IMG/VR virus record: IMGVR_UViG_3300030098_004828
Location: 62,001 to 126,000 of that record
Length of the DNA stretch: 64,000 nucleotides
Strand: one strand, 5' to 3'
Shown in pieces: positions 1 to 64,000 of the stretch. A model generated the notes under the pieces. That model was not told the origin of the DNA. It worked only from the letters and a program-made list of their open reading frames with translations, and ran no database searches. Within the stretch, counting starts at the first letter, position 1; the number at the start of each line of letters is the position of its first letter. Position numbers and translations under genes: made by a program.

Positions 1-2
1 CT

Positions 3-3000
3 GAAGCTTTTGCAGAATATCATAAACTTCTAGGTCCTGGACAAGAATTTACTTGGCAAGGAAAAATATATAGCACAGATATGGCAGATGATGGTTCAGA
101 ACCTTCAGAAAATAATAATGCTATTAATAATGCAGATTCTAATGCTAATGCTGATAATTCAAATATGAATGATAACAGCGACTCAGAAGAAATTCTTAAT
201 AATGAAGAAGTAGATGAGTTTAATGAACAACCTCAATTTAAAAACAAAAAAATAAAAGATACTTTTAGAATGGATAATTCTTCTTCATTAGCATTTTTAG
301 AAAGTAAATCATCTCCTCTTTTTTCTCTTATAGCTGCTATTGGAGATACTGTTGATTCATATAAATCAGAAAATTTTATAGATCCAGGATCTAAAGAAGA
401 TTATGAAAAATGGTCAATAAAAAACACTACAGATAAAGCCGGTTATATAGATGAGGATGGTAATGTAATATCAGAAAAAGACTATGTAGAAGGAGAAGTT
501 CTTAAAGGAATGCAAGAAAGAACTAATTTAGCTCCAGATGTATTTGGGCAAGCAGTGGGTTATGATGCTAATGCAAAAACAGTGGATTATAAAGGAGGTT
601 CAAAACAAGGAAACTATTTAGAGTCAATGAATCCGGATGCAAATTATTTTGGATTTTCACAAGACACAGAAGGTAATTATATGTTTGAAAACAAATTAGT
701 TACAGATAACCAAGAAGGTACAGTATATAGTCCTACAAGTCAAACAAGATATAGAAGTGATAAACTTATAACAGGATATGAAGGAGATTATTCAGATGAT
801 TTTATTCAATATGATGCAGATGCACAAGAGTATATAGATTATTCTAATCCTGATCATGTAATTCCTGATCAAGCAGGATGGCTTACTCCTATAGCTAATC
901 AACAGCAAAATACAAATAATCCTAATCAACCAACAGGTTCTGATGATATATTTGCTAGATATGGAGGAGGTTTACCTTTGTTTCAAGATAAAGGAGAATT
1001 TAGTATTAATGAACATGGTATAATAGATACATCTGAAATGGAAGGATATGATCCAGATGATCTATATGATTTCCTAGCAGAAAATTATGGTAAAGTAGAT
1101 ACATCTAAACAGCAACAAGCTCTTCTTACAAAATTACAATCTCCAACTTTTAGAGATAGATATGCCGCTAATATATATAATATTACAGGAGAACAATTAT
1201 CTGAAGATGAATTAACAGAAAGAATAAATGCTCAGTATGATTTTACTGCAGCAGGTGCACCATTTCATACTGTATATCCACCAGTTTCACATAGTCCAGG
1301 AGGATTTCCTTATTGGAGTACTACAAATATAAATCCATATCAGCCTAAAGATATTGCAACGATGGACTACTTCGGAACGGGTAATATGATGGATAGAATG
1401 AGGGGTAATAAGGGAATGTTTTTTACTAATAAAGAAGGATATGATATTTCTGAACTACCTATACCAGAACTTGCCCAGTATAGTTTTGTACCTGGTTTAA
1501 ATAAAACAAGACAGGTAGGATGGATGGGTGATAATCCTTGGACTTTTCGTGATGATGCTGATGATACAATTATACATGAGTATGCACATTCATATAATAC
1601 TGATGTATCTCCATTATTTGCACCTGCAGGTAAACAATATATTAATCCAGGAGTTTATTATAATGATAAAGCTGGTGAACGTTATCAAGAATGGTTAACT
1701 AATTTATTTGGTGAAGATTATTTTGATGAAACTAAAACAGATTTTATTTCACAGTGGTCTATGCAACCTCAAGAAATAAGTTCTATGAGATCAGAAAATG
1801 AAGCAGCATTATTATCCTCAGGAATTTGGGATCATAATAAAGAAAAATTTGGTGAGCAACATTTAAATGAATTGTTAGAATCAGATTTTTTATTTCCTAG
1901 AGGTCATTCAATGAAGCATTTACAAGCACTGGGATATGGTGAACTTCGTGGTATGAATAAAGATTTGAGTAAACAACAAAAAGAATATGATCTTCAATTA
2001 ACTAGACTTAACCGTGGTGATTTAACTGATTATATAGATAGCTTTATTATAAATAATGAGGATGATGAATTTGATAGAGACTATGTTAAAGGTGCTATAA
2101 GTACAGATAAATTTAATGAGTTATTTAATCAAAGTCAAAGTCATTTAAAAGAAAAGAAAAGATATTCTAGTTATGATGAATTATTAAGTGACTATAATTC
2201 AGGTAAAAAACGTAAAAAAGAAAAAGCTTCAGAAATATTAGATTTACTTCAAGGTAATTTAAAAGGTGAAATAGATAATATATATCAACCTAATATTGAT
2301 GAACAAGAAGAAAAATTTAATAAACAAAAGGACAAAGTATTACCTAAAATGGAAATGTACTTTAATGAAATAGTAATGGATGATAGTGATGATTTAACAA
2401 GAGCAAAATACGGGGGATCATTACCAAAAGCTCAAGATGGTATATTTGGTATAATGCAAGATGCGCAAAATATGCAAATATTAGATGATCATTATGAGGG
2501 TAATGAAAATAAAACTTATTTTACAGGTAATCCTGTTATTGAGGGTTTAGGTGATCTTAGTAGTTTTTTCGGTACTCCAAGTTATATGCAAGGTATATAT
2601 CATGATCCAAAATATAATCCTCAAAATATAAATTATAATCCATTAGCAACTATAGATGCATTAAATGAAGACATGATTAATAGATTTGAAGGTCCTACTT
2701 TTAATAGGTCTGGTTATCCTCAAATTTGGGATCCAAAATTAATATATAATGATCTAATTAGAGAAGGTGGTTTGAGAGGAGAGCATGGATATATTCCACA
2801 AACAGTACGAGGTACAAAAAATGATCCAATACATAATTCTATACTTGAAGGTGATTTAAATATGCTTGAATATACAAACAATATGCTTCTTGCACCAAAG
2901 TATAGACAAACATTAAAAATAGAAGTAAGAGAAAGTTTAAAAGGTGATAAATCTTTTAATAGATTAAGTGAAAATGAAAAAACACAAATAGTTGAACAAT

Positions 3001-5312
3001 ATGTTCAAAAAATATTAGATGATAGATTTACATCAATAAGAAATACTATATGGGGAACTAGAAAAGAAAATGATATAGGAACTGCAGGAAGTTATTATTA
3101 TAGTTATGATAATGATAATCCATACCATGTAATTTCTAATAATCCAAATGCAAGTGTTTATACAGATATACATGAGAATCAACATGCAATGACTATGGGT
3201 AACCGTGGTTTAACAACTCATGCTTTTGATACTTATAAGGATGCTAAGTGGATGAATCCACAAGAATTTATGAAACTACAATATGAAGGTATAATACCAG
3301 AAGATCTTAAGTATCAAGAAGCTTTTGGTACAGGTAATTATTTAGCAGATCCAACTGAAATGGCTGCTAGAAGAGATGAAGTTATGTATTGGCTTGCATC
3401 TAAAGGAATTTATGATCATCACGGAAGAATAGAAGGTGTACCTAGTAAATATACTCCAGAAATAGATGCACAAATAAGATCAATAATAGATAGTGGTGAG
3501 GCTCCTCACTTCTTAGAAGAGTTCTATGGTACTGACAAAATGATTAATATGGGTCCCAAAATGGGAGATCAATGGAATAAAAAAGTTTCTCCAGAAGATA
3601 TGCTTCAAATTTGGAATACTATAGCAATGGAAGAAGAGATTGGTGATGATTTAGGTATTGAATATGGAATGGGTAAATATGGTAAAGAAATCCCATTACC
3701 TAAAGCTCAGATGTGGAATTCTGAAGTAGATGATATAACAACGGAAGATCTTTATAATTCTAATGCACAAACTTATGATGCTAATACAGATGTAACAGGA
3801 GGGGTATATGGTAATCAAGGTCATAGTTCTTATAATGATGGAACTGGATCTAATGCAGGTAATCAAGTATTTGTTCCTGAGCCTTATATAGGAAATGTAA
3901 ATGGAACATGGGGTGTAGATACATCTGCAACAGCAATTACAGATGCTATATCTAATCAAGCTCTTCCTAGCGGTACACCATATGATCCTGATTGGGAAGG
4001 TGATGATTTAACAAGAGATTTCCAAATGTTTGAAGATGCTTATGGAACAGATAATTTAGAAATATTAAAAAGAAATCTTACAGGTGCAGCTAATTTTGTA
4101 CCAGATGATACAACAGTTACAACAGAAACAACAGATACATCACCTACAGATGATGAATTATTTAATAGAGAACTTACAGATTTTACTGAAGAAGAAGAAG
4201 AACAATTAGAAAAAGAAAATAAAAGAAGTTTTAAAGATAGAATTGAGGCAGGATACAATAAGATGAGGAGATTTATGGATAGTAAAGGAATGCAGGTTGC
4301 AACTAAAACTGCTAAAAACATTGTAAATATTGCATCTCCTATTAATGCTGCATTAGAAGCAAGAGAAGAAAAAAGACAAAGAGAACAAAGAATGGATCAG
4401 ATTAGATATGCTGATAATGCATATCAAATAAAGGATGCTGATTTAACTGGCTCTCAAGGTAATTATGATCAATTTGGAAATTTTAGACCGTCTTCACAAA
4501 CTATAGTTATGAATAAAGGAAAGTATGGTACAGAATTAACAAACGCATTATATGGTGGTTTACCAAAAGCACAAATAGGTGCAAATGATAATGTTGCAAT
4601 AGAAGGTGATACTTCAGGTAATGTAAGATTGGAGGGTAATATAGATGTGTTTAATACTTGGGCAGATAGAAGTGCTAGCTGTAGCGGTGGTAGTTGTGAT
4701 TGGTCAAAGCAAGATAAATCAGGAGAAGTATTTGGAGGAATACAATTAGAAACGGGTGTTCAAGGAAGTCCCTCTATAACATCTACAACTACTCCTGCAA
4801 CAACAACAACTAATACTACAACTACAGTTGATGTAGGTGAATCAAATAATTTTGTACCAGAAGAAGTTACTACAACTACAACAACACCAGCTTCAACTAC
4901 TAAGCATTATAATCTTAATGATTTTGTATTTAATATAGGACCTAGAGCATATGCAGGATATGTAGGAGATTCTGGAATTGGATTTGGACTTGAAGCAAGT
5001 GCAGGATTTAAATCAAGAGATTTTAAAAACTTTGATCCATATGCTACAACTAGAGGTTCAATAGGATATTTGGGAGACGGTTGGGGAGTGTCAGGTTTTG
5101 GTGATGTTGATCTTTTAAATAAAACAATAAATCCAGGTGCAAGAGTTAATTATGGACCTGGATATATAGAAGGTACATATGATATAAATACAGGTAATCC
5201 AAATATAATGGCAGGACTTTCTTTTAGCTTTAAAGAAGGTGGTGAAATGGATTTAGATGAAGAAACAATTAATCAATTAATAGCTGCAGGTGCAGAAATA
5301 GAAATATTATAA
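3..5312 (+). CDS. Large modular virion (cargo/ejection-type) protein, 5'-partial, with two HExxH zincin-like modules and a C-terminal beta-rich module
   Basis: The frame is open from base 3 (EAFAEYHKLLGPGQEFTWQGKIYSTD) into the ORF-track Met at 81, so the gene starts upstream of the window. Contains IHEYAH (1572-1589) and IHENQH (3168-3185), each followed by a PxE..R motif, plus repeated YGG..LPKAQ motifs. Confidence 0.75.
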   Translation, partial: EAFAEYHKLLGPGQEFTWQGKIYSTDMADDGSEPSENNNAINNADSNANADNSNMNDNSDSEEILNNEEVDEFNEQPQFKNKKIKDTFRMDNSSSLAFLESKSSPLFSLIAAIGDTVDSYKSENFIDPGSKEDYEKWSIKNTTDKAGYIDEDGNVISEKDYVEGEVLKGMQERTNLAPDVFGQAVGYDANAKTVDYKGGSKQGNYLESMNPDANYFGFSQDTEGNYMFENKLVTDNQEGTVYSPTSQTRYRSDKLITGYEGDYSDDFIQYDADAQEYIDYSNPDHVIPDQAGWLTPIANQQQNTNNPNQPTGSDDIFARYGGGLPLFQDKGEFSINEHGIIDTSEMEGYDPDDLYDFLAENYGKVDTSKQQQALLTKLQSPTFRDRYAANIYNITGEQLSEDELTERINAQYDFTAAGAPFHTVYPPVSHSPGGFPYWSTTNINPYQPKDIATMDYFGTGNMMDRMRGNKGMFFTNKEGYDISELPIPELAQYSFVPGLNKTRQVGWMGDNPWTFRDDADDTIIHEYAHSYNTDVSPLFAPAGKQYINPGVYYNDKAGERYQEWLTNLFGEDYFDETKTDFISQWSMQPQEISSMRSENEAALLSSGIWDHNKEKFGEQHLNELLESDFLFPRGHSMKHLQALGYGELRGMNKDLSKQQKEYDLQLTRLNRGDLTDYIDSFIINNEDDEFDRDYVKGAISTDKFNELFNQSQSHLKEKKRYSSYDELLSDYNSGKKRKKEKASEILDLLQGNLKGEIDNIYQPNIDEQEEKFNKQKDKVLPKMEMYFNEIVMDDSDDLTRAKYGGSLPKAQDGIFGIMQDAQNMQILDDHYEGNENKTYFTGNPVIEGLGDLSSFFGTPSYMQGIYHDPKYNPQNINYNPLATIDALNEDMINRFEGPTFNRSGYPQIWDPKLIYNDLIREGGLRGEHGYIPQTVRGTKNDPIHNSILEGDLNMLEYTNNMLLAPKYRQTLKIEVRESLKGDKSFNRLSENEKTQIVEQYVQKILDDRFTSIRNTIWGTRKENDIGTAGSYYYSYDNDNPYHVISNNPNASVYTDIHENQHAMTMGNRGLTTHAFDTYKDAKWMNPQEFMKLQYEGIIPEDLKYQEAFGTGNYLADPTEMAARRDEVMYWLASKGIYDHHGRIEGVPSKYTPEIDAQIRSIIDSGEAPHFLEEFYGTDKMINMGPKMGDQWNKKVSPEDMLQIWNTIAMEEEIGDDLGIEYGMGKYGKEIPLPKAQMWNSEVDDITTEDLYNSNAQTYDANTDVTGGVYGNQGHSSYNDGTGSNAGNQVFVPEPYIGNVNGTWGVDTSATAITDAISNQALPSGTPYDPDWEGDDLTRDFQMFEDAYGTDNLEILKRNLTGAANFVPDDTTVTTETTDTSPTDDELFNRELTDFTEEEEEQLEKENKRSFKDRIEAGYNKMRRFMDSKGMQVATKTAKNIVNIASPINAALEAREEKRQREQRMDQIRYADNAYQIKDADLTGSQGNYDQFGNFRPSSQTIVMNKGKYGTELTNALYGGLPKAQIGANDNVAIEGDTSGNVRLEGNIDVFNTWADRSASCSGGSCDWSKQDKSGEVFGGIQLETGVQGSPSITSTTTPATTTTNTTTTVDVGESNNFVPEEVTTTTTTPASTTKHYNLNDFVFNIGPRAYAGYVGDSGIGFGLEASAGFKSRDFKNFDPYATTRGSIGYLGDGWGVSGFGDVDLLNKTINPGARVNYGPGYIEGTYDINTGNPNIMAGLSFSFKEGGEMDLDEETINQLIAAGAEIEIL

Positions 5313-5314
5313 CT

Positions 5315-7942
5315 ATGGCAAGAGTAAAAATAAAAAAGCTTCCGCAAGGAATGGAACTTAAAGATGGTAAACTAGTTAGAGTTATGGCTTCAGGAGGAGC
5401 TACTAGAACTGGAGATCAAAGAAATTATGGTTTAGTTAAATTGCCTGAGTTAATTGATGAAAAAGATGATAGCGGACAAAAAGCATATAGTGAAGTTAAT
5501 AAAACTTTAGGACCTGTACCAAGAGATGAAGCTAATCTTGAGGCAGAAAAAGGAGAAACTGTTTTAACTGATATGAATAATGATGGTGATTTTGAGTTAT
5601 ATGAAATTACTGGTAATAGACATTCTAGTGGAGGAACTCCTTTAAGATTGCCACCTCAATCTTTTGTATATTCTGATACTCAAAAAATGAAATTTAATAA
5701 AGATGAGTTAGCTGAATTAGGACTAGATCAAAAAAAGAAAATTACACCAGCAGATGCATCTAAAAAATTTGGATTAAATGAATTTATAGAAAAATTGGAT
5801 AATGAATATGATGATCCAATTTCAAAAGAAACAGCTCATTATATGTTAGATAAAAACAAAATGAAGTTATCTCACATAGCGTTTTTACAAGAACATAAAA
5901 AAGAATTTAAAGAAGGTGTACCTTTAGCATCTTATCCTTATATACAAAAACAAGGTATAGATCCAATACAATTTTCTTCACAAGTTCAAGGTATAACTGA
6001 ACAAGAAGCTCAAGCAGAAGCATTACTACAAATGCCTGTAGATATGCAAGCAAAAATAATGGAGTTAAAAAACTTCATGCAACAAGTAAGTCAAAAAGAT
6101 GCACAAGAAACTCAGGCAGTTAATCATCAATTAGCAATGGGTGAACCTCCTGTTGCTCCAATGCCTCAAGGGCAACAACCTATGATGCCACCTCAAGGAC
6201 AACCAATGGCTCCTCCTCCAGGAATGCCTCAAGGAGATCCTATGCAAGCGCCTATGCCACCACAACAACCAATGGCACCACCTCAAGACATGGCTCAACA
6301 ACCTATGCCACCAATGGGACAACCAATGGTTAAAGAAGGAGGAGATCCTTTTATGAATAATGACTTATATAATTTCATGTATGGTGGAGATTTACCTAAA
6401 GCACAAAATGGAAGAAATGTATATTACAGTCCAAATGCTACAGCTAGTATGGATGCATTAACTCCGTATTATTCAATAACTATGGCTGAAGATATAGGAG
6501 AAGGGGGATATGCATATACACAAAAGGGACCAGAAGGAGGATATTATGGTGATGTAGATTCTGATCATATGGAAGTTTTCTATAATAGAAATAAAGATAT
6601 CATGTTAGATATGGGTATTGAAAGCTATGATCAGTTTAATCCTGAAACTCATACTCAAGATTATCAAAATAAATATAATGAAAGACTGAAAAATGCATGG
6701 GATAATAATCCAGATTTACAACAACAATTTAGAAATAAACTTAATAATCAAGATGCAGGATGGGATGAATTCTCAGAATTAGGATTTTATGGTCCAGAAG
6801 GTAGTTCTACACATGCTGATAATCAATTTGGAGAATATACTTGGAGTAGACCTGGTTTAAATGCACTTGAAGTAGAAGAAGATCCTTGTCCTAATAGAGA
6901 TAGTGTTAAAGCACAATGTGATGCTCAAGGATTACCATTTATTGAAGCAGAATGTAGATGTGGAGAAGGAGAAAAAGATGATCCTATACAAAAGGTAACC
7001 GAAGAAGTAGATCCAGAATTTTGGTTGCAGGATAAAATGAAAGTTGCTGGAGCTATAGCTAATAAATTTAATATTAAAAAAAGATATCCGTGGGCTCCTA
7101 CATATGATGAACAGCAGATAGATCCTGTATTTACAAGTCCAGATAGAGAGATAGCAGCTTTAAGTGAAAATGCTAATCAAGCATTAACTGCTGCATCTAA
7201 ATTTTCAGGACCTCAAAGAACCGCTGCTTTTGCTTCTCAAATACAAGGAAAATTAGCTGATCAAATAAATGATACAATAAATAAAAATGCTGCTGCTAAT
7301 ATTAAAGTTGCAAATGATTCATTAAAAACAAATGCTCTTTTAGCACATGAAGCTGATAAATTAAATAAAGCTTCTAAGCAGAATCTATATGACAAGACAA
7401 TATTAACAGATGAAAATTATGATATTGCTGTAGCTAAAGCAAATGAGCAAATATTAAAACATACAGCAAATGCATATACTAATAGAGCATATACTCATAA
7501 TTTAAATGAATTATATCCTCAATTCAATATTAATCCAGAAACAGGTGGAATAGCAGAGTTTGATCCTAAATATACACAGGAACCTCAACCTAAAACTCCA
7601 GCTGAAAAAGATGCTGCTTTAAAAGAGTATATAAGAAAAAATAATGAATTGAAAAAACAGAACATGGAGATAGGGGATATGCCTGAAGAATTAAGAAATC
7701 AAATATTTTTAGATGGAAATAATCCAGGAGGTGATGATCAGTGGAAAAATTTATTTACAGATCCTTCATCTAGTCCTTATCCTACAGGGCCTGAGGCTAC
7801 TGGACCAAGTCCTTTAATTGATCCAAGTATGTTAGGTTACCCTGGTGCTAAATGGGGAAAAGAAACGAGAAAGCAAAGAATAGCAAGAAAAGGAGCGGAA
7901 TTAAGACAATGGTTTTCACCATTAAGAAAAAGATGGGTATAA
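5315..7942 (+). CDS. Putative virion structural/cargo protein (875 aa) with a Pro/Gln/Met-rich linker
   Basis: Long ORF starting 2 nt after the upstream stop. N-terminal ANLEAEKGE...GNRHSSGG motif of a kind recurrent in crAss-like virion proteins; MYGGDLPKAQ motif shared with the upstream gene. Confidence 0.6.
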   Translation: MARVKIKKLPQGMELKDGKLVRVMASGGATRTGDQRNYGLVKLPELIDEKDDSGQKAYSEVNKTLGPVPRDEANLEAEKGETVLTDMNNDGDFELYEITGNRHSSGGTPLRLPPQSFVYSDTQKMKFNKDELAELGLDQKKKITPADASKKFGLNEFIEKLDNEYDDPISKETAHYMLDKNKMKLSHIAFLQEHKKEFKEGVPLASYPYIQKQGIDPIQFSSQVQGITEQEAQAEALLQMPVDMQAKIMELKNFMQQVSQKDAQETQAVNHQLAMGEPPVAPMPQGQQPMMPPQGQPMAPPPGMPQGDPMQAPMPPQQPMAPPQDMAQQPMPPMGQPMVKEGGDPFMNNDLYNFMYGGDLPKAQNGRNVYYSPNATASMDALTPYYSITMAEDIGEGGYAYTQKGPEGGYYGDVDSDHMEVFYNRNKDIMLDMGIESYDQFNPETHTQDYQNKYNERLKNAWDNNPDLQQQFRNKLNNQDAGWDEFSELGFYGPEGSSTHADNQFGEYTWSRPGLNALEVEEDPCPNRDSVKAQCDAQGLPFIEAECRCGEGEKDDPIQKVTEEVDPEFWLQDKMKVAGAIANKFNIKKRYPWAPTYDEQQIDPVFTSPDREIAALSENANQALTAASKFSGPQRTAAFASQIQGKLADQINDTINKNAAANIKVANDSLKTNALLAHEADKLNKASKQNLYDKTILTDENYDIAVAKANEQILKHTANAYTNRAYTHNLNELYPQFNINPETGGIAEFDPKYTQEPQPKTPAEKDAALKEYIRKNNELKKQNMEIGDMPEELRNQIFLDGNNPGGDDQWKNLFTDPSSSPYPTGPEATGPSPLIDPSMLGYPGAKWGKETRKQRIARKGAELRQWFSPLRKRWV

Positions 7943-8006
7943 TTTAAACTTTAAAAGTGTAGAATGAAAAGAAGAAAAACTTATAAAATTTTAGTATCTT
8001 AGTATT

Positions 8007-11000
8007 ATGGCAAGTTATATAGAAGGTGTACAAGATTATATACCAAATTTAGAAGTATTTACTCCAGATTATCAGTTTTTAAATAATGTTTTAAAGACTA
8101 GACAAGATAGGTATGATGCAGGTTTTGAGCAAGTTAATCAGCTTTATGGTCAAATTGTACATGCTCCTTTAACAAATCCTCATAACATTGAAAAGAGACA
8201 ACAATATGTTGATGGTTTAAGTGAAAAAATTAAACAAGTTAGTGGGTTAGATCTTTCTTTAAATCAGAATATTACTACAGCACGTTCTTTATTTAAACCT
8301 TTCTATGAAGATAAAAATATGCTTTTTGATATGGCTTGGTCACAAATGTATAAAGATGGAATGACTCAAGCTAAAATGTATAAGGAATCTGCAGATGAAG
8401 AAGTCCGTAAAAAATATTGGGACTATGGAATTAGATGGATGGATATACAAAAAGAAAAAATGGTAAATTCACCTTTAGAAAATATAATGAGTGTCCCTAT
8501 GCCAGAATATCATGAAGATCCAAATCTTTATGCTAGAGCTGTAAAGTCTTTATCAACTTTTGGACCTGAAGGTAAAGGTATGGTTATACAAAAACCTAGT
8601 ACATCTCCTGATGATTTTTGGTTATATGATCAAATAAATGGATCATTAATTTATGCAGAACCTGTTGGTGAAAGAATAAATGATGAAACTGGAAAAAAGG
8701 AAACTATATATCATAATCCAGCAATGCCTTATTTAGCTAGAACCTTATTAAATGATCCTGAAGTTATAGATGGTTATAGAATAAGAGCAGAAGTTGATGC
8801 TTATGATTATGGTAAAGCACACGCACAACAATTTGGTGGAGATGAAAAGCTTGCTAGATTAAACTTTATGAAAACATTTATAGATGATACAACTAATACA
8901 GCTATTCAGCAATTAGCAGAATTTAATACTATTCATGAACGTGATAAAAATATTGCTTTAAATTGGGAAGCATATCAAAAACAATTTGGAATTGTACCAG
9001 GAAGTCAAGATGAAAAACTTTTAAAAGAATTTGAAACAAAATATTTCCTTAATGAGCAGAGCATGTTATCATTAAGAAAAGATATACAAAGAATTCAGCA
9101 ACCAACAGAAGAATATAATTCAATGTTTAATACAATGATTTATGCATATGCGATGTCTATGATAGATCATGATTTAACAAGTGCAACACAATTTTATGGT
9201 GATGCTACAGCAAAGATTACAAGAAAACATAATCCATATAAAATGGAAGCTATACAAGCTGAGAATAGAAGAAATCAAGCAATATTAGAATCTTGGTTAA
9301 GAACGCAAGAAGCAATAGCAAAAGGAGAAATGGCAAATCCTGGATTATTATTTCCAGAAGCAAATCCTATGACGGGAGATGCTAGTAAACATGGTTATAC
9401 ATATGACGATATTTCAGAAGTTCTTGGTGAAGATTTTACAGTGTTTGATGACGGTTTCAACGCTTTACAAAAATCAATGAAGACAGACGTGTATACACCT
9501 ATGATGAATGATATAACTAAATTATATTTAGGAGTAGATGGTATTAGAAATACATTGAGAGGAGATGGTCCTATAGGAACAATTGAATTTGTAGATTCAG
9601 ATGGTGTAACAAAAAATGTAACATTAAATGAAGCTGTTCCATTATTATTAGAGGATCCAGATGCTTTAAATGAAGTCTATGATAAAGCTATGTCTTACTG
9701 GAATAATGAAGTATACATAGATGGAGTGCTGACAAATACAAATGTTCCTCAAAAAAAATTCTATCAAGAATTATCAAACTACCTTAATGAAAGTGAAGCA
9801 GATAGACTTTTAGCTCAAAATTATATTAATACAGGTTTAAATGAATGGATGCAAACTGTTGATGCAACATTAACTATGATGAATACTGCAGATGGAGCAT
9901 ATGGTGATTTAAATAATTCAGAATTTCCTCCTATGGTTATAACAGAACTTGATAAATATTTAATGAAAGAACAAAAAATACCATGGGAAATAGTAAATAA
10001 AGAAGGAGGTGCTAGAGATCAGCACTTAGCAGAACATCCTAATGATGTTAGAAAAGATCAAAGAACTTTTCTTTTTAAAGATGAATATGAACATATAGTG
10101 TTAAATAGTTATAATGCTGTTAATAATGATAATAAACATTTAAAAAGTGTTTTAGAAACAGCTCTTAATGATTATAAGATACAAAATAATTTACCAGCAG
10201 GTTGGCCAGGCCCAACTTATGAACAAGTAACTATACAACCAACTAATACTTATGGTGTTAGTGGAGCAAATACTGGAGGTACTGAATTACGAATAGTTGA
10301 TCCTGGAATTAGTAGTCAAGAGGCAACTAAAATTATGCAACAAATTATGTCTCAAAATCCATTGTTTCAAGGTAAAGAAGATTACTGGAGATGGGAAGTT
10401 CCTTTTACACAAGGTACAACATCACAAGGACAGACTCAAGATGTAGGAGCATATTCTAATTATCTTAATATGGGTAAATCTGATCAACAAATAGCTGATA
10501 GTAAAAAGGCTAACATTGTATACTCTGGTCCAACTTTAGATGGAGATGTTGCTGAATATTATGATTTAATGGAAAAGAATGTTAATAATATTATGACAGA
10601 TGCTAATGCAAGAGGAGAATATGGTTTACCTTCTTATAATTTAAGAGCATATCTTGAAGGTGCAGATCCTAATTTAGGTGTAGCTGGTATATTATCAACA
10701 CCTGTTCAAGTTAATTTTGATGTTAAAAATATGCATCCAAATAGTGATGGATATAAAACATGGGTTGATATAATGAATGCTATGAATTCAGATGCAGGAG
10801 GAAATGTAATTATTAAATTAGGAGATTGGAGTGGTACATTTGATCCTAATGACACAGAAGATGATCCTTTAGCTGTAAAACTATTACAAGAATATAGTAA
10901 TATGGTAAGAAAAGATGCTGGTAATGCAAAAGCTGGAGAAACAAGAGCTACAGGTACAGTTATTTATTCAGAAATAGGAGGAGGTCCAGGAGCTGCAGGA

Positions 11001-11657
11001 CAATATGGAATGATGGTTATTACTATGGATCAAAAAGCTTTAAATGATCTTATGCATAAAGATGATGGAAGTTATGTAACAAAAGCAGGTGATGACGGAT
11101 TTGGAGATGCAGCGACTGATCATGGTACTATAACAATGTTTTTTGATAGAGATATGGATTTAGGAATATTTGATCAACAGAATCAACCAGTTAGTTGGAT
11201 AGAAAGAGAAGTTAAAAATAATGGATCTTTCACTAAAAGTATTGATGGAGCAGGAGAAATAGTATTTATGTTTGATCAAAATGGTAACTTAGTTATGGAT
11301 ACTAAAAATTATGTAATGGGTGATGATGGTAATATGTATGCTGATCCATCACTTATTACAACAATTAATGATCCAAGTCAAGCAGATGCAATTTATAAAG
11401 ATTTATTAAAAGCATTTCAAAATAATGGCGGAGCTAATACAAACATGCATCAGACTGTATTAGAACAATATAAAACAGATCTTCAGCTTTATAATATGAA
11501 AAATAAAACTAAAATAAAAGCACTTGATTATGATTATGTTAGTAATTATTCTACAAACAATACTCCAAGTGATGTTTATAAAAATAATGCAAGCTCTTCA
11601 AATAATCAAGGAGGAGGTTCATATAATATAAATCCGAATTTTAAAGCATGGCCTTAA
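8007..11657 (+). CDS. Putative virion ejection/cargo protein (1216 aa)
   Basis: Long ORF directly upstream of the RNAP-bearing gene, as in the crAss-like three-gene ejection cassette. No catalytic motif recognised. Confidence 0.55.
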   Translation: MASYIEGVQDYIPNLEVFTPDYQFLNNVLKTRQDRYDAGFEQVNQLYGQIVHAPLTNPHNIEKRQQYVDGLSEKIKQVSGLDLSLNQNITTARSLFKPFYEDKNMLFDMAWSQMYKDGMTQAKMYKESADEEVRKKYWDYGIRWMDIQKEKMVNSPLENIMSVPMPEYHEDPNLYARAVKSLSTFGPEGKGMVIQKPSTSPDDFWLYDQINGSLIYAEPVGERINDETGKKETIYHNPAMPYLARTLLNDPEVIDGYRIRAEVDAYDYGKAHAQQFGGDEKLARLNFMKTFIDDTTNTAIQQLAEFNTIHERDKNIALNWEAYQKQFGIVPGSQDEKLLKEFETKYFLNEQSMLSLRKDIQRIQQPTEEYNSMFNTMIYAYAMSMIDHDLTSATQFYGDATAKITRKHNPYKMEAIQAENRRNQAILESWLRTQEAIAKGEMANPGLLFPEANPMTGDASKHGYTYDDISEVLGEDFTVFDDGFNALQKSMKTDVYTPMMNDITKLYLGVDGIRNTLRGDGPIGTIEFVDSDGVTKNVTLNEAVPLLLEDPDALNEVYDKAMSYWNNEVYIDGVLTNTNVPQKKFYQELSNYLNESEADRLLAQNYINTGLNEWMQTVDATLTMMNTADGAYGDLNNSEFPPMVITELDKYLMKEQKIPWEIVNKEGGARDQHLAEHPNDVRKDQRTFLFKDEYEHIVLNSYNAVNNDNKHLKSVLETALNDYKIQNNLPAGWPGPTYEQVTIQPTNTYGVSGANTGGTELRIVDPGISSQEATKIMQQIMSQNPLFQGKEDYWRWEVPFTQGTTSQGQTQDVGAYSNYLNMGKSDQQIADSKKANIVYSGPTLDGDVAEYYDLMEKNVNNIMTDANARGEYGLPSYNLRAYLEGADPNLGVAGILSTPVQVNFDVKNMHPNSDGYKTWVDIMNAMNSDAGGNVIIKLGDWSGTFDPNDTEDDPLAVKLLQEYSNMVRKDAGNAKAGETRATGTVIYSEIGGGPGAAGQYGMMVITMDQKALNDLMHKDDGSYVTKAGDDGFGDAATDHGTITMFFDRDMDLGIFDQQNQPVSWIEREVKNNGSFTKSIDGAGEIVFMFDQNGNLVMDTKNYVMGDDGNMYADPSLITTINDPSQADAIYKDLLKAFQNNGGANTNMHQTVLEQYKTDLQLYNMKNKTKIKALDYDYVSNYSTNNTPSDVYKNNASSSNNQGGGSYNINPNFKAWP

Positions 11658-11673
11658 AATAAAACTAAAATAA

Positions 11674-14600
11674 ATGGCAGAAGAAACACAAATAATTCCA
11701 GAAGGTTCAGGAAAAACAGGTAATGTTTTTGAAGAAGGGTTAAATGTTAATAGCACTCCTAATGATGCTAATTTAGATTTAACATCATCTTCTGTTGTAG
11801 ATAATTTACCTTATGATAATACACCTTTACATACACCCGGATGGAAAAATATATCAGATGTTGTAGCTGAACAAGGTGAATATTTTGCAGGACCTCCTGG
11901 AATGAATATAGATCCTTCTATATGGGCAGATGTTGGTAGAATGGATAAGATGTTAGCTGAACATGGTCTTGGTAATAATAATAACTTTTATAATCCTCTT
12001 CCTGGACAATCTGCAGGATCATTTAATCCTTTTGCAGAAAGCTCAGGAATTCTTGATCCTAATACTCTTGAAGGAAGAAGAGCTAAATTAACTCAAGTAA
12101 TTAATAATGCTCAACAAAATACACCTGGAAGAAATCCCGCATATAGAGATCCTATTTATTATGGAGCTAAGGCTTTTAATTTAGATAGATATACTAGTCA
12201 TCCAGCTTTTGATAGATTAGGTTTTCATCCTTTTGCAGATAATGATGCTTACTATAATGCAAATTCTAGTAAATGGGAAAACTTTCAAAGAACTTGGGGA
12301 GCTTTTGGTAGTATGTTTCATGAAGCATTTACAAGCCCTTGGAGATCTATAGGAGACTTTTTAGAAGGTGATTGGAATAGGGCTGATTATATAGGAGCTT
12401 CAGCAATGGAAGATGCTATGAGAATAGGTAGATCTACAAAAGGTGGAGTAGGAGGATTTTTTAATGATTTATTTTTAAATTTTTCATATACTTTAGGTAT
12501 TATTTCAAATGTTGTTTTAGAAGAAATGGCTCTTGCTGGAATAACATATTTATCAGGAGGTACAGCTGCTCCTGCTGCTGGTGCTAGAACAGTTTATAAT
12601 GTTGGAAGAATAATGAGGACTGGTGATAAAATAAATGATGCAAGAAAAGCTTCTCAAAGAACATTAGAAGCTATGAAAAATTATAACAATGTTAATAATT
12701 TTTGGAAGTTTACAAGAGGTGTAGGTAGATGGACTATGCCACAAACAGCTCAATTCTATAGAAGATTGCGTACTGCAGGTAGTACTGTAGATAACATGAA
12801 CAATCTAGGGAAATTAAGATTGGGTGCTGGTGCTCTATATAGAGATCTTAGAATGGCAAATTTAGCTTGGTCAGAAGCTAAAATGGAAGCAGGTCTTGTT
12901 GAAATGCAATTGCGTAATAAAAAATATCAAGAATATAGAAGAGCTAATAATGGAGCTCATCCAGATGAAGAATGGTTAAACGCATTAAATGTAGATGCAT
13001 TAAATGCAGCACAAACTACAATATTTTGGAATGCTCCTTTTATTCATTTAACTAATCAATTTGTTTTTCCTGGCTTAGGACGTGGTTTTAGAGGTGTAGG
13101 TAGACAATTTGATGACTCATTAGATGCAGTACCAGATGCAATACAAAGAGAATTAAAGAAACAAAAACCAAGTGGTATGCCTGGAAAATTTTATGATGCA
13201 GGTAAAGGTGTTTCTAGAATTAAATCAGAAGGTCTTAAAGGAGGATTAACTAAAGGTGCAAATTATGCATTAAGATATTTTGGAGCTAATGTTGGTGAGG
13301 GTGCGCAAGAGCTATATCAAGAAGCTGTTGCTGTAGGTGTAGAACACTATTATGGAAGTCTTTTTGATATGAGATTATCTACAGGATTAGATCTTCAAAG
13401 AGCTGATATGGAATTGTCTGCACAACAAGGTAGTAAATTATTTTGGGATTCTTTTCAAGAAGGTGCAAACTCTCAAATGGGATGGAATGGTTTTAAAGTT
13501 TTTATGTCTGGATTTATGATGGGGGGATTAGCAAGAATGGTTCAAACTCCAGTTTTAGATTGGGCTCCCAATTATGTTAATAAAAAATGGAATCAAGCTA
13601 AGTATGATAAATACGAAAAGCAAAAAGAAAAATTTAAAGCAAATGCTTTAGAGTATTTAGAAAACGGTAGAAAAGATCCTTTACATGTATTTGATAAAAC
13701 AAAAATAAATGTATTAAATCAAAGAGAAGCAAATCAACAAATGTATGCTGCATCTTTTTCTGGACAAGCTATGGAACATTATGATGCAAAAGATTGGGCT
13801 AAATTTGAACACTTTGAAACATATGTATCTATGGGTAAAACTCATCATTTTATTGATATAATAGATGATTACTTAGCATTAGATAATAAATCTTTTAGAG
13901 AAGCTTTTCCAGTAGAAACATATCCTGATTCAGTTGCAAAAATTAGATCTAGATTAGAGCAAAACAAAAAGGAAATAAATGAAATGAAAAGGAAGTATGA
14001 GGAAAGAAAAGAATTATACTCCAATCCTTTTAGTGAAGACAGATTTGAAGAAGGAACTGTATTATATCAACAAGAAAAATTACGAAGACTATCCTATGAC
14101 CATGCTAGAAAATTAGCTATGTATGTAGATTCATCTTTTGAAAGAGCTGTAGAAAGAATAAACAATATGTATAAAGCTTTATCTAGTGGGGATCTTAAAG
14201 TTTTAAAAAATATACAAGCTAATGAATTAGATCCTTTAATGGGTAAAAGACAATTAGAAGCAGAATTAGAATTATTAAATGTTGAACTAACAGGAACACT
14301 TAGTCAAAAAGATATAAAATTTAAAACTAAAAAGAAAGAACTTCTTACAGAGTTTTCTAATATAATTCATAATCCTAAATATCAAACTCCAAAAACAAAA
14401 GTATTTAGTAAAACTCATATGCCTAAATTAAGAAAAGCTTTTACAGATTATCTTAATTTTTTAGCTAAAGCAAAAAATGAATTTGTTGAAAGTAAAAATA
14501 TTGACAAAGCTCTTAATGCAATAGTTGATACACAATGGTTAGAAAAAAGATCAGGAGATCTTCATGATGCTGCAAGAATTTTGATGAATCCTAAAAAACT

Positions 14601-17600
14601 AGAACAAGTAGCAGATAGAATAAACTTTTCTATGAGAAGAGTTTGGAATACTATGCGTGATAAAAATCATCAAATAAAAGAAATAGATAAGTATATTAGA
14701 GAGACAGAAAGAATGGCTGTATTACAAAAGCTTTCAGAAGAAGATATATATCCACATCCAATTCAAACAATGATATACTTAGAGCAAGGTATAAAACCTA
14801 CTCTATTTTATAATAAGAAAGGTATTATAGATCAATTAAATCAACCAGAAGAACATAAAAAAATACTTAGTATTTTTAATTTAAGTGATGATACATCAGA
14901 AGATGGAAAAGATGCTAAAAAAGAAAATGCAGAAGAAATAGAAAAACAAGCTAAAGAAAGTAAAGAAAAAGATGAGGTAGAAAAAGAAGAAACAGATTTA
15001 ACAGTGGGTGGAACAGGGGAAGTTCCTGATGAAAAAAAGAAAGAAAAAGAAGAAGAAGTAGAGTATGAAGTTCCAAAAAATACTGATAGTGATAGTACTA
15101 TAGTAGATTTAGTACCAAAAAATAATGATAAACCTCCAGCATCTTTAGGTAAAGTGTTAAGTTCTGTAAACAATGATACAAAAATTCAAAATGTTCTTAA
15201 TAATAAATATGAACAATGGGCAGCTAATCAAGCACTAGAAGATCCTAATAGAAGTATAATGACTCAAGAATTATGGGAACAAGATGAAACATTAGGAGGT
15301 GCAATAAAATCTGCAAGAAAAGAACTTTTTAAATTATATGCTAAAAAGGTAAGTCTTAAAGATAGACAATCAACTCCTTTTGATACTTGGTTAAAATCTA
15401 ATGCCGCAAATTTAGAAGTTGATGATATTATTGAAAAATATCCTTTAGCTACTAGCAGTGTGCAAGATATTATGATAGGTGATGTTACAGCAGTACAACC
15501 TATGCCTGAAGAAAAATTAAATCCTAGTTTAGAATCTATAGTATCTGATGGTAAAAAAGATAAAACAGGAATATGGATTCTTAAATCATCAATAGAATTA
15601 GATCCTGATGCAGATCCTAAAGAACTTTATACAGTTACTGATAATAATAAAATTGATTTGTCTGAGAAGTTTTTTCATTTAGATCCTGCATCTTTAGATC
15701 CAGATGGTTATGATACATTAGATGAAGCACAAAGAGCTAAAGATAAAATACTTAAATGGTTAGGTAAACCAGAAGATAGAGATTTTGTTTTTGATGGAAT
15801 ACAGTTTAGAAGAGGAATGAGTATTGTTAAAGGAGAAGATCTTAATGATTGGAAAAATGCTGAACAAGAAGATAAAGGAAATTATGAATGGACAGTAATG
15901 GCCAATAAAAAAACTGTAGAAAATAATAATAATGTATGGATTCAAAAAAAGGTTGGAAATACTATAGAAAAAGGAGACAAGCCTATAGTATTAGAAGAAG
16001 GTGATTGGGCAGCTGATGGATGGGTTATTGAGTTTGATGCAAAAGAATTATCACAAAAAGAAAAACAAAAAACAAAAACTAAATTACAAAAGACAGAACC
16101 TTTACAATTTTTTGCTATTACAGAAAGTAAAGGTGAAACCACTTATACTAAAATAAAAAGACACGAGAAGCTTTTAAAATCAATGACTCCTGAAAAACAA
16201 AAGAATCTTGTATTACGTATAATGAGAATGGAAGACTTTGAAGAAAAAATGAAGATTCCAGTAAAAAAATTAACACCTTTAGAATTTGAAACTAAGCAGC
16301 CAAATAAGAGAATTAGAAAAGGATATGTTAAACATAGAGTCTTTTTAGAATATGATGGTTATGATATTGCAGAACTTCAAGGTATACATTCTTCAGTAAT
16401 ACTAGATGAAAACAATAAGGAATTAAATCCTATGACAATGTCTAACAAACAAATCCTTGAAACATTTGTTATGGGTGAGCATGATAAAGCTAGAGGTGTA
16501 ACAGAACAAGAATTTGCAGATACTGTTAGAAATAACTATAAGCAAGGATATCTTATAATGAAAAAGATAGATGAATATATGGGAGAAAACTTAGCAACTG
16601 AGATTCCTTTCTATATAGAGGGTAAAAAGAATCCTGTCTTAGAAGATATAGGTATTACTATACAAGCTGGTAATATAGCATATTCAACTTCAGTAGCTAA
16701 TAGAAGTACATTTGATCAATTAGAATATAAATCTGCAGATAGTAAAATAAATAAAGATGGTTCTAAAGGTAGTCAAGTTATTTATAGTTTATATAAAGAT
16801 AAAAATGGAGATTGGAGAGAAGCTCCTTTTGATAATTTTGATCAAGCTACTACAGAGAATGAAGATTATAGAGATTCACAATTAGAATTAATTGAGAATG
16901 ATAGAAAGATGGTAGATTTAGATATTAAGTCTTTAGGAAGATATGTAATGGTTATTAGAGATGATAGAGGGGTTTATACTTATGCAGCTTTACAACCTAG
17001 AGAAAAAACTTCTGTAGAGTTAGAAGAAATGTTTACTCAATTAAAAGAAAGACATATAGAAACTTTAAAAGAAAACTATGTATCTGTAGAGGGAACAAAT
17101 AAAAGAATGATTAAAAAGGGTAAAAAATATACAGATCAAGGTTTTGGAATGCAATACAATAATGAATTTAATTCAAACTTTTCAGAGACCCATTTCATTG
17201 CTAGTAAAACAAAAGGAGATGTTATTGTACTAGGAGTAGATCCTTATGGAAATATTAATCTAGAGTATTTTAATAGGATAACAAAGCATGAAACACGTGT
17301 GTCACTTAATGAAGAAGAAGTGGCCACTGCATCAAACTTTTTAGAATTATTAAATTTACTTAATGAAAAATGGAAAAAAACAGAATGGGCTAAAGCTTAT
17401 AAAAAAGTAGAGGGAACAAAAAAAGCAGTTAAAGATGTTAATAGACCTAACTTTAAAATACAACCTATAGACTTTAGAATTTCATTACCAAGAACTATAA
17501 CTACAGAACAATTATCAGATGTTAAAATATTAATACAACCTGAAATAAGAAAAAATATACGTACAGTATTAAGTTATACAAAACAATCTGAAATAGATAT

Positions 17601-20600
17601 GCTAACTGCAAATGCAAGTTCTATACAATATAGACATTCATTTCTTAAAACGTCTTCAGAAAAGAAAATAGAATCAGATGAAAGAGAGGCAATAAATGAA
17701 CCAGAAGCTAATAAGATAGGAACTACAGACAGTGTAACTACAATGTTTACCAATTATCTAAAAAACGGTAAAGCTTCAAATGAATTATTAGATTCTTTAT
17801 CAGATGCTTTAGTTGCAGCTCAACAAGACATGTCTGTTTATGCAGCACAAGCTCTTGATATAGTTAAGAAAGCAGGACTAACACACCATGATGTTAAAAA
17901 TGCTCTTGATTTTGTTTACTCTTTTAAATTTGATAGTGATTTTGTTAATCCTATTACACAAAAAGTAATAGGAACAAAACAAGATCTAATGGAATATGTT
18001 CATACAATAGCATTAGGAAAGAAAAAAGTTACTGAATATACTCAAGAAGAATTAGATAATATGGATTCTGTATTTGAAAGTATAGATAATTTACACGATG
18101 TTGTACAAGCTGTAAATAAACCTATACTTCAAAGAGCTAATCAACTTTTAAAAGATGACAACTATAAGGTAGAGCTTCAAGCTATGGTTGATAATAAACT
18201 TTACAAATCTATGCCGGGTGGAACTAGTACACAAAAAGCTAAACAGAAAGGTCCTGCTGTAAGTATAGTTAATAAAGAAAAACAATTTAATTTAAAAGCA
18301 TATCAAAAAGCTCAAGAAGAACTTGAACAGTTAAATAATGCTTTAGAAGATGCAGCTTTTGATGAGGCAGTAGTACGTCAAGAATATATTAATTTAAAAA
18401 CTAATAAAGCTAAAAATGACTTTATACAAACATTAGAAGATACAGGTGATTTTAGAATTTTAGAAAATAAAAATAAATGGAATAGAAGAAATGTACTTTT
18501 AGAATTAATGAATCAATATGAAGCTGATATTAAAGGTATAGATCCTAATTTAGCAGGAAAATTTTTACCAGAAGTATTAAAATCTATAGATGAACATGAT
18601 ATAGCTAGACGTCAAGAGTTTATTGAATTTATGAGAGAGAATCTTCCACAATTTATGGTGGATAGAATAGATAATTTAGAATGGAATTCTGAAAAAATGG
18701 GAGCTTTGATGGGAGCTTTTGTAATAGATTTAAAATCAGTTGGTCAAGGTTTAACATTAGATAATCTAGTTGGTAAAGTTTATTTGAGCAAAACTTCTAA
18801 ATTTGATTATCATGAGGCAGGTCATGCTACTATGAGAATGCTTATGACAGATGAAGAAATTGCTACATGGATGGCAACTGCTAGAAAAAATGTTAGAGCA
18901 CAAATGAGATCTAAAGAGGGTTACAAAATAGGTGAAAATGCTGATGGTAGTTCTATAATAGTTAAAAATGTAAAACAAGCTTTAGAGCATTTAAGATTAC
19001 AGTCCTATATGTATTCTCAAATGTCTGATAATCTATTAGAGAAAAGACTTTATGAAGAAGATATCTGGGATAATTTTCAATTATATAAAGAGAATCCTAA
19101 AAATAAAAAAGTAAGAAAAGAATATAAAGGATTCTTTAGCTGGTTAGTTGAAATGATTAAAAAAGTATTTAAGTTTTTTACAACTAGTTATTGGAATAGT
19201 ACAAGGTCAAGTGGATTGGGAGGTCCTTATGATTCTTTATTTGAAAAAATAGATAATGGAAAATATAGAACAAGAGCTATTCAAAAAAATCAATTTACAG
19301 AAGGATTTTTAGAAGGAGGTTTATCTTTTAAATATGCTTTAAAACCTATTCCTACAGGAAGACCTAAAGTATTAGCAACAAGTAAATTAATTGAAGGGCA
19401 AGAGCAAGAAGTTCTTAAACAAGTTACAGAGTATTTTCCGCCAGAAGAGGAAGCAAGATATGTAGCTAATATAGTTAAGATATATTTAGAGCTGTTAGAT
19501 AAGATGGAGGGTAAATACATACCCAATAAAGTTCTATTAGATGCTGTTAATATTGTTACAGAGAGTCTTAATCCTAAAAGACAAATATTCCAAGATATGG
19601 ATCCTGGTGATTATAGAAAAATAAAATCACAATTAAAAAAAGACTATGCAGCATTAAGTAGTCCAGAAGCAAAAAGAGCTTTAATGAAATCTGCAAGAGT
19701 TGCTTTAACTAGACATGATCAATTTCAAGATGCATTTGATGAAATGATAATGGATAAAGATCATGAATTAGAAGGAAGAACTAATGAAACAAGTTGGGAC
19801 GAACAGTTACAAGAAATAGGACCAGAAAAAACAGCTTCAAGATTTGTAAGAGATCTTATTGCCACAACAGTTCTTACTGATCAAGCAGGACAACCTTTAG
19901 GAGATAAAAAATATGGTTTTAAATGGTTAGATGATGCTAAAACAATACCTGCTGTTCAACCTGTAGATTATATGAAAGCTTTTAATGCACTTCTTTTAGC
20001 AGGAGAAGGTATTGAAAATCATTATGAAAGATTTAGAACTATATGGAATCAAACTCACTATAAGCCTGATCTTAAAGCAGTTATGGTAAATATACTTAAT
20101 TTATTGGGTGTAAAACCTGCCCAATTAAGAGGTAACAGTTGGATGCAAAATGTAGAAAAAAATGGGACTGCAAAACAACAATGGTATTTGGGTAGAATAA
20201 TTAAAGCTTTTGATACAGTAAGAGTTGATTATTATAATTTAATTCAAAGTGATTCAGGAAATACAAAAGGTTATGTCAATATAATTAATGCAGCTCATAA
20301 AGATGATGCATCTAATCAATTAAGAAGTGCAACTAATGTATATTTAGGTCTTGATTCAAAATGGCAAGGAGAAGGAAAAGAATCAAGAAAACTTCACAGG
20401 CGTGCAACAGGTGTTTTAAATGATTGGAATAATATATTGTCTGAAGGAAAACCTATGACTGATGCAAAATTAGCAAGAAAGTCTAAAGAAATAAGTACAA
20501 GACTAAGAGAAAGATTGGGTATTGAACTTCATCCTGCAACTATAGAAAATAGTATAATTAATTTTATAGAACTTAGTACTGAATATCAAAAACAATTATT

Positions 20601-23600
20601 CAAACAACAAAATAAATTACAAGATTCTAAACAATTTAAATGGCAAAAAGATGATGTCTTTTTCTCATTAGAAACTATTTCTACTTTAAGAGATGCTAAT
20701 GTTCCTCATCAATATCTTAGTTTATTAGCTCATAGTCAATATCTTGAGTTTGATGAAATGAGTGATAAAGAATTTAAATCTGTAATGAATGAAAGAGAAT
20801 CAGGTGCTTTAGGTAGATGGAGAAGAATTTTTAGAATTAATGCTTTATATGATCCTAATGTTGGTCATACTGTATTTAGAGATATGAAAGGTAATTGGAT
20901 ATATGCACATCAAATTCCTACATATACTATAAGAGCAATGCAGAAATGGAATGATTTAAATCATCTTGATAACTTAAAAGCAAAAAATTGGTTTAATAAA
21001 AATCATAGTTATTTTTTACAGTCTCCAGATTTTAGAGCGATGAGTAAAAAAGGTATGCATAGAACAACTAGACTTTTAGGAGGAAAGATGACTTCTATGA
21101 AAGTTAAAGATAATAAGTTAATAGAAATGAGAATGAAAGATGAAGCTCCTGCAAAAGGTGTTTCAACAGGTGAAATGTCTCCTGCTCAAATATATTCTTC
21201 ATTAGCTAATATGATGTTGAAATTCTATAATGCTGAAAATCAAGAAGTTACTACTGTAGTAGACGAAGATAGAAACGGTTATGAATTTGCCTTAATGACA
21301 AGTCTTTTAAGAACTAGATCAACATCTAATACATTTGATTTTGGAGATTTTCCTGTGTTAGATGCTGTAATTAAAAATAAATCAGGACAAAGTATTATAA
21401 ATCCTGAGTTTGTTGAAATGGTTATAAGATGGATGATTCAACCTCAATATGAAAGAATAAGATTAGAGAATGCAAGATTTAATAATGTTAATGAAGGTAT
21501 TCCATTAACAAAAGAAATAATAATAAACTATAATGATTTTGCAGATCCTACAAGTGATCTTACTTCTATATATCTTCAAACTGATTTATTAGATATTGTA
21601 AATATAGCAAGTGGTATAAAGAAAATAAAATTACCAAAATTTGTTACAGAAGCTGAAACAAAAGATATACTTAGTGGAAAGCAAACAGCATTCTTAAGAA
21701 CAGCTGAAGGACAAGGTAAGATAGGTTTATTTGGTGAAGGGAAAAGAGCTGTTGTAGAAAGTGAAGAGGGTACATTTGTTCTTACTTATCATGGTTTTAA
21801 AAACTCAGATGCTTTTGATGATATAAATGAAATAAAAGAAATGTTTGGTGCTAGAATTTTAGATAAGAAAACTCTTACTCATACTGAAGCTATAAAAGTT
21901 GGTAATGAGTTTTGGTGGACAGATATGAAAGTAATTAAAAATTTCTTTAGTCAGAATCAAGCTAAAAAAGAATCATACAAAAGACATTTATATACTATAA
22001 AACCTTTAGATGCATATACAGGAATGTCAGGAAGTTTGGCAGAAGAACTTTTACAAAGACAAGCTTTAGAGGTAAATAAATGGTTTGGAAGTCATAAAGA
22101 TGAAAATTTTGCAGAAAAAGTTGCAGAAGAAGATGTTGTAGTTGTATTTGGTGCAAATAGCCTAGGACTTCATGGAAGAGGAGGTGCTGGATTTGCAATG
22201 GGAAAACAAAGAAGTTTAAAACAAATAGAAGAAGTAGAAGATGGTACTGTAGGAGATTATGCAATTAAAGGTAAGACAGGTATTATGCAAGGATCTAAAG
22301 GTCTTGGATATGGATTAATTACTGTTTCTGGAAAGCCAAAAGGAAGATATGGTGGAGCAAGCATGACAACAATAGAAATAGTAAATGAAATAAAAAATTT
22401 ATATTCTTTAGCTGAAAATAATCCTGAAACAACATTTAAAGTTCTTTATGAATTAGAAGAAAATGAAAAGAGTTTAAATGGATATACAGGTCAAGAATTA
22501 GCAGATATGTTTGTATCGGCAGGTGCTATTCCAGAAAATATACAATTTAATGAAACGTTTGCTGACTTATTATATGTATCAAAAGATACAGGATCAAGAA
22601 GCAGATTAATGGCAGATGTTAATACTAAACTTACTGAAGATGCACAAACATTAGCACAAGATGGTGTGACATTCAAAAAATTTAGAGAAGAATTTCAAGG
22701 ACCTAATGGTGAATCATTAGTTGAAATTGTTACAAATAGATTACAGGCAGATTTTGATGCTTGGCATATTTCTTTAAGAGACACAGGTGCATTAGATTTA
22801 ATTAATCCTATGCTTAAAAAAGATGGATTAACAAGTAATTCAGGTAAGAAAAATAAGAAAACTAAATTAGCAAATAAATCTTTAGGTTTAATACCAGGTA
22901 ATGCTACACATAACTTAATGCAAATATTTCTTAATGATTATTTTAATACAAAAGCAGCAATGGCTTTATTATTTGGAGATGAAGCAAAAGTTTTAGGAGG
23001 TTCTCAAGATAAAACTAAAAGAGGCCCTGCTCTTAATTATGGAGGAGATAATGTATCTTCACAAGTTGCTTCTCCAGAAAATGGAATTCCTACTCCTGTT
23101 AATAAATTTAAAATTTGGGTTTATGATGATACTGTAGCACAAGATATGTTTATGGGAACTGAGATAAAAACAAATGACGCTTATGTTCTTGCAACTACTT
23201 TTGGACGTAGAGCTATAGCATGGGGATTAGGTATAGGGCAATTAGCAATGTATCCTATGATAGATGAGATTGAATCTAATCAAGAAGGTGGTATGTCTGC
23301 CACAAGATATTTAGGCAATAAAGAAACTGGAGAAGAAGGTTATAAAAAGTTTGGAGCAAATTTAGCATCATTAAAACTTGCTTATATGGATGGGAGCAGT
23401 ATGCTTAAAATGACTGTAGGATCTGCTACTCCTGAAATGATTAGTCATTATGATGGTACACCTATGGAATCATCCATACCATTGTGGAATATGATGGAAA
23501 AAATGAGACAATGGGAATCTAAAAATCCAGGTCAATTTGTATTAGCGGTTCCAAGATCTGCAGCTAAAATGTTAAAAGTAAATCCAGCAAATATTAATGA

Positions 23601-26600
23601 TGCATTTGGTGAACCTAATCAATTTCCTATAAGTGAACAAAGTTTAACTGAAGCAACTGCTGAAAATCTTTATCTACAAGTTGTAAATCCAACAAATAAA
23701 ATGGAAGGTCCTGATCCAAGACAAAAGAAAACAGGTATAACACAAGAACAAGATTTTGTTAATATACATGGAGAAGATATAGAAATTCCTGGATGGGAAG
23801 TTATTAAGGATGGTAAAAAACAACCTATTACAATTAAAGAAGTAAAAGAATTTTATAAGGATAATACCAAAGCACGTGTAACCTTACAGTTTACAGGAAG
23901 AAGAAATTTAATGTTTGACTTAGGAACAGGTAGAGATAAAAATATAATTGAAACAGATATTGATCCTATAAATATAACAGTAAATTGGCGTGCTTTCTTA
24001 GAGTATGCACGTACTTCATTGATGTCTGGTAAAACTCCAGAACAATTTTTAGAATTTTTTGAAACAACTATAAGAGGTCAAAATGCATATGAGTTAAATA
24101 ATCCTTTAACACTTCCTAAATTTGATGAATTGTTTAGAAGCTTCTTTGCTAAAGGAGTATTAGGTGAAAGAGTTCCTGGTCATGGTTTAACTCTTATAGG
24201 AAATGGTAGAAAAGTTGTAAAGCAAGTAGTTGCTCTTGATAAAAATGATCAACCTGTTCACGGTAAGTCTAGAGTTATTAGAGATAAACATTGGAAACTA
24301 CTATATAAAAAAGGAGAAAAAATAGCAGTAGCAGGTATGAATTATGCTAGAGAAAATAAAGTAATAGATGGTAAAAGTGTTTTTGTTGGTGAATTTGATG
24401 GGTTAAAGGTTGGTGATTATTATATAGATGTGTTAAGAACAGACGTTCCTCAGTATATAAAACATAACTCTAATGGTGAATTTATTTCAGATCATAATAA
24501 GTGGGAATTAAGTGGTGAAGTTAGAACAGAAATTATGGTTCCTTTTCATAATCCACATGCTGAAACCATACCTATAGATCAAGAAATTCCAGAGTCTCTT
24601 TCTACAATGTATATGACACGTATTCCTACAGATGATAAAAAATCTCAAGATGTAGGTAAAGTTGTTAATGAACTTCCTGTATATATGGGATCTGTAGTTA
24701 TGGCATCAAATGAGCATATATTTAGATCAGGTGCCGATATGGATAATGATAAAGATTATACTCAAATTTTTGATACATATGTAGATGACAAAGGTGTTAT
24801 ACAAATTTATGGAGATCAATTTCATAGTAAAAAAAGAAAGAGTATAGATAAAAAATATGAAGAATATATTAGAAAAGTTGTAAGTGAAGCAAAGAAAAAG
24901 AATTCTAATATGAGTTATGCTGTTAAAGTATTTAAAGAAAGACTTTCTCAATTTAAACAAGAATCAGGTGTAATATTAAAAACATCAGAAAAATTAGAAC
25001 AAGAATTTGTAGAATGGCTTTCTAATCTTGATAAAGATAGAAAAGTAAAAGGTAAAAGTTTATTTGCTCAACAGCTTTATAATGCAATGAAAAGATTAGA
25101 TGGGGATAATTTAGATATGCTATCAGCAAAACTTAGATTTGCGTCTATGAGAGGATATGAATATGATATAGTTACTGGTAAATTTATAGATTTATTTGAA
25201 GAAGACATACATATTGATAGTGACTCAAGATATAGTGTTATACAAAAGTTTTATAATAATAATAAAATCCTACAAGGTGCTATGACTTTATTGGGTTTAC
25301 CTTTAACAATGGAACAGTTTATTGAATTTGAACTTAATCATGGATCTCCTAATTTAGGAGCATTAAATAATAATATTTTACAAGCTTCTATAGCTCTTTT
25401 ACAACATGAAGGAATGCGTAAATCACAAGAAAATGGTTTACCAGGAATTAAAAATGAACCTACAACAACTAGTCCTTATGATACAGCTTGGAAATATTAT
25501 GAAGATAATTTGCCAGGTTTATTTAAAAGAAGAGATACATCTAATATTAATGTAGATAATATGGATGGAAAAAGTAAAGCTTTTATGACTAATAAAATTG
25601 CAGAAAAAAATGTTGGAGCTGTTGTAACTCCAAAACAAATATTAGATTTATTAGGAGAACATAATGTTGAATTATTTGTAGAAGATTGGCAAGGAAAACC
25701 TTTACCATATATATCTTTTCAAGGTCATACTTTTAATAAACTTAATACTCAGTATATTATAAGAAATGGTAAGGAAGATAAAATAGATGGTGTTAGAACT
25801 GGAACAAATCTAGCTGCAATGATAAATGCAATGACGGATAATGGAACTCATATGCATGCAGGTAAATTTAATATAACTGCTAATCAAGCAGCATTACAAA
25901 CTTTACAAGCTAAGTTAGGAATGGATATGACTACAATACTTACACTTAGTGATAATCCTATACTTGAAAAATATATTATAATGGGAGCTTTCAAACAACC
26001 TGGTGAACCAGGAACAAGAAAATTAGTGGAAGGTCATATGAGTAATTTAGTTAAGAAGTATGGACAAGATATGTTAGATATAGTTGCTGTAACTGTATTA
26101 GATCAGGAAATAATTAATTCACATATTAATAGTCATCCGGATAATAATCCTGCTGAATATGGTTTTGAAATTATTGATCCTTCTAAAAGCTATGGAGAAC
26201 TATTTAAAAAAGATCCTCAATTAGCTTTAACAAGAGCTGCAGAAGAATATTTAATTCTTCAACTTTGGTTAAATACAAATAGAGTTTCAGACAGTGTATC
26301 TAGAACTCAAAAACCATTAAGACTTCTTAAAGGTCCAGGTAGAAATAGTGAAGAAACTTCTTTTATAATGGAAAATATAAAAGAAATGGGTCTAGATCTA
26401 GATACTTCTAAAAAAGGAAATGATAAGTTTAATAAATTAATAGATCCTATAGATAATATGGCATTACCTTTTGATGCTAGAAAAGCTTTTAGAGATTCTA
26501 TTATGAAAACATATTTAGATATATTCTTTCAAATGGAAAAAAGTTTAGCACCTGCTCTTTTAATAACAGAAACTCCATTCTTTAAAAAAGCTACTGATAT

Positions 26601-29049
26601 AATATTAACTCAACTTAAAAATAAAGCAAAGACGAATGAAAGAAAACATAAGATTAAAAAAGATATATTAAGCTATCTTACAGCACGTGCAGTTAGACAA
26701 CATTATTTAAATAATGGAATGATAAAAGAAGCTCAAGATATGACTAATGGAACATTATATGAAACTTTAAAAATATCTGAAACTCAATTAACAGCATCAG
26801 AAGCTTTAGCAAAACTTAGTGAGTATTATAATGGACAAGAAGAATATAACTTTTTTGCTCAAGGTTTTTTAAGTAGTATTGGTGAAAGATCTCCTATGAA
26901 TGCTTCAGGTATGAGTAAAGTCACATCTAATACTTGGACAAAATTAGAAGATAAGACAGTTAGACATATAAGATCTGCATTTATGAAAGCTTATGATAAT
27001 CCAGTTACACATGATTGGATAATGACTTTGTTACATTATGAACTTGTTAAGAATGGGCTTCAATATACTGCTGATACTTTTATTACTGCAATTCCACCAC
27101 AAGCTTTAGAAGAAGTAATTTCAACAATTACTCCTGTACATAATTTCTTTAAACAACTTCAGTTGTCTGATACAAGAGCAGAAAATTTATTAGGAATGAC
27201 TGTACACCAACTATTACAAGATATGACTCTTGGTTATTTAGGAGCAGAAAAAAACAATAGTATACTTAAAGAGTTGTATGGAAAACCTGTAACAGATTTA
27301 GGATCTCCAGATATGGTTGATGTATATGATGATCAAATAACAGAAGAAATGGCAGATGCAAATCCTAATATATTATTTGTATATGAAGATGTACTTAGAG
27401 GTGGAAAACCTTTAAATGCAAGAATAAGATCTAAAGAAAATGTAATGGGTCTTAGAATGAGAAAGCATTATAAAAAAGATGAAAAAAGTCCTTTCTTAGA
27501 TGCTAATGAACAAACATTAATGAAAGATAATTTTGATAAAGATTTAGCTGCTATTAGAGAATTAATGAATGAAACAAAAGAAGATGGATCACCTCTCTAT
27601 GAAAGTATAGTATTCCCAAGTTTTTATTTAATGGGAGATGTGTATTTAGAAAAACAAGAAGTTCAAGAAGAAACAGAAGAAAAAGAAAAGAAGAAAAAAG
27701 AAAAAGCTCCATATAAAGGTAAGTCAGAGAAGGTTTATAAACATATGCGTGAACAAATAAAAAAACAATTTGGTTTTAATATACAATCAGGTAGAGTTGC
27801 TGCCTCTGAAAGTATTAAAGCTAAACGAGCTAAACAATTAAAAGAAGCTGCAATAGCAAAATATCCTAATGAAGGTCTTCTTGTTTTAAGTATGAAAAGT
27901 GGATTAATTCCTGCACAAGATATTAGATCATTAAAAAGAAAAGCAAAAGGAAAAGGTAATAAGAAAGAGGAAAAGAAATTTAAAGCAATGTTGGGTGAAG
28001 CTGTTAAAAAGAATAAAGAACAATGGAAAACTAATTTAACAACATTAAGAGAGGGTGGTGTTAGGATAATAGAAATAGAAGATCCGAATGATGCAAATGC
28101 AACAATCTTAGTTATGGAAGCTCCTCTTTATTATAGAGAATTGGAATATACCTATACAAAAGATGCTAACACAGGTAAGAAGGTTAGAAATCTTTCAGGT
28201 ATTACAACTTATAGATTATTGCAATTTAATGATCCTACAAGACAAGAAGAAGAAATAGAAAACTTTTTTGAATTTGATGCTAGATTAGAAAAGAAAGGTA
28301 TAACAACTCCAAATATTGTCTATGCTACAGAAGCAATATATGAAGCTGTTAAAACTACATTTTCAAATTTACAAAACCCAATGGTAGGAAACGCTTTATT
28401 ATTACCTACTCAAGAGCCTATATACTATGAAACAATAAGAGAAAGACAAGAAGAAATTAAAGAAAGATATGATAGTTTGTTTAATAAAAAGAAAGGTTTT
28501 ATGGGTATTGATATATCAGCACAAGTAGCTAATTTACTTGCAAGTAGAATGGCAGCTATAACTGGAGGAAAAAAACCAGATATTAATAAAGTTCTTACAT
28601 CATCATTACCTCAATCAGCTTTTAAAAATGAAGTAAAAGATGTTCAATACACACAAGAAATAAAAGCTACAAATGAATCTGTAGAAGTAGGTGGTAAAGA
28701 AATTACAAGTCAAACTCCTGCAGAAAAATTATTAATGATGATGGCAAAAGGAGCTATAAAACAACAAGAAATTAAAAAACAATTGCCAAGCTCTACTAAA
28801 AAAAGTGTTACTAAAAAAATTGATCAATCAACTCCTGAAACAAGTAAATATGAAGGAAGATTAAGAGGTATTTGGAAGAGTTTAAGTCAAGATAAAAAAG
28901 AAGCAATTGCTAATGTTTTTGGAGAAGGAGATATAGCAATGACTGAAGTTAGTGAGCAAGAGTTTGTAAATTATTATTTTAGATATAAAAAGTATAACCC
29001 AACCTTTACGTTAAAGGAATTCATTAAAAAAATCAATGAGTGTTACTAG
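11674..29049 (+). CDS. Giant virion-associated RNA polymerase polyprotein (5791 aa)
   Basis: YMTRIPT (about 24610-24630) followed about 35 aa later by GADMDNDK (24730-24753), matching the R.P...DxDxD two-barrel RNAP catalytic loop (DFDID in crAss-like virion RNAPs). Also HEAGH zincin motif, two macro-like segments and N-terminal hydrophobic stretches. Confidence 0.85.
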   Translation: MAEETQIIPEGSGKTGNVFEEGLNVNSTPNDANLDLTSSSVVDNLPYDNTPLHTPGWKNISDVVAEQGEYFAGPPGMNIDPSIWADVGRMDKMLAEHGLGNNNNFYNPLPGQSAGSFNPFAESSGILDPNTLEGRRAKLTQVINNAQQNTPGRNPAYRDPIYYGAKAFNLDRYTSHPAFDRLGFHPFADNDAYYNANSSKWENFQRTWGAFGSMFHEAFTSPWRSIGDFLEGDWNRADYIGASAMEDAMRIGRSTKGGVGGFFNDLFLNFSYTLGIISNVVLEEMALAGITYLSGGTAAPAAGARTVYNVGRIMRTGDKINDARKASQRTLEAMKNYNNVNNFWKFTRGVGRWTMPQTAQFYRRLRTAGSTVDNMNNLGKLRLGAGALYRDLRMANLAWSEAKMEAGLVEMQLRNKKYQEYRRANNGAHPDEEWLNALNVDALNAAQTTIFWNAPFIHLTNQFVFPGLGRGFRGVGRQFDDSLDAVPDAIQRELKKQKPSGMPGKFYDAGKGVSRIKSEGLKGGLTKGANYALRYFGANVGEGAQELYQEAVAVGVEHYYGSLFDMRLSTGLDLQRADMELSAQQGSKLFWDSFQEGANSQMGWNGFKVFMSGFMMGGLARMVQTPVLDWAPNYVNKKWNQAKYDKYEKQKEKFKANALEYLENGRKDPLHVFDKTKINVLNQREANQQMYAASFSGQAMEHYDAKDWAKFEHFETYVSMGKTHHFIDIIDDYLALDNKSFREAFPVETYPDSVAKIRSRLEQNKKEINEMKRKYEERKELYSNPFSEDRFEEGTVLYQQEKLRRLSYDHARKLAMYVDSSFERAVERINNMYKALSSGDLKVLKNIQANELDPLMGKRQLEAELELLNVELTGTLSQKDIKFKTKKKELLTEFSNIIHNPKYQTPKTKVFSKTHMPKLRKAFTDYLNFLAKAKNEFVESKNIDKALNAIVDTQWLEKRSGDLHDAARILMNPKKLEQVADRINFSMRRVWNTMRDKNHQIKEIDKYIRETERMAVLQKLSEEDIYPHPIQTMIYLEQGIKPTLFYNKKGIIDQLNQPEEHKKILSIFNLSDDTSEDGKDAKKENAEEIEKQAKESKEKDEVEKEETDLTVGGTGEVPDEKKKEKEEEVEYEVPKNTDSDSTIVDLVPKNNDKPPASLGKVLSSVNNDTKIQNVLNNKYEQWAANQALEDPNRSIMTQELWEQDETLGGAIKSARKELFKLYAKKVSLKDRQSTPFDTWLKSNAANLEVDDIIEKYPLATSSVQDIMIGDVTAVQPMPEEKLNPSLESIVSDGKKDKTGIWILKSSIELDPDADPKELYTVTDNNKIDLSEKFFHLDPASLDPDGYDTLDEAQRAKDKILKWLGKPEDRDFVFDGIQFRRGMSIVKGEDLNDWKNAEQEDKGNYEWTVMANKKTVENNNNVWIQKKVGNTIEKGDKPIVLEEGDWAADGWVIEFDAKELSQKEKQKTKTKLQKTEPLQFFAITESKGETTYTKIKRHEKLLKSMTPEKQKNLVLRIMRMEDFEEKMKIPVKKLTPLEFETKQPNKRIRKGYVKHRVFLEYDGYDIAELQGIHSSVILDENNKELNPMTMSNKQILETFVMGEHDKARGVTEQEFADTVRNNYKQGYLIMKKIDEYMGENLATEIPFYIEGKKNPVLEDIGITIQAGNIAYSTSVANRSTFDQLEYKSADSKINKDGSKGSQVIYSLYKDKNGDWREAPFDNFDQATTENEDYRDSQLELIENDRKMVDLDIKSLGRYVMVIRDDRGVYTYAALQPREKTSVELEEMFTQLKERHIETLKENYVSVEGTNKRMIKKGKKYTDQGFGMQYNNEFNSNFSETHFIASKTKGDVIVLGVDPYGNINLEYFNRITKHETRVSLNEEEVATASNFLELLNLLNEKWKKTEWAKAYKKVEGTKKAVKDVNRPNFKIQPIDFRISLPRTITTEQLSDVKILIQPEIRKNIRTVLSYTKQSEIDMLTANASSIQYRHSFLKTSSEKKIESDEREAINEPEANKIGTTDSVTTMFTNYLKNGKASNELLDSLSDALVAAQQDMSVYAAQALDIVKKAGLTHHDVKNALDFVYSFKFDSDFVNPITQKVIGTKQDLMEYVHTIALGKKKVTEYTQEELDNMDSVFESIDNLHDVVQAVNKPILQRANQLLKDDNYKVELQAMVDNKLYKSMPGGTSTQKAKQKGPAVSIVNKEKQFNLKAYQKAQEELEQLNNALEDAAFDEAVVRQEYINLKTNKAKNDFIQTLEDTGDFRILENKNKWNRRNVLLELMNQYEADIKGIDPNLAGKFLPEVLKSIDEHDIARRQEFIEFMRENLPQFMVDRIDNLEWNSEKMGALMGAFVIDLKSVGQGLTLDNLVGKVYLSKTSKFDYHEAGHATMRMLMTDEEIATWMATARKNVRAQMRSKEGYKIGENADGSSIIVKNVKQALEHLRLQSYMYSQMSDNLLEKRLYEEDIWDNFQLYKENPKNKKVRKEYKGFFSWLVEMIKKVFKFFTTSYWNSTRSSGLGGPYDSLFEKIDNGKYRTRAIQKNQFTEGFLEGGLSFKYALKPIPTGRPKVLATSKLIEGQEQEVLKQVTEYFPPEEEARYVANIVKIYLELLDKMEGKYIPNKVLLDAVNIVTESLNPKRQIFQDMDPGDYRKIKSQLKKDYAALSSPEAKRALMKSARVALTRHDQFQDAFDEMIMDKDHELEGRTNETSWDEQLQEIGPEKTASRFVRDLIATTVLTDQAGQPLGDKKYGFKWLDDAKTIPAVQPVDYMKAFNALLLAGEGIENHYERFRTIWNQTHYKPDLKAVMVNILNLLGVKPAQLRGNSWMQNVEKNGTAKQQWYLGRIIKAFDTVRVDYYNLIQSDSGNTKGYVNIINAAHKDDASNQLRSATNVYLGLDSKWQGEGKESRKLHRRATGVLNDWNNILSEGKPMTDAKLARKSKEISTRLRERLGIELHPATIENSIINFIELSTEYQKQLFKQQNKLQDSKQFKWQKDDVFFSLETISTLRDANVPHQYLSLLAHSQYLEFDEMSDKEFKSVMNERESGALGRWRRIFRINALYDPNVGHTVFRDMKGNWIYAHQIPTYTIRAMQKWNDLNHLDNLKAKNWFNKNHSYFLQSPDFRAMSKKGMHRTTRLLGGKMTSMKVKDNKLIEMRMKDEAPAKGVSTGEMSPAQIYSSLANMMLKFYNAENQEVTTVVDEDRNGYEFALMTSLLRTRSTSNTFDFGDFPVLDAVIKNKSGQSIINPEFVEMVIRWMIQPQYERIRLENARFNNVNEGIPLTKEIIINYNDFADPTSDLTSIYLQTDLLDIVNIASGIKKIKLPKFVTEAETKDILSGKQTAFLRTAEGQGKIGLFGEGKRAVVESEEGTFVLTYHGFKNSDAFDDINEIKEMFGARILDKKTLTHTEAIKVGNEFWWTDMKVIKNFFSQNQAKKESYKRHLYTIKPLDAYTGMSGSLAEELLQRQALEVNKWFGSHKDENFAEKVAEEDVVVVFGANSLGLHGRGGAGFAMGKQRSLKQIEEVEDGTVGDYAIKGKTGIMQGSKGLGYGLITVSGKPKGRYGGASMTTIEIVNEIKNLYSLAENNPETTFKVLYELEENEKSLNGYTGQELADMFVSAGAIPENIQFNETFADLLYVSKDTGSRSRLMADVNTKLTEDAQTLAQDGVTFKKFREEFQGPNGESLVEIVTNRLQADFDAWHISLRDTGALDLINPMLKKDGLTSNSGKKNKKTKLANKSLGLIPGNATHNLMQIFLNDYFNTKAAMALLFGDEAKVLGGSQDKTKRGPALNYGGDNVSSQVASPENGIPTPVNKFKIWVYDDTVAQDMFMGTEIKTNDAYVLATTFGRRAIAWGLGIGQLAMYPMIDEIESNQEGGMSATRYLGNKETGEEGYKKFGANLASLKLAYMDGSSMLKMTVGSATPEMISHYDGTPMESSIPLWNMMEKMRQWESKNPGQFVLAVPRSAAKMLKVNPANINDAFGEPNQFPISEQSLTEATAENLYLQVVNPTNKMEGPDPRQKKTGITQEQDFVNIHGEDIEIPGWEVIKDGKKQPITIKEVKEFYKDNTKARVTLQFTGRRNLMFDLGTGRDKNIIETDIDPINITVNWRAFLEYARTSLMSGKTPEQFLEFFETTIRGQNAYELNNPLTLPKFDELFRSFFAKGVLGERVPGHGLTLIGNGRKVVKQVVALDKNDQPVHGKSRVIRDKHWKLLYKKGEKIAVAGMNYARENKVIDGKSVFVGEFDGLKVGDYYIDVLRTDVPQYIKHNSNGEFISDHNKWELSGEVRTEIMVPFHNPHAETIPIDQEIPESLSTMYMTRIPTDDKKSQDVGKVVNELPVYMGSVVMASNEHIFRSGADMDNDKDYTQIFDTYVDDKGVIQIYGDQFHSKKRKSIDKKYEEYIRKVVSEAKKKNSNMSYAVKVFKERLSQFKQESGVILKTSEKLEQEFVEWLSNLDKDRKVKGKSLFAQQLYNAMKRLDGDNLDMLSAKLRFASMRGYEYDIVTGKFIDLFEEDIHIDSDSRYSVIQKFYNNNKILQGAMTLLGLPLTMEQFIEFELNHGSPNLGALNNNILQASIALLQHEGMRKSQENGLPGIKNEPTTTSPYDTAWKYYEDNLPGLFKRRDTSNINVDNMDGKSKAFMTNKIAEKNVGAVVTPKQILDLLGEHNVELFVEDWQGKPLPYISFQGHTFNKLNTQYIIRNGKEDKIDGVRTGTNLAAMINAMTDNGTHMHAGKFNITANQAALQTLQAKLGMDMTTILTLSDNPILEKYIIMGAFKQPGEPGTRKLVEGHMSNLVKKYGQDMLDIVAVTVLDQEIINSHINSHPDNNPAEYGFEIIDPSKSYGELFKKDPQLALTRAAEEYLILQLWLNTNRVSDSVSRTQKPLRLLKGPGRNSEETSFIMENIKEMGLDLDTSKKGNDKFNKLIDPIDNMALPFDARKAFRDSIMKTYLDIFFQMEKSLAPALLITETPFFKKATDIILTQLKNKAKTNERKHKIKKDILSYLTARAVRQHYLNNGMIKEAQDMTNGTLYETLKISETQLTASEALAKLSEYYNGQEEYNFFAQGFLSSIGERSPMNASGMSKVTSNTWTKLEDKTVRHIRSAFMKAYDNPVTHDWIMTLLHYELVKNGLQYTADTFITAIPPQALEEVISTITPVHNFFKQLQLSDTRAENLLGMTVHQLLQDMTLGYLGAEKNNSILKELYGKPVTDLGSPDMVDVYDDQITEEMADANPNILFVYEDVLRGGKPLNARIRSKENVMGLRMRKHYKKDEKSPFLDANEQTLMKDNFDKDLAAIRELMNETKEDGSPLYESIVFPSFYLMGDVYLEKQEVQEETEEKEKKKKEKAPYKGKSEKVYKHMREQIKKQFGFNIQSGRVAASESIKAKRAKQLKEAAIAKYPNEGLLVLSMKSGLIPAQDIRSLKRKAKGKGNKKEEKKFKAMLGEAVKKNKEQWKTNLTTLREGGVRIIEIEDPNDANATILVMEAPLYYRELEYTYTKDANTGKKVRNLSGITTYRLLQFNDPTRQEEEIENFFEFDARLEKKGITTPNIVYATEAIYEAVKTTFSNLQNPMVGNALLLPTQEPIYYETIRERQEEIKERYDSLFNKKKGFMGIDISAQVANLLASRMAAITGGKKPDINKVLTSSLPQSAFKNEVKDVQYTQEIKATNESVEVGGKEITSQTPAEKLLMMMAKGAIKQQEIKKQLPSSTKKSVTKKIDQSTPETSKYEGRLRGIWKSLSQDKKEAIANVFGEGDIAMTEVSEQEFVNYYFRYKKYNPTFTLKEFIKKINECY
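24610..24753 (+). other. RNA polymerase catalytic motif region (RIP...GADMDND)
   Basis: Asp triad D4355/D4357/D4359 with the conserved upstream Arg-x-Pro. Confidence 0.85.
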
Positions 29050-29069
29050 ATAATTAGTATATTAGTATT

Positions 29070-32000
29070 ATGGCATGTGTAAATAGAAATACAACAGAAT
29101 ATAAAGTTTTATTAGAGGAATTTAAGAGTCCTATAGCAGTTGACTTATTAGTTGATAATTGGCAAAAGTTTAATAAAAAAAATACAATGCCTACAGTAAG
29201 TGAACTTAAAGATTACAATAATCAAAGAAAGAAACTCTTTAGTTTACAAAAAAGACAGTTTACAGAATCAATTGTTGTAAAGCTATCTGATTTAGGAATT
29301 ATAAAAAAAGATTATAATATTTCAAGGAATGGTGATTTTTCAGGATCAATTGAAGATGGTGGAATGTGGCATGAAGAACTTGATGAAGAATATGTAACAA
29401 TACTAGAAGATCAATTAAGAAATGAAGAGATAGAACCTATGGATTATGATATAGCCTTGGAGCAGGCATATGTTTATAAGTATAGAGGAGCATCTTTAGA
29501 AACTTTAGAGCAAAATAGAAACAGATTAATGTCTTTTTTAGATGCATTTAATCTTCCTTCAGATTTTATAAATGTTAGAGTTAGAAGTTTGGAAGAAAGC
29601 ATGTTTATAGAAAACGAACCTTTAATAAGATATGCTGATGAGATTGCAACAAAAGAAAATAAAAAGATATATAGAAAAAAATTACCTATAAAACTTACAC
29701 GTCCAGCAATTAATATTATTAGGGAGTTAAATAAAAAAGGAAATAAAGCTTTAATTGTAGGTGGTGCTGTAAGAGATTCATTAAGAGGAGTTGAAAATAA
29801 AGATATTGATATTGAAGTATATGGAATTAGTTATGGTAATCTAGAAAACTTGTTATCAAAATATGGTAGAGTTAGTGTGGTTGGAAAATCTTTTGGTGTT
29901 ATTAAATTTGAAGATGAGTCAGGAGTAGAATATGATTTTTCTGTACCAAGAAGAGAAAGCACTAAGGGTGTTGGTCATAAAGATTTTAAAATAGATGTAG
30001 ACCCTAATATGTCACCTGAAGAAGCTGCTAAAAGAAGAGACTTTACATGGAATGCTTTAGCTTATGATCCTATTAAAGAAGAAATACATGATTATTTTGG
30101 TGGTATAAAAGCTATACAAAGAGGTACAATGGAAATTACTTCTGAACAATTTATAGAAGACCCCTTAAGAGTTCTTAGAGCAATGCAGTTTCAATCCAGA
30201 TCCGGAGATAAAATTTCTGCAAAAGATTATGGAATAATGAAACAAATGGTAAGACAGGGAGCATGGGATAACTTACCTAAAGAAAGAATATCTGAAGAGT
30301 TTATGAAGTGGGCATTAAAGGGAAAAAATCCTTCAATGATATTTAACTTCTTAAGAAAAACAAATTTAATGCAAGAGCTTCCTTATATTGGTCTACTAAA
30401 AGGTGTTAAGCAGGATAAAGAATGGCATCCAGAAGGAGATGTAGAAGTTCATACAGGTTATGTTATGGACGCTGCAGTAAAAATAGCTGACAGAGAAGGA
30501 TTAAAAGGAGATGATAGAGCGGTATTAATATTTGCAGCTTTAACACATGATTTTGCTAAACCTCAAACTACAGAAAAAAATTTAATAGAGTATCAAGAAA
30601 AAGAAACAGGGAAGACACAAACAAGAATGGCAATTACTTCTAGGGGTCATGAAAAAGCAGGTGGGCCTTTAGCAAAAGAATTTTTAGAATCAATAGGAAT
30701 TAAAAAATCTATTATAGATAGAGTTGTACCACTTGTTGTAGAACACTTACAACATGTTAGTATAGCAGCATTACCTGAAGAAAAAGGAAAAGTAACTGCA
30801 GTAAAAACATTGGCTAGAAAATTAGAGCCTTCTAATATACAGGAGCTTTTATATTTAATAGAAGCAGATAATTCTGGTAGACCTCCATTACCTAAAGGTC
30901 TTGGTCAAGCTGGTGTTGAATTAAAAAGATTAGCTAAAAATGTAAAAGTTACTACTAAACCTAAAAAAGATTTATTACAAGGAAGAGATCTTATTAGTTT
31001 AGGTATGAAACCAGGTGAACAGTTTTCAGAAGTTTTAAATAAAGCAAGGCGTGCAGAAGATGAAGGTATATTTAATACAGTTGAAGGTGGAAAACTTTGG
31101 GTTAGAAAAAACATATTAAAAGAAGATGTAGAACTTGAAGAAGTTAAACCTATGAATGTTAAAGTTGAAAGCAAAGATGATTCAATGGAAACGGACATGG
31201 AGCCTTTAGCTAATGATAATTATGAATATCTTCCTGAATATGAATTTAATACAAATAGAAATACTTTAGAAGTAGATGATATTATAACAGAAGATATTTC
31301 TAAAGATCTTACCTTTACAAGAACTATAATAAATCATTTAGAAAGAATATTTCCTGATATAAATGTACAATATATAACAGAGTTGGAATATAAAGCAATG
31401 AGACTTGTAGAACAAGATGTTACAAGAGAGTTGTTAGAAGCAGAAGGAATGGAGACAATAAAAGAGGATGAAGTTAAAAGCTTTTTTTATGATGGAACTG
31501 CTTATATAATAAAAGATAGAATTACTGCAGAAACAGCTATAGAAGAAGTATTACATCCATTTGTAAATGCATTAGAGAGTGACAATAAAGCACTATTCAA
31601 TTCTTTATTAAAAGAAGCAAAATTAAATTTTCCTACTTTAAGAGCTCAAATAGAAGGTGTATATACAGATGAAAAAGGTTTTTCTCCTTTAGAAAGAAAC
31701 TTAGAGCTTGTTACACAAGCTTTAACAAGACACTTTAAAAAAGAATATGAAGATACACCAACTACAAATTGGAGATCTAAAATTAAAGATTTAATAACAT
31801 GGTTAGCAGAAACTGTTAAAAACATTTATACTTATATTACAAGTGGTTTTTTAAGTGTAAGCCCAGAACAAATAAGTTCTGCAAATAACTTAACAGATGT
31901 TGCTAAACTTCTTAATACAGAAGGTTTATTAATTAGATTTAAAGGAGGTAAAAAAGATAAAGGTGCCTTTAGATCATTTAAACAATATAGTCTTACTGAG

Positions 32001-35000
32001 TCAAGAAAAGAACAGTATAATAAAGCTTTAGCTTTAGCTAAAACAGATCTTCAAAAAGCTACTATAGAATTCTTTTTTAATAGACAGATAACAAATCCTA
32101 AACAATTTAGTCAACTTGTTGCAAGTCATACTATAGAAGGTATAGCAGGACCATTAGTTACATTAAATAAAAAAGATCATATTTATTATGAAATTCCAAA
32201 TCTATTAGAATATACTAGTGTTACAACAGCTATTAAAGGTTATATGACATCTAAAAATCCTCATGTAGTTAAAAAGGGAGAAACTATAAATGACATAATT
32301 AAAGAATTTGAAGTTAGTAGAAAAATTTTAGACAGAATGAATCCTGAAATTAATCTTGATACTATTAAAACTGGTGATTCTGTAAACATACCTGATCAAG
32401 ATTTTGTTCTTAATAGAAAAATAGGAGATGATTTTGATTCTATTGTAGATGGATTAGCTGCTTTTAAATCTTTTAACGAACTTCCTGCAATGAAAGTTTT
32501 AAATAAAGAAGTAGCAGAAGAAGCTTATAAAGAAGCATCACTTGTACTTACAGGTATAAGAGCAGCTGGTGCAGTTCTTATACCTCAAGTTATAGTTGCA
32601 GATCCTATAAATAAAATAGCAGGTAGTATTGATATATTAGCAATATATCCTGATGGTACTTATCAGGTTATAGACTTAAAAACAAGTAGAAATAGTGTTG
32701 TAGGATTAAAAAGTAAATACAAAACTGTAGCATATCCTGTTAACGTTGGTAGTATATTTACAAAAGGAAAGGTTGAAAGACAACACAAAATAGTAGATGG
32801 AAAAAAGAAATATACAGAAGAATATAATCCTACTATTCATTGGCCAGAATTTACTACAGAACAACAACACAATATGCAGGTTAATCTTTATAATAGAATG
32901 TTACATAATATGGGTTATGTTCAAAATACTGCTCCATCTATAACATTACATATTAAAGTTGAAGTTGAAGGTTATGGTAAAGATCAAAAGTTTTTAGATG
33001 AATTTAATTTTGAAGAATCTAATTTTCATCCTATGTCACAAAATCAAGATAAGGTTGATAAAGTTATTCCTGTCAAAGTTAATCAAGAAATGAGAAAAGT
33101 ATTACACGAGGTGTATAAAAATTCTCCTGAATTTAATCCAGTAAGAGGTGATAACTTTTTAACTGATGATCAAGCTCAACCTGAATCAACAACTAATATA
33201 GATTCTGCTAAAGGTAAAGAAGAGTATAAAGCTGTAATGAAAATTACAAAAGATTATGTTGGACATCTTACAAACAGAGAAGAATCAATTAAACAACTAA
33301 CTAAGCATATTAAAAATATTGACAAGTATGCTAAAATGGAATTAGAAAGAATTCAAGTACACACAGATATGATAACTTTAGCATTTAAAAAAGGTAAAGT
33401 TAGACAGGTTTACACTAGACTTCTTAAAGAAAGTATTGATCAATTAACAGAAGTTAAAAATTATTTTTTAGATCCAAAAAACTTTAATAAGAATGAATAC
33501 TTAAAAAGAATAAATCACTATGAAACTTTTATAGATTCTTTTGAAGGTCTTACTACAATAGATAAAGAATCTTTAAAACAATTAAATTCTGAGCAACGTG
33601 CATTAAAAGATGAATTGGTGTCTTTAATACAAGATCTAAAAGGTAGAATAAATACGAAAGGACAAATAGTTGAAGTTGGTATTTTACAAACTGCACAAGA
33701 AAATTGGATGAAAGCTTTTGTAAAACAAAGAAGTTCCGGGAAAATGATTCAAGGAACTGAATATGGTTTTGGTACTGCACAAGAAAGTCAAGTAATTAGA
33801 GACTGGTCAGATGAAGATTTAAATGAATTATTACAATGGGCATATGAGATACAAGGAGGAGAGGCAAATCTTGGAGATATGTCAACATCTAGTGATACCT
33901 TAATGGCATTGGCTGATCAGTTTTATTCAGAAAAAGTTCAAGAGGTTATTGATATAAGAGAAAAATTTGATTCAATGATTAGTGTTTTAGAACGTAGACT
34001 TGAAAGATTAGGATCAAAAAATCCTCAAACTAGATATGAGTTTATGTTAAATGAAGATGGTTCTATTGTTAAAGAATTAGGAGGTGAATATTCTAAACTA
34101 AAAAGAGAGCTTATGGATCTCATGATGAATCATGATGGTAGTAAAAGAGAATATATTATAAAAGGTTTTGATGGAGAATACACTAAACAAGAAATAGAAC
34201 ATAATGAAAAATTGTTTAAGGATAAAAAAAGAGCAGGTGATTTTTGGAGACCAGAAATTATTGTAGAAGGTGTTGTTGACCATGGAGAATATCATCAATA
34301 CTCTCCAGAATATATAAAAGAAAGGAAAAAGTTTATGCGTTATAAGTATTGGAAGAAAAAAGGTTGGGGAGAATGGCAACAAAAACCTGGTGTTTCTGAT
34401 AAGGCTTTTAGAGAATTTTGGAGCAAATGGCATGAAACAAGAACATATAATAAACCTCAAATAATAAAAGGAAGATTTACTGGTAAAATGGAAACAGCAA
34501 CTAAGGACTTTATAAAATGGACAGTTGATGGTAAACCAACCAAGATACCAAGATTAATTACAGGTTCTGGTAAAAGCATGCGTAGTAAAAGATATGATAA
34601 AATAATGAATCCTAAAACAGAATTGGGTAGAGCTGAAAAAGAGTTTTATGAATTTTGGATAAAACATTGGGAGGGACCTAAAGGTATGTTAAGTAGAATG
34701 CCAGAAGGGGTTAGAAAAATGATGACAGATAGATCTCCTTTAGTAGTTAGTAGATTAGCTAAAGAATTAAAAGGTAAACCTAGTTTTATTAGAAAATTAT
34801 GGGCAAAAACTATTGGTGGAAGTTTAAAAGATGGTGTAAAAAGTTTATTTGGTGATAATACATTTGATGGTAAAAAAGTTCTTGTAGATGAATATGGATA
34901 TGTTGTAGACAGCATTCCTATGTATTTTATAGGTAAACCAAAATTAAAAGAAGATTTAGAAAAAATAGAAAAAGCACTTAATAAGCTTGATTCTCAACTT

Positions 35001-36851
35001 GAAAAAAATATAATAGGTAAACAAGCTTATATAAAAAAGAAAGCAGAATTAGATAGGGTTAGAACTAGAATTATGAATGCTCCATCTGTGGAAGAAGTTA
35101 GTAGAGATTTAGGAGATAGTCTTAAGAAATTTAATTTAATGTCAGCTCATTATAATATTATGAGTGAATCAGAAGATGTATTTTCAACTATACTTAAAGT
35201 CATGGAGCGTAGAGAATATTTCCCTAAGGATAAAAGACATAGACAATATAAAATAGGAAAAAAAGGAGAGCAAATAGAAGTAGGAACAAAGAAAGGGGGA
35301 CAGTCTTTAAAAGAAGCAAAAAATGTAACCAGATTTAAAAAATGGTTGCACATGGTGTTCTATGATAAAGATGCTTTAGATCAACCTAGATATCAAAAAA
35401 TGGTTAACGCTTTAAAAAATTATACATCTGTTGCTTATGTTGCTTTTAATACATTTGGTAACATAAATAACTATATGATTGGTAGAATGAACAACTGGAT
35501 TGAAACTGCCGGTGCTCAATTTTATACAAGGAAAGCTTATGCTCAAGCTGAACTTGAGTTTAATACGAAAGTTATGCCAGATATGATGGAGCAATTAGGT
35601 AAGAAAAATGCAGTAGGAGACTTAATAGGACTTAGTAAAAGTGATTATGATCCTGTAGTTCCTAGAACTAAAGCATTAGCAGCCATAGGTTATTTCAGAA
35701 TGATGGATGATAAACAAGAAATAGCAGAGACAGGATTAGGTTATGATCAATCTTACTTAGGAAAAATTATAACATGGGCCTATGGTATTAACTATTCTTT
35801 TGAGTTTAATGTGCAAAGTAAAGTTGGTAGAGCAATACTTGGAAGTTTAATGTTAGAGAAATCTACAGTTAATGAACAAGGAGAATATATTGAAAAACCT
35901 GTTGGTGAACCAGAAACTCTTTCTATTTTTGATGCAATGCAATATAACAATCAAACAGGAGAGGTAACATTTAAAGAAGGATTTAATACATTTATAGATC
36001 AACACGGTAGAAAAATGCCTTGGACTGGAGAAGGTGGAAGAGCTCATAAGCTAGTAAGAAATTATATAAGAGAAGTAAATAAACAAATTCACGGTAACTA
36101 TGCTCATAAAGATAGAGCAGCTTTTCAACAAGGAGCAATAGGTCAACTATTATTTCAATTTCATAAATGGACTTATCCAGCATTAAAGGCTAGATTTAGA
36201 CCAGAATATTATGATGAAAATTTAGGATACCTACAAGGTAGATACAGAACTTGGATTAGTTTCTTTGGTTATTTATCTAAATATGTATATGATAGTAAGA
36301 ACAAAGGTAATCAACCAGGGTTTTTTACAGATCCTATAAAAGGAAAAGTAAGAAGAGCAAATATGATAAAAAATGGAACAGAGCTTACATTTTTTGTAAC
36401 ATCATATATATTAACAATATTATTAAGCAATCTTTTTGAAGATGATGATGATGAAGTTGGTACAAGTAGTAGAAGATTAAAGAATGCTCTTATATATCAA
36501 ATAAATAGATTACGTAGAGAAACTGGTCAATTTATACCTGTATTAGGATGGCCAGAATTATTTCAAATGGTTCAAAGCCCAATGGCATCTACAAGAACTC
36601 TTGGAGAATTAGGAGGGGCAATTGAAAAATCTTTTGCTACAGGATTAGCGTTTATGTATTATCCTTTATTTGTTGGTGGAAACTGGCAAAAAGAAATGAA
36701 GAAAAATAAAGATTTCTATTATCAAAGAGGAGCAAGAAAAGGATCTTTAAAATTAGGTAAAGAATGGTCAGATGTTATCCCTCTGTGGTACTTAAGAAAT
36801 AGATGGATAGGATATGACACAGTTAGGGATATGCATATACCAGGATTATAA
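29070..36851 (+). CDS. Giant virion ejection-type polyprotein (2593 aa) with CCA-adding/HD, PD-(D/E)xK nuclease, LysM and membrane segments
   Basis: CCA motifs GGAVRD..DIDIE, RRDFTWNA, EDPLRVLR, HPEGDVEVH, HDFAKP; TAIEEVLHPF; LysM HVVKKGET...NIP; nuclease IAGSIDIL..IDLKT..QVNLY; hydrophobic C-terminal helices. Confidence 0.85.
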   Translation: MACVNRNTTEYKVLLEEFKSPIAVDLLVDNWQKFNKKNTMPTVSELKDYNNQRKKLFSLQKRQFTESIVVKLSDLGIIKKDYNISRNGDFSGSIEDGGMWHEELDEEYVTILEDQLRNEEIEPMDYDIALEQAYVYKYRGASLETLEQNRNRLMSFLDAFNLPSDFINVRVRSLEESMFIENEPLIRYADEIATKENKKIYRKKLPIKLTRPAINIIRELNKKGNKALIVGGAVRDSLRGVENKDIDIEVYGISYGNLENLLSKYGRVSVVGKSFGVIKFEDESGVEYDFSVPRRESTKGVGHKDFKIDVDPNMSPEEAAKRRDFTWNALAYDPIKEEIHDYFGGIKAIQRGTMEITSEQFIEDPLRVLRAMQFQSRSGDKISAKDYGIMKQMVRQGAWDNLPKERISEEFMKWALKGKNPSMIFNFLRKTNLMQELPYIGLLKGVKQDKEWHPEGDVEVHTGYVMDAAVKIADREGLKGDDRAVLIFAALTHDFAKPQTTEKNLIEYQEKETGKTQTRMAITSRGHEKAGGPLAKEFLESIGIKKSIIDRVVPLVVEHLQHVSIAALPEEKGKVTAVKTLARKLEPSNIQELLYLIEADNSGRPPLPKGLGQAGVELKRLAKNVKVTTKPKKDLLQGRDLISLGMKPGEQFSEVLNKARRAEDEGIFNTVEGGKLWVRKNILKEDVELEEVKPMNVKVESKDDSMETDMEPLANDNYEYLPEYEFNTNRNTLEVDDIITEDISKDLTFTRTIINHLERIFPDINVQYITELEYKAMRLVEQDVTRELLEAEGMETIKEDEVKSFFYDGTAYIIKDRITAETAIEEVLHPFVNALESDNKALFNSLLKEAKLNFPTLRAQIEGVYTDEKGFSPLERNLELVTQALTRHFKKEYEDTPTTNWRSKIKDLITWLAETVKNIYTYITSGFLSVSPEQISSANNLTDVAKLLNTEGLLIRFKGGKKDKGAFRSFKQYSLTESRKEQYNKALALAKTDLQKATIEFFFNRQITNPKQFSQLVASHTIEGIAGPLVTLNKKDHIYYEIPNLLEYTSVTTAIKGYMTSKNPHVVKKGETINDIIKEFEVSRKILDRMNPEINLDTIKTGDSVNIPDQDFVLNRKIGDDFDSIVDGLAAFKSFNELPAMKVLNKEVAEEAYKEASLVLTGIRAAGAVLIPQVIVADPINKIAGSIDILAIYPDGTYQVIDLKTSRNSVVGLKSKYKTVAYPVNVGSIFTKGKVERQHKIVDGKKKYTEEYNPTIHWPEFTTEQQHNMQVNLYNRMLHNMGYVQNTAPSITLHIKVEVEGYGKDQKFLDEFNFEESNFHPMSQNQDKVDKVIPVKVNQEMRKVLHEVYKNSPEFNPVRGDNFLTDDQAQPESTTNIDSAKGKEEYKAVMKITKDYVGHLTNREESIKQLTKHIKNIDKYAKMELERIQVHTDMITLAFKKGKVRQVYTRLLKESIDQLTEVKNYFLDPKNFNKNEYLKRINHYETFIDSFEGLTTIDKESLKQLNSEQRALKDELVSLIQDLKGRINTKGQIVEVGILQTAQENWMKAFVKQRSSGKMIQGTEYGFGTAQESQVIRDWSDEDLNELLQWAYEIQGGEANLGDMSTSSDTLMALADQFYSEKVQEVIDIREKFDSMISVLERRLERLGSKNPQTRYEFMLNEDGSIVKELGGEYSKLKRELMDLMMNHDGSKREYIIKGFDGEYTKQEIEHNEKLFKDKKRAGDFWRPEIIVEGVVDHGEYHQYSPEYIKERKKFMRYKYWKKKGWGEWQQKPGVSDKAFREFWSKWHETRTYNKPQIIKGRFTGKMETATKDFIKWTVDGKPTKIPRLITGSGKSMRSKRYDKIMNPKTELGRAEKEFYEFWIKHWEGPKGMLSRMPEGVRKMMTDRSPLVVSRLAKELKGKPSFIRKLWAKTIGGSLKDGVKSLFGDNTFDGKKVLVDEYGYVVDSIPMYFIGKPKLKEDLEKIEKALNKLDSQLEKNIIGKQAYIKKKAELDRVRTRIMNAPSVEEVSRDLGDSLKKFNLMSAHYNIMSESEDVFSTILKVMERREYFPKDKRHRQYKIGKKGEQIEVGTKKGGQSLKEAKNVTRFKKWLHMVFYDKDALDQPRYQKMVNALKNYTSVAYVAFNTFGNINNYMIGRMNNWIETAGAQFYTRKAYAQAELEFNTKVMPDMMEQLGKKNAVGDLIGLSKSDYDPVVPRTKALAAIGYFRMMDDKQEIAETGLGYDQSYLGKIITWAYGINYSFEFNVQSKVGRAILGSLMLEKSTVNEQGEYIEKPVGEPETLSIFDAMQYNNQTGEVTFKEGFNTFIDQHGRKMPWTGEGGRAHKLVRNYIREVNKQIHGNYAHKDRAAFQQGAIGQLLFQFHKWTYPALKARFRPEYYDENLGYLQGRYRTWISFFGYLSKYVYDSKNKGNQPGFFTDPIKGKVRRANMIKNGTELTFFVTSYILTILLSNLFEDDDDEVGTSSRRLKNALIYQINRLRRETGQFIPVLGWPELFQMVQSPMASTRTLGELGGAIEKSFATGLAFMYYPLFVGGNWQKEMKKNKDFYYQRGARKGSLKLGKEWSDVIPLWYLRNRWIGYDTVRDMHIPGL
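29680..31110 (+). other. cca: Class II CCA-adding tRNA nucleotidyltransferase domain with HD phosphohydrolase (within the 2593-aa protein)
   Basis: Motif A GGAVRD-x7-DIDIE, motif B RRDFTWNAL, motif D EDPLRVLRAMQF, LPKERISEE, HD-domain entry HPEGDVEVHT, HD dyad in THDFAKP, GHEK, EHLQH, ADNSGR, and tail LLQGRDLISLGMKPGEQFSEVL. Confidence 0.9.
32262..32393 (+). other. LysM domain (within the 2593-aa protein)
   Basis: HVVKKGETINDIIKEFEVSRKILDRMNPEINLDTIKTGDSVNIP fits the LysM consensus (h.V..GDTL..IA......l...N......l..Gq.l.iP). Confidence 0.85.
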
Positions 36852-37021
36852 TGCCAGTAAACAAAAAAATAATAAGAATAGATAAAGATAAGTACGAAGA
36901 ACTTAAAAGTAACTTCAGTACTATCTTTGATCTATATATATCTGATAATGACTATTACGTTATTGGAACCTTTGAAGATCTTAAGTCTGTTGGTGTTGAT
37001 CCGGGCGTTCCTTTTGTTTAA
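36851..37021 (+). CDS. Small hypothetical protein (56 aa), not in ORF track
   Basis: ATG overlaps the upstream TAA (TAATG coupling). Translation: MPVNKKIIRIDKDKYEELKSNFSTIFDLYISDNDYYVIGTFEDLKSVGVDPGVPFV. Confidence 0.55.
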   Translation: MPVNKKIIRIDKDKYEELKSNFSTIFDLYISDNDYYVIGTFEDLKSVGVDPGVPFV

Positions 37022-37142
37022 AAGGACAATGCTTACAACCATTCCCGCAGCAATATCCTCTTTTAAGATGATATGCTGCAGTCATGACTGTATTACCGTC
37101 TCTATCTTTATAGAAATATGGAGTAAATTTACTTAACTTCAC
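36981..37142 (-). CDS. Small Cys-rich DUF5522-like protein (53 aa), not in ORF track
   Basis: GTG start overlapping the last RNR codons. Translation MKLSKFTPYFYKDRDGNTVMTAAYHLKRGYCCGNGCKHCPF...; HLKRGYCCGNGCKHCP matches the DUF5522 signature as I recall it. Confidence 0.75.
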   Translation of the reverse strand: MKLSKFTPYFYKDRDGNTVMTAAYHLKRGYCCGNGCKHCPFKQKERPDQHQQT

Positions 37143-38988
37143 AAGCTCCACCAGCACACGCTAGCTCTCCAGTTAAATTAGTTTCATCATTCTCTTCAGT
37201 GATCTTAGATAGATCAATATCCATTAATGATTTAACCATTTCATTATACTTCTTTTTAGTAATGTCTTCAAATGGAGCCTGAGTATAAGTACCACCATCA
37301 TATGGAAGCACAGCAAGACCATTATAATGATCTCTGTTTTTCCACATCCAGTCACCAGCTAATTCCCAGTCTTCATCCTTTAAGCTAATTGTAGCAGAAA
37401 CATTATGAGTATTAGATCCAGATCTATGCCCAGTCTTTACCCATTCTGTAGCTACCTTCTTTACTCTTTCAAGTAATTGGAAAGCAGATTCAGTTCTTAA
37501 GATAGAGCCTTCCGGAGCCTTTTGGGGTATACTTATAACTGCTGTATCATGGCCACGGAAGACACAATCTTCTACTAGATCAGGATGATTCTTAGCAAGA
37601 TACCCATATATAGCCTCATTCTTACCTACACGTATTCTTCTTATATAGTAATCATTATGCCATGCATGAATACCAGAACTAGTTCCTAATGTTAATGATG
37701 TTGTACCAGCAGGTTTTACTGTTGTTGTTCTAGCAGCCTTTTTGATACCAATTAATTTAGCAATTCTAGCATTCTCTTTTTTTACTACTTTAGCAGCTGC
37801 TTCCATATCATAACCAAGTATTTTACCAGATCCTATACCAGTCATAGATACACCAATCAATGCATCTTTTTCTGTAGTCTCTTGCCATACTGGTCTGAGA
37901 TAGTGGAAGTTAGTGTATCCTGCTTGAAGTGTTCCTATAAATGTAGCAGCTTTGACTCTTAGCTCAAGATCTTCTTGAGAATCAATATTACTTACATTAA
38001 CTTCACATAAATTGCAGAATTGAAAAGGACGTAGAGCAATCTCACAACATGGATTAGTTCCCCAGTCTTTATCATTATTAAAATATATACCAGGTTCACC
38101 GGCTTTACTTAACTCTACTCTTTTCCATAGATCCATAAAGAAAGACTTAGTTATCTTATGTCTCATAAGAACAGCAGAATTGTTAGCTCTACCACGTTGT
38201 GGATTTAATTCCCACCAAGCACCAGCTTTACAAGCAATCATTTCATCATCATCAGCACTAAATAGACTGATAAGAGCAGCACGTCTAATACCACCAGCTA
38301 ATACAGCATCTGCTATGTAACATATAATATCATGTGCTTCAAGTGTACTAAGTGAATCACCATCTTCTTTATTCTCAAGAATACCAGTGATTTTAAGTAT
38401 ACATTCTTTTAATGGTTGTGGTCCAGGAGCTTTACCACCAGAAGTTACTAATCTTGCTCCTTTAGGTCTAATATCTGAATAGTCAAATACTATACGTGAA
38501 CTCTTACCATTTAAATATGATTTCATTAACATCTTAATAGCATCTGCCCATCCTTCTATAGAGTCACCAATTAAGTAACGTCTTGTTCTTTTTTTATATG
38601 GTTTATTAATCAATGGTAATTTATCTACATGATGTTGTTGTACTGAATATCCCACACCTGTTCCACCAAGTAATAAGAACATGGTTTCACTAAAAGCATC
38701 TATATGATCTATAGGAAGGTATGCACAATTATATATTCTATTAGGACTAATTTCAATTGGTTTACCACCAAACTGCATAGATCTCATAGATGGCAAAACC
38801 TTTTTGTCAAATACATATTCATATGTACCTCTTATATCATCCTCAAGTTCAGGATATGTTTTAATATGCATATTCATATTTCTAGTGACCAATTCTTTCC
38901 AGGTCTCTCTTCTTTTTAATTCAGGATTATACCGTGCATATTTCATATGGACAGTAATATCACTAAGAATTTTGTTATTCAATTCCAT
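37129..38988 (-). CDS. nrdJ: Class II (adenosylcobalamin-dependent) ribonucleotide reductase
   Basis: PSMRSMQFGG, NCAY, TNPCCEI, CNLCEVN, TVKPAGT, C-terminal CAGGAC. No small-subunit gene adjacent. Confidence 0.92.
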   Translation of the reverse strand: MELNNKILSDITVHMKYARYNPELKRRETWKELVTRNMNMHIKTYPELEDDIRGTYEYVFDKKVLPSMRSMQFGGKPIEISPNRIYNCAYLPIDHIDAFSETMFLLLGGTGVGYSVQQHHVDKLPLINKPYKKRTRRYLIGDSIEGWADAIKMLMKSYLNGKSSRIVFDYSDIRPKGARLVTSGGKAPGPQPLKECILKITGILENKEDGDSLSTLEAHDIICYIADAVLAGGIRRAALISLFSADDDEMIACKAGAWWELNPQRGRANNSAVLMRHKITKSFFMDLWKRVELSKAGEPGIYFNNDKDWGTNPCCEIALRPFQFCNLCEVNVSNIDSQEDLELRVKAATFIGTLQAGYTNFHYLRPVWQETTEKDALIGVSMTGIGSGKILGYDMEAAAKVVKKENARIAKLIGIKKAARTTTVKPAGTTSLTLGTSSGIHAWHNDYYIRRIRVGKNEAIYGYLAKNHPDLVEDCVFRGHDTAVISIPQKAPEGSILRTESAFQLLERVKKVATEWVKTGHRSGSNTHNVSATISLKDEDWELAGDWMWKNRDHYNGLAVLPYDGGTYTQAPFEDITKKKYNEMVKSLMDIDLSKITEENDETNLTGELACAGGACEVK

Positions 38989-39020
38989 TATTTTAGTATT
39001 TAATAGTTAATAAATGTAGA

Positions 39021-39039
39021 TACCTGAGATAATCAGGTA
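39021..39039. promoter_or_regulatory. Perfect 7-bp hairpin upstream of nrdJ
   Basis: TACCTGA-gataa-TCAGGTA in the divergent intergenic region. Confidence 0.4.
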
Positions 39040-39100
39040 ATAATAATATACTCAATTTCTTGAAAATAATCTGTATGAATTCCATTTTTAGTTGTTAAAG

Positions 39101-39118
39101 TTTTTTTGTATATTATAA
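39101..39118 (+). promoter_or_regulatory. Putative late-promoter motif TTTGTATATTA
   Basis: The same core recurs upstream of + strand genes at about 40423 and 46350, with variants at 7989 and 29054. Confidence 0.5.
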
Positions 39119-39159
39119 TATAGAGTAAAGTGAATACAAATATATAAAAATAATATAAT

Positions 39160-39498
39160 ATGACAACATGGAATAATTTAAATCCTGTAGAAGCTGCAAA
39201 AACTCAAAAACAATTAGAGTATCAAGAGAATTTAAACAAAATGACAGGTGTTACAGGTGCTGTTCTGTTACATACTTCAGGTGCAAATTTAACAGCTACT
39301 GGTAATTTTTTTGCAATCCAAGGAATAAAAGCAGCTAATGTAGATTTTACATCAGGCGCAGGTACTCAAACATTAGTAACTGGTAGTAATATGGATCAGT
39401 TTACTATTGATTTTATGATTCCTGATGGTGCAACAATTTATGGAAATTTTAGCAAGGTTACATTAGCAAGTGGATATGCTATTGCTTATAAAAAATAA
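39160..39498 (+). CDS. Small beta-rich putative structural protein (112 aa)
   Basis: First gene after the candidate promoter; Gly/Thr/Ala-rich, ending GATIYGNFSKVTLASGYAIAYKK. Confidence 0.5.
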   Translation: MTTWNNLNPVEAAKTQKQLEYQENLNKMTGVTGAVLLHTSGANLTATGNFFAIQGIKAANVDFTSGAGTQTLVTGSNMDQFTIDFMIPDGATIYGNFSKVTLASGYAIAYKK

Positions 39499-39500
39499 AT

Positions 39501-40418
39501 ATGTTTAGTTCTATAGGAAATACAAATACAAGTGTACATAGAAGACAACTTGATCCTCAAACAATTACAGATTATCATGCAGAACTTAATCAAAGGCTTG
39601 TAGGGTGGTTTGATTTTAGTGACGCATCTACAGTTTTTGAAGATATAGGAGGAACAGATCCTGCAGAAAATGCTGATAGAATAGCACGAATAAATAATAA
39701 AGCATATGATGGTAATGGAGCAAGTTCAGCATCACTAAATCTATTTGCAGGTCAAACATCTGTTCCTGAACAACCTACATGGACTGCTCCTGTTGGTTTT
39801 ACTCCTGGATATGGAACATTTCATGATATGGTTTTAGAATCTGATACAACACAAGGAAATGTATCTACTGGTAAAATGGGTGGGTATGCGTTTACTCCTC
39901 AAAAGTTTACATATATGGTGGTTGTAAAAGGTAATCCATCAGGTATAACCAGTCCTTCTGAACCTATATTTTCATTTACTGACCAAACTAGATCTGATAC
40001 AGGACTTGTGTATGCAGGTGCTGCACTTGGAAGTAATGTTAATTTTATATTTAATTTAAAAATGAATACTCCTAGATCAGATAGTACCTATAGGCCTGAT
40101 ACTGCTATAACATGCTACACATTAACAGGAGGTACACCAACTGCTCCAGCTAATAGTCTAAAGTGGTATGTGAATGGTGCATTGGGAGCTACTGATACAA
40201 CAGATTATAGTGCACAAACACGTGATTTAACTGTAAATGATCCTTCTATTCACTTTCATATGGGGTGGTGTTTTAGTCTTAATAGAGGTATGACTAAAGG
40301 TTTTGATGGAAGAATTTATGAAGTTGTTATGTATGATAATTGTTTAAATGAATATCAATTACGTCAATTACATAGATATGTAGGTTCAAAGTATGGAATT
40401 AGTATGGCAATAATCTAA
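39501..40418 (+). CDS. Concanavalin A/LamG-like domain protein, putative tail/receptor-binding or decoration protein
   Basis: LVGWFDFSD...WYVNG...FDGRIYEVVMYDNCL pattern typical of LamG-like folds. Confidence 0.6.
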   Translation: MFSSIGNTNTSVHRRQLDPQTITDYHAELNQRLVGWFDFSDASTVFEDIGGTDPAENADRIARINNKAYDGNGASSASLNLFAGQTSVPEQPTWTAPVGFTPGYGTFHDMVLESDTTQGNVSTGKMGGYAFTPQKFTYMVVVKGNPSGITSPSEPIFSFTDQTRSDTGLVYAGAALGSNVNFIFNLKMNTPRSDSTYRPDTAITCYTLTGGTPTAPANSLKWYVNGALGATDTTDYSAQTRDLTVNDPSIHFHMGWCFSLNRGMTKGFDGRIYEVVMYDNCLNEYQLRQLHRYVGSKYGISMAII

Positions 40419-40437
40419 AATATTTGTATATTATATT

Positions 40438-40746
40438 ATGGAGGAATACATCTTTACAATCATAATTACAGCACTAACAGTATTGTTTAGTGCAGAAGCG
40501 TGGAGATACTATAGGTCTAGAATGAATATTAAATACAACAAAGAATCTATGGCAGAAAAAAGAGAAACAGCATATGTTGACAGTTTAGAACAAAGAGTTT
40601 GTAAATTAGAAGATCTTCTAGGTGCAAGTGCAGCAGAAAAAGATGATCTTAGAGATAAGGTAGTAGAATTAACTGCTGAAGTTGCTACTCTACGTGAAAG
40701 AGTTAAGTTTCTTGAGGCAGATAATGAACGTTTAAAATTATTATAA
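40438..40746 (+). CDS. N-terminal TM helix plus coiled-coil protein (possible lysis accessory)
   Basis: Hydrophobic IFTIIITALTVLFSA followed by a heptad-rich coil. Confidence 0.5.
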   Translation: MEEYIFTIIITALTVLFSAEAWRYYRSRMNIKYNKESMAEKRETAYVDSLEQRVCKLEDLLGASAAEKDDLRDKVVELTAEVATLRERVKFLEADNERLKLL

Positions 40747-40747
40747 T

Positions 40748-40972
40748 ATGAATAAATTGAATCCAAAAGCATCTAGAGGAGAGCAATTACTTGTTGGTTT
40801 GATGGGTAGTGTAGAAAAATTAGGACAAGAAAATGAACTTCTTAAGATTAAATTACAAAAAAAAGAATTAATAGATGGTCCAAGAAAAAAATTAATAGTT
40901 GCACACAAAGATAGACCTGTTAAAAGAAAAGGAGGTTCTTGTGGAACTCCTAGAGGTTTAAAACGTAGATAA
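40748..40972 (+). CDS. Hypothetical basic protein (74 aa)
   Basis: Tightly packed ORF with 1-nt gaps on both sides. Confidence 0.5.
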   Translation: MNKLNPKASRGEQLLVGLMGSVEKLGQENELLKIKLQKKELIDGPRKKLIVAHKDRPVKRKGGSCGTPRGLKRR

Positions 40973-40973
40973 A

Positions 40974-41258
40974 ATGGCAAAAGAATTAAACGAGGACACA
41001 GGTTTTAAGGTTAGTATTAAAACATTAATAGGTATAGGAGTTGCAATGGCTACTGTTATTGGTATGTGGTTTGCTCTTCAAGCAGATATTGAAGAAGCTA
41101 AAATGCTTCCAGAACCTCCTGCACCAGATGTAACACGAATGGAGTTTGATATGAAGGATAAAAATATACGTCTCACTATTGAGAATACTCAGGATGATGT
41201 GACAGAGATCAAAGAAGATCTAAGACGTATAGAGGACAAAATTGATGATTTAAAATGA
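40974..41258 (+). CDS. Single-TM plus coiled-coil protein (94 aa)
   Basis: LIGIGVAMATVIGMWFAL followed by an acidic coil; ATGA overlap with the next gene. Confidence 0.55.
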   Translation: MAKELNEDTGFKVSIKTLIGIGVAMATVIGMWFALQADIEEAKMLPEPPAPDVTRMEFDMKDKNIRLTIENTQDDVTEIKEDLRRIEDKIDDLK

Positions 41259-41578
41259 AAAACTTAATAATTACCTTTTTTCTATTTGTAGGTATAACAA
41301 ATGCACAAATAGAAGTTATTCAATATAATGCGGGATGGAACGCTTCTAATGATGTAGAATGGTGTGAAGATCTTAATGATTGTGATACAGACTATGTTGA
41401 TATAATGGAAAAACCTAAACAACAAGAAAAATATAATATAGCAGTTGTACCAACTATCATTATATTTGATGATGGAGAGGAAATTAAAAGATATCAAGCA
41501 GATATTTCTTTTAGCATCAAAGCAACAAGAGAAGAGGTACAAGAATTTATAGATGAACAAATTGCAAATAAATTTTAA
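41255..41578 (+). CDS. Secreted thioredoxin-like protein lacking CxxC
   Basis: Signal peptide MKNLIITFFLFVGITNA|Q; YNAGWN...YNIAVVPTIIIFDDGEEIKRYQ matches the Trx fold; WCxxC replaced by WNASN. Confidence 0.7.
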   Translation: MKNLIITFFLFVGITNAQIEVIQYNAGWNASNDVEWCEDLNDCDTDYVDIMEKPKQQEKYNIAVVPTIIIFDDGEEIKRYQADISFSIKATREEVQEFIDEQIANKF

Positions 41579-41579
41579 A

Positions 41580-41675
41580 ATGAAAAAAATTTTATGTAAA
41601 TTATTATGTATAGTTAGTTTTAACTCTATATGTATGAAATGGTGTGGTAAATCATGCTGTAAGACCAAGAAATAG
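41580..41675 (+). CDS. Tiny Cys/Lys-rich peptide (31 aa), not in ORF track
   Basis: MKKILCKLLCIVSFNSICMKWCGKSCCKTKK fills the gap, starting 1 nt after the upstream stop. Confidence 0.4.
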   Translation: MKKILCKLLCIVSFNSICMKWCGKSCCKTKK

Positions 41676-41698
41676 TAATAACTTTTAATTAATTAATT

Positions 41699-42073
41699 AT
41701 GGCAAACTCATTAACTCCAACATTAACGTTGAACAGTAATACTGCCCCAACTAATTCACCTCCATTGGTTTTTACAGAGACTGATGTACTTGCTACAGCT
41801 GTCCCAATTGTTGAAACATCACAGGTAAGTGTTGGCACTGTTACTGCTCATCAAATTTTGGACTCAACAACACAAACTTCTGCTACATATGTGTATCTTA
41901 AAAACGAAGATACTGTTAATTCAGTGCTTGTTAAAACAGATGCTGGGGTCACTTTTGGAAAATTACATCCTGGTGAATTTATGTTCTATTGTGCAAATGT
42001 ACAAGAAGGACTAGAAGTGATAGCATTGACTGCTGATTGCGTTGTAGAAATTGGATACTGGACTAAAGCTTAG
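41699..42073 (+). CDS. Small beta-rich protein, paralog of 46534-46908
   Basis: TYVYLKNED..N.VLVKTD.G....L.PGEFMF aligns with TYVYVKNTD..N.VVLKTD.G.....GPDEFAF. Confidence 0.6.
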   Translation: MANSLTPTLTLNSNTAPTNSPPLVFTETDVLATAVPIVETSQVSVGTVTAHQILDSTTQTSATYVYLKNEDTVNSVLVKTDAGVTFGKLHPGEFMFYCANVQEGLEVIALTADCVVEIGYWTKA

Positions 42074-42077
42074 TAAT

Positions 42078-45000
42078 ATGCTTTTTAGGTATAGTCTTAT
42101 ATGGGTTGTGTTATTCCTGTGTTCCGCAGTGAATGCACAATCTACAGACTCTTGGATAAATATTCAATTACAAACAGATAATTATCCAGAGGAAACATCA
42201 TGGCAATTATATAATATTAGCGGTGGTGCAATTGCTGTTAGTGATTCTGTTTTAACAGAACTTACATTACATGACACTGTAGTAAATGTATTATCTGGAG
42301 ATTATATAATTTCTTTAGAAGATTCATGGGGTGATGGATTAGGTGGTTCTCAATGGGGAGGTTCTGATGGATCTTTTCTTATACAAAATGATTGTCAAGA
42401 TACTTTATTTTATGCAGAAGGTGACTTTGGTTTACAATTAATAGATACATTAACTATAGCTCCTTGTGCTCCTCCTATTTCAGGATGTATAGATGAACTT
42501 GCAACAAACTTTAATCCAGATGCTACTGTCTCAGATAATTCTTGCACTTATCCTCCTTGTGAAGGATGGGGAGAACCTTTTGTAGATCAAATATGTGATG
42601 GCGGTCAAGCACTTCTTTATTTTAATTGGGAAGCTTCAGATAATCCTAATTGTAATGTAATTCAAATAACTTATAGTGGTGAAAATACTAACTCTTATAA
42701 CTTTGATGTTAATATAGATAATGGTATATGGGGTGTTTATACCGGTAATGGTCAGATGCCTCCTAACTGGGAAGAGGAATATTCATTCCAAGTAATGTAT
42801 GCTGATAGTACTATGTCAGATACATTTGTACATACTCCATATCCATGTACACAAGGATGTACAGATAATGATGCTCCTAATTATAATCCATGGGCTACAG
42901 TAGATGATGGATCATGTGGAGGTCAAGCATGTGATGCGGGATACACTTCTATAACAATAGATATAACTTTAGATAATTGGCCAGGTGAAACAGGATGGTC
43001 ATTAATTAGTGGTGGTGTAATAGATGAACATATTGATGGGGACTATGACTATCAAGATATAGGTCAAACATTTTCATACTCTTATTGTGTAATGGAAGCT
43101 GGATTTGAATTTATTGTATCTGATACATATGGTGATGGTTTAGCTGGTTCAACTACAGGTGGAAGTTTAGATGGAGATATTCTTATTAGAGGTTGTAATG
43201 GAGATACAATAACTCAATTATCTTCTGGAACTTGGTTAAATGCAGCACAAGAAAATGTTGGTGTTGGTTTTGGTAGTGTAGCTTATTCAGGATGGCAAGA
43301 ACCTATTATATGTGAGACAGATGATGTTGCAGGATGTACTGATCCAACATATCAAGAATTTAATCCAGAAGCTGTTATAGATGATGGTTCATGTGTTATA
43401 GAGCATATATATGGTTGTATAAATGAAAATGCTTTTAACTATGATGAGAACGCAACAGCAATGGATATATATCCTAATTGTAATTATGAACTATGGATAG
43501 GAGATGCAGCTGCTGATGGTTGGGGTAATTCATTCTTAGGAGTTGTACAAGGAGATAATCAATGGTCATTCACAATGGGTCCAGGAGAATATGAACAAAC
43601 TTTTCCTATTTGGTTAGAAACAGATGAACCTGTGAAAATATTTTACTTTGAAGTAGGTGGAGCACAAACTCCTCCAGAAGAAGTGGCTTTTCAAACATTA
43701 CATAATTCATTTAAATTAACAAATGATAACGGAACTGTATTATTATATGAAGGATGGAATCCTTTTGCAGACAATGGTCAAGGTGCACTTCAGCCTTTTG
43801 AGCCTCCATTCTTTCAAACATATAATGCAATGCCTTTCTGTGGTACTCTTTGTATTCCTACAGTAGAAGGTTGTTTAGATTCTACAGCACTGAACTATAA
43901 TGAAGAGGCTAATACAGATGACGGTAGTTGTATAGAGATTATAGAAGGTTGTACTAATGAATTAGCTTTCAATTATGATGAAGAAGCTAACTATGATGAT
44001 GGGTCATGTGAAGCCGTAATTGTTGGTTGTATGGATTCAATAGCATGGAATTATAATGAGGATGCTAACACAGATGGTGGTGATTGTATATATTTAGGTT
44101 GCACTGATTCTTCAGCATGCAACTTCAATCCAAATGCTAATGCAGACAGTGGAGGATGCACTTATCCTGATCAATACTATAATTGTAATGATGTATGTAT
44201 AAATGATGCTGACTCAGATGGAGTATGTGATGAGCTTGAAATACTAGGATGTACTAGTATAGCTGCCATTAACTATAACCCGGAAGCAACTGATGATGAT
44301 GGTAGTTGTGTTGGTGTAGTATACGGTTGTACAGATCCCACTGCTTTTAATTATGACGCTACAGCTAATACAGACAATGGTTCATGTGTACCTGTAATAT
44401 ACGGATGTATAGATGACACAGCATATAATTATGACCCAGCTGCCAATACAGACAATGGAACTTGTATAGAATATGTATATGGTTGTACTGATACAACAGC
44501 TCTTAACTTTGATCCTTTAGCAAATACATTAGACAATTCATGTTGTTATCTTGGAGGATGTACTGATACCACTGCACTAAATTATGATTCAGATGCTTGT
44601 TTTGATGATGGCAGTTGTGTAGTTATAATAGAAGGATGTGCTGATCCTAATGCATATAACTATGATCCGCTAGTTAACTTACCAGATAACAGTACATGTC
44701 TTTATGATGCTGGTTGTTATGGTGGACCAGGTCAACCTTATTGGTTAAATGATCCTTGTTATGCTTGGGTTATAGATGTAGACAGTTATTGTTGTACTTC
44801 TATATGGGATGAAACCTGTCAGGCCATGTATAACTATTGTGAAGATGGTTGGCCTGTAGATCTAAATGAACTATCAGGTAGTGATATAGTTGTTTATCCT
44901 AATCCTACAGCAAACATTTTTAATATAGAAACAAGATTAGATGTTAATGTAGAACTATATAACATGATAGGTGAACTTATAAATACAGATAATATTAAAA

Positions 45001-45092
45001 GAATAGATTTATCAGATAAACCGGATGGTGTTTATAATCTCATTATTACATATGATAAAATAAGAATAACTAAGAAAATAATTAAATTATGA
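42078..45092 (+). CDS. Type IX secretion system (T9SS) cargo protein with 14 Cys-rich GCxD...NY...A..D.GSC repeats
   Basis: Probable start at Met 42078 gives Sec signal MLFRYSLIWVVLFLCSAVNA|Q. C-terminal IVVYPNPTANIFNIE...VELYNMIG...IDLSDKPDGVYNLII...KKIIKL is a type A T9SS sorting domain. Confidence 0.85.
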   Translation: MLFRYSLIWVVLFLCSAVNAQSTDSWINIQLQTDNYPEETSWQLYNISGGAIAVSDSVLTELTLHDTVVNVLSGDYIISLEDSWGDGLGGSQWGGSDGSFLIQNDCQDTLFYAEGDFGLQLIDTLTIAPCAPPISGCIDELATNFNPDATVSDNSCTYPPCEGWGEPFVDQICDGGQALLYFNWEASDNPNCNVIQITYSGENTNSYNFDVNIDNGIWGVYTGNGQMPPNWEEEYSFQVMYADSTMSDTFVHTPYPCTQGCTDNDAPNYNPWATVDDGSCGGQACDAGYTSITIDITLDNWPGETGWSLISGGVIDEHIDGDYDYQDIGQTFSYSYCVMEAGFEFIVSDTYGDGLAGSTTGGSLDGDILIRGCNGDTITQLSSGTWLNAAQENVGVGFGSVAYSGWQEPIICETDDVAGCTDPTYQEFNPEAVIDDGSCVIEHIYGCINENAFNYDENATAMDIYPNCNYELWIGDAAADGWGNSFLGVVQGDNQWSFTMGPGEYEQTFPIWLETDEPVKIFYFEVGGAQTPPEEVAFQTLHNSFKLTNDNGTVLLYEGWNPFADNGQGALQPFEPPFFQTYNAMPFCGTLCIPTVEGCLDSTALNYNEEANTDDGSCIEIIEGCTNELAFNYDEEANYDDGSCEAVIVGCMDSIAWNYNEDANTDGGDCIYLGCTDSSACNFNPNANADSGGCTYPDQYYNCNDVCINDADSDGVCDELEILGCTSIAAINYNPEATDDDGSCVGVVYGCTDPTAFNYDATANTDNGSCVPVIYGCIDDTAYNYDPAANTDNGTCIEYVYGCTDTTALNFDPLANTLDNSCCYLGGCTDTTALNYDSDACFDDGSCVVIIEGCADPNAYNYDPLVNLPDNSTCLYDAGCYGGPGQPYWLNDPCYAWVIDVDSYCCTSIWDETCQAMYNYCEDGWPVDLNELSGSDIVVYPNPTANIFNIETRLDVNVELYNMIGELINTDNIKRIDLSDKPDGVYNLIITYDKIRITKKIIKL
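43868..44700 (+). repeat. Tandem protein-level repeats (GCxDxxAxNYxxxAxxDDGSC), 10 units in this stretch
   Basis: Counted by eye in the translation; four further dispersed units lie between about 42480 and 43470. Confidence 0.85.
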
Positions 45093-45280
45093 AATATTTA
45101 GCAGCATTATGGGTTTTAGTTATTGTAGGTTGTGGATTATTTAATCCTGCAAAATACAATCCTAATCCCACACCAGTAGTAAAAGACTGTTGTCCTAAAG
45201 ATTCAATTAGAGTTGATACAATAAGATTAACAAACGGAGTAGATCATATTATAATGTTAGATACAGTTAAAGTAAAATGA
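45089..45280 (+). CDS. Small lipoprotein (63 aa)
   Basis: MKYLAALWVLVIVG|C lipobox-like signal; ATGA overlaps on both sides. Confidence 0.6.
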   Translation: MKYLAALWVLVIVGCGLFNPAKYNPNPTPVVKDCCPKDSIRVDTIRLTNGVDHIIMLDTVKVK

Positions 45281-46335
45281 GAATAATTTTGTCCATATTA
45301 TTACTTTTATCATTTACGATAAATGCACAAGAAGAAAGTAAGTTTAAAAAAGAACTTAAAAAGACTTTCAAGTTTTCTACATTCTATGCTGCAGTAAATG
45401 GTGGTACTTCTATTTCAGATCAGAATACATATTCTATATTAGATGGACTTCAAACCGATGTAATAGAAACCCCATTTGACTATGCCTTAACCCTAGGTAT
45501 AAGAAAGATACAAAGATTTGGTTACGAAAATAAAGCTAAAAGCTTTAAAGATGGTACAGAATCTTCTTATTCTGATGCCGCTACTATTGGACGAACTAAA
45601 GGTTTTGAGTTTTTATTTGAGATGGACTACCAAAGAAAGTTTGGTGATACATACATAGACCAGAACCACTTTCTACGATACCTAGCAGATAAATGGGTTG
45701 TTAAGGTAGAGTATCTACAGGATGGCTTTGCTGATGTAGAGTACATGGAAGCATCACAACGATATAGACAAAAGATAGGTAAGAGACTTTCCCTTACTGC
45801 AGGGACAGCACAGAGGATCTCCGAGCCTTATGGTTTTGATCCATTAGCACAATGGGTGTTATCCAACGGAAACCTACACTACACAAACCTTGCTTTAGAA
45901 GAAGGGTACACAATTGGCTTTGCACCAACAGGAATAGAGTATATAGACCCTAATGGAGCAGTCGTGGCTACAAGTACTGAAGTTTGGGAAGAGGTGGTGA
46001 TTCCACAAATGCTTGATGACTATGTTAAATCTAGTAAAGACGCATTACCTGTGCAATGGTGTCACTCTTTGGTAATTGGGTTTGACTACTATTATTATAA
46101 AAAGGATATTTGGTTACACTCCTGGGGCAACATCCTTCCTTATCATTTAAATACAGGAGGAGACTATTCATATCATAATTTTAATGGAGGTAATTGGATA
46201 GACTATTCAGCCGGTTTAATATTTGGATATAAGATCAATAAGAACCTTGGTGTCTTTATTGAAGGTAAATATAACAAATACTGGAATAGGGACTGGCATG
46301 ATTTCAAGTTTGGAATAAACTACATCATACTTTAA
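45277..46335 (+). CDS. Predicted outer-membrane beta-barrel protein (352 aa)
   Basis: Signal MRIILSILLLLSFTINA|Q; alternating aromatic/hydrophobic strands; C-terminal FKFGINYIIL resembles a beta-signal. Confidence 0.65.
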   Translation: MRIILSILLLLSFTINAQEESKFKKELKKTFKFSTFYAAVNGGTSISDQNTYSILDGLQTDVIETPFDYALTLGIRKIQRFGYENKAKSFKDGTESSYSDAATIGRTKGFEFLFEMDYQRKFGDTYIDQNHFLRYLADKWVVKVEYLQDGFADVEYMEASQRYRQKIGKRLSLTAGTAQRISEPYGFDPLAQWVLSNGNLHYTNLALEEGYTIGFAPTGIEYIDPNGAVVATSTEVWEEVVIPQMLDDYVKSSKDALPVQWCHSLVIGFDYYYYKKDIWLHSWGNILPYHLNTGGDYSYHNFNGGNWIDYSAGLIFGYKINKNLGVFIEGKYNKYWNRDWHDFKFGINYIIL

Positions 46336-46384
46336 TTTCTAGTATTTTTTTTGTATATTATTATATAACCAAAAATGTAAAACT

Positions 46385-46534
46385 ATGAACTGGATAAACA
46401 GTTGGCGTGAAGGTAACAAGAAAAATATTGTAGACTTCACATTTAGATTTGGGTATTTTACCCTATTAGAATTAAATTGGAACCCTGGCAAAAGCTTTAG
46501 GTTTATAATATTAAATTTTGGATTTGAAATATAA
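46385..46534 (+). CDS. Small hypothetical protein (49 aa), not in ORF track
   Basis: MNWINSWREGNKKNIVDFTFRFGYFTLLELNWNPGKSFRFIILNFGFEI; stop overlaps the next ATG (TAATG); preceded by the TTTGTATATTA motif. Confidence 0.6.
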   Translation: MNWINSWREGNKKNIVDFTFRFGYFTLLELNWNPGKSFRFIILNFGFEI

Positions 46535-46908
46535 TGGCAACAAAAGTACTAAATCTGAGTCTTAAATTATCTATAGATGGTAATTTTAATGGTTTATTTA
46601 ACCTAAATACTACAGAGGATAGTACTGTTGGTTTTGATGACACAACTGCCGCAAGTCAAACTACCACAATAACAACAGGTGGAGCAACAGTAATTGTAGC
46701 TTCTGGAGTTAGTGATATAACGTATGTATATGTAAAAAACACTGATCCTACTAATATTGTAGTATTAAAAACTGATTCTGGTACAGCTTATGCAGATGTT
46801 GGACCAGATGAATTTGCGTTTATACCTGTAAAAGGTGGTGTAGGAATAGAAGCTCAAGCAGCAGGTGGTGACTGTGTAGTTGAATATGCAACATTTAAAA
46901 AAGTTTAA
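46534..46908 (+). CDS. Small beta-rich protein, paralog of 41699-42073
   Basis: Shared TYVYxKNxD motif and C-terminal A..(G/A)DCVVE. Confidence 0.6.
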   Translation: MATKVLNLSLKLSIDGNFNGLFNLNTTEDSTVGFDDTTAASQTTTITTGGATVIVASGVSDITYVYVKNTDPTNIVVLKTDSGTAYADVGPDEFAFIPVKGGVGIEAQAAGGDCVVEYATFKKV

Positions 46909-46912
46909 ACTA

Positions 46913-47245
46913 ATGAATATTGACGGATTAAAAAACGTAAAAATTACTGCTCAGAGAACTCAAATGACTTTCTGTGCAAGCTGTAAGAGTTGTCCAGCTA
47001 TTGACATCTCAAAAGAATCTGATAAAGTAGTAGTAGGAGGAGAAGATGAAGGTTACACTGAATTTACAAAAGAACAGTTTGCTCTTTTTGTAAAGACTGT
47101 TAAAGAAGGTGCTTATGATAGATTTTTAGATAAAGAATGTATATGCGGAGGGACCTCTAACGAAGATGGTTCTTGTGATGAATCTCATGCTAATGTATGT
47201 GCTGAACCACAAGATCAGAACGAAGATGTTCCCTTTGGAGATTAA
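46913..47245 (+). CDS. Small Cys-containing protein with a C-terminal CDGSH-like Fe-S motif
   Basis: Probable start at Met 46913. CASCKSCP...FTKEQFALFVKTVKEG (DUF397-like), then CICGGTSNEDGSCDESH (CDGSH-like). Confidence 0.55.
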   Translation: MNIDGLKNVKITAQRTQMTFCASCKSCPAIDISKESDKVVVGGEDEGYTEFTKEQFALFVKTVKEGAYDRFLDKECICGGTSNEDGSCDESHANVCAEPQDQNEDVPFGD

Positions 47246-47267
47246 TAATAATTAAAATTTTAAAGTT

Positions 47268-47708
47268 ATGCCAAGAAATATAAAAGGAAAATATCCTACT
47301 TACAAAAGTGCTGCTACAGGCAGAGAAATGCGTGTACCAGGAATGAAAATGGCTCAAGATGGTGATCCTGGACAAGCATTTATTGAAAAAGCAAATACAA
47401 ATAATGTTGGTGAAGAAACTAAGTACATGGGAAATGTTGGTCAAGATACTCAACTATCAGATGCAGAAATCAAAATGATTCAAATGAAGAATACTGAAGA
47501 TGCTATGGCTAAGATGAATTATGGACCTGCAGGTGGACCACAAACAGTGGTAGGTTCTCCTGGTGGTTTTGTTCCAGCTACTCAACAAGGTGTAAATGTA
47601 ACCGCACCAGCTCATGAAGGGGTTCATACTACAGATCCTAATATGTTGAGATCTGGTGGAACTCCAAAGAAAAAATTTGGAGGAGCAGGACGTAATGGTA
47701 TTTTATAA
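47268..47708 (+). CDS. Hypothetical protein with GG-motifs (putative virion cargo)
   Basis: KMAQDG, RSGG and C-terminal FGGAGRNGIL. Confidence 0.5.
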   Translation: MPRNIKGKYPTYKSAATGREMRVPGMKMAQDGDPGQAFIEKANTNNVGEETKYMGNVGQDTQLSDAEIKMIQMKNTEDAMAKMNYGPAGGPQTVVGSPGGFVPATQQGVNVTAPAHEGVHTTDPNMLRSGGTPKKKFGGAGRNGIL

Positions 47709-47720
47709 AAATGAAGTGTT

Positions 47721-47990
47721 ATGAGTATATTTAATAAAATATTTAGAAAAAGAAAAAAAGAATTTGGAACAAGAAATGAACCAATGTCTTTTAGCGAAGA
47801 TAAAGTTGTTAAAGTAACAGATTCCCGTGGTAAAACAAGAAAAACAAAAGTGAAGAATGAACACGGAAAGTTTAAAGATAAGATGGATAAATATGGGAAT
47901 GTTAAAAAACAAGTAACTTGGATAGACGGTAAAAGAACTGTTGAAAAATTTAATACTGGAGGGGCAGTAGGGCCCAATAACATTTTATAA
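47721..47990 (+). CDS. Small basic protein with C-terminal GG motif
   Basis: Lys-rich; ends FNTGGAVGPNNIL. Confidence 0.5.
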   Translation: MSIFNKIFRKRKKEFGTRNEPMSFSEDKVVKVTDSRGKTRKTKVKNEHGKFKDKMDKYGNVKKQVTWIDGKRTVEKFNTGGAVGPNNIL

Positions 47991-48005
47991 ACTAAAATAT
48001 AAAAT

Positions 48006-48401
48006 ATGAGTATACTAAAAAAGATTTTTTCAGGCGCAGGAAGTCAGCTTGTAGAATCAGTTGGTGGTGTAATAGATAATTTAGTAACAACAGATGATGA
48101 AAAGAAAGAAGCTAAGAGGAAGCTCAAGGAACTTATCTTAAATCATGAAGCTCAAATGGAAAAGAACATTACTGACCGTTGGACGGCAGATATGAATTCT
48201 GATTCCTGGTTAAGTAAGAATGTAAGACCTATGGTTCTTATATTTTTAATTGTATGCACCATGCTTTTAATATTTATTGATGCAGGCGCATTAAGTTTTG
48301 AAGTAGAAGAAAAATGGACAGATTTACTTCAGTTAGTACTAATTACAGTAATTGGTGCTTATTTTGGTGGAAGAACTGCAGAAAAATTTAAAAAGAAATA
48401 G
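48006..48401 (+). CDS. Holin-like protein (GTA-type 3TM holin family)
   Basis: DRWTADMNSDSWLSKNVRPMVLIFL...LLQLVLITVIGAYFGGRTAEK pattern with hydrophobic helices. Confidence 0.7.
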   Translation: MSILKKIFSGAGSQLVESVGGVIDNLVTTDDEKKEAKRKLKELILNHEAQMEKNITDRWTADMNSDSWLSKNVRPMVLIFLIVCTMLLIFIDAGALSFEVEEKWTDLLQLVLITVIGAYFGGRTAEKFKKK

Positions 48402-48403
48402 TA

Positions 48404-48532
48404 ATGGCAAAAATAGCAGCTTTTGTATATAGGGGTAGTAATAGCAAGAAAAAAAGACCAGGTGTACATAGCAAAAATGCTAGTAGATCTCAAAATGCTT
48501 ATAAAAAGCCTTATAGAGGACAAGGAAATTAA
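48404..48532 (+). CDS. Small basic peptide (42 aa), not in ORF track
   Basis: MAKIAAFVYRGSNSKKKRPGVHSKNASRSQNAYKKPYRGQGN fills the gap with 2-nt spacing on both sides; basic, with a YRGQG tail of the kind I recall from phage DNA-binding/core peptides. Confidence 0.6.
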   Translation: MAKIAAFVYRGSNSKKKRPGVHSKNASRSQNAYKKPYRGQGN

Positions 48533-48534
48533 TT

Positions 48535-49263
48535 ATGTATGTATATAATACACATCCTATGTATAATACTGGAGGTACTACACCACCCCCACCTTCCCCT
48601 AATGACGCCTATAATAAGTTTTTACAAGAACTAGAAGCGTTAAAATTTAGATATGATATAAAATCTAATCATATACCTTCAGCAGCTGATTATGGTTTAC
48701 CTGAGAATTACGATGAAATAATGGATAAAAAATATAAAGAAGCAGGTACAAATGCTAAAGATCCATTAAGAAACAGAAGAATTTATCAACATCAACAATT
48801 TAAAAAAGAATTAGAATTATTATTAAAAAGAAATAGTATCACAACTGGTACTGATGATGCAATTACAGGTGTAAATAAACTTATTCAAAAGTATGGTAAA
48901 GTTGCATCTAATTTGAATGAAACCGTTATTCCTAGAAATTGGTGGAAATCATCAGAAATTTTAGATAATATTAAAGATGCTAAAGCTAATAAATTATTAG
49001 AACAAGCAAATGAAGCTACTAAATGGCAAAAAGCAAAGAATTTTTTTGGTAAAGTTGGAAAATTTGGTGGTAAATTTTTAAGAGCAATAGATCCGTTTCC
49101 ATGGATGATAGTACCAACAACTATGGATCCTAATTATTTTGGTAATCCATATGGTGAACAACAAGCATTTAGAAAAGGAGGAAATGTACCTCCAGATTGG
49201 GCTACTTATAAAAATCCTTATTTAAAAAAGAATGCCCAAACTAAAAGCAATAATCATCATTAG
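48535..49263 (+). CDS. Hypothetical protein (242 aa) bracketed by GG motifs
   Basis: MYNTGG near the N-terminus, FRKGG near the C-terminus. Confidence 0.55.
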   Translation: MYVYNTHPMYNTGGTTPPPPSPNDAYNKFLQELEALKFRYDIKSNHIPSAADYGLPENYDEIMDKKYKEAGTNAKDPLRNRRIYQHQQFKKELELLLKRNSITTGTDDAITGVNKLIQKYGKVASNLNETVIPRNWWKSSEILDNIKDAKANKLLEQANEATKWQKAKNFFGKVGKFGGKFLRAIDPFPWMIVPTTMDPNYFGNPYGEQQAFRKGGNVPPDWATYKNPYLKKNAQTKSNNHH

Positions 49264-49354
49264 TATATAACATATATTTGTAACATTTACCTTCATATAA
49301 ATAATATACAAAACAGATATGAACTGTATGTTATAGGAAAGTTAAGTTAATGTT

Positions 49355-49386
49355 AAAAAAAAGGGACCATTACAGTCCCTTTTTTG
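49355..49386. terminator. Bidirectional intrinsic terminator between the convergent late and early blocks
   Basis: AAAAAAAAGGGAC-cattaca-GTCCCTTTTTT: inverted repeat with an A-tract on the left and a T-tract on the right. Confidence 0.8.
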
Positions 49387-49417
49387 AATTAATAACAATT
49401 AAAAATATGTTGGGTTT

Positions 49418-49543
49418 TTAAGAGTTTCCCCTCTCTTTTTTGTTTAAGTATTCTTTAACAGGATTTGTATTTGTCATCCTATTCACAAGTGCCTTTAATT
49501 TAGCAGGCATTCCTTGATTAGTGTCTAATTTGGTTTTTTTCAT
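49418..49543 (-). CDS. Possible small protein (41 aa)
   Basis: MKKTKLDTNQGMPAKLKALVNRMTNTNPVKEYLNKKERGNS, AT-rich leader, ends just before the terminator. Confidence 0.35.
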   Translation of the reverse strand: MKKTKLDTNQGMPAKLKALVNRMTNTNPVKEYLNKKERGNS

Positions 49544-49629
49544 AATTAATTAATTTAATATTAAACAAATGTGAAAGGATGAAACCGAAAGGAAAATGGA
49601 AAGTAAACCAAACGGTATCACCCGTTCAC

Positions 49630-50070
49630 TTAAACTCCAGTACTTCCTAAACCTCCAGATCCTCTATCAGTATCTTCAAGAAATTCAACGCTTTTAAATT
49701 TCATTTGCTCACATGGAGCAAATACAATTTGTGCAATTCTATCTCCTTTTAATACACTATAATGAGATTTTCCAAGATTTATTAGTATAATTTTTATTTC
49801 TCCTCTATAATCTGAATCAATTGTTCCAGGAGAGTTTAAAACTATAATCTGTTTTTTGGCAGCAAGACCACTGCGTGATCTTATTTGCCCTTCATACCCT
49901 TTAGGTATTTCCATAAATAATCCTGTACCAACAACAACACTGCTTCCTTTTTTAATTACAGCATCTTCATTAGCCCTAAGATCCATACCTGCTGAATTTG
50001 CAGTTTCATACCTAGGATCAGGATTATTGGATTTATTTATTAATTTTATTTTAGATTTAAATATATTCAT
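49630..50070 (-). CDS. dut: dUTP diphosphatase (trimeric dUTPase)
   Basis: All five motifs present: AGMDL, RSGL, GTIDSDYRGEI, GDRIAQ, RGSGGLGSTG. Start at 50070 gives an ATGA overlap with the upstream gene. Confidence 0.95.
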   Translation of the reverse strand: MNIFKSKIKLINKSNNPDPRYETANSAGMDLRANEDAVIKKGSSVVVGTGLFMEIPKGYEGQIRSRSGLAAKKQIIVLNSPGTIDSDYRGEIKIILINLGKSHYSVLKGDRIAQIVFAPCEQMKFKSVEFLEDTDRGSGGLGSTGV

Positions 50071-50249
50071 AGTTCTTCGCCTATACATTTTTTCATTAGG
50101 TTTGCTAGCTTGCTTTCAATAAGTTCAACTATACTTACTAATGAGGTTAAAACAAATAATGTTGCCCAGAACATTATAACTAGTATAAGTAGTATAATAC
50201 CACATAAAGTTCTACCGCAATTTAATAATAATTTTGATATTTTTTTCAT
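50067..50249 (-). CDS. Small membrane protein (60 aa)
   Basis: Long hydrophobic core; coupled by ATGA overlaps on both sides. Confidence 0.55.
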   Translation of the reverse strand: MKKISKLLLNCGRTLCGIILLILVIMFWATLFVLTSLVSIVELIESKLANLMKKCIGEEL

Positions 50250-51112
50250 TTAAAGTATTTTATTTTGTTCCAAGGTATGGAATTTTTGTGACATTTTACA
50301 AAATCTTCCATCCATTGTCTTTTATATTCTGTTCTATATACTATATTGTTTTTATCATACTCTTCATAATCTTCTTCTTGTAATTCTGGCACCCAAAGTT
50401 CTGTTTCTGCGTCAAAATTATTTAATAAATTATGATGATGTCTTCTATTATTATGTGTTAAAAACTCACAACCTGCATGAAGACTTTTTTCTGATATTAC
50501 ATGATCATTAATTAAAGCAAATAATTCTTCATAATCATCTAACCATCCATCATAAATTATAATAGGACTATAGTTTATACGAACATCATAATCTGCTTTT
50601 ATAAATTTTTCTAAAGATTGTATTCTTTCTAATATTGTTGATGTTTCTGGTTCATGTATTATTCTTTTTGATTCAGGCATTAAGTTGAATGTTATTCTGA
50701 TTTTTTGGTCTGGTTTATAGTCTAAAAGCTTTTCATTTACATATCTTGTTGAAAATGAAGCCATTATATCATTGTGATTTTTAAAAAAATTAAATATTCT
50801 TTTCCATTCATGATGTTCAAGATGAAACGCAAAGTCTTCATAATGTCCAATATCATATACTATATACTTATCATGAGCAGAATTTGGTTTTATTATTTTA
50901 GATTTTTCAAATATTACGTGATTGTTTATTTCTGTTAAAATCTGGTTAGTGTTTTTTGCAAGAGATAAACCTGTTGGTTTATTTCTTTTTGCACTCATAT
51001 AAGTACAATTATATAAACACCCTAAACCAAAAGAGGGAGATATATAATCTGAAGAACTACCATCTGGTAATATCTTCAGATTATTTCTAATATCTCTTGT
51101 GATTAATGTCAT
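50246..51112 (-). CDS. Spore photoproduct lyase (radical SAM)-like protein with a degenerate cluster motif
   Basis: SPSFGLGCLYNCTYM (CxxxCxxM), YDIG..EDF..H, FST.YVN, LMPE, ERI, SPII, FLTHN follow the SPL-family pattern. Confidence 0.7.
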   Translation of the reverse strand: MTLITRDIRNNLKILPDGSSSDYISPSFGLGCLYNCTYMSAKRNKPTGLSLAKNTNQILTEINNHVIFEKSKIIKPNSAHDKYIVYDIGHYEDFAFHLEHHEWKRIFNFFKNHNDIMASFSTRYVNEKLLDYKPDQKIRITFNLMPESKRIIHEPETSTILERIQSLEKFIKADYDVRINYSPIIIYDGWLDDYEELFALINDHVISEKSLHAGCEFLTHNNRRHHHNLLNNFDAETELWVPELQEEDYEEYDKNNIVYRTEYKRQWMEDFVKCHKNSIPWNKIKYFK

Positions 51113-52005
51113 ATTTTGAATTCCTCAAATGTATCATACTCTTGAGCTTCCATATCAGCATCAAAATCTGATCCTTTAATAGCATGACTCCATACTCCTG
51201 CAGATCCAGATCCATATATTCCATCAGTTACATGCCCGTTGCCATTTTTATCTATCCAATTTTTATCCATTTGATGTAAACCAGATTGACTTAATAGTTC
51301 TGCAGTCATAAACTCATGAAATTTAACTTGATCACTCATCCATGTTCTTGGGTGAGATTTCTTAAAAGCGTGTGTAACATGATTATAAAATGTCCAAGCA
51401 TTATTAAGATCAGCATTATAATTATATGATGGATCTTTCATTTCTGCTTTAATAATAGAAACTTGTGATGCATCAATAATTTCTTCATCTAAAAATAGTC
51501 TGCCCACTAATTCAGCTTGACTTTTCTTAGGTAAGAATAGTTTTCTCATTTGATTTTTATCCTGAATTAATTTGGTATAATACTTATTAGCTGACTTAAT
51601 TTGTGAACTTATCTGAGTATGAATATCATGATCTGCTTTACCTGTATGTTTTCTAGCATAGTTTGCCATGTCTCCACATAACATACCGTTACTGCATACA
51701 TTTACGAAAGCTCCTACAGCACACTGAAAACGTGTACTTTTATCATAAGAGTTAGTCCAAGCAAACATCATACCCATTTCTTCATCTTCATTTGAAGCAA
51801 GGTGATATACTCCTTGTGCAACTTTAGCATTCATATTTGCTCTGTAAAGTTCTTTTGTGATTATAAAACCACTTTTGTTTAATAGAGTTTTAGTTTTCTC
51901 TATAACATCTTTATGAGGAATAACTGTGTAAGTTTTTCCATGATTAGGTAGTGGAGCTGCCACTAAAAAATCTTTTGTAGTAGTTGTTGGTCTTGTGTAT
52001 CCCAT
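51109..52005 (-). CDS. DUF932/DUF945-like protein
   Basis: WTNSYDKSTRF..AVGA...VCSNGM...RKHTG pattern. Confidence 0.65.
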   Translation of the reverse strand: MGYTRPTTTTKDFLVAAPLPNHGKTYTVIPHKDVIEKTKTLLNKSGFIITKELYRANMNAKVAQGVYHLASNEDEEMGMMFAWTNSYDKSTRFQCAVGAFVNVCSNGMLCGDMANYARKHTGKADHDIHTQISSQIKSANKYYTKLIQDKNQMRKLFLPKKSQAELVGRLFLDEEIIDASQVSIIKAEMKDPSYNYNADLNNAWTFYNHVTHAFKKSHPRTWMSDQVKFHEFMTAELLSQSGLHQMDKNWIDKNGNGHVTDGIYGSGSAGVWSHAIKGSDFDADMEAQEYDTFEEFKI

Positions 52006-52075
52006 TTTTAATTAGTTTTAATTTGCCAGAGGGGAGCCATGCACGAACGAAATCCTTGACTCCCTTGGACTTATG

Positions 52076-52105
52076 CAAATATAATAATAAAACTTATTCA
52101 AACAA
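52076..52105 (-). promoter_or_regulatory. Bacteroidota sigma-A-type promoter (TTG-N19-TATATTTG)
   Basis: Minus strand: TTG at 52105-52103, 19-nt spacer, TATATTTG at 52083-52076, upstream of the DUF932 gene. Confidence 0.6.
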
Positions 52106-53998
52106 TAATAATTGATTGTTTTTTACACCAATTATATTATTTATTTCTTTCTCAATTGCATTTAAATAATATTTCTCATTAATGTCATAGTCTGACCATT
52201 TTTTATTTTCTATCTTATTCATTACAGTTTGCACCCATTGGCCTGCTTCTAGTTGTATTTCTCTTTTATCATTTTTATTAATTTTTACTATTTTACAACC
52301 TTTGTTTGAAATGTAATATCTATTTATTTTTTGTAATTTATCTTTTGTTGCTATTCCTTTATTAATACATAATCCATATTGTTCCCATGCACCTTTAGAT
52401 TTACCTCCTATACAATAATCAAGAATATTTCTATTATGTTTTATTGTATGTTCTGGTAAAGTTCCATCAACAAAATAAGCGTACAGTGCTTTTGGAATGA
52501 TCAGTTTAGACTTGTTCTTATGAAGAGCTAATCCTTCAAATTCAAATCTACCTTTACATTTAGCTTTACCATTGGTATCAACAGCTATATAGTTATTGAC
52601 ATCAGCTAATACCAGTTTACTATACTGATCATGTTCAAGATTAAGACCGGTTATTTCCTCCCATTCTTTACATACTTCCATATATTGAGATATGTATTCT
52701 TTAGGGATTATAGTCTCAACACCATCAGTATTTTGCAATAAAGCAACAGCTTCTGGTATTCTAGTCATAATCATTTCATATAGCATCATTAATGTAAGTT
52801 GACCATTAACAGTAATAAACATAGTAAACTGCGGATCATATAGAAAAGAGTTTTTATCATTACTCAACCCGTAAGTTGAATTTAAGATAATTTTATACAC
52901 ATAGTTCATTGGATCACTTTTTGGTATCTTCTTTCTTTCATCAAAGAACCATTGATATAATTCACAAAACTTTTCTTTAGGTATATGAGCCGGTGCATAT
53001 TTATTAACAATAGCTAAATTAGGATAGAAGCTAGTAACATCTGATGACATTATAACCTTTTCATCATTAGATTCATAAACTCCAGCTTTAGTAGCACCAT
53101 GGGCACCACCTAATCCAAAATGAGTTTTAACTCCTTTATATGTAACAAAAGATTTAAACCCTCCTTTAGTATAATTAGGATTTACTTCAACCGTTTTAAA
53201 CTTTTCTAATAAAGTTATAAATTCAGGTGTCTCAAACTTAATATAATCTAATATAAGATCTTTAACTTTAATTACATTTCTAAAAGTCCTTAACTTCTTA
53301 ATTTCATATTTTGGCATATCTAGTTCTTTACTAAGATAATAAGCAAATAATTCTTTACTTATCCTTGGTTCAGATGCACTAAATAAATTAATATTATATT
53401 TCTCAGTTAAGTTCTTTCTCAATGCAATCAAAGGTTTACATCTATTAAAAATCTCTTTAGTTGCTTCTACATCATTAATACAGTATTCAATAACTAGATT
53501 TAACTGATCTTGTGTATTTATTTCTGTTTCATGATGTATGGGCATATCTAAGATGTTATCCCAATCCATAGTGTATTCTATCCACTTAAGACTAGATCTC
53601 TTAGCCATGTTATCCCAATGGTTTAATTTAAATACATCTATTTGTTTAATAGACATATGCCATTCGGGAAACTCTTGAAACTCATGTTTATTGCTTTTAT
53701 CTATACATGATTGGGCATAATGATATATTTCTTCAGCTATTTCTTCACCAGACATTAACTTTAAATTCTCATAGTCTTTTATTATATAGTGAGTGATCTG
53801 TGCATCAAATGCTAATCCATTATAGGATATATGCCACTCTTTATTTTCAATATTTTCTTTTAGAAACTCTATAAATGACTCAAAATCATTACGCTGTTCA
53901 CATACCGCAAAGATTTTAGTTTCCTCAGTTTTGTAATGTTTAAATACACCTACAAAACAATTCACTAGAGTTTCATAATCCATTATCCAGTGATTCAT
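52094..53998 (-). CDS. polB: Family B DNA polymerase with 3'-5' exonuclease
   Basis: Exo motifs DYET, YNGLAFD, YCINDV; polymerase motifs SSDVTSFYPN, KIILNSTYG, QNTDG. True start is likely MNHW at 53998, since the ORF-track extension runs through a hairpin. Confidence 0.9.
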   Translation of the reverse strand: MNHWIMDYETLVNCFVGVFKHYKTEETKIFAVCEQRNDFESFIEFLKENIENKEWHISYNGLAFDAQITHYIIKDYENLKLMSGEEIAEEIYHYAQSCIDKSNKHEFQEFPEWHMSIKQIDVFKLNHWDNMAKRSSLKWIEYTMDWDNILDMPIHHETEINTQDQLNLVIEYCINDVEATKEIFNRCKPLIALRKNLTEKYNINLFSASEPRISKELFAYYLSKELDMPKYEIKKLRTFRNVIKVKDLILDYIKFETPEFITLLEKFKTVEVNPNYTKGGFKSFVTYKGVKTHFGLGGAHGATKAGVYESNDEKVIMSSDVTSFYPNLAIVNKYAPAHIPKEKFCELYQWFFDERKKIPKSDPMNYVYKIILNSTYGLSNDKNSFLYDPQFTMFITVNGQLTLMMLYEMIMTRIPEAVALLQNTDGVETIIPKEYISQYMEVCKEWEEITGLNLEHDQYSKLVLADVNNYIAVDTNGKAKCKGRFEFEGLALHKNKSKLIIPKALYAYFVDGTLPEHTIKHNRNILDYCIGGKSKGAWEQYGLCINKGIATKDKLQKINRYYISNKGCKIVKINKNDKREIQLEAGQWVQTVMNKIENKKWSDYDINEKYYLNAIEKEINNIIGVKNNQLLLFE

Positions 53999-54015
53999 AT
54001 TATTAAATTTTATGT

Positions 54016-54054
54016 AAAAAAATAGGGAGCCGTCACACAAACCGGCTCCCTATT
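54016..54054 (-). terminator. Intrinsic terminator-like hairpin
   Basis: AATAGGGAGCCG / CGGCTCCCTATT 12-bp perfect inverted repeat followed by a T-tract on the minus strand. Confidence 0.7.
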
Positions 54055-54108
54055 AGAATTAAGTATTAACTTAATTCATCATGAAAACAATAGTCATTTA
54101 ATGGCTGA

Positions 54109-54612
54109 CTAAACCTTATCTATTGGTTTAATAATAGGAACAGGTTCTGATACTATATCAGGTTGTGTAAATATTTTCTTATTATTTTCAGGAGTAATCT
54201 CCTCACCAGTTTCATTATCACAGTCTTCACAACCGTTATAATTTTGGTCTATATATTGCATATAGTCAAAAATTTCTGCGTTTATAGCAAATAATTCAAC
54301 TAATTGCTGAATGTCTTTTATATCACCTATATAAACTTCTCCATATGTATCAACCAATCTTCTTTCTTCTTTGATTGATTCACCACCTGGACGAGGTTTT
54401 TTAGTTGGTACATGATCTCCATTATCATCTAATTTAGGAACCATATGGTAACTTTGCTTTACTTTATCTAAGATAACTGCAAGCATTTGAGATTCTGGAT
54501 CAAATATACACTCAACATAAGGACATTCCCTTCCTATTGGTATAAGCTTAAATGTTTTTTTCATTCTCCATACTGTTGATATTAACAGCATGTTTTTAAA
54601 GTCTTTCTTCAT
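54109..54612 (-). CDS. Hypothetical protein (167 aa)
   Basis: ORF with a TATATTTG element 25 nt upstream. Confidence 0.6.
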   Translation of the reverse strand: MKKDFKNMLLISTVWRMKKTFKLIPIGRECPYVECIFDPESQMLAVILDKVKQSYHMVPKLDDNGDHVPTKKPRPGGESIKEERRLVDTYGEVYIGDIKDIQQLVELFAINAEIFDYMQYIDQNYNGCEDCDNETGEEITPENNKKIFTQPDIVSEPVPIIKPIDKV

Positions 54613-54636
54613 GATTAAAATATTTTAAAATATTAG

Positions 54637-54644
54637 CAAATATA
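54637..54644 (-). promoter_or_regulatory. Bacteroidota -7 element (TATATTTG)
   Basis: Matches TAnnTTTG in an intergenic gap; no clear -33 TTG found. Confidence 0.4.
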
Positions 54645-54653
54645 CTATTTTTT

Positions 54654-55256
54654 TTAATATATAAACATTTTTTCATGAATATATTCTCTTTTAAATTCTT
54701 CAAGTCTTTTATTAGGTTTATCACAAAGCTCACCTACTTCTTCTAATAACTCTATTGGTATGTTTAATAATTCTGAATATTCCTCATAAAAATGATGGGG
54801 ATATAAATAACTTTCTACATATTGAGATATAGTTCCTATAGGTCCAAAAAAATTCATTATTCTTTTTTTTGCAAGTTCAGACATTTTAGAATAGTGTCCC
54901 TTTCTAAAATGTATCATGTCTAATTCAAATGCAGGCATATCAAATAATACTAAATCAAATTCAATACTATTATGAATAAAAGGAAATGATTTATAATAAA
55001 ACTTATTATCTTTAATTATTTCATCAAGAAATGAAAGATACATTGATTTACTTTTTTGATCATCAGGACGTAAATATAAGCAACAAAATTTGCTCCCATT
55101 TTCACCATCACATTTTTCTTCTGGAAGTATAGTATCTTTATACGTCCAAGATGTGTATGTTTGAATAGGAACAAATCTCATTCCTTTTTTAATTCCTAAG
55201 AGTGGATATAAGAAAACTTTACTTTTCTGAAAATATTCTTTATAAATTTCTTTCAT
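54654..55256 (-). CDS. Hypothetical protein (200 aa)
   Basis: ORF coupled by ATGA overlap; no motif assigned. Confidence 0.6.
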   Translation of the reverse strand: MKEIYKEYFQKSKVFLYPLLGIKKGMRFVPIQTYTSWTYKDTILPEEKCDGENGSKFCCLYLRPDDQKSKSMYLSFLDEIIKDNKFYYKSFPFIHNSIEFDLVLFDMPAFELDMIHFRKGHYSKMSELAKKRIMNFFGPIGTISQYVESYLYPHHFYEEYSELLNIPIELLEEVGELCDKPNKRLEEFKREYIHEKMFIY

Positions 55257-56260
55257 AATGTAACATTACCGTTAGCAAAATCATATGGCAGATCATATTT
55301 TCTTTCACTGTAATGATAATTTGCTTCTTGTAATGTATCCATTAATCCTTGTATCCATTTTAATTGTGTTTCTTCTGACACAGGAAAGACATAGACCTGA
55401 TCATATTTGTCTATAACCACAAATTTAAAAATAATTTTGTAATCTTGTTGATTTTCATCAACATTTTTCATTACAAGTAGTGAATATACAGCTGCTTGCA
55501 GCCAATAATTATAAAAATCCACTGTTTCAGCAAAATTTTCTAATGGTTTTGCAGTTGTTTTTAAATCTATTATGGTTATTGTCTTTGTTTTATCATCAAT
55601 TATATATTTATCAATGATACCTTTTAGTCCGAATTTAAACTTACTTAATCCACATTCTAATTTCTTTTCATTATATACTTTAATATTATCTAAATCCCAA
55701 TCAGTGCCTTCTTGCATTAATAGAGACATAACATCTTTATTAGCTTTTATTAATTCAACTCTTTCAGTTGCTTTAAGCAACATTTCATTATCTATAATAT
55801 CTTTTTTCTGATCTTGACACAAAAAATACAGATATTCTGCATTTTCAGGTGTATTAATCTTATCTATTCTTTTTTGATCATCTTTAAACGATTGATATAA
55901 ATTATTTTCTTTTAATGCTTCTAATATTTGTTCATCTAATTCATCTAATTTAATAGTAGTACCTATAGCTTGATGTGGATCAAAAAACATATTACTAATG
56001 CTTTTTAATACTTTACGAACATTGTCTGATGGTACTTTATTTGGAACAATAGAAAACTCATCATGGAGTTTCTCAGGCTGTAATAACATTAAATGAAGTA
56101 ATTTACCTTCAATTAAATGTTTATCAGTCTTAAGTTCCCTTTCTTTAAGAATATAATCTCTATAAAAGAGTTTTGGTGAAAATAACAATCTGTTTAAGGA
56201 GGAGTAGCTAAACTTAAACTCCTCCTTATAAAACAGATCTTCTTTGACTTTATCTATCAT
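55253..56260 (-). CDS. PD-(D/E)xK exonuclease (RecE/ExoVIII-like)
   Basis: FSYSSL..L..SP, GKLLH, LKGIIDK..IIDLKT, YWLQAAVY. Confidence 0.8.
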   Translation of the reverse strand: MIDKVKEDLFYKEEFKFSYSSLNRLLFSPKLFYRDYILKERELKTDKHLIEGKLLHLMLLQPEKLHDEFSIVPNKVPSDNVRKVLKSISNMFFDPHQAIGTTIKLDELDEQILEALKENNLYQSFKDDQKRIDKINTPENAEYLYFLCQDQKKDIIDNEMLLKATERVELIKANKDVMSLLMQEGTDWDLDNIKVYNEKKLECGLSKFKFGLKGIIDKYIIDDKTKTITIIDLKTTAKPLENFAETVDFYNYWLQAAVYSLLVMKNVDENQQDYKIIFKFVVIDKYDQVYVFPVSEETQLKWIQGLMDTLQEANYHYSERKYDLPYDFANGNVTL

Positions 56261-57519
56261 AATCTATGTGATTCAGTGTGCATATCAACCATTGCTTCTA
56301 GGTTATCAAGTACAACTTGTTCAGTTTTAACCCTTGCTTGAAGTTCCGCTTTTAATTGGATACTATCAGGACTAATACTAAATACATTTTTACTATCAAC
56401 ACCCATCTGAGATGATAATACATCATCATACATCTTTTGAGCAACTTCTTTCCAAGCAACTTCAGTTAATGCATCATCTTTAATTAGTTGCTCAATTAAG
56501 TAATTATAACTATGACACCAGTTCCAACCAGATAATTGTATGTACCTATCAAACTTCTTCCTTACGGATTTAAAGTTAACAGTATTCCATACAGATGAAT
56601 CTTTCATAGAATCACTTAAGAATGAAAATAATAGTGCTAAATATGTATGAGACTTTTGAATATTACAATTAGCAATGATGCTCAAAGCTAAGTTCATATT
56701 CTCTTTGTCCCTAGTACCTTCCCAACCACAACCACTTTCAGTCTTTTCCCAACCAAGCATAGTTTTAAGTTGTATATACATTTCTTCATTTAATACTTCA
56801 GAATCTTCTGTAGCAAGTTCATTCATATTAGTGTCCCAAACAAGTTTAGACATATTAACTTGTATATCATTCCACTGATTTAATGATTCAATATAATAAT
56901 GATACTTACTATTACCTCCTACACTTCTTATTGATTCACACATTTTAGAATATCTATCAAGATTATTAACACCATCATAATAATATGTACTAAACCATTC
57001 ACATTCATATACAATATGAGCATCTGCAGGTATTTTACTTAGCATGTTTACAATTTCATCATAAAGATCATCTTCAAACTGATCTTTATAAACTCCTGCC
57101 CAAGAAAGCACATCTGCAGGATCTGTTTCTGCAAGCCATCTAGTACAAAATAATCCATCAAAGTACTTTTCAGATACAATACCATAGTCTGCCTGGTGAA
57201 AATCTCTTTTCAATTTAAGATCAAACTTTTCTTGTAGTATCTTTACCTTATCTCTTGATAAACTAAGTCTAGGAAATCTATATAGTGAATTAGCATTCTT
57301 AAGATCATCAGATGTAATAGTTTCAATACCACTCATTATTTTTTTAATTTCTGCATTATTAACTCTATTAGAATATCTACCACTATTATCACCTGATTCT
57401 ATATGATGACCTAATTGTCTTACTTTAAAACTACCATTTTGCAATTTTAAAGTATTATTTATTTTGTCACATTTACCCGGGTCAATATCAATTAACCATA
57501 ATTGTTTTAAATCTGTCAT
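56257..57519 (-). CDS. Hypothetical protein (420 aa), probable paralog of 57516-58574, possible BRCT-like segment
   Basis: LYRFPRLSLSRDKVKILQEKFDLKLKRDFHQADYGIV and VLNEEMYIQLKTML align loosely with the neighbouring gene. Confidence 0.5.
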   Translation of the reverse strand: MTDLKQLWLIDIDPGKCDKINNTLKLQNGSFKVRQLGHHIESGDNSGRYSNRVNNAEIKKIMSGIETITSDDLKNANSLYRFPRLSLSRDKVKILQEKFDLKLKRDFHQADYGIVSEKYFDGLFCTRWLAETDPADVLSWAGVYKDQFEDDLYDEIVNMLSKIPADAHIVYECEWFSTYYYDGVNNLDRYSKMCESIRSVGGNSKYHYYIESLNQWNDIQVNMSKLVWDTNMNELATEDSEVLNEEMYIQLKTMLGWEKTESGCGWEGTRDKENMNLALSIIANCNIQKSHTYLALLFSFLSDSMKDSSVWNTVNFKSVRKKFDRYIQLSGWNWCHSYNYLIEQLIKDDALTEVAWKEVAQKMYDDVLSSQMGVDSKNVFSISPDSIQLKAELQARVKTEQVVLDNLEAMVDMHTESHRL

Positions 57520-58574
57520 TTTTTAACTTTTAAATATTTCCTATACTCTTCTTTAACTGCCACTTTAAAGGTATATAGTTCTCTATTATTAATACTAATT
57601 TCTTTACGAACAATAGGTTCAAGGTATCTAAATGATTCTGAATCAAGACATTCTTGTTCTTCTAGTTCTTTAATCATGGATTCAGCATTATGATGAGAAT
57701 AACTATTAAAATTAGATTTATCCATCCAATAATTCATATCTTTATCTCTATTAAACCTATACATATAACCACTAACTTCAGTTGCTAACTTCCATATAAG
57801 ATGTTTCTTCTTTCTGTAATCAATAGCAGGCATCATCTTTTTAACTAATTCTTTTTCTTCATGACTACCATCCCTAATCATTCTAACAAGATCATCTAGT
57901 AGTTGTTCATCAAGAACTGTTTTATTAGCTGACTCATTTAAACATGTCTCAGCATATATAACAGGTATTTGTTCATGTCTAATACGATATGCAATTTGTA
58001 TCGCTAATGGTGTAAACACATAAGCTTCATATAGATCTTCATCATAATCAATACTATTTCTACTATATGTCTCTGCCATCTTATCATCAAATACAATTTG
58101 AATATTAGGATCTACATTTGGTTCACTTTGTTTATCAGCTAAGTCTACACTTACACTAATATCCATAGCTTCATAGTTCATAGTTTTAAATAACATACTA
58201 TTAGTTCTAATTGACTCACCATCACTATGATATTGACCATATTCATTATGAGTTACAAAAAAATCAGCTTTATTAAAATCATTTGTTACAGTAATACTAT
58301 GCTCTCTTAATGCTTCCTTTAGTCTAGGTAATGATACTGGACATCCTGGAAGTATAAAAGCTTTTTTATATTGAGATAGATCTACTATATCTATCTCATC
58401 ATTAAAATATTTTTGAAATACTCTATAAGTGTTATTTAGATCACAAAATACGGCTTGACCCATATCCCAACTTTGTCTAGATAAAGCAACCTGATATACA
58501 GGCTGCCCATCTAAACCAAAGTCTTCTAATTGTTCCTTAATAGCACCCAAAGTACAATTATAAACTTTACTCAT
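57516..58574 (-). CDS. Hypothetical protein (352 aa), probable paralog of 56257-57519
   Basis: AFILPGCPVSLPRLKEALREHSITVTNDFNKADFFV and VLDEQLLDDLVRMI. Confidence 0.5.
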   Translation of the reverse strand: MSKVYNCTLGAIKEQLEDFGLDGQPVYQVALSRQSWDMGQAVFCDLNNTYRVFQKYFNDEIDIVDLSQYKKAFILPGCPVSLPRLKEALREHSITVTNDFNKADFFVTHNEYGQYHSDGESIRTNSMLFKTMNYEAMDISVSVDLADKQSEPNVDPNIQIVFDDKMAETYSRNSIDYDEDLYEAYVFTPLAIQIAYRIRHEQIPVIYAETCLNESANKTVLDEQLLDDLVRMIRDGSHEEKELVKKMMPAIDYRKKKHLIWKLATEVSGYMYRFNRDKDMNYWMDKSNFNSYSHHNAESMIKELEEQECLDSESFRYLEPIVRKEISINNRELYTFKVAVKEEYRKYLKVKK

Positions 58575-58575
58575 C

Positions 58576-59838
58576 TTATTTCATTGTCATTTTGATGATT
58601 TCTGGATTCATCATCATTTTATTAAACTTAGTTTTATTACCATTGAAAATAGTTCTAACAATAAGATACTTCAGATCATTAGCGAATACATCTTTAGTGC
58701 ATAATGCTATCAATCTTTCATTTATCTTTGGTGTTACAGTATTTTCATTAGCATAAACAACAGAATAATTAGCCAACCTTGTTGCAAGAGTAGATGCAAT
58801 ATCTGCTCTATATGTGTCACCTTTTCCTAGAACACTATTTAATTCTCCAATAATGTAATCTTGGTTTTCATGTGTCAACATATCTTTAGGTGTGACCAGC
58901 TTGTCCAGCTTGTTGTTAATAAACGTAGTAAACATAGAAGCAAATGTGTCCCCAACTGAACCTTCACCAATCATTTGGATCATACTCAAGTCATCTTCAA
59001 ACTTTTCAAAACTTGAAATAGAATTGAAGAATGCCGTAATGGATCTTGCATTTGTTTCTTTATTTACTAATTCAGGATGCAGTAACATGAAGTTAATACA
59101 ACGAGTGTCAATATGCTGCTCTTCAGCCCATCTTGCCCAAACGTTTACATCAAACTTTAAGTTAGCAGTAATATATCTAGTCTTTTGTGCTGAATCAACA
59201 CTATTAACCATATAATCACCATTATCTGGATTACTAGTTAATATTATATGCCAATCAGCAGGTAAAGACCATGATATATATTGCTGTCTGTCAACTAACT
59301 CCATTACAGCTTGAATAAATCTTACATCTGCACGGTTCCAGTCATCAAGAAGTAATATACCTCCTTTCTTTTTATCAGCAATCCATTCTGGTGCACAATA
59401 AGACATTCTATTCTTACCTGTCATCTTCCATCCTTTTCTCAAATACTCTTCAACTGCAAGTTCATCTACCCATTGACCAACTTTCTTAGTCATAGTAGAG
59501 TCTGCAACTTGTGCAGATGCTGCAGCTCTTTGAGCTACTGTATAAGAAAGATCATCAATTTTTTTAGTAATTTGTTTCTCTTTATACATTTGAAATTGTC
59601 TTACAGGAAATCCTACTAAATCTCCTAATTCTTCTATCTGAGCTAAATTTAACTTAACAAAATCTAAATCATTTTGTTTAGCTAAATCCAATACAGCTGA
59701 AGTTTTACCAATTCCTGATTCACCAACTACTTCCACAGCAACTGGATTTTTTCCTTGTTCTTGTAAGAATCTATTATTCTTAATTATATGGTTTACAAAA
59801 CCGTTTAGTTCATCTATATTTAAATTTACTTGTGCCAT
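58576..59838 (-). CDS. MoxR-like AAA+ ATPase
   Basis: Walker A GESGIGKTS, Walker B ILLLDD, LTSNP, DSAQKTR arginine finger. Confidence 0.8.
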   Translation of the reverse strand: MAQVNLNIDELNGFVNHIIKNNRFLQEQGKNPVAVEVVGESGIGKTSAVLDLAKQNDLDFVKLNLAQIEELGDLVGFPVRQFQMYKEKQITKKIDDLSYTVAQRAAASAQVADSTMTKKVGQWVDELAVEEYLRKGWKMTGKNRMSYCAPEWIADKKKGGILLLDDWNRADVRFIQAVMELVDRQQYISWSLPADWHIILTSNPDNGDYMVNSVDSAQKTRYITANLKFDVNVWARWAEEQHIDTRCINFMLLHPELVNKETNARSITAFFNSISSFEKFEDDLSMIQMIGEGSVGDTFASMFTTFINNKLDKLVTPKDMLTHENQDYIIGELNSVLGKGDTYRADIASTLATRLANYSVVYANENTVTPKINERLIALCTKDVFANDLKYLIVRTIFNGNKTKFNKMMMNPEIIKMTMK

Positions 59839-59839
59839 T

Positions 59840-61009
59840 TTATTGTGCGTTTAATTGTATTGTTAATCCCGGTAAATGATCAGTCCAATTAGATCTTGCA
59901 CTAAGAACCCATAATGTGTTCTTTGGACAATCTTCTGGAGCTGGTGCTTCACCATCTGTTAAATATATAAGGGCAGTATATCTACCTCTCATTTCATTAA
60001 AATGGTCAATAACCGGTTGGAAGCATGTACCTCCTCTACCTCTTATTTCCCAATCCTTTCTTTTGTTAAAAGGGGATATATCAGTTATATTTGTATCACA
60101 TTGTGCTACAGTTATTTGATGTCCCGTTTTTTGAACATGATGCATTTCACTCATGAAATGTTTTAGTTCTTCCGTGTTTACAGATCCTGAAGTATCAACA
60201 CCAATCAAAATATGATTTTTGTGTTTTATTTTAAGACCTGGATTATCTGTATATCTTTTGTTGAATTTTCTTCTCAACTTTTTTGTAAAGGTAAACACAG
60301 AATTACCTACAAATCTCCTTAAATAACCTTTCCAATCAAATGATGGAGGAATTATAGTTTGAAGTCTTTTAATCAACTCTGCTAACTCACCTGGTATAGT
60401 ACCACGTCTTTTAACAGTTTGATCTGCAGTTTCTTTAAGTTGATGCTCAATTTGTTTTTGCACTAGCTTTTTCTCTGCTTCTGTAAGTTCTTCAAACTCT
60501 TTCCAAGTTTTATGACAATATTGACTATCACCATCCATTTGGTTAAGTATAGATTCAAGTGAAGGACAAGGATTATTCTTACACTCTTGCTCTAATAAAT
60601 CATAATACTTTTTAGTACCGGCTTTCTTTGGTAATTTTAACTCAGGAAAACTATCTAAAGTTAATCCACCATCAGGAAGCATACTTCTATCTATATATTG
60701 ATTTATTTCCAAATCTGCTGCTATATTAAATAGTTTATGATTTGCATATAGATCTCTCATCATAAGATGTCCAAATGAAACGTGCAGTAGTTCATGTTTA
60801 AGTAGACCTATCTGGTGTTCATCTGGTAACTTCATAAAGAAATCCGGATTAATAGATAATTGTATACCTATACCATTTTTACTGACACCCGCTGTTGGGA
60901 CATCATTTCTTATTTTCTTGTTTAGTCCAATAAGAAAGAGCCCATAAAAGGGCTCTCTTAATATTAGTGACTTACAAGCTCTTGCTAATTTGTCTTGTAT
61001 ATCATTCAT
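59840..61009 (-). CDS. vWA domain protein with N-terminal metallopeptidase (DUF2201-like)
   Basis: LKHELLH (HExxH), MIDAS DTSGS, GRGGT, LIYLTDG. Confidence 0.85.
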   Translation of the reverse strand: MNDIQDKLARACKSLILREPFYGLFLIGLNKKIRNDVPTAGVSKNGIGIQLSINPDFFMKLPDEHQIGLLKHELLHVSFGHLMMRDLYANHKLFNIAADLEINQYIDRSMLPDGGLTLDSFPELKLPKKAGTKKYYDLLEQECKNNPCPSLESILNQMDGDSQYCHKTWKEFEELTEAEKKLVQKQIEHQLKETADQTVKRRGTIPGELAELIKRLQTIIPPSFDWKGYLRRFVGNSVFTFTKKLRRKFNKRYTDNPGLKIKHKNHILIGVDTSGSVNTEELKHFMSEMHHVQKTGHQITVAQCDTNITDISPFNKRKDWEIRGRGGTCFQPVIDHFNEMRGRYTALIYLTDGEAPAPEDCPKNTLWVLSARSNWTDHLPGLTIQLNAQ

Positions 61010-61011
61010 TA

Positions 61012-61437
61012 TTATAATTTTTCATTCATTATATTATCTATTTCACGTTGCTCTTCTGGACTAACTGGATCTATTGGTTTTGTATGTTCCCAATCAAGTT
61101 CAATTTTAACATTTTTAATAAACTTCCAAGTATCTTTAAAAACAGGAAGCATTTGCTCATGTACTTCAAACTCTATAATTTCCTGTTCATGTCCTATACC
61201 TAAAGTAGAATCAAGATCTTTAAACATTTCACCCCATTCTTTAATAGCGTAGTAATCTAACTTAAATTTTTCACAAAAAGCCTGTCTTTTACCAAACATT
61301 AAAGATTTAGCAAACATTATTTTTGTAATTGAAGTTATTTCCTTCATATTTTTTATATTCTCACAAGCCACTTCATAATCTTCTTCAGATCCGTGGAGGA
61401 GTTCTCTTAATTTTTTATATTCTTCTAAACTAATCAT
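61012..61437 (-). CDS. Hypothetical protein (141 aa)
   Basis: ORF packed between its neighbours. Confidence 0.55.
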   Translation of the reverse strand: MISLEEYKKLRELLHGSEEDYEVACENIKNMKEITSITKIMFAKSLMFGKRQAFCEKFKLDYYAIKEWGEMFKDLDSTLGIGHEQEIIEFEVHEQMLPVFKDTWKFIKNVKIELDWEHTKPIDPVSPEEQREIDNIMNEKL

Positions 61438-61777
61438 TGATTTTCATTGTTTTAATCATCCACAAGGGTAGTTTTTTCTTGTGCATATTATCTAACCATT
61501 CTTTTGCAGAGGGAATGTAATTATTACAATCCTCTCTTACATGCTGCTCTGCAACATATCTTGTATAAACAGGTTTATCATCTGAATTTGTAAATACTGG
61601 CCCGAATTTTCTTTCACATTCAAATATACCTTCACTGTGATGACGAAACATTCTGTGTAAGTGATTGCCCACCCAACTTTTTGTTGCATCTAACCAATTA
61701 TGTATATGTATGTAATCATCAGGACACCCACCAAACTTCTTTACAGAAGACTTGGCATGAATATTTGGATGTGCCAT
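61430..61777 (-). CDS. His-rich DUF6915-like protein
   Basis: HPNIHAKSSVKKFGG..DY..IHNWLD.TK...HR..RHH.EG...EQHV.ED pattern (family name from recall). Confidence 0.6.
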   Translation of the reverse strand: MAHPNIHAKSSVKKFGGCPDDYIHIHNWLDATKSWVGNHLHRMFRHHSEGIFECERKFGPVFTNSDDKPVYTRYVAEQHVREDCNNYIPSAKEWLDNMHKKKLPLWMIKTMKIND

Positions 61778-62145
61778 TAAATAAATTTATCTTCGGTATT
61801 AAAGTCACAATCATAATAATAATCTTCTGTAATACGTTGTGTGTGATGAATTTTAACATCCCATGGATCTTTTGTACAATCAATTATCATTTGACCATGA
61901 CCACCATCATTATTAATCCAATCCCATTCTACATTATCACTGACCATATTATATAGTAAATCATCCCATGCATGCTCTACTTCACCGGTCATATTTACAT
62001 TAATCTTTTTTCCATCAATATCTTCAAATCTAACTTCATCTATACATCCATCATCACCACCACCATTATATTCTACTTCTATATTTGCTATATTGTGATC
62101 TTTAATCACTTGAACTGCTACATTTCTTTTTAGTTTTTTTTCCAT
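61777..62145 (-). CDS. DUF6878-like protein
   Basis: VEYNGGGDDGCI...WINNDGGHG pattern (family name from recall). Confidence 0.5.
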   Translation of the reverse strand: MEKKLKRNVAVQVIKDHNIANIEVEYNGGGDDGCIDEVRFEDIDGKKINVNMTGEVEHAWDDLLYNMVSDNVEWDWINNDGGHGQMIIDCTKDPWDVKIHHTQRITEDYYYDCDFNTEDKFI

Positions 62146-62509
62146 TTTTTATTAATTTAATTTCTACACCTGGATTTTCCTTATCATATTCATAAGGTTC
62201 AAATACAGGTATAATGTTTTCACAATTATCATCATCAATCCAATTATGTTTAACCATATCATCTTGCACTGTCTGTGCAGGATTAATATAGTCAAACTTA
62301 TGTTTGGATCCTCTGATGAATTTAAATGATATTTTTACCGGTAATTCTAGTTTAGCCAATTGCTTCCTAAAGCCCTTTCTAAACTGATCATAGTATTTAG
62401 CTGTTTCTTTTCTATACTTAGTTGTTGCTTTACTGGACACGAAATATCTTCCTGTCCATCTTCTTCCATTTTTACTACTTGGTACGTTACCTGGTATAAA
62501 CCATTTCAT
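62102..62509 (-). CDS. RusA-like Holliday junction resolvase
   Basis: IPGNVPSSKN...FDYIN..Q.VQD.MV....IDDDN...DKENPGVEI acidic-residue pattern. Confidence 0.65.
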   Translation of the reverse strand: MKWFIPGNVPSSKNGRRWTGRYFVSSKATTKYRKETAKYYDQFRKGFRKQLAKLELPVKISFKFIRGSKHKFDYINPAQTVQDDMVKHNWIDDDNCENIIPVFEPYEYDKENPGVEIKLIKNGKKTKKKCSSSSD

Positions 62510-63486
62510 AGAATACTTTTAAGTTTAACTTTAATTTCTTTATGAGCATCAGCAAAACCTTTCTCTTTTACAAGATCAGCAATGTCTTTGCTACTATCTA
62601 ACCATGTGCCTTTTATGTCATATAACTGTTCATATTTATTAACAGCATTATGTCCAGCAACATCATTATCAAATAAAGTTACAACTTTTTTATACTTTTT
62701 CTTAAGATTTTCAATAATATACGGTTTTATTACAGTATTTTCTGAGTCAGGTGCAATAACTTCTAAATTGTATCCAAATTGTTTTAGACACATTGCATCT
62801 TTCAAAGAAGAACATATAACAAGATAAGGTTGATTATACTCTAATTGATCTATACCTTGAAGATGAGGTTTAACTTTTATGAATTTAAACTTCTTATTTT
62901 TTGGTTGATAAATCTTATAGATGTTACCATCTTTATCAAAATAACCATATATATAAGTTTTAGCTAATAATGCACCAATAGTTCTTTGATCTATTGATTC
63001 TTCACTTTCTTTTACCATACGGTAAAAATTAAGTGGTTGAACATTATATTTATTAAGAATATCTTCACCAATATTAAAACTTAACCAAAATTCTCTGTCC
63101 CAATCAGACCATCTTCTTGGATTTACAGATTCTACTTTAAATTTTGCTTCTGGTTTTATAGTTGATTGTTTATATTCTCCTTTTTCTGTAATAAACTTGT
63201 TATAATCTTGACCTATTTTAAATACAGCTTTAGAAAAGTCTATTTTAAATAGTTCTTTAACTAAATCAATTTTATTACCACCTTTACCTGTTGAAAAATC
63301 TTTAAACTTATATTGACCTTTATCCGCAAATATCCACATGCTTGGAGTTCTTTCTGTAGGATGAAATACAGATTTAATCTGCACATTCTGTCCATTTAGT
63401 CTTTCTGGTAGATCCAGATAGAACTCAAACACCCATGTACTTGGAACTTTAGATCCATCTAATATGAGATTCTTTGTACTTATCAT
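62506..63486 (-). CDS. DNA primase (Toprim), crAss-like
   Basis: FHP.ERTPS..F, FKDFSTG.GG, SSLKD, APDSE, LFDND.AG, KDIAD. Confidence 0.8.
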   Translation of the reverse strand: MISTKNLILDGSKVPSTWVFEFYLDLPERLNGQNVQIKSVFHPTERTPSMWIFADKGQYKFKDFSTGKGGNKIDLVKELFKIDFSKAVFKIGQDYNKFITEKGEYKQSTIKPEAKFKVESVNPRRWSDWDREFWLSFNIGEDILNKYNVQPLNFYRMVKESEESIDQRTIGALLAKTYIYGYFDKDGNIYKIYQPKNKKFKFIKVKPHLQGIDQLEYNQPYLVICSSLKDAMCLKQFGYNLEVIAPDSENTVIKPYIIENLKKKYKKVVTLFDNDVAGHNAVNKYEQLYDIKGTWLDSSKDIADLVKEKGFADAHKEIKVKLKSIL

Positions 63487-63492
63487 AATCTT

Positions 63493-63525
63493 AAAAAATA
63501 TAGGGACAAGTAAGTGCCCCTATAT
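63493..63525 (-). terminator. Terminator-like hairpin immediately upstream of primase
   Basis: Minus strand ATATAGGGGCA-cttact-TGTCCCTATAT then TTTTT: 11-bp stem with one G.U pair. Confidence 0.6.
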
Positions 63526-63622
63526 ATTAAAAACTATCTATTAACTGCTATTATGCGGTCCGTATTAAAAACCGTTGCAGGACAGTTAATAGTCCTCTTA
63601 CTAGGTATATTATCCTGCAAAA

Positions 63623-64000
63623 TTATAATTCAAAATCAGAACCTGATCCTGAATCTGCTTTAAATGGTATTTCTTCAGTAGTAGATGAAGAATCTTTCTT
63701 AACTAAAGCTTTAACATGTACTCCACGGTCAAACTTAAGTAATCTAGAATTTTCTTTATCTAATGCTTCCATAGCAATACCATCTTTAGATATACGTGGT
63801 AAATAAAGATCATTATTTATATAACCTTCTTTATTTTCCCACTCACGACCGCCAATACACATGTTAATAAGTTTAGAACCACCCATTAATCTATTACATT
63901 CAGTCATAAATTCTTCTATAGTTTGTGCTTCAATAGAATCTAATCCATCTCTCATATCTAATGTTTCAGCTAAAGTAATCATATGCTTTAAGATTTCTTG
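63623..64000 (-). CDS. 5'-partial protein with acidic C-terminal tail (possible ssDNA-binding protein)
   Basis: Frame is open to the window edge (QEILKHMITLAET...); ends SGSGSDFEL; lies upstream of primase. Confidence 0.45.
   Translation of the reverse strand, partial: QEILKHMITLAETLDMRDGLDSIEAQTIEEFMTECNRLMGGSKLINMCIGGREWENKEGYINNDLYLPRISKDGIAMEALDKENSRLLKFDRGVHVKALVKKDSSSTTEEIPFKADSGSGSDFEL

What the first reader, a model, noticed from the sequence alone, without database searches (positions are those of the whole stretch)
41255..46335. Phage-encoded host-envelope cassette: T9SS cargo, lipoprotein, outer-membrane barrel and periplasmic Trx-like protein
Seen: four exported proteins, three with signal peptides cleaved before Gln. 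The 1004-aa protein has a type A T9SS CTD and 14 Cys-rich acidic repeats and is translationally coupled (ATGA overlaps) to a lipoprotein and a barrel. Established: the T9SS is Bacteroidota-specific and displays CTD proteins on the cell surface. Inference: a lytic phage uses the host T9SS to remodel the infected cell surface (superinfection exclusion, aggregation or particle adhesion, grazer evasion), with the barrel and lipoprotein as a dedicated anchor or shuttle analogous to PorV-type partners. Lying among late genes, it could alternatively end up on virions or membrane vesicles.
Basis: partly seen in the sequence, partly recalled or inferred. Interest (0 to 1): 0.8.

Follow-up and report, generated by a model that had tools for sequence, protein, structure and literature searches.

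The report
Phage four-gene T9SS envelope module
A 245-kb marine phage carries a widespread, phage-only set of four co-inherited genes (an inner-membrane protein, a disabled thioredoxin, a long sticky-looking protein addressed to the host's type IX secretion system, and a new outer-membrane barrel); its most likely job is to rebuild the infected cell's surface late in infection, and it often sits inside the cell-bursting (lysis) genes.

Summary
The ORFs, the three signal peptides cleaved before Gln, the type A T9SS CTD (PF18962, 41 bits against a cut-off of 27), the 14 Cys-rich repeats and the ATGA overlaps are all present. The segment is true phage DNA, not contamination or misassembly.

The real unit differs from the one proposed. 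Only four genes travel together. In 88 loci found through the barrel, the others occur in 78-79. In 35 well-flanked loci found through tm94, 34 have all four. The four are:
- tm94 (40974-41258, just outside the reported interval), a 94-aa membrane-anchored coiled-coil protein;
- the Trx-like protein, whose CGPC loop is deleted, so it is redox-dead;
- the CTD cargo, built of beta-sandwich domains plus a repeat stalk, which looks like an adhesin;
- a roughly 14-strand outer-membrane barrel of a new, virus-only family that does not resemble PorV or PorP.

The lipoprotein is lineage-specific (12 of 74 loci) and looks like an o-spanin.

The module occurs in at least 590 IMG/VR contigs with unrelated genome backbones. 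In 28 of 73 loci it lies within 2 kb of, or encloses, a holin or endolysin gene.

Best reading: a phage-run, T9SS-dependent surface-display system. Its purpose is untested. A role in lysis is the main rival.

The parts
40974..41258 (+). tm94: 94-aa core member. One membrane-spanning helix (residues 17-35), a Pro-rich linker (LPEPPAPD) and an acidic, helical C-terminal part inferred to be periplasmic. Its stop overlaps the Trx-like start (ATGA).
   Evidence: Present in 79/88 barrel-anchored loci. It is the most conserved member (median 68% identity). It has no Pfam, PHROG or PDB relative, and its nearest atlas clusters are all viral.
41255..41578 (+). Secreted thioredoxin-fold protein (107 aa), core member. 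It has a signal peptide cleaved before Gln, keeps the cis-Pro motif (VVPT) and has the CGPC active-site loop deleted.
   Evidence: Thioredoxin hits are below threshold for the single sequence. The family profile A5 hits thioredoxins at E=9e-9, with the 'cgpcr' segment as an insertion in thioredoxin relative to the phage family. Present in 78/88 and 77/77 loci.
41580..41675 (+). 31-aa Cys-rich small ORF (7 Cys), an accessory gene of this lineage.
   Evidence: Read. Conserved directly after the Trx-like gene in 7 loci.
41699..42073 (+). p124a: a 124-aa protein with no export signal, paralogue of 46534-46908. It is a frequent neighbour of the module, not a core member.
   Evidence: 43% identity over 61 aa to 46534-46908. 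The family occurs in 40/88 loci. It is virus-only and cupin/jelly-roll-like by the atlas structure search.
42078..45092 (+). Cargo, core member (1004 aa). It has a signal peptide (..VNA|Q), four beta-sandwich domains (about residues 24-135, 168-255, 289-410 and 467-560), 14 disulfide-type acidic repeats (four as linkers, ten as a stalk at 599-874), a Cys-rich region (874-934) and a type A T9SS CTD (939-1003).
   Evidence: AF2 model. Foldseek finds only strings of FnIII/Ig/C2/BIg adhesin domains and no enzyme. The N-terminal 580 residues define a family of more than 2081 proteins, and nearly all of the 120 listed carry PF18962.
45089..45280 (+). 63-aa lipoprotein (lipobox VIVGC; the mature part is Pro-rich with a CC pair). 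It is lineage-specific, not a core member, and is a candidate o-spanin.
   Evidence: Homologues occur in only 9/88 loci. Any lipoprotein-like ORF lies near the module in 12/74 loci. In L001/L002 it is located after the cys121 gene.
45277..46335 (+). Outer-membrane beta-barrel, core member (352 aa). It has a signal peptide (..INA|Q), a Lys-rich N-terminal helix, about 14 strands, an invariant but unmodelled loop at residues 81-106, a 77-aa folded insert at 183-259, and a C-terminal ..NYII[LF] signal.
   Evidence: AF2 pLDDT 80, pTM 0.72. Foldseek finds generic 12-16-strand outer-membrane barrels. No Pfam or NCBIfam family matches any of 44 members. More than 3653 90%-identity clusters exist in metagenomes. 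Only 5 MAG contigs were found among 185,579 species genomes; four of them carry the whole module and the fifth (L092) ends inside the barrel gene. Atlas neighbours are 100% viral.
40438..40746 (+). cc102: 102-aa protein with an N-terminal membrane helix followed by a coiled coil. It is lineage-specific and a candidate i-spanin. It is the first gene after the promoter-like motif at 40421.
   Evidence: Coiled-coil-type weak Pfam hits and phrog_2658 at 3e-7. Found in 5/88 loci. Motif.
46348..46367 (+). Promoter-like motif TTTTTGTATATTATTATATA. It marks the end of the unit that contains the module. Copies lie at 39103 and, with 3 mismatches, at 40421.
   Evidence: 5 matches against 0.75 expected. 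The core motif lies 8-16 nt after the barrel stop codon in 11 related loci.
48006..48401 (+). Holin (131 aa, three membrane helices), 1.7 kb downstream of the barrel. It is context for the link to lysis.
   Evidence: PF11351 25.5 bits (cut-off 24.8). phrog_3427 'holin' at 1.6e-31. The family lies beside the module in 28/88 loci.

Best explanation
The cassette is one copy of a mobile four-gene envelope module found only in phages. The four genes are tm94, a CXXC-less Trx-fold protein, a stalked adhesin-like cargo with a type A T9SS sorting domain, and a new roughly 14-strand outer-membrane barrel.

Shown:
- All four carry export or anchor signals.
- Three follow the Bacteroidota Q-rule.
- The cargo has a CTD that passes the family thresholds.
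- The four genes are co-inherited in one cyclic order (tm94 > Trx > cargo > barrel) on many unrelated phage backbones.

Inferred mechanism:
1. Late in infection the genes are transcribed as one unit. In this phage that unit runs from the motif before cc102 to the motif after the barrel.
2. Sec exports all four proteins.
3. The redox-dead Trx-fold protein acts as a periplasmic holdase for the 53-Cys cargo, in the way the non-catalytic b' domain of PDI binds substrates.
4. The host SprA/PorV translocon recognises the CTD and moves the cargo to the surface. The repeat stalk then holds the N-terminal beta-sandwich domains away from the cell.
5. The host BAM machinery inserts the phage barrel, which serves as the cargo's dedicated outer-membrane partner (anchor or shuttle).
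6. tm94 ties the barrel to the inner membrane through the barrel's invariant periplasmic loop.

Most likely purpose: to coat or re-tool the surface of the infected cell and its debris at the time of lysis. That would block further adsorption and save progeny from sticking to debris, as T5 Llp and lambda Lom do. Adhesion to particles is the alternative purpose.

The lipoprotein is not part of this device.
For: - CTD above curated cut-offs and aligned to experimentally used CTDs.
- Q-rule sites across the families (rule from PMC5837995).
- Linkage: of 88 barrel-anchored loci, tm94 is in 79, Trx in 78 and cargo in 78, while no other gene family exceeds 40. Of 35 tm94-anchored loci with at least 5.5 kb on both sides, 34 have all four genes.
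- Different backbones: a jumbo phage with class II RNR and giant ORFs, against a phage with gp32, a RecA/UvsX-like protein, DnaB and RNR, plus several other flank types.
- The cargo is adhesin-like with no enzymatic domain.
- The Trx CXXC loop is deleted.
- The barrel model is a true outer-membrane barrel, and its most conserved loop is unmodelled, as expected for a partner-binding site.
- The family is virus-only.
- A conserved motif bounds the transcription unit.
- Precedent for a cognate barrel encoded next to its T9SS cargo exists for type B CTDs (PMC9143113, PMC12618676). Precedent for phage outer-membrane proteins masking receptors is cited in bioRxiv 10.64898/2026.10.24.761521.
Against: - No experiment or complex model supports any protein-protein contact.
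- Type A CTDs are reported to be served by host PorV, so a private barrel is not obviously needed (PMC12618676).
- The barrel has no detectable kinship to PorV or PorP/SprF and lacks the conserved Cys tail of SprF-type shuttles (PMC12635249).
- About 10% of cargos end in a shorter tail that PF18962 does not recognise.
- One locus (L107) has cargo but no barrel nearby.
- The frequent position inside lysis cassettes fits a lysis role at least as naturally.
- RNA evidence is weak: one metatranscriptome holds 12% of the sampled words.
Confidence: 0.45

Rival explanations
1. The module is a lysis or lysis-timing device. tm94 (inner-membrane anchored, with a periplasmic helix) and the outer-membrane barrel would form an envelope-bridging complex. 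That complex would replace or regulate the spanin step, or sense superinfection and hold back the holin, as T4 RI does. The Trx-fold protein and the surface cargo would be accessory or sensor parts.
For: - In 28 of 73 complete modules a holin or endolysin lies within 2 kb of the module or inside it; the count is 36 of 73 if the two-helix mem74 protein is included.
- In the L021/L044 type the order is holin-like > cargo > barrel > tm94 > Trx > PG_binding_1+Amidase_2 endolysin.
- holin3tm directly abuts the module in at least six different arrangements.
- Phage_holin_4_1 lies nearby in 16 loci.
- tm94 has i-spanin-like topology.
- Small lipoproteins (o-spanin candidates) are absent near 62 of 74 modules, which leaves the outer-membrane step unassigned.
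- About 15% of phages are reported to lack spanins and to use other outer-membrane disruptors (bioRxiv 10.1101/515445; PMC6139136).
Against: - A 1000-aa T9SS-exported adhesin-like protein has no place in any known lysis mechanism.
- tm94's periplasmic part (about 58 aa) is short for spanning the periplasm.
- Beta-barrels are not known to fuse membranes.
- About 60% of modules have no recognised lysis gene within 2 kb.
- Lysis regions are also common dumping grounds for late accessory genes.
- The loci are phylogenetically related, so the counts are not independent.
Confidence: 0.22
2. One reading: cargo, lipoprotein and barrel form the functional trio, with the lipoprotein and barrel acting as a PorV-type anchor or shuttle, and the Trx-like protein as a redox helper.
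For: ATGA coupling of cargo, lipoprotein and barrel in this window and in L012/L018. Cargo-barrel adjacency is general.
Against: - The lipoprotein is absent from most modules and is displaced in the close relatives L001/L002.
- The barrel is not PorV-like.
- The Trx protein has no CXXC.
- tm94 is left out.
Confidence: 0.08
3. The cargo, with or without the barrel, ends up on virions or on outer-membrane vesicles or debris released at lysis. It would serve the free phage, for example as an adhesin that keeps particles on algal or particle surfaces, rather than serving the infected cell.
For: - The same Cys-rich repeat occurs in a protein annotated 'virion structural protein' of Synechococcus phage S-CAM3.
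- The architecture is adhesin-like.
- Expression is apparently timed with lysis.
Against: - Sec and T9SS routing puts the protein outside the cell, whereas tailed-phage virions assemble in the cytoplasm.
- The S-CAM3 match covers 5% of the query and is a repeat unit only.
- No structural genes were identified next to the module.
Confidence: 0.08
4. Host contamination, chimeric assembly, or unrelated exported proteins that merely happen to lie together.
For: GC is slightly higher in the cassette (0.35 against about 0.30 in the flanks). Five MAG contigs carry the barrel.
Against: - Even depth and zero-mismatch tiling in runs from separate studies.
- The same synteny appears in independent assemblies.
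- Four of the five MAG contigs carry the whole phage module; the fifth ends inside the barrel gene.
- No barrel homologue was found in any other of the 185,579 species genomes scanned.
- Linkage is 97%.
Confidence: 0.02

Closest known systems
Type B CTD cargo with a cognate PorP/SprF-like shuttle or anchor barrel (F. johnsoniae SprB-SprF and relatives; PMC9143113, PMC12618676, PMC12635249)
   Same: A large adhesin-like T9SS substrate is encoded next to, and upstream of, its own outer-membrane beta-barrel. The pairing is conserved. The barrel is thought to receive or anchor the cargo at the surface.
   Different: Here the CTD is type A, not type B. The barrel matches no PorP/SprF or PorV model and has no conserved Cys tail for disulfide linkage to GldK. 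The system is phage-encoded and has two extra fixed members (tm94 and a dead Trx).
Phage ORFs with T9SS sorting domains noted in metagenomic phages ('Cryophage', PMC7468147; crAss-like BACON ORFs, PMC6949934)
   Same: Phage-encoded proteins with a type A T9SS CTD, presumed to hijack the host secretion system.
   Different: Those were single, highly variable enzymes or BACON proteins mentioned in passing. No conserved partner genes, barrel or multi-gene module was described. The cargo family here is conserved (about 50-70% identity) and non-enzymatic.
Phage-encoded outer-membrane and envelope proteins that mask receptors (lambda Lom, T5 Llp), and the 2026 survey of 1,603 beta-barrel OMPs in huge phages (bioRxiv 10.64898/2026.10.24.761521)
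   Same: A phage makes an outer-membrane protein that changes the infected cell's surface. Huge phages often carry OMP genes with envelope-related neighbours.
   Different: Lom is an 8-strand Ail/Lom protein and Llp is a lipoprotein; both act alone. The survey does not mention T9SS (0 occurrences) or this module. The family here has about 14 strands, has no cellular homologues, and is not confined to huge phages: carrier contigs range from about 35 to 245 kb.
Two-component spanins (lambda Rz/Rz1; PMC6139136)
   Same: A small type II inner-membrane protein with a helical periplasmic part is encoded with an outer-membrane protein in or beside the lysis cassette. In this window cc102 plus the 63-aa Pro-rich lipoprotein look like a classical separated i-/o-spanin pair.
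   Different: The module's outer-membrane partner is an integral barrel, not a lipoprotein. tm94 is much shorter than Rz. Two further genes, one of them a 1000-aa secreted protein, are fixed members.
Sortase B plus substrate modules in gut huge phages (bioRxiv 10.64898/2026.10.24.761521)
   Same: A phage supplies both a surface-displayed protein and part of the machinery or addressing needed to put it on the host surface.
   Different: Those act in Gram-positive hosts through cell-wall sorting. Here the host is diderm, secretion is by T9SS, and the proteins are unrelated.

Membership tests
T9SS type A CTD substrate (PF18962 / TIGR04183) | C-terminal sorting domain that scores above the curated thresholds | tested here: met
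   PF18962 41.0 bits (cut-off 27) and TIGR04183 37.4 bits (cut-off 23), residues 939-1003. Nearly all of the 120 listed family members are precomputed as PF18962.
T9SS type A CTD substrate (PF18962 / TIGR04183) | N-terminal Sec signal peptide, plus similarity to CTDs shown to engage the translocon | tested here: met
   Signal ..VNA|QST is read from the sequence and Q21 is invariant in 37 homologues. The profile aligns to 8glk_D and 8glj_D, the CTDs in F. johnsoniae T9SS complexes.
T9SS type A CTD substrate (PF18962 / TIGR04183) | Secretion depends on the T9SS (SprA/PorV/GldKLMN) | not testable with these tools
   Needs expression in wild-type and T9SS-mutant Flavobacterium.
PorV (LptO) shuttle family | Sequence membership in the PorV family, and a 14-strand FadL-like fold that superposes on PorV | tested here: not met
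   No T9SS outer-membrane protein model was hit by any of 44 family members in Pfam or NCBIfam at E<=1. Foldseek places PorV chain 8gl6_F at rank 47 with TM 0.28.
PorP/SprF-like shuttle/anchor family | PF11751/TIGR03519 membership; a conserved C-tail cysteine pair; pairing with a type B CTD | tested here: not met
   No HMM hit. No conserved Cys in alignments A2/A3. The partner CTD is type A. Only the gene adjacency to the cargo is shared.
Outer-membrane beta-barrel protein (generic) | Signal peptide, closed antiparallel barrel, C-terminal aromatic/hydrophobic beta-signal | tested here: met
   AF2 pLDDT 80, pTM 0.72, about 14 strands. Foldseek probability 1.00 to NanC, FapF, EspP and NalP, but TMq is at most 0.36. 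The family consensus ends ..GVNYIIF.
Thioredoxin superfamily | Thioredoxin fold, with homology detectable by profile | tested here: met
   Profile A5 against the PDB hits thioredoxins from E=9e-9 (208 hits at E<=1). The cis-Pro motif VVPT is conserved.
Thioredoxin superfamily | Catalytic CXXC motif | tested here: not met
   The 'CGPC(R/K)' segment is an insertion in thioredoxin relative to the phage family. The phage consensus reads FNAxWNxAN, and no Cys is invariant.
Two-component spanin (i-spanin + o-spanin) | Type II inner-membrane protein with periplasmic coiled coil, plus a small outer-membrane lipoprotein, in the lysis cassette | tested here: inconclusive
   For the four-gene module: tm94 has the topology, but a lipoprotein is near only 12 of 74 modules, and a lysis gene lies within 2 kb in 28 of 73. 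For this window: cc102 plus the 63-aa Pro-rich lipoprotein fit the description, but their co-occurrence across relatives is imperfect.
Holin (GTA_holin_3TM, phrog_3427), neighbour at 48006-48401 | Family HMM above threshold and membrane helices | tested here: met
   PF11351 25.5 bits (cut-off 24.8). phrog_3427 at 1.6e-31.

The most novel reading that the evidence does not exclude
The four genes build a self-contained, phage-encoded apparatus that spans the envelope: tm94 in the inner membrane, the Trx-fold protein in the periplasm, the new barrel in the outer membrane, and a T9SS-delivered stalked protein on the surface. Such an apparatus would couple what happens at the cell surface (for example arrival of further phages, or contact with particles) to the holin/endolysin step. 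Alternatively it would itself break the Bacteroidota outer membrane. Either way it would be a new class of lysis or lysis-control device in which an integral barrel replaces the o-spanin, spread by horizontal transfer among many marine phage lineages.
Probability: 0.15. Interest if true: 0.9.

Novelty: new variant of a known kind. Interest (0 to 1): 0.68.

Why it matters
Marine Bacteroidota are major degraders of algal organic matter, and almost nothing is known about how their phages handle the cell envelope. This module occurs in at least 590 IMG/VR viral contigs and in thousands of metagenomic protein clusters. It crosses phage lineages, and it contains three protein families with no described function: the barrel, tm94 and the dead Trx.

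If it is a display system, phages would not only borrow the T9SS but also bring their own outer-membrane partner and chaperone. That would make 'who controls the infected cell's surface' a testable question in Flavobacterium genetics.

If it is a lysis device, it would fill the gap of the missing spanins in Bacteroidota phages.

Either way it gives a sequence marker for phages of T9SS-bearing hosts (CTD plus Q-rule signal peptides). It also offers a compact set of parts for surface display in Bacteroidota.

Tried and rejected
- GenBank phages (INPHARED): no DNA or protein match for the barrel, tm94 or the tm94+Trx DNA. The cargo hits only a single repeat unit in Synechococcus phage S-CAM3 and one marine virus. 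No cultured carrier phage could therefore be named.
- PHROGs: nothing for the barrel, cargo, tm94 or lipoprotein.
- PDB sequence profiles: nothing for the barrel or tm94.
- Foldseek of the whole cargo gave only generic beta-sandwich strings.
- Foldseek of the barrel against BFVD gave one unnamed viral relative (A0A516LKJ4, 22% identity) and generic phage OMPs.
- The atlas lead to Pfam Phage_OMP (PF24653) was not confirmed by hmmscan.
- The 363-aa ORF after the cargo in L004 was tested as a second barrel and rejected (23% spurious alignment).
- Sigma-70 and terminator scans were no better than shuffles. The Bacteroidota TAnnTTTG / TTTG-N-TAnnTTTG motifs are not enriched.
- The first genome-contig scan, with the diverse alignment, failed for lack of a conserved stretch. 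It succeeded with a closer alignment.
- RNA support is weak: one marine metatranscriptome holds 12% of the barrel's sampled words.
- The large upstream ORFs gave no structural-gene annotation, so 'late region' could not be verified.

Full report
**What is in the sequence**

- a 107-aa protein with a cleavable signal peptide (..TNA|Q);
- a 1004-aa protein starting at the ATG at 42078 (..VNA|Q);
- a 63-aa lipoprotein (lipobox VIVGC);
- a 352-aa protein (..INA|Q).

The stop/start overlaps ATGA at 45089 and 45277 are real. A third overlap joins the upstream 94-aa gene to the Trx-like gene at 41255.

The large protein carries a type A T9SS sorting domain above both curated thresholds: PF18962 41.0 bits against 27, and TIGR04183 37.4 bits against 23. 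A profile of its family aligns to the CTDs present in solved F. johnsoniae translocon complexes, 8glk_D and 8glj_D.

Exactly 14 repeats of the form C-x(18-20)-C, with an N-[YF]-[ND] core and an acidic tail, can be counted in the translation. Four act as linkers between domains. Ten form a stalk at residues 599-874.

**It is phage DNA, correctly assembled**

The window holds phage genes:
- a family B DNA polymerase (phrog_1252);
- primase, exonuclease and an HNH enzyme;
- a class II-type RNR and dUTPase;
- a holin (phrog_3427, 1.6e-31).

The best cultured relative of the polymerase is Cellulophaga phage phi14:2, at 35% identity. The barrel gene is 100% identical to part of IMGVR_UViG_3300030098_004828, a 245,646-bp viral contig.

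Logan contigs from runs of different studies tile 40.7-46.3 kb with no differences, at even depths of about 65 (X1) and 26-38 (X5). They cover all gene junctions. Independent assemblies show the same synteny (L001, L002, L009, L012, L018). The 'contamination or misassembly' refutation therefore fails.

**The real unit is a four-gene module**

The barrel family is very large: more than 3653 clusters at 90% identity with E<=0.001.

I called ORFs in 88 loci that carry the barrel and clustered all their proteins. Only four families are near-universal:
- the barrel, in 88 loci;
- a 94-aa protein (tm94; window 40974-41258), in 79;
- the Trx-like protein, in 78;
- the cargo family, in 78.

The next most frequent families are:
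- a 124-aa paralogue family, in 40 loci;
- a three-helix holin, in 28;
- a two-helix 74-aa protein, in 27.

Everything else occurs in 16 loci or fewer.

Gene order is one cycle, tm94 > Trx > cargo > barrel > (tm94), seen in three rotations and always on one strand.

The reverse test anchored the search on tm94. It found at least 587 viral contigs. In 77 new loci the Trx-like gene was present in 77, the barrel in 70 and the cargo in 69. Of the 35 loci with at least 5.5 kb on both sides, 34 had all four genes.

The backbones differ. The window type has a class II RNR, giant ORFs and SPL/DUF932 genes. L003-L005 have gp32, a RecA/UvsX-like protein, a 5'-3' exonuclease, DnaB and class I RNR genes directly upstream. 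Further flank types appear. Carrier contigs range from about 35 to 245 kb. The module is therefore horizontally mobile among phages.

**The lipoprotein is not a member**

Homologues of the 63-aa lipoprotein occur in 9 of 88 loci. Any lipoprotein-like small ORF lies within 2.5 kb of the module in only 12 of 74 loci.

In the close relatives L001/L002 the lipoprotein gene sits after the cys121 gene. An unrelated 83-aa membrane protein occupies the slot between cargo and barrel there.

The mature part of the lipoprotein is short and Pro-rich and contains a CC pair. The lineage-specific cc102 (40438-40746) has an N-terminal membrane helix followed by a coiled coil. Together these are what a separated i-/o-spanin pair looks like (PMC6139136). 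Their co-occurrence across relatives is imperfect, so I rate this only as a moderate possibility.

**The four proteins**

*Barrel*
- The AF2 model built on 44 sequences has pLDDT 80 and pTM 0.72. It shows about 14 strands, a Lys-rich N-terminal helix, a 77-aa folded insert (183-259) and an unmodelled loop (81-106).
- That unmodelled loop is the most invariant stretch in the alignments. This suggests a partner-binding site.
- Foldseek finds only generic 12-16-strand outer-membrane barrels, with TMq at most 0.36. PorV chain 8gl6_F ranks 47th with TM 0.28.
- None of 44 family members hits any outer-membrane or T9SS model in Pfam or NCBIfam. There is no PDB sequence relative.
- Among 185,579 species genomes only five MAG contigs carry it. 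Four of these carry the whole phage module, and the fifth (L092) ends inside the barrel gene.
- The 100 nearest atlas clusters are all viral.

*Trx-like protein*
- A family profile hits thioredoxins at E=9e-9.
- The CGPC(R/K) loop appears as an insertion in thioredoxin relative to the phage family.
- The cis-Pro VVPT is kept, and no Cys is invariant. It is a redox-dead Trx fold.

*tm94*
- It has one hydrophobic helix, a Pro-rich linker and a conserved acidic helix (..VTRMEFDMKD..). Median identity to the window copy is 68%.
- It has no relatives in Pfam, PHROGs or the PDB.

*Cargo*
- The N-terminal 580 residues define a family of more than 2081 proteins, and nearly all of the 120 listed carry PF18962.
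- The AF2 model shows four beta-sandwich domains. Foldseek returns FnIII, Ig, C2 and BIg adhesin arrays and no enzyme.
- With the CTD at the C-terminus, the stalk would project the N-terminal domains away from the cell. This is an adhesin-like layout.
- Roughly 10% of cargos end in a shorter tail, '..DVLGR...LLFYIYDDGTVEKK', that PF18962 does not detect.

**Host**

The CTD and the Gln at +1 of the signal peptides (barrel 78/85, cargo 54/62, Trx 56/78) fit the Bacteroidetes Q-rule (PMC5837995). Two of the five MAG bins are Flavobacteriales or Sphingobacteriales. No direct host link was obtained.

**Context: lysis genes**

In this window a holin lies 1.7 kb downstream of the barrel. Across complete modules, 28 of 73 have a recognised holin (GTA_holin_3TM or Phage_holin_4_1) or a PG_binding_1+Amidase_2 endolysin within 2 kb or inside the module. 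The count is 36 of 73 if the two-helix mem74 protein is included.

In the L021/L044 type the module is wedged between a holin-like gene and the endolysin. Several different arrangements place the holin directly against the module. These loci are related to one another, so the counts are not independent events. Even so, the association is well above what a random position in a 40-250-kb genome would give.

**Transcription unit**

The motif TTTTTGTATATTAT(A/T)ATATA occurs at 39103, at 40421 (3 mismatches) and at 46348. That is 5 matches in the window against 0.75 expected. Its core lies 8-16 nt after the barrel stop codon in 11 related loci.

In this phage the genes from cc102 to the barrel are therefore probably one unit. 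That this motif is a promoter is an inference.

**Interpretation**

Shown:
- export or anchor signals on all four proteins;
- a CTD that passes the family thresholds;
- four-gene co-inheritance across phage backbones;
- phage-only distribution;
- frequent adjacency to lysis genes.

Inferred:
- the cargo is displayed through the host T9SS;
- the barrel is its outer-membrane partner;
- the dead Trx protein acts as a holdase for a 53-Cys substrate;
- tm94 tethers the complex to the inner membrane.

The nearest working analogy is the type B CTD / PorP-SprF cognate pair (PMC9143113, PMC12618676). Membership in that family is excluded on the features I could test.

I favour surface remodelling at the time of lysis as the purpose. 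This would mean exclusion of further phages and protection of progeny from debris, with particle adhesion as the alternative. Precedents are Lom and Llp (the Lom study is cited in bioRxiv 10.64898/2026.10.24.761521).

The main rival is a direct role in lysis or in lysis timing.

**Novelty**

T9SS CTDs on phage ORFs were noted in 2019 and 2020 (PMC6949934, PMC7468147). A 2026 preprint surveyed 1,603 OMPs in huge phages without mentioning T9SS.

I found no description of this conserved four-gene module or of its barrel, tm94 or dead-Trx families in the searched literature. Absence from that library is not proof of absence.

Noticed in passing
window 39103-39122, 40421-40440, 46348-46367; L001, L002, L009-L013, L015, L017, L018, L091 just after the barrel stop codon: AT-rich motif TTTTTGTATATTAT(A/T)ATATA, with 5 matches in the window against 0.75 expected. 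Its core lies 8-16 nt after the barrel stop codon in 11 relatives. It is probably a phage promoter that marks transcription-unit boundaries.
   Followed up: partly
window 41580-41675: 31-aa ORF with 7 cysteines (MKKILCKLLCIVSF..), starting 2 nt after the Trx-like stop codon. It is conserved in the same place in 7 loci, including the more distant L081.
   Followed up: partly
window 41699-42073 and 46534-46908 (possibly also 39160-39498): Paralogous 124-aa proteins flank the cargo-barrel pair (43% identity over 61 aa). The family is virus-only and cupin/jelly-roll-like by the atlas structure search. It lies beside the module in 40 of 88 loci, often in 2-3 copies. Its function is unknown.
   Followed up: partly
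window 46385-46534: 49-aa ORF between the barrel and p124b, overlapping the p124b start (TAATG). The same ORF was called independently in L001 (11115-11264).
   Followed up: no
window 81-36851 (+ strand): A run of giant ORFs of 1743, 875, 1216, 5791 and 2593 aa. The first three have no Pfam or PHROG match. The 5791-aa ORF exceeds the scan's length limit and was not scanned. The 2593-aa ORF has an N-terminal CCA-adding tRNA nucleotidyltransferase plus HD domain (PF01743, PF01966, phrog_2244).
   Followed up: partly
L107:7613-8290 and L107:8292-11147: In one 123-kb viral contig a 225-aa glycosyltransferase-like ORF is inserted between Trx and cargo. The cargo there has the variant C-terminus, and no barrel follows within 3 kb. 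This is the only well-flanked exception to the four-gene linkage.
   Followed up: partly
L045, L055, L058, L060, L072-L074, L084 cargo C-termini: About 10% of cargos end in '..DVLGR......LLFYIYDDGTVEKK' instead of a PF18962-detectable CTD. This may be a shortened or divergent sorting signal.
   Followed up: partly
window 40900-41099 and 44700-44899: Summed contig depth peaks at 4-14 times the baseline over the 5' half of tm94 and over the Cys-rich region just before the CTD, in two metagenomes. Many co-occurring phages share these stretches at 90% nucleotide identity or more.
   Followed up: no
L002:9750-10001, L004:7047-7301, L004:13015-13239: Small two-helix membrane proteins (83-84 aa and about 74 aa) occupy variable slots next to the barrel or after the Trx or cargo gene. 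The 74-aa family is in 27 of 88 loci and often directly precedes the three-helix holin. They may be holin or antiholin partners.
   Followed up: no
window 50246-51112 (-) and 49630-50088 (-): A spore-photoproduct-lyase-like radical SAM protein (PF20903) and a dUTPase lie at the start of the minus-strand replication block. L001 additionally carries a GH16 glycoside hydrolase there.
   Followed up: no
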